Positions 1 to 18,839 are shown, numbered from the stretch's first letter. The stretch is DNA of 18,839 nucleotides from Prasinococcaceae sp. CCMP 1430 (GCA_013416795.1 RQSC01000028.1:27571-46409), one strand, 5' to 3'. Notes: a model not told the origin generated them from the letters alone. A program made the numbers and translations.

Positions 1-1642
1 CTCGAGGACGCGCTCGGCGCCTCCGGCGCGGGCGGGACGGCGCGCGCGCGATTCGTGGCGGCGGAGCTCAGCGTCCGCGGCTTTCCGCTCCGACTCGACG
101 CGCGCCGCCCGCAGCCGCGCGTGTGCGCCCTCGCCGTCGGCTGGCTCGCCGCGCGCGTGAGGCTGTTCTCCCACGCCGCCGCCGTCGCCAGGCGCGACGT
201 GGAGGACAGCATAGGCGCCCTCTCCCCGCCCTACGCCGAAGACATCCGCGCAGACTGCACGGCCACGGCCGCCGCCGACGAGCGCCGCCAGCGCGCGCAG
301 TCCGTGACCAGCGCGGAGGAGCTCTGCGCCAACCCCGCCGCGCGCGTGGTGCTGCAAGGGCGCATGAGGCGCGTGATCGCGCGGCTGGCCACGCTGCACG
401 AGAGCATGGGGCGGCAGCTCGCGAGCATCGAGGGGGCGCAGCGCCGGCTGGCGGACGCGGTGGTCGGCGCCGGCGCGCGGGCGCCAGGCGATGGGCGTGC
501 GCCCGACAGGCAAGCGGAGCGCCTGCTGACGGCGCACGAGTTGCACCTGCTGGCACATCCGCGCCAGCTGCAGGCGCACGTGGAAGCACTGCAGCAGTCG
601 CTGTCGCTGGTGGACGAGGCTGTGGCGATCGACAACGACGCCGAAGCGTTCGCGGCGTGGCTCGAGGGGGTCGCCGAGGCGCACCACGCTGACATGCGGC
701 GGGCGCGCGCCTCGCACACGGCTGCCGCCGAGCGAGCCAAGCTCGAGGGGAGACGGAGTGCCGAGGGCGGCGTCGGGGAGCTCGCATCCCATGCGGGTGA
801 AGCCGCGCTAGTTGCCGCCGCTCGCGCGCACGCGCAGGCCGAGCTGGACGGGAAGAGCACCTACGCGGCGCTGCGAGCCGCGGCCGAGGGAGCGCGCGCA
901 CACGCTCGAGACGCGCTCGAGGCACTGTGCGCGGCGGCGTCTTCGGCCGCAGCGGCAGAGGGTGTGCGGGGCGGGGCTGCGGAAGACCCTGCGAGCGCGA
1001 CGGCGCTTGCCGGCACAATGGCGCTGCCTCCAATCCGTGAGGTTGCGCGGGCGGTGTCGAACGCACAAGCGATCTCGGCTCCAACCGCGGCGGCGACTGC
1101 GATCGCCAGCGCCGAGTCGCATCCCAGCATGAAGAGGGGCGCCCCCGCGCAGGCACGCGGTGCGAACGCGGCCCTTTCGCGCCCTGCGGGTGCGGCGGTC
1201 GCTGCGGCGCCCCCCGAGCCCATCCGTCGCGCTATGAGCAAGCTCGCGGAGCTCCGAGCTGCACGTGCACGAGCTGAGATCCCTCTCGCCGTGCCAGCGG
1301 TGACCTACCACGAGTTCAGCTGCTTCTCGGGCGTGCTGCCACTTGACGGTGTCCCGCCGCGCGCAGTTTGGGAGCCCACAGGAGTGGGCCAGCCCACACG
1401 CGTAGCGGCAGAGGACGAGATCGCCAGGCTTGTGACCTTGGCGACCGCTGCGGCGAAGGTTCGTGAAGGCGTCCGCGCGCGCGCGCCGGTGCGCGCGCGC
1501 GCTTGCACTCGACCCATTTGCTGACATTGTCGCGTGCGCTTCACTCCAGGACGTGGCGCGGGCGCGGGCCGCCACCAAGAAGCACGTGGCCGGGCTGGTG
1601 GCACCACTGGGAGGTGGCAGCTGCTTCCTGCGCGCGCCGTGA
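1..1642 (+). CDS. Hypothetical Ala-rich, probably helical/coiled-coil protein; 5'-partial; join(<1..1458,1550..1642)
   Basis: Frame 1 is open from base 1, with GC3-biased codons. A phase-0 intron (AAG|GTTCGT...CTGAC...CCAG|GAC) gives the last exon DVARARAATKKHVAGLVAPLGGGSCFLRAP*. TGTAA follows at 1691. No family recognised. Confidence 0.65.
1459..1549 (+). other. Spliceosomal intron (91 nt)
   Basis: GT donor, (GC)n body, CTGAC branch at 1521-1525, CCAG acceptor. Splicing removes the in-frame TGA at 1522-1524. Confidence 0.7.
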
Positions 1643-1690
1643 TCGATGCCGCCGGCACGACCAGGCGTGCGCACGTGGCTCATCATACCG

Positions 1691-1695
1691 TGTAA
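1691..1695 (+). promoter_or_regulatory. TGTAA poly(A) signal (green-algal type)
   Basis: TGTAA about 50 nt after the predicted stop of gene 1. Confidence 0.55.
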
Positions 1696-1780
1696 AACTA
1701 CGTGCATCATTGTACTTCACCCAAGTACGCCTTCCTTATACCATCGCAGCGTCCGTGGTCATCTGCGGCGACGTGATCCG

Positions 1781-1822
<42 letters not shown>
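1781..1822. repeat. C42 homopolymer (G42 on minus strand)
   Basis: Directly visible; length may be unreliable. Confidence 0.9.
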
Positions 1823-1873
1823 TTCCGGGCCCCCCGTCGTGATGGCTGCGAACGTCAATCGCTCACCTGCGAG

Positions 1874-3466
1874 CTACAGCTGCTGCTTGCTGTGCTTGAT
1901 GTCTAGGCTGGCGGACGTGAGCTCCGTGACGCTTGAGGTGGAAGATGCCTTGCTGCCCTTGCTGGAGCTCGCCTTTGCAGATCGCGCCTCGTCGGTGCTC
2001 TCATCCTCGTCGCTCTCGTCTGCGACGGATGAGGCCCATGCCTCTATTGCGAGCAGGAATTCGGGGAACGAGATCTCGCCGGAATTGTCTACATCCATCT
2101 CTGCCAGACGTGCCGCCACGACGTCGCCCAACAGGTCGCCGTTGTTCGCGGGAGCGCGTCCCTGTGGCGCGGCCGAAGCCGTGACGCGATCCAAAGATCC
2201 AGCACTGCGCTTCGCCTGCATGGACGTGGGCGTGGCGTGCCCCGCGAGCACGTGCGCGATCTCATCCTTGCTGACGAGGCCATCGTGATTCAAGTCAAAC
2301 GATATGAAGCACTCGAGAACGAGTTCCGAAGCCGCGTCGAATTCGGCCAAGTCGTCCGCGTGCACACGGCGCGCAGCCTGAGGTCTGGTGGGCTCGCGCA
2401 CCTCCTTTACGCGCAGCAGGCAAACGATGGCGACCATGACGACGAACTCCTCATACGTCAGCCGCTCGTGGTGCTCAGGGTCGATGTCCACTGCGTCAAA
2501 GAGCTCGTCCAGCGCAAGTCGGTCGGTCTTGCCCTGAGCGTCTGAGGAGTGCTTGGAGTCGCCCCCGACCTCTGAGTCATCGATGCTGCTCACGCTGTGC
2601 AGTTCGGACATGAGCTCCTGTGAGATGGTGACAAAGTACCTGCTCAGGTGTGTGCCCTTGGAAAAGGCCGGCGTGCCTGCGCGCGTGCCTCCGGCGCTCG
2701 TCAGCCCCGCAGCCTCCGCCGCGCGGCTCGCCCCGCGTTGGAAGAGGGCTACGGGGCCGACCCCCTCCGACTCGCTCGCGAGGTTCTCCAGCGCCTCGGA
2801 CGCTGCCGCGCCCTCGGTGGCCTGCGCCAGCCCAAAAGACACGAGCGCGGTGCAGAACTCGTCCTTCGAGAGCAGCCCGTCGCCATCCCTGTCAAGATCG
2901 TTGAAGACCACCCTGGCCTTGCCAAAGGTGCGCTGCAAGAGCGGAAAGCGCAGCGCCAGCCGATCTATAGACACGCCTGTCGGTTGGCGGCGCACGCGCG
3001 TTGTCACCGGCGACAGGTGCGTGCCGCCGAGCACGCCGCCACTAGCGGCGTCCGCGCTGCCACCAGCGCCCGCGTCCTCTCCCTCGCCACTTTTTTGGCC
3101 ACGCTGGCCGTCGGCGGCGGTCGCCTTGACGGCGTCCGCATACGAGATCCCCCCCGGCGTCGTCGGCGCAGGCGCGCCATTCTTAGCAGGGCTAGGAGCT
3201 GGCGTCGGCGCGAGGGACACCGACGCGGTGAGGGATGTCGACGCGCGCGCTTCCGCCTCCTCTACCGCCTTGCGCTTCTCGATGGCCTTCATGAGCTGAT
3301 GCAGGCGGAGCTGCACGGTGTCCATCCGCCGCATGGCGCCTCGCCTGCTGCGGTCGCTGGCCCGCGCCCCTCCTGCGCCGCCGAGCTGCTGCTGCGAGGA
3401 GGTGCGCACGTCCACGGCGCCAGCGCGCTCGAGGCTGCGGCGCATCAGGGACGCGCATCCGCCCAT
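1874..3466 (-). CDS. Calmodulin-like EF-hand protein, CML21/CML22-like, with predicted N-myristoylation/S-acylation (530 aa)
   Basis: First ATG at 3466 gives MGGCAS (Gly2, Cys4, Ser6). EF loops: DRDGDGLLSKDE, DIDPEHHERLTYEE (variant), DLNHDGLVSKDE, DVDNSGEISFPE. SIDRLALRFP, EFVVMVAIVCLL and EFLLAIEAW resemble plant CML21 (SFNSIVLKFP, EFIVLLCLVYLL, EFLFAFTQW). Confidence 0.85.
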   Translation of the reverse strand: MGGCASLMRRSLERAGAVDVRTSSQQQLGGAGGARASDRSRRGAMRRMDTVQLRLHQLMKAIEKRKAVEEAEARASTSLTASVSLAPTPAPSPAKNGAPAPTTPGGISYADAVKATAADGQRGQKSGEGEDAGAGGSADAASGGVLGGTHLSPVTTRVRRQPTGVSIDRLALRFPLLQRTFGKARVVFNDLDRDGDGLLSKDEFCTALVSFGLAQATEGAAASEALENLASESEGVGPVALFQRGASRAAEAAGLTSAGGTRAGTPAFSKGTHLSRYFVTISQELMSELHSVSSIDDSEVGGDSKHSSDAQGKTDRLALDELFDAVDIDPEHHERLTYEEFVVMVAIVCLLRVKEVREPTRPQAARRVHADDLAEFDAASELVLECFISFDLNHDGLVSKDEIAHVLAGHATPTSMQAKRSAGSLDRVTASAAPQGRAPANNGDLLGDVVAARLAEMDVDNSGEISFPEFLLAIEAWASSVADESDEDESTDEARSAKASSSKGSKASSTSSVTELTSASLDIKHSKQQL

Positions 3467-3856
3467 GCCGGCCACCGCCGCTCTTCTTTTTTGCCGGTCC
3501 CTGCTGCTGCACCTACCCCCCCCCCCCCTTCGTCGTCCGCCCGCACTACTTTGCTGCCCGCGTCAGCTGCCCGTCCTCCTCTTGACAACTGCCGCCTTCT
3601 TTTCCTGCCTCTCCTCCTCCGCCACGCCGCCACGCTGGCACGCCCGCAGCGCGCCGCGCCGCAAGATCTCCACAGATGCCAAAAGCGTGCCGCCGGCGGC
3701 CGCCCTCCCGCGCAGGCCACAGGCAGCACCCGGGGGGAAATTTCTCGCGCGCGCCGGGTTGGAGGCGCGGTGTGGCGCGGCGCGCGGGTGGGGTGTCGCG
3801 GCCCACTCCCGGGGGGGTGGCGCGCGTCACGGCACGTGCACCCAACACCCCCTCCG

Positions 3857-3878
3857 TCTCTCTCTCTCTCCCTCTCTC
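3857..3878. repeat. (CT)n microsatellite, interrupted
   Basis: tctctctctctctccctctctc in the CML/CLC intergenic region. Confidence 0.8.
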
Positions 3879-4047
3879 AGCCCCCCCTCCGCGCGCGCAT
3901 GTGCGCAATCAAATCGTTTTTTCTATCCGCGCCTGCAATTTTGTGTTGTTAGATGGAATGTTTGCGAGGCTCGGAAGCTTCCGCTGCCTGGCGAGGCGCG
4001 GCGCGTGGCAATAATGCGTGCGCAGCCAAATTTGCACGATGGACTCA

Positions 4048-4298
<251 letters not shown>

Positions 4299-4514
4299 NN
4301 NNNNNNNNNNNNNNNNNNNNNNNNNNNNNNNNNNNNNNNNNNNNNNNNNNNNNNNNNNNNNNNNNNNNNNNNNNNNNNNNNNNNNNNNNNNNNNNNNNNN
4401 NNNNNNNNNNNNNNNNNNNNNNNNNNNNNNNNNNNNNNNNNNNNNNNNNNNNNNNNNNNNNNNNNNNNNNNNNNNNNNNNNNNNNNNNNNNNNNNNNNNN
4501 NNNNNNNNNNNNNN
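4299..4514. other. Assembly gap; probably hides the CLC 5' end
   Basis: N run. Confidence 0.95.
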
Positions 4515-7500
4515 TGGCGGGCGCCAACGAGGCGCGCGTGCGCCCGTGGCTGGCCGTGCTGGCGCTGGCGGGCGCGGCGGGCGCGCTGTCGTGGGCGATG
4601 GTGAGCTTCATCGCCGTCATCCTCAACGCGCGCTTCGACCTCGCCGACGGCTACTTCGACGGGGGCAACGTGGCGGGGGGCGCCTTCGCCGCCGCGGGCA
4701 TCGCCGCGGCGCTCGTCCTACCCGCCGCGGCGGGCGTGGTGGCGCTGGCGCCGCTTGCGGGCGGCTCGGGCCTCCCCGAGATCGCTGTCTTCCTCAACGG
4801 CGCCACCGTCGAGGGAGCGCTCCACTTCCGCACGCTCGTCGTCAAGGTGCTCGGCATCTGCCTCGTCATCGCCGCCGGCGTGCCCGTCGGCCGCGAGGGC
4901 CCCATGGTGTTCGTCGGCGGGGGACTGGCGTGGCACATCGGCCGCGTGCTCATGCCGCTCTCCTTCCGGCGCAAGCAGTACGTCATCGAGGGCAGGTCAG
5001 AGCTCTCCAGGCTCGAGGAAGAGGAGAGGGCGGAAAAGGCCGACTTGCGCCCGGACCAGAAGGGCAGCAAAAGAAACGCGAAGGACGACATGCGGCCGAG
5101 CAACGAGCGGGAGCTCCAAGTCGAGGAGAGCAGCCTCGACTCGAACTCGAAGTTCAGCGGTCGCCTGCGGCACCGCCAGCCGCCCCCGCCGCCCTCGCCG
5201 CTGCCACCGGCGGCGCGCCGCGCGGACAAGCCTGAGGAGGGCCGGGACCGGCCGCCGCGCTGCGACGCGCTGCTGAGGCGCATGCCGACGACGACGGTGG
5301 TGCCCGCGGCCGTGTCCGACGGTGGCGTCACGCGCGTCTACGCGGACACCATCCAGATTCCGGAGGACGAGCGGCGGCTGGTGAGCTACGGCGGCGCCGC
5401 GGGCGTCGCCGCGGCATTCAACGCCCCGGTGGGCGGGGTGCTGTACATCATCGAAGAAATGAGCTCGTGGTGGGACAAGCCGATGACCTTTCGCGCCTTC
5501 GTGGGCTCCTCGCTGGCGGCCTTCGTGGTCGTGCTGCTGCTCACCGCCACGGAGGGGAGGGTGCCCGCGTCGGGCCTCACCATCTTCTCCACGCAGAGCA
5601 GGAACGCCGAACCCGAGTCCGACTGGCAGCTCAAGGACATCCCCTGGATCGTCATCCTGGGCGCGGCGGGCGGGGTCGTGTCGGCGGCCTTCAGCCACGC
5701 GGCCATCCTCATCACCGCGTGGCGCCGCCGCGCGCGCTGGCGACGCCGCGCGATCGTCAAGGTCGTCGAGGCGGTGCTGCACTGCGCGGTGGTCGTGCTC
5801 CTCATCAACGTAATACCGCTCGCAGGGCAGTGCCGGGAGGTCGTGCACACGGACGTGCACGACCACCACCGCCAGTTCGTGCAGTACACGTGCGAGCCGG
5901 TGGTCGGCGCGGACGGCAAGCCGCACGAGGCCTACAACGACCTCGCCACGCTGTACCTCAAGGGAGAGGAGGGCGCCATCCGGCAGCTCTTCGCTCGCGA
6001 TTCGACCGAGACCATCTTCTCGCCCGGAACGCTCGTCATCTTCTTCTTCACGTACCTCGCACTCAGCGTGAGCGTGTTCGGCCTGCCGATTCCCATGGGG
6101 CACTTCGTCCCGATGCTGCTCTCAGGGGCCGCGCTCGGGCGCCTGATGGGACAGGGCGTGCAAGCAATATACGGCAGCGGCGACTACGGCGATCAGCACT
6201 CGCCCGGCGCGTACGCCGAAATTGGCGCCGCCGCGTTCCTGGGCGGCTTCACGCGCATGTCCATCGCCATCACGGTGCTGCTTGTCGAGGCGACGCGCGA
6301 TGTCAGCGTATTGCTGCCTCAAACGCTGGCCATCATCGTAGCGCGGTTGTGTGCATGGCTGGTCCTGCGCAAGTCGTTCAACGAGGTCGTGCTGGACCTC
6401 AAGAAGGTCGGCTTCCTCCACGAAAAGCCCGAGCCCGCAATGCGCAATCAGCGTGCCTCGGACGTCATGGCGCGCGTTGCTCGCGGTGGCAATGGGGGCA
6501 CGGTGCACGTGCTGGCGTCGACCATGCGCGTCACCGCGCTGCGGAGAGTGCTCAGGCTCGCGCCTAGGCAAGTGGTGTTCCCAGTCGTGAAGGCGATCGC
6601 CACCGACCACCCGGATGCGCGAGCTGGGCGCGGTGCTCGCGGGCTTTCGGAGCAGCAACACCAACAGCACGCGCACGGTGGCCTCGTCGGCATTGTGTAC
6701 AGAAGCCGCGTGCTGCGCCGCCTGAACGAGACGGTGGTGCAGCTGCGAGATGAAGGCCTCGCGAGTGACGACATCCGCCGCGCCAACGTCAACCTCGCCG
6801 CCGATGTGGACCATGCCCCGTACGTGGTTTCCGTTCGCGCACCGTTGCATCGGGTGCAGCGCTTGCATCGTCGCCTCCGCCTGCAGCATGTGGTGGTGGT
6901 CAACACCGACGGGAGCCCCGCAGGCATTATTGGGCGCAAGCAGCTCCTTGAGGGGGAGAAGAGGAAGGTATTTCATCGGAGCGTCGACGCCGCCGTGGCG
7001 GGGGCGGCTGTCGTGCACGACGCGACCAACTTGAACGGGAACGAGAATGGGCCTCCTCGGGCCGACCCCCATCACGCAGTTCCCACTACGGACCGCACTT
7101 CCAGCAAGGCGCAGTTGCTTATGATCCAGGAATCCGACGAAGATGAGCGGCCAAAGGAGGTCGCCAAGACCGAAAAAGCGACGCCATTGTTCCCCCGCGC
7201 GCATGCTGCGCACGCGGGCGGTGCTGTGCTTTCGCTCGCGCAGGCTGCGCCCGCAGCTGGCGCCCATGCCGCTGCGGCCGCGTCTGCAGCCGTGGCGGCT
7301 GCAGGGGAGGCGGTAGTCCTCGACATGCGCCAGGCAGTACGCGACGCTCGCGCTGCGGCCGTGCCGCCAGGCGCAAACGGCGTGGCCGCGGCGGACGCAG
7401 CGCTGGTGACGGACGCGCTGCGGGAGGCATCTCACTTTGATGATATGCACTGCGCGTCTGACGCCGAGGAAGACGCTGAGGATGTGGTCGTAGACGAGTC

Positions 7501-8383
7501 GGAGATGCTTCTCTACTCCTTGAGTTCGGATCGTGGTTTGCGCACCGAATCGAGCTCGGGCTCCGCACTTGTCCCAAGGCGTTTCAGCATGCCGTCAGTG
7601 AGTTCACCCGGCCTGCAGGCTCTGGCAGAGGCCGGCGCCGGCAGTACGCCAGTGCGACGGGTGCCGTCTGTGCTGCACACTGAAAAGATTGGCGCTCTCG
7701 AGCTGGGCGAGCTGGACGCCTCAGGGTCTGGCTCAGAACAGAACACCATCCTCGCCCAGCGGGAGGCAGAGAACAGGCGACTTCCGCTGGCGCAGCTCTT
7801 CCGTGCGGCGTCGATGGCGGCGCTCGATCGAAAGGGCAAAGCGAAGGCGCCTACGGAAGAAGAAGAGCTCAGCAAGCTCGAGGAATGGTCCACCGACGAT
7901 GAGACGGACACCGAGTCGGCCGCCTCGCAACGTAGCACGTCGTCCGGGGTGATCACTAGCGCCACCGAAGTCGAACCTGCGAACAACTCGCGCGACGAGA
8001 GTGGTGATTCGGATGCCGTCACTTTCCACCAACCTGCAGATCGCGCGACGACCCCCGCAGCACCAGTGTCCACCGACGCCAATGATGGTGACACGCATGG
8101 TGACCCCGCACCCACGGCAACGGAGGGCGAGCTCACGCGAGCGACAAGCGCAGAAGCGCGCGAACAGGCAGCACGGAACGAGCCCCTCGCGCCAGCAGTA
8201 GACACAAGGTGGCTTGGCGAGTCAGCGCTCGCGCAGGATGAGCTCCCACCAGAACAAGCCATCAATGTGCCCCGGGGGGCAACGGAGGGGACTGAGATCG
8301 CACGAGCAGCAGCGAGCGACGACGCGCGCGCACATGCGATCGAAAGTGCGACCAGCGACGACGGGGGGCGTCCTCGTTCGTGA
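4515..8383 (+). CDS. CLC-family anion channel/transporter with CBS domains and a long disordered C-tail; 5'-partial
   Basis: GSGLPE (4763-4780), GREGPM (from 4889), GAAGVAAAFNAPVGGVLYIIEEM, PMGHFVP and YAEIGAAAFLGGFTRM motifs. CBS-like segments: ASDVM...VFPVV...LVGIV and QHVVVVNTDGSPAGIIGRKQL. Confidence 0.93.
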
Positions 8384-8559
8384 ACAACAAAAGGTGGCGC
8401 CTTAGTAGGACTACATGATTGATCGTGTTCCCGCCTGCCATGACCTCATCACAGACGCTGCGATGCGCGGCTACTCATCGAACGCCTTGCGGCGCCAACA
8501 TCGACGTCCCGGAGTCGGTGGTGCGCATACTGTACGGTGGCTGGTAAAAGACGGCGGCG

Positions 8560-8560
8560 A

Positions 8561-8598
<38 letters not shown>

Positions 8599-8611
8599 CT
8601 TACTCTCTCTC
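8560..8611. repeat. (CT)n microsatellite between convergent 3' ends
   Basis: Directly visible. Confidence 0.85.
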
Positions 8612-8690
8612 GATCCGCCTCTTTCGTGCTCTCTTGCGCCGCGCGCCTCGCGGTTGCGCCGCCCGCCGCCCGCGTGGGTGCGCGCGGGGC

Positions 8691-11380
8691 TCATGGGCCC
8701 CAGCCGAGGGCGGCCATGGCGCCGGCGACGCGCTGCATGGGGCGCAGCAGGTGGCCATAGCCTAGCGGCCACGACGACTCCGTAAAGACGGAGGCGACGA
8801 CGCCGTCGACGACGATGGTGCCCTCGCGCGTGTGGAAGTTGTACGCGTCGCGCTCGACGGTGGCCGACACGCCGACGACGCGCGCGGCCACTGCTGCGGC
8901 GCCGGCGCCGTCCGCGGCCTCGAAGACGCAGTCGCCGGCCGCGACGTCGCGCGCGGCAACGAGCTCGTGCGCGGCGAAGGCGCCGGCGGCGCCCGCGCAG
9001 CCGCGGTCGACGGGTACGAAGTGCGCCGGCGACAGGCGCAGCGTGGCACCCGAGCTGAGCGACAGCACGGCGAAGCGCGACGGCCTGTCCGTGATGCGGT
9101 GGGTAAAGCCGTAGTTGTCGCCGAGGCGCACGTCCACGATGGGGCTGTACGCGAGCGTGCCGTCCGCCGTCGCGCTGAGCACGCGGTCGCCGACCTTGAG
9201 CTCCCTGAGCGCCACGGGCGACGGCACGCCCTCGACGCGGGCGACGGCGTCGCCAGGGAAGCAACTGATGTCCTGAAAAAAAAAGCATTCACCTGGGTAG
9301 TCATTATCTAACTCGCACCCCCTTCCCATCAATACTTTGTTGCCGTTGCTGTCGAGTACCCAATGCCCAAATCCTTCTATGTCCCAGCCAGAAGAGCCAA
9401 ATGGGAGCCAACGGGTAGGTATTATGGCGAAATCCGAATTCGGGTCCCCCATTTCCCACCACTCCTCTGCCATGGCCCCAAGGTCGTAATAGTACTCGCA
9501 CTCTTGCGGAGTGCGCAAGTGGCAAGGGGTGTGCCAAAGCTCCGCGCTCATGCCGTCCCAAATCCCCTGGTTGAACGTCATCTTGCACATGATCTTATCC
9601 TCAGTCTCTCCTTGTAACCTACCCAAACCCCTATAGCACATTGTGTTTTGGTCGAACTTGCTGGAGCCCCCGCCGAAGCACATGCACGCGTCATTCGTCC
9701 GCTCTTCGCAGTCCTGGTCGAACACCTCGCGGGTGCACACCGACGCATCAGTCTGAAATACTGTCGTTTGTGGTGGATTGTTGTCGTAATCATTTAACAC
9801 GTCGTAGTGCCCATTTGAAACATTGAACTCCCATGTTGTCCCGTCGTTGCTCAGGCTCAGTGGAGCCCGGTACTGCGACAGAAGGTGCCGCCGCCTGTCC
9901 ACCTCTTCCGGGGTCTGCACGAGGTAGATGCCGCACTCGCCGGGGCGAGTTTCGTCGTTGGGGCAGTTCAGCAGGTAGTTCTTTCCTTCGTTCCCGCCCA
10001 CAGTGTTGGCTTGGCCGGTGCCCTCGAGGCTTTCGCACCGCATCGAGGAGATGGAGAGCGTGTTCTGCACACCGCCCTTGGTGGTGAACGGAATGTCGAG
10101 GACGCTGCCAAGCGTCTTGACAGTCTGGCACGTCGTCTTGATATACGCCTCTTGGAGGACAGCGACCAGCACCTCCGAGGGCCCCTGCTCTGACAGGATG
10201 CGGCGCGTGGTGTGGTGCAGCTTGGTGCGGTCCACGCGCGCCAGAGGGTGCTCGTCGAGCAGTCTGCGGTGCCCCCCGACGTCGTTGACGCGCTCGAGCG
10301 GCGCGTCGAGGAGGACCGCGCCATCCCGTGCGGGATCGAGGCTGAGGCTGCCCGACTTCTGCGCCTCGGTGCTGCCCTTGACGGTCGTCACGCCATCGGC
10401 CGAGACTGTCGTCTCCTTTGAGAGCTCGACGACGGCGAAGACGAGCCCCGTGATCGCCGCGAGCATGACGCCCATGAGCAGGAGGAGCGCAACCGAGAGC
10501 CTGGTGAGCTTCTTGACCGTCTTCTTGGACTCGATGTACAGCTCGGCGCCACGCGCGAGCTCCATCGGCGCCACGGTGCCGTCGCCGTCCACGTCAAACA
10601 CCTTGAGCGTGGGCTGGATCGCCTTGGGGAGCGTGGCGATGGAGATCTCGCCGTTCTTGTTGGCCTCCTTCAAGGCGGCGTACATCTCCACCATCTCGGC
10701 GATCTCGTCTATCTCCAGCACGCCGTCGCCCTCGTCATCCAGCGCGCGCACGGTGGCGCGCAGACGCTCGGGGAACATGTCGACCGTGAGGTTGCCCCTG
10801 CGCGCCTCCTCGATCGTGCGCGCCGCGTGCTCCAGCTCGCCGAGGTCGATCATGCCGTCGCCGTTACGGTCGAAGGCGCTCAGATACTTCCTGGCCTCGT
10901 GCGGAAACTTGGAGACGGGCACGCCGACGAAGTCCTCCGTGGAGTCCTTGAACATCGGCGTGCCCTTGCGCCCATCGCTGCCTGCGGTGCGCGGCTCTGG
11001 CGACACGCGGCCTGTGGTGGCGCGGCGCGCGCCGCGCCGCGGTCAGCGCCCTCACCGGCGGCGCGCGTGGGAACCCCAACCGAACCCAACCGAACCGAAC
11101 CAAACCTAACCGACGCCGCGCCTCGGCGGCCTCCACACGCTGGAAGAGAGGGGGGGCGCGCGGCGGCGCGCGCCCCCGCGAGCGAGCGGGCGTCGCGCCC
11201 GCCCTGTGGCGCGCGCGACCGCCGCAGGCGGGGGAACCGCAGCCGAGCTACGAGCGCGCCGTAGCCGCGCGCGCGCAGCGCGATACCGGGTCAAACCGCA
11301 CCAACGGGAGATGAGACCGGGGATGACCTCCTCTGACCGGGGAACGAAGGCGGGGTCGCCCGGGTGCGCGCGACGGACAT
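8691..11380 (-). CDS. EF-hand / single-TM / Cys-rich / Hedgehog-type Hint (Hog) domain protein; complement(join(8691..11011,11302..11380)), ~799 aa
   Basis: Three EF-loop repeats: DRNGDGMIDLGE, DDEGDGVLEIDE, DVDGDGTVAPME. Hydrophobic helix LSVALLLLMGVMLAAITGLVFAVV (~10499-10428). C-terminal CFPGDA...LKVGDRVL...LRLSPAHFV...ARDVAAGDCV...YNFHTREGTIVVDGVVAS matches the Hog-Hint pattern. Exon 1 (ACCATG, MSVARTRATPPSFPGQRRSSPVSSPV-G) joins in frame across a phase-1 intron. Confidence 0.85.
8694..9263 (-). other. Hog module: Hint autoprocessing domain plus short SRR-like tail
   Basis: Cys1 at 9263-9261 (S/CFPG). Block-B SPAH. GTIVVDGVVAS terminal motif. The GHLLRPMQR tail resembles the first helix of the sterol-recognition region. 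Confidence 0.88.
11012..11301 (-). other. Spliceosomal intron (290 nt) of the Hog gene
   Basis: G|GTGCGG donor, GCTGAC branch near 11042-11047, CACAG| acceptor. Phase is consistent with both exons. Confidence 0.7.
11071..11112. repeat. Degenerate pentamer repeat (CCGAA/CCCAA/CCTAA) inside the intron
   Basis: gaaccccaaccgaacccaaccgaaccgaaccaaacctaaccg. Confidence 0.7.
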
Positions 11381-11426
11381 GGTCTGCACACACCGAACGC
11401 ACTGTAGTCACTAGTAAAACAGTACA

Positions 11427-11527
11427 TTTCGCGCCCCGCGAAACCGCCCGCCGCAGATCTCCGCGGTCGCGAAAACCTTCGGCGCGCGCGCGATTCGATC
11501 CGGCGTTGCGCGGCCCCGCCGCGAAAA
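11427..11527. promoter_or_regulatory. Cluster of E2F-like TTTCGCG/CGCGAAA motifs, including a perfect inverted repeat
   Basis: TTTCGCG-CCC-CGCGAAA at 11427-11443; CGCGAAAA at 11468 and 11520; 50-150 nt upstream of the ATG at 11380. Confidence 0.35.
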
Positions 11528-11594
11528 CGAGATCGAAAACGAAACGAAGGGAAGCGGAAGGAAATTTTTCAACGCGTGTTGCACTGTACGTACC

Positions 11595-11621
11595 AAACCC
11601 TAACCCAACGCTAACCCCTAA
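11595..11621. repeat. Telo-box / degenerate CCCTAA motifs
   Basis: aaaccctaacccaacgctaacccctaa. Confidence 0.5.
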
Positions 11622-11704
11622 TCCCGGACCAACGACGCGCGAGGCGCCGCGTCGCGCCGCGGCGCGCGATGCTGAGGACTCGCTCGTGCTCGCGACGCGG
11701 GACG

Positions 11705-11709
11705 TTACA
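11705..11709 (-). promoter_or_regulatory. TGTAA poly(A) signal of the pullulanase gene
   Basis: TTACA on + strand, about 100 nt past the stop at 11808. Confidence 0.5.
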
Positions 11710-11807
11710 GGCGGTGCGGTGCGGCGCGCCGCTCGGGCGGTGCGCGCGAGGGGCAGCGGCGCGGCCGAGGCCGGATGCGGGACGCGGGGCCTGGACGCCA
11801 CGCCGCT

Positions 11808-14494
11808 TCACGAGTAGCCGCGCGGCAGGACGAAGACGGCGGCGGTCGCGGGATCGACCGTGGGCCCTTGCTCGGTCATCCACGTCGAGGCGGCGGTGCT
11901 CGGGTCGACCGACGCTGCCTGGATCTCGTGGAGGGCAACGGGCAGACCCGCGGTGGCGTTGAAGAGCCAGTCGGAGCCGTCGTGGTAGCTCGCGCGCTTC
12001 GTGGTGCCATTGAATATCACGACGATGGCGCCGAGGGCCGCGTCGAGCTGCGCGAGCTTCGGGTCGGCGCCATCGGCGCCGCCGTCGCGCAGCACCATGA
12101 CCACCATGCCAGGGGGGGCGTCGGGCGCGAAGAGCACGCGCTCCTGAATATCGGCAGCGCTGCGCAGCCGAAAGAGGGGGCTCGAGTTGCGCACTCGCAG
12201 CATCTCCCGAAAGGCCTCGGCCGTGCGGGCGATGAGCTCGTGCGAGGGCGAGATCTCGTCCGCGGCGACGAGCAGAGGACGCATGAGGTCATACTTCTCG
12301 CCGTTCTTCGGAGCGGGAGGGAGGCCGACGCCGTAGTTGTTGTCGCGCATCTCCCAGTCGAGGCGATTGAAGTGGTCGCCGCTGCGGTACGAGTCGCGGT
12401 CGAGGCTCTTGGAGCGCAGGATGTCATCACCTGCGTGGAAGAAGGGCACGCCCTGCGCGTACGCGACCGTCGACGACGCAAAGAGCGAGTGCCTCGCGAG
12501 CTCCTCCGCACCGCACCCGGCGCCGCGGAGCTTCCACACGCACATGTCAAAGAGCGTCTCGTTGTCGTGGGCACTGACGTAGTTGACCGTCTCCCGCGGC
12601 TCGCCCGCATACCCGCCCCAGCCGGCGGCGTCCCGCCCGAGCACGCGCCGCGCGGGACCCAGCGCACCGCCCTCGATCCACGTCGGTGCGTCGAACTCGA
12701 ACTCGGCCAGGTTGCCAGCGAGGGCGCACTGCAGCCGCTCGGCGCTATCGCGCATGATGCGCAGGCGCTCGGCGTCGTCCATCTCGAATCCATTAGGCGC
12801 GTCGAGCACCGCGGTCGCGAAACCCTGCACGCGAGGGTCGCCGAACGGCGAACCGCCGACCACGGCCTCGCGCAAGCGGTCGTTGAAAGAGCCAACGCCA
12901 GTGCCGGCGAGGTTGCTCTGGCTCGCGTTCACACCAAGCCTCCCGTTGGCCACCTCGCCAAAATCCCACCCCTCGCCGTACAGGTACACGGCCGAGCCGT
13001 CAATGCCGTCGCGCTCGAGCGTGAGCGCGTCCAGCGCCGCGCGCGTACGCTGAATGGTCGACAGCATCATGTGGCCCATCAGGTCGAAGCGGAAGCCCGC
13101 CACGCGGTACTGGCGAACCCAGTGCACCACCGAGTCGACGACAAGCCTTTCGAACATGTAGTGCTCCGAGGCGGTGTTGTTCATGCACGTGCTCGCCTCG
13201 ATGTGGCCGTCCATGTTGCGGCGTTGGTAGTAGCCGGGCACGACCTTGTCGAGGACCGATTTGGGGCAGTGCGGCCCGCTCGAGCACGTGTGGTTGTAGA
13301 CGACATCGAGCACGGTGCCAAGGCCGTCGTCGGCGAGCGCTTCGACCAGCTCGCGCAACTCGCGCACGCGCGCGGGGCCATCGGGATCGCTCGCATAGCT
13401 GCCCTCGGGCGCGGAGTAGTGGTGAGGGTCGTATCCCCAGTTGTAGGGCGCCCTGTCGGCGGCCTCGACCACGGCCTGCTGCTGCGCGTCCGAGTCGGGG
13501 GACAGCTCGCGCAGGGAGCCGACGCCGGGCGGCGGCCGCGCCGTCGCCCACTCGTGCTTGCGCTCGTTCACGCTGCCGTAGTCGGGGACGGGCAGAAGAT
13601 GGATGTGCGTCATGCCGGCGCGTGCGAGCTCGCGGAGGTGCGCGCGCCCCCTCGAGTGCTCGCACGCGAAGGCCCGGTACCCGCCGCGCAGCTCAGGCTC
13701 CACGGTCATGTCGCTCGCGCTGAAGTCGCGCACGTGCAGCTCGTAGATGGCGAAGTCGGTAGGCTCGCGGGGCGTCACCTGCCCGCGCGCCGCCCAGCGC
13801 GCGTTGAACGCTTGCGCACCGCCCTCGCCAGGGAAGCACGCGGCATCGGCGCCGATATCGACGAGGTGCGTGCGCGCGCCGTCGGCGCTCAGACCGTGCG
13901 AGTACGGGTCGGACGCCACGCTCACCTCGACGTAGTCGGTCCACGGGCAGTACACGGTCACCTCGTAGACGTAGTAGCCGCGCCCGATGAGATCGGCCGG
14001 CACGGCACCCTGCGGGGTTGTCCACTCGCCGCGAGGTCCGCGCGCCATCTCGATCTCGAGCGCCGGGCCGGCGTGCGGGTCAGGCGTGTCGAACACGATC
14101 GCGCGCACGCGCTGCGCGGTGGGCGCCCACACGGCGAGCGACGCCTCGCCGTGGCTGACGGTACACCCGAGCGGCCCGTCGTACGCGCACGCGTCATCGA
14201 GCGCGCCCGCTTGCTGCACGGCGAAAGCACGCGCCTGATCGTCCTCGCCGCCCTCGCCGCCTACGGCCACGCCCAGCTGGCACGCGAACAGCTCGGCGAG
14301 CTCCTCGTCCGACGGCGGCGGCTCGAGCGTGAAGGCCGCGTAGTCGGCATACGCGGGGAACTTCCGCGCCGCCTCGGGGTCGGCCTGGGCGAGCGTCGCG
14401 CGCCCGTCCGCGCGCCGCAGCTGGATGCGCCACGCGCCGCACGCGCCGGCGCCGAGGTCATTGCCGGCGTCGTCCCACGCCAGGCGCGCCTCGC
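11808..14494 (-). CDS. PU1: Pullulanase / limit dextrinase (GH13 alpha-1,6-glucosidase, starch debranching); 5' end in the gap
   Basis: VWAPTA, DPYS, IYELHVRDFS, YNWGYDP, DVVYNH, GFRFDLMGH (nucleophile Asp), LYGEGWD (acid/base Glu), YVSAHDNETLFD and RSKSLDRDSY...DHFNRLD motifs. Confidence 0.95.
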
Positions 14495-14574
14495 NNNNNN
14501 NNNNNNNNNNNNNNNNNNNNNNNNNNNNNNNNNNNNNNNNNNNNNNNNNNNNNNNNNNNNNNNNNNNNNNNNNN
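14495..14574. other. Assembly gap flanked by poly-C (14575-14594)
   Basis: N run. Confidence 0.95.
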
Positions 14575-14663
14575 CCCCCCCCCCCCCCCCCCCCACTGCT
14601 CCGCCCCTGCACCACCCCGCCGCCCCGCGCGAATCTCCCGGGAGCCGCTTTCCCGCCAACGCG

Positions 14664-14811
14664 AGGGTTTGCGGTTAGGGTTCGGTGTTTTGGGTAATTG
14701 CCTCTGAAAAGGGTTCATAAAACATTCGGAGGGCGCCCGTCGGCGCGCCGCGCGGCGTCCGCTTCGGTGCATGGTTAAGGTTTGATGTTTAGGGTTAATA
14801 TGTAAGGGTTC
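14664..14811. repeat. Degenerate telomere-like (T)TTAGGG/AGGGTT motifs in an AT-richer intergenic patch
   Basis: agggttt, ttagggtt (14675), aagggttc, taaggttt, tttagggtt (14788), taagggtt. Confidence 0.5.
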
Positions 14812-15173
14812 GAGAATTTTGAAGCGCCCTTTGATATCCATAAACGTCTCGGGGCAACAGGCCAAGGGGCACAAGCTCGTCACGCTCAACGAGGGCGACG
14901 CCGTGCACAACATCACCTTGGCGACCGGCGAGGAAGCCAGGGCGGGCAGCGATAGGTGACTACAGTAGCCTTTTTGATGTCGATGCGGTGCCGCGCGGCT
15001 GCGGGAGCGCTCCGCCTGACGAGGCCGCCGGCGGCCTGCCGAGCGGCCGAGCCACCCCTGGCTGCCGTCGCCGTCGCTGCGTGCGGGCCGCTGGGCATGG
15101 CGTCGGGGGGCGAGGGGGGCGGCCGCGCGCACGTGCGCAAGGCGGATGGCTGGCTTGGCGCGGGTGTTGTATG

Positions 15174-15178
15174 TTACA
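15174..15178 (-). promoter_or_regulatory. TGTAA poly(A) signal of the FAM192A-like gene
   Basis: TTACA on + strand, just past the TAG at 15194. Confidence 0.55.
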
Positions 15179-15193
15179 GAGGCCGGGGCCGCT

Positions 15194-16081
15194 CTAGTCC
15201 GAGTCGGAGTCCGACGCCGAGCCGTACGCCGCGAGGCCGGCCAGGCCGGCACCCACGGCCCCGGCGCCAGCGACTGGGACGCTCGCGGCGCCCTCCGCGC
15301 CCTCCGCGCCCTCCGCGCCGCTCCCCGCACGCGCGCGCTTGGGCGCGGGCATGTCGGTGGCGGCCGCGGTGGCACCCCTCGGCCTCACCGCCACCCTCAG
15401 CCTGCTGCCACCACCTGCAGGCGCGGACGGCGCCGCTGCTCCTGTCGGCGAGGGCCCCAGCGCAAACGGCGAGGGCGTCTTGGCGACTCTGCTGGCGCCG
15501 CCGGCCGCACTTGTCGCGCCGCCCTTGCCGCCGTCGGCGACGGGGGTGTCCGCATCGGCGGCGTTTCGCTCTGCGACGGCGAGCTGGAACCGCAGCAGCT
15601 CGGTGCGCTCGCGGCGTGCGGCATCGCGCTCGCGCTGCGCAGCGGCCGCGGCGACCTCGTCGAGGTACTGGGCTTCCTCCTCCTCGAGCGGCCGGATCGT
15701 GCCCTGCATCATCAGCGCGCGCCTGGCGCAGCCCGCGCCATGGCGTGATTATTGGGCGTCGCGGGGGAGCATGCACGCGCGCGCGTGCGAGAAGGAACGT
15801 GTGTGCGCGCGCGGGCGTGTGTAGGCGGGATGGTCGGAGCCGGTCAGCGCGACGCGAAGGCGTACTGGCTCGCGCAGATCCGCGAGGATTCACCAGCAGC
15901 TGGTGGCCTCCACGCACCTCTCCTCCTCCTCCTGCGCCTTCAGCTCCTCGTTTGCTGCGAGCGCGTCGGCGAGGGAGCGATGCGGGGCCGCGGCTGTGCC
16001 ATCGGCGAGGCAGCCCTCGCCGCCGCGCGCAGCCCTGCCCGACTCGATGGCCGCCTCAGAAACGAATGACAGGCCGGGCAT
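15194..16081 (-). CDS. FAM192A/PSME3IP1 (NIP30, Fyv6)-like nuclear protein; complement(join(15194..15722,15918..16081)), 230 aa
   Basis: The spliced product MPGLSFVSE...RSLADALAANEELKAQEEEER-RALMMQGTIRPLEEEEAQYLD matches the family pattern FVSE / RSL..L...K..EE / R.L.E.E..FL. It also has a PKRAR NLS-like motif and the typical acidic end GLAAYGSASDSDSD. Confidence 0.82.
15723..15917 (-). other. Spliceosomal intron (195 nt)
   Basis: AG|GTGCGT donor and GCCAG|G acceptor, phase 2. Joins two halves of a conserved domain. Confidence 0.78.
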
Positions 16082-16253
16082 GGCCTCGGCGATGGCCGCC
16101 GTCTGCTTGGCCGCTTCGCCTGCGTGGGGTGCGAACGGTGCGCGTGTGCGAGTGCAAGTGCACGCGTCGCCACAAGAGCGCGCGCACGCGGAACAGACGC
16201 GCGCGTCAGCACCGCACGCGCGTTGCTGCGAGCTGCGCGGACAATCGCCCGCC

Positions 16254-16286
<33 letters not shown>
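16254..16286. repeat. (CT)n microsatellite between divergent genes
   Basis: Directly visible; followed by (CG)n. Confidence 0.85.
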
Positions 16287-16501
16287 GCGCGCGCGTGCTT
16301 GTTGCGCGGGCGCGCGCCCGTTCGCACCTGGGAAGACGGACGCTACCGAGCGGCGCTGCGTGGGGGCCTGCGCCGCCGGCTGGCCTCCCCCGCCGCTTCC
16401 GTCCGGCACTCGCACCATCTCCATGGCGGCGCACGCGCCGCGCCGCGAGCTCGCCGCTCCTTTCCGACGCGCTCGAGCGCCGCGCCCGCCAGCCCCTTGA
16501 C

Positions 16502-16623
16502 NNNNNNNNNNNNNNNNNNNNNNNNNNNNNNNNNNNNNNNNNNNNNNNNNNNNNNNNNNNNNNNNNNNNNNNNNNNNNNNNNNNNNNNNNNNNNNNNNNN
16601 NNNNNNNNNNNNNNNNNNNNNNN
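16502..16623. other. Assembly gap
   Basis: N run. Confidence 0.95.
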
Positions 16624-16625
16624 CC

Positions 16626-17374
16626 GCGCGGCGCTCGCTCGCGCGCGCTGAGCTCGAGTCGGCGGGCGAGCTCGCGCGCGCCGGCAAGATCAGGGCGGTG
16701 CGGTCGGCGGAGGCGGCCGAGCTGGCGGCCAAGAGCGGCTACGTGCATCTGGACATCCGCCCGGACTACGAGCGCGAGCGCGGCTACGTGGCCGGCTCGG
16801 TCCACGTGCCGCTCTTCGTCGAGGACCTCAGCGAGGACCCGATCAGCCTCATGAAAAAGGCGGTGACCTTCGGCTACGGAGGCTGGTGGATGGGCAACCG
16901 CCTCACGCGGCGCAACCCGGCCTTCCTCGAGGCCGTGGAGACAGAGGTGCTCCCGCGCATTGCAGACGAGGATGGCGGTGACGCGCCGGGCGTCATCGTG
17001 GCGTGCGGGGAGGGACTGCGCTCGCTGCTGGCCGCGGAGGTGCTGTACAACGATGGGCGATTCGGGGAGGTGCGTCACCCGGAGCGCTCACCCCAGCGCC
17101 ACTCGCACGCGCGACGAGCGCGCGAGCTGCCGAGATGGCCGCGCGTTCTCGGCCCGCGCACGCGCAGGCAAATCGGCGCGCGCAAGCTCACTGACTCATG
17201 CGGATGCGCGCGCGCGCGCGCACGCTGGCGGCACGCGGGCAGGTGTGCTGGATCCCGCAAGGATACCAGTCGGACGTGAGCGACGCCCTGGAGTCGGCGA
17301 CGGACACGCCAATGCAGGATGCAGGCAGCGGTGCCGTCAGCGGCTTCGTCACGAAGCTTCTCAAGCAGAAGTAA
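16626..17374 (+). CDS. Single-domain rhodanese-like protein, plant STR10-like; 5'-partial; join(<16626..17069,17243..17374)
   Basis: GKIRAV...LDIRP...GSVHVPLFVED...PISLMKK...GYGGWWMG...VIVACGEGLRSL closely follows Arabidopsis STR10 (active-site loop CGEGLRS). Exon 2 supplies VCWIPQGY...GAVS, equivalent to the LGWLTGGF motif region. Confidence 0.85.
17070..17242 (+). other. Spliceosomal intron (173 nt)
   Basis: GAG|GTGCGT donor, CTGAC at 17191, (GC)n, GCAG|GTG acceptor; phase 0. Confidence 0.8.
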
Positions 17375-17917
17375 AAGCTCGCCGTAACTCTCTCTCTCTC
17401 TCTTGCTCTTCACGGGCGACGTGTGTGTGTACAGACATGCGCGCGCACGCGCCCGCTAGTGGCTCTGCTAGAGTGAGAGCGCGCGCGCGCGAGAGAGAGA
17501 GAGGCAGAAATAGGCCGAGCGCGTGCGCAGCGGACTCGGAACCCTCCGCCTACAATGATCGTGTCGATATCACCGATGTTATGGATGTTTAGTTTAGTTT
17601 GTGCGATGCACGTCATTCTACGTGCGGGGTCTCATGCACGCGCAAGCGCGCGTGCCCCCGCTGGCGTCGAGGGCGTCGGTGCCGCGCGGCCGACGGCCGC
17701 GTCCCCTCGCATCCTTGCTGCCGGATGTGCTGCTGTGCCGCTGCTGCGCGGTGCGCAAGCGCATAATATGTGCCACCGCTGCGTCTGCGTGCGCGAATTG
17801 CCCGCGGGACGCCGTCGTGGCCTCTCTCTCGGTGGTGCTCTTCGTAGTCATTATCTATTCGCTGACCTTTCCGTCGCTTCGCTCTTGTCTCCCCCCCATA
17901 CGCGCCGCGGGCACTGC

Positions 17918-18838
17918 TCAAGCTGCGGCCACGGCCTCCACAAGCTCATTGCCAACGATGTCGACGTCGGCCTCATCGTCGAAGGCATCAACGACCTCGA
18001 CTGCGTCGTCGTGGGCGTTAGCGCCGACGGGCGCGGGGCCGTCGTGCGCCTCGAGGATGTCCACCTTGACGATGAGGGTGTCGTCCACCAGGAAGCCATA
18101 GCGCGGATCGTTGACCTGTTGCAGCGACACGAACATGGTAAACCCCCAGTCGGGCTCGCGCGTGTTGAACTCGTGATGGGTCGATTTTTCGACAGTCGTG
18201 TCGGGGTCGCGCTGGTTGACGACGGCGAGCGTGAAGCGCGCGTAGCGACACCAGCTCGGAACGAGCTCCGCCGCGTCGGCCACGTCAAGGTACAGGCTCA
18301 GCCACTCGACGCGGTTGCCACGCGGGAAGAGGAGCAGGCGCCACGGGTGGCCGTGCACCGCGCGCGTGTCGCTGTACACCTTGCGCTCGGCCAGCTTCGA
18401 GAAGTTCGGGATGCGCCACCAGATGCTGCTCGTGCCGTGCGCATTCGCGAAGTGCAGCGTGTGCTTCCAGCTGCCCAGGCGGAGCACCTGCTTGTCCTTG
18501 TCCTGCTGGTGCCTGTCCTCGACGACGCGGCGGGCGGCCTCCTCGCAGAGCGTCATCTCCGCGGGGGGCACGGGCGACGAGGTCCCGCTGCCACTGCCGC
18601 CCGCGCTCGCCCTCGGCATGACCATGTGCTTCTCGGTCGCGAGGGGCGAGGTGAGCGCCAAGTGCGCGTGCGGGTGCGCGTGCGCCTTCTTGCCGCCCGC
18701 CTGACCGCCTCCCATGGTGCGCTGCGCCGCGGGCGTCCCGGGAGCCGTGCCAGACATGCTGCTGTTGCGCCTCTGCAGCGGCGAGCCGGGCGCCCGCGCG
18801 GCGCCGCCGACGCCGCCAACGCCGCCGACGGCGCCGCC
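17918..18838 (-). CDS. MATH/TRAF-domain protein with the domain near the C-terminus; probably 5'-partial
   Basis: WRIPNFSKL...YSD...GHPWRLLLFPRGN...LSLYLDV...FTLAVVNQ...HEFNTREPDWGF..FV...GFLVDDTLIV is a MATH domain resembling that of UBP12/13. The frame stays open upstream of ATG 18757 to the window edge. Confidence 0.88.
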   Translation of the reverse strand, partial: GGAVGGVGGVGGAARAPGSPLQRRNSSMSGTAPGTPAAQRTMGGGQAGGKKAHAHPHAHLALTSPLATEKHMVMPRASAGGSGSGTSSPVPPAEMTLCEEAARRVVEDRHQQDKDKQVLRLGSWKHTLHFANAHGTSSIWWRIPNFSKLAERKVYSDTRAVHGHPWRLLLFPRGNRVEWLSLYLDVADAAELVPSWCRYARFTLAVVNQRDPDTTVEKSTHHEFNTREPDWGFTMFVSLQQVNDPRYGFLVDDTLIVKVDILEAHDGPAPVGANAHDDAVEVVDAFDDEADVDIVGNELVEAVAAA

Positions 18839-18839
18839 G

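Follow-up and report, generated by a model that had tools for sequence, protein, structure and literature searches.

Type II membrane precursors with EF-hands, RRLL-type sites and a Hog-type Hint domain: a candidate two-cut proprotein family in algae

The transcribed gene PRCOL_00002424 of the marine green alga Prasinoderma coloniale encodes, in a single reading frame, EF-hands, a transmembrane (TM) helix, a four-Cys prodomain, a Cys-rich cargo and a C-terminal Hog-type Hint domain. We consider it reasonably probable that the product is a two-cut type II membrane proprotein of an undescribed and widespread algal family, in which an S1P-type cut and a Hint cut would together free the cargo. In the best reading of our analysis, an S1P-type protease would set the N-terminus of the cargo and the Hint thioester its C-terminus, to which a lipid may be added. 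The role of non-animal Hog proteins and the lipidation of their partners have been open since 2008, and a paper of 2026 still describes them as "of unknown function" (PMC13353863).

Results

Gene structure

The window is the whole stretch of DNA that was analysed (18,839 nucleotides). All the domains are held by exon 2, which is unbroken and with which all searches were made. A stop-free frame of 771 codons runs through 8691-11006 on the minus strand, while 16 and 13 stops interrupt the remaining two frames; the original prediction of one reading frame carrying all domains was therefore correct. Residue numbering in this report starts at the GTG at 11006, and positions in the true protein are higher by 8.

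8691..11011, minus strand: exon 2 of PRCOL_00002424 (ORF, RNA contig ends, EukProt model, L019 splice sites)
11013-11012, minus strand: acceptor AG of exon 2 (RNA contigs ending at 11013; L019 splice sites)
11192..11194, minus strand: assembly gap of ~85 nt that includes the true exon 1 (X1 contig, L019)

The first exon was earlier placed at 11380, giving a protein of 799 aa, and this model had to be abandoned. Two RNA contigs from metatranscriptomes (X16/15 and X17/20) depart from the window at 11013; in the X16 contig the loose end codes for MSRERQ, which is the N-terminus of the EukProt model. With its 19 coding nt (MSRERQ), the true exon 1 was not found anywhere in the window. The DNA run X1 has 86 letters against a single letter of the window at 11193. 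Furthermore, Tara scaffold L019, which spans pullulanase, PRCOL_00002424 and the CLC neighbour, carries the true exon 1, followed by a GT donor and an intron of 207 nt. Since the MSRERQ exon is present in RNA and in L019 and missing from the window, the true protein is about 779 aa long.

We also considered whether the gene is an artefact, in which neighbouring genes were fused, the assembly is wrong, or the low-GC stretch of the gene is an intron. In this stretch GC falls from ~0.70 to 0.54, there is an acceptor-like T9-CAG site (9273-9284), and from a weak GC donor the EukProt model excises 156 nt in frame there (9428-9273). However, the low-GC stretch is stop-free in one frame only, the Cys and a 13-residue block in the supposed intron are preserved between divergent alleles, and RNA contig X17/17, which belongs to the second allele, is unspliced from the Hint into the prodomain (9020-10040). 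As the block is kept and the RNA reads through, the 156-nt stretch is probably coding. In two DNA runs one contig each spans 8612-10515, and Tara scaffolds bear the whole gene intact, with 12 intact environmental copies; thus, misassembly, raised earlier as a possible objection, does not account for the locus. The same layout is common to independent scaffolds and other species. The artefact reading is hardly credible.

Hog-type Hint domain and tail

Pfam Hint PF01079 matched residues 578-743 with an E value of 6.8e-23 (81.8 bits, the cut-off being 29.7), which bore out the predicted C-terminal Hog domain starting at CFPG, and the junction S|CFPG stands at Cys582. The Hint was above the PF01079 cut-off in 11/11 family members scanned. 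The best solved relatives were the Drosophila Hedgehog Hint chains 6TYY and 1AT0 (E 4e-8), to which the catalytic positions were aligned.

8784..9263, minus strand: Hog-type Hint, residues 582-741 (Pfam; alignment to 6TYY and 1AT0)
9261-9263, minus strand: Cys582, or Cys1 (junction S|CFPG)
9099-9101, minus strand: His636, at the position of Hedgehog D46 (alignment to 6TYY/1AT0)
9021-9032, minus strand: SxxH motif, S659-x-x-H662 (alignment to 6TYY/1AT0)
8787-8789, minus strand: Val740, at the position of Hedgehog C143 (alignment to 6TYY/1AT0)
8694..8783, minus strand: short adduct-recognition tail, residues 742-771; its one amphipathic helix, HLLRPMQR, resembles SRR helix 1

The family Hints share a mean identity of 23%. 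Cys1, the His46 equivalent and His72 are invariant across the family, position 69 is Ser or Thr in 13/13, and position 143 is Cys in only 1/13. These residues make autocleavage at Cys582 likely. His at position 46 was considered as a speciality of the family and rejected, as the same residue was found in 24/26 other algal or protist Hogs. The D46H variant of Hedgehog is active with a wider sterol tolerance (PMC9163320; PMC12054796), and Cys143 is required in Hedgehog (PMC12054796). The tail helix has a hydrophobic moment of 0.72, and in the 31 residues after position 143 neither a second SRR helix nor an HWY motif was found. In Sonic hedgehog (SHH), cleavage still takes place without SRR helix 2, but cholesterol is not ligated, a step for which both helices are needed (PMC7242414). 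Because Cys143 and the second sterol helix of Hedgehog are missing, ligation of cholesterol or another sterol by the PRCOL_00002424 copy looks doubtful. The proposal of a membrane-anchored autoprocessed precursor is supported: Cys1, the His46 equivalent and S/TxxH are invariant and the parts keep the same order in 13 sequences.

On another reading, the Hint of PRCOL_00002424 would be inactive or vestigial, and the product an RRLL-processed surface protein ending in a module of Hint fold. Val740, the 31-residue tail and an environmental contig (L003) that is frameshifted and has lost the Hog speak for it. Against this, the Hog is nearly invariant between alleles (dN 0.002-0.007), C1, H46 and SxxH are retained, and a residue other than Cys at position 143 is the rule among non-animal Hogs (PMC2362128; also the residue table of this study). 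Pseudogenisation in the wild had been suspected from three contigs, each with a frameshift, and was dropped given the 12 intact contigs. An inactive Hint is quite improbable.

Family and distribution

The family was searched among 1.84 billion representatives, followed by profile scans of the fetched proteins. Among these, 135 had the EF-hand/TM anchor, 42 had a Hint and 12 had both; these 12 are the protein of the window, its EukProt version and ten further clusters at 50% identity. P0178 and P0179 also have the layout, which thus recurs in at least 12 sequences besides PRCOL_00002424. It is present in the glaucophyte Cyanophora paradoxa and, in a second lineage of green algae, in Pterosperma sp. 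CCMP1384; the other sequences come from contigs of metagenomes or transcriptomes, some of which have plastid-type neighbours. In the common order, one to three EF-hands are followed by the TM helix, a KET/KDT motif, a 90-residue 4-Cys domain and an RRLL-type site; behind these come an unrelated segment rich in Cys, x|CFP and the Hog. No description of this layout was found in the literature, most subscription journals lying outside our coverage, and within that range the claim that the architecture is not a characterised one still holds.

A single origin of the family Hints was rejected by the AU test (p 0.0004, some comparison rows being fragments). The PRCOL_00002424 Hint groups, with moderate support, with short-tailed signal-peptide proteins (P0038, P0082), a group with NHL-like or other N-termini. 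Because its nearest relatives are signal-peptide proteins with other N-termini, Hog modules seem to have been swapped between secreted proteins. The family Hints are not one clade although the prodomain is common to the members.

RRLL-type sites and prodomain

The luminal part contains a conserved domain flanked by RRLL-type motifs, as follows.

10257..10268, minus strand: RRLL site 1, residues 247-250 (sequence; motif enrichment)
10194..10205, minus strand: RRIL site, residues 268-271 (sequence; PMC13082318)
9906..10178, minus strand: conserved 4-Cys alpha/beta prodomain, residues 277-367 (HMM)
9879..9890, minus strand: RHLL site, residues 373-376, with RR directly ahead; predicted N-terminal cut of the cargo

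Two Cys-containing luminal segments had been predicted. Both are present, but they differ in kind, one being a conserved prodomain and the other a hypervariable cargo. The three RRLL-type sites of the luminal part had been overlooked in the original prediction.

In the luminal parts of 13 members, 27 RRLL-type motifs were counted against 1.8 +/- 1.4 in 1000 shuffles (maximum 7), with a motif pattern that was picked after the sequences were seen. In 12/13 members such a motif lies 7-49 residues past the prodomain. RRxL/RxLx is the SBT6.1/S1P cleavage site of RALF23 and CLEL6 (PMC13082318), and RRIL 268-271 is identical in its four residues to the RALF23 S1P site (PMC13082318). In addition, S1P-type SBT7 is found throughout Archaeplastida (PMC6713707). 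The release of the cargo would depend on these sites, since a Hint cut by itself would only take off the Hog, with the cargo still tethered.

The prodomain HMM matched 29 fetched proteins, all of them in the EF/TM-Hog family and none outside it. Structure searches with the prodomain model (pLDDT 63) gave a best VIA Z of 4.5, Foldseek E values of 0.03 or worse and Atlas TM-scores under 0.5; these weak matches do not demonstrate a new fold.

Cargo and its alleles

The cargo is predicted to extend from the RHLL site to Cys582.

9264..9878, minus strand: predicted mature cargo, residues 377-581 (RHLL site to Cys582)
9264..9650, minus strand: hypervariable half of the cargo, residues 453-581 (deep divergence between two alleles, with no Cys lost)

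The predicted product has 205 aa and 23.4 kDa, a pI of 4.2, a net charge of -22, 10 Cys and 8 Trp. No relatives of the cargo were found in Pfam or NCBIfam, among the best 150 matches from 1.84 billion representatives, or in ESM Atlas, IMG/VR, phage records and JGI metagenomes. Its GC3 is 0.66, against 0.94 in the flanking anchor and Hog domains, and a low cargo GC3 is a weak trait of the family (lower in 4/6 other loci). A viral origin of the low-GC stretch was unsupported, as neither IMG/VR nor the phage records gave a match. Across the family, the stretch that leads from the last motif up to Cys1 has 15-615 residues and 2-20 Cys; it is Cys-rich in every member, is the least conserved part among distant pairs, and in several relatives is a cargo of only 15-37 residues.

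A second allele (P0205) was found at the same locus on 11 ocean contigs, and it occurs in both ocean metatranscriptomes compared. Its CLC neighbour has only few differences across 3.9 kb, and the differences of the allele are concentrated at 9200-10000, almost only in the cargo. Between the reference and L014, residues 453-581 have a dN of 0.34 and a dS of 0.25, whereas the anchor, prodomain and Hog have a dN of 0.002-0.007 and a dS of 0.015-0.026 between alleles. All ten cargo Cys are preserved in the alignment of the alleles. Of two near-reference alleles, one has 6 replacements and no silent change in residues 453-581, and the other has 7 replacements and 1 silent change. The cargo dN/dS is ~1.4 from two haplotypes and is not significantly higher than in the flanks (Fisher p 0.06), so positive selection on the cargo is suggested without reaching significance. 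This divergence points to an old balanced polymorphism or to cassette exchange at an interaction surface; with two haplotypes only and p 0.06 against the flanks, it is also compatible with relaxed constraint or an old gene conversion. Members of the P0081 cluster vary no more in the cargo than in the anchor.

EF-hand/TM anchor

Pfam EF-hand models were above their cut-offs near the N-terminus. The three predicted EF-hand repeats are there, with canonical 12-residue loops starting at residues 46, 90 and 138, and so is the single TM helix behind KKTVKKLTR (residues 170-193, peak hydropathy 2.67).

10836..10871, minus strand: EF-hand loop 1, residues 46-57 (Pfam EF-hand_1 E 3e-10; canonical loop)
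10704..10739, minus strand: EF-hand loop 2, residues 90-101, with Glu at position 3 (Pfam; canonical loop)
10560..10595, minus strand: EF-hand loop 3, residues 138-149, the most conserved loop, near-invariant in 50 homologues
10428..10526, minus strand: basic patch 161-169 and single TM helix 170-193 (hydropathy)

The TM helix is predicted to be a type II signal anchor with a cytosolic N-terminus, an orientation based on the positive-inside rule and on Cys, sequons and RRLL sites in the luminal part. The monomer model of the EF/TM part has three repeats (pLDDT 88, pTM 0.49), and in it the exit helix of EF loop 3 is continuous with the TM helix as a predicted 50-residue helix with pLDDT above 90. 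In the same monomer model (pTM 0.49) the packing of the EF-hands differs from that of calmodulin, with a TM-score of 0.18 or less. A structure search with the model returned generic long-helix and weak calmodulin matches only. Matches to XopAW and lanmodulin were far under the cut-off and reflect EF-hands only.

The original prediction coupled cytosolic Ca2+ to the release of the product. In this mechanism, Ca2+ on the EF-hands would shift the oligomer state or the register of the EF3-TM helix and thereby license transport, S1P access or shedding. It is favoured by the continuous helix, by the retention of canonical loops in 12/13 EF/TM-Hog members, and by the non-calmodulin packing; nine members have a single loop, and it is a reasonable inference from the model that these pair between chains, as the mechanism would need. 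However, the same anchor also leads >100 Hint-less proteins with unrelated cargo, including LRR or very large cargo, and look-alike clusters are present in diatoms and haptophytes. Furthermore, ~390 residues, and a chain broken after RRLL cleavage, lie between anchor and Hint, and Hedgehog autoprocessing in the ER needs no trigger (PMC9163320). Since only 12/135 anchor proteins have a Hint and most members have a single EF-hand, the coupling is unsupported, and we regard Ca2+-triggered release as rather unlikely. The EF-hand/TM part is a generic anchor that probably serves in oligomerisation or sorting, and not a switch dedicated to the Hint.

Discussion

In the two-cut mechanism that we prefer, the TM helix would insert the protein into the ER with the EF-hands cytosolic and the rest luminal. 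After folding of the luminal Hog, an N-S shift at Cys582 would form a thioester at Ser581; by analogy with Hedgehog chemistry, its resolution would remove a Hog of 19.5 kDa. His636 would activate the nucleophile, which may be water or an alcohol of the membrane, for example a sterol. A SKI-1/S1P-type subtilase of the Golgi would then cut after the RRLL-type sites, as the motif enrichment suggests, and shed the anchor together with the 4-Cys prodomain, which is probably a folding chaperone or a mask. The product would be a disulfide-rich extracellular protein, free or held at the cell surface via a C-terminal lipid. As the allelic divergence is deep and restricted to the cargo, a role in recognition between organisms is suggested, which may be defence, binding of viruses or grazers, or self/non-self signalling.

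Alternatively, the protein may belong to the surface or wall, where its pieces would stay together after cutting, or where the Hint thioester would cross-link the cargo to a polysaccharide or protein of the wall. RXL sites mark diatom wall proteins (PMC5647440), RRLL motifs occur in 53/70 Hint-less anchor proteins against 9.6 expected (some of them with LRR or very large cargo), matrix building has been proposed for non-Hh Hog proteins (PMC13353863), and the cargo is acidic. On the other hand, the shortest cargos among the relatives are more like peptide ligands, and a divergence of alleles that is localised in this way is more in keeping with an interaction surface than with a structural role. 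We give this reading only a small chance. The likelihoods attached to the two-cut, Ca2+, wall, inactive-Hint and artefact readings are not mutually exclusive.

A more far-reaching view would make this an old Archaeplastida family of sterol-linked, disulfide-rich peptide signals, produced outside animals by the chemistry of Hedgehog. In it, S1P would set the N-terminus, the Hog would attach a phytosterol at the C-terminus, an oligomer of the cytosolic EF-hands would gate release in response to Ca2+, and the cargo would be a polymorphic recognition cassette under balancing selection; taken as a whole, this view appears distinctly unlikely.

The two-cut reading has several consequences. The EF/TM-Hog family predicts both ends of its mature product, and with cargos of 15-37 residues the mass and any adduct could be read directly by mass spectrometry. 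The natural base His46 is the residue that was engineered into Hedgehog, and Cys143 is absent; the family therefore probes the generality of the Hedgehog mechanism. If processing is confirmed, algae would unite, in a single precursor, peptide maturation by S1P as in plants with autoprocessing as in Hedgehog, and at the Prasinoderma locus there would be a polymorphism of two alleles, ocean-wide and limited to the displayed cargo.

Comparison with known systems

By its sequence, PRCOL_00002424 is to be placed among the non-Hedgehog Hog proteins and not with Hedgehog, inteins or Vint; in its predicted action it resembles a RALF-type precursor at the N-terminal cut and Hedgehog at the C-terminal one. 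As in the non-Hedgehog Hog proteins (PMC2362128; for Cyanidiophyceae, PMC13353863), a C-terminal Hog stands behind a variable Cys-containing extracellular region, the Cys of motif J is replaced, Cys1 and T/SxxH are present (C582, S659, H662), a match to Hedge is missing, and the protein is routed to secretion, here by a predicted signal anchor. Most of the members described from protists, algae and mosses combine a cleavable signal peptide with a single N-terminal domain (PMC2362128, PMC13353863), whereas the EF/TM-Hog family has a cytosolic EF-hand part, a type II anchor, its own prodomain and RRLL sites bounding the cargo. The term "EF-hand" is absent from the text of Burglin 2008 (PMC2362128).

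Metazoan Hedgehog (HhC 1AT0, 6TYY) resembles the protein in the Hint sequence, in Cys1, His72 and the first amphipathic helix after the Hint, and in the predicted action of cutting itself off an upstream cargo. In contrast to Hedgehog, there is no Hedge domain (beyond the Hint and EF-hands, nothing matched in Pfam or PDB), His replaces Asp46, Ser replaces Thr69 and Val replaces Cys143; the second SRR helix and HWY are missing, and a TM anchor takes the place of the signal peptide. Unlike in inteins, the Hint ends 30 residues ahead of the stop and no intein-splicing match was obtained; unlike in Vint proteins, no VWA domain was matched upstream.

With the S1P-processed RALF23, CLEL6/GLV1 and PROSCOOP12, the protein shares RRxL/RxLx directly before a Cys-rich, fast-evolving predicted product. 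Those precursors are small and signal-peptide secreted and are without Hint, EF-hand or TM anchor, and they have no sequence similarity to this type II-anchored protein, whose cargo has no Pfam match. The algal EF-hand/TM anchor proteins (PRCOL_00006802, 00005538, 00004389) share homologous EF-hands, TM helix, KET/KDT and luminal RRLL, and lack the 4-Cys prodomain and the Hog. Known from database annotations only, they also occur in Pycnococcus, Pseudoscourfieldia and Crustomastix, with Atlas clusters in chlorophytes, diatoms and haptophytes. Diatom RXL-processed wall proteins (silaffins, silacidins, SAPs) similarly have RXL motifs in algal extracellular precursors, but no Hint, EF/TM anchor or Cys-rich cargo. 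Finally, the likeness to calmodulin-type Ca2+ sensors lies in the three canonical 12-residue EF loops.

Frameshifted copies and assembly defects

Three environmental contigs carry a frameshift in PRCOL_00002424, the Prasinoderma coloniale gene in which EF-hands and a transmembrane helix precede the cargo and the Hog-type Hint. Immediately ahead of the Hint lies a run of nine T (9276-9284, minus strand), which in L003 is shortened to eight, so that the frame is shifted and the Hog domain is lost; this shortening is a sequencing error or slippage, and the second, cargo-divergent allele has no corresponding T run. The other two copies are shifted near EF3 and the transmembrane helix, L001 by a 22-nt deletion (10550-10571) flanked by 10-nt direct repeats and L002 by a 1-nt deletion at 10522; both are probably assembly errors at overlaps of paralogous contigs. 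In the window itself, about 85 nt of GC-rich repeat, including exon 1 of the gene, are missing from the assembly at 11193, and upstream annotation taken from the window is unreliable.

Neighbouring genes

The following open reading frames (ORFs) surround the gene.

1874-3475, minus strand: further ORF in which several loops are EF-hand-like, their type differing from that in PRCOL_00002424; no transmembrane helix was seen in it
4538-8383, plus strand: long single-exon ORF that, judged from its motifs, resembles a CLC chloride channel carrying CBS domains and an extended acidic tail
11808-14615, minus strand: pullulanase/limit-dextrinase-like ORF, upstream of PRCOL_00002424 on the same strand and broken by an assembly gap
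about 16650-17080, plus strand: rhodanese-like ORF
17918-18757, minus strand: MATH-domain-like ORF

The CLC-like ORF is convergent with PRCOL_00002424, and almost no variation was found in it between the two cargo alleles.

Related anchors, cargos and Hints

In five members of the EF/TM-Hog family (P0081, P0128, P0162, P0083 and P0019) the last cargo has just 15-37 residues (30 in P0081, eight of them Cys), and these members are the best suited to testing by mass spectrometry. P0128 and P0162 come from the same source samples; their anchors are 76% alike, their cargos 9%. P0005, P0006, P0053/P0188 and P0076 are Prasinoderma paralogues and other relatives of the EF/TM anchor; they have RRLL sites and cargos of up to about 3000 aa. 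The anchor itself constitutes a large algal family that has neither a name nor a Pfam model. The Hints closest to that of PRCOL_00002424 are those of P0038 and P0082, and a short SWPxGxG tail is common to all. Read by eye, these two proteins have ahead of the Hint a signal peptide together with either NHL-like repeats or a domain resembling algal iron-uptake proteins. The Hog thus looks like a movable tag carried by secreted proteins of algae.
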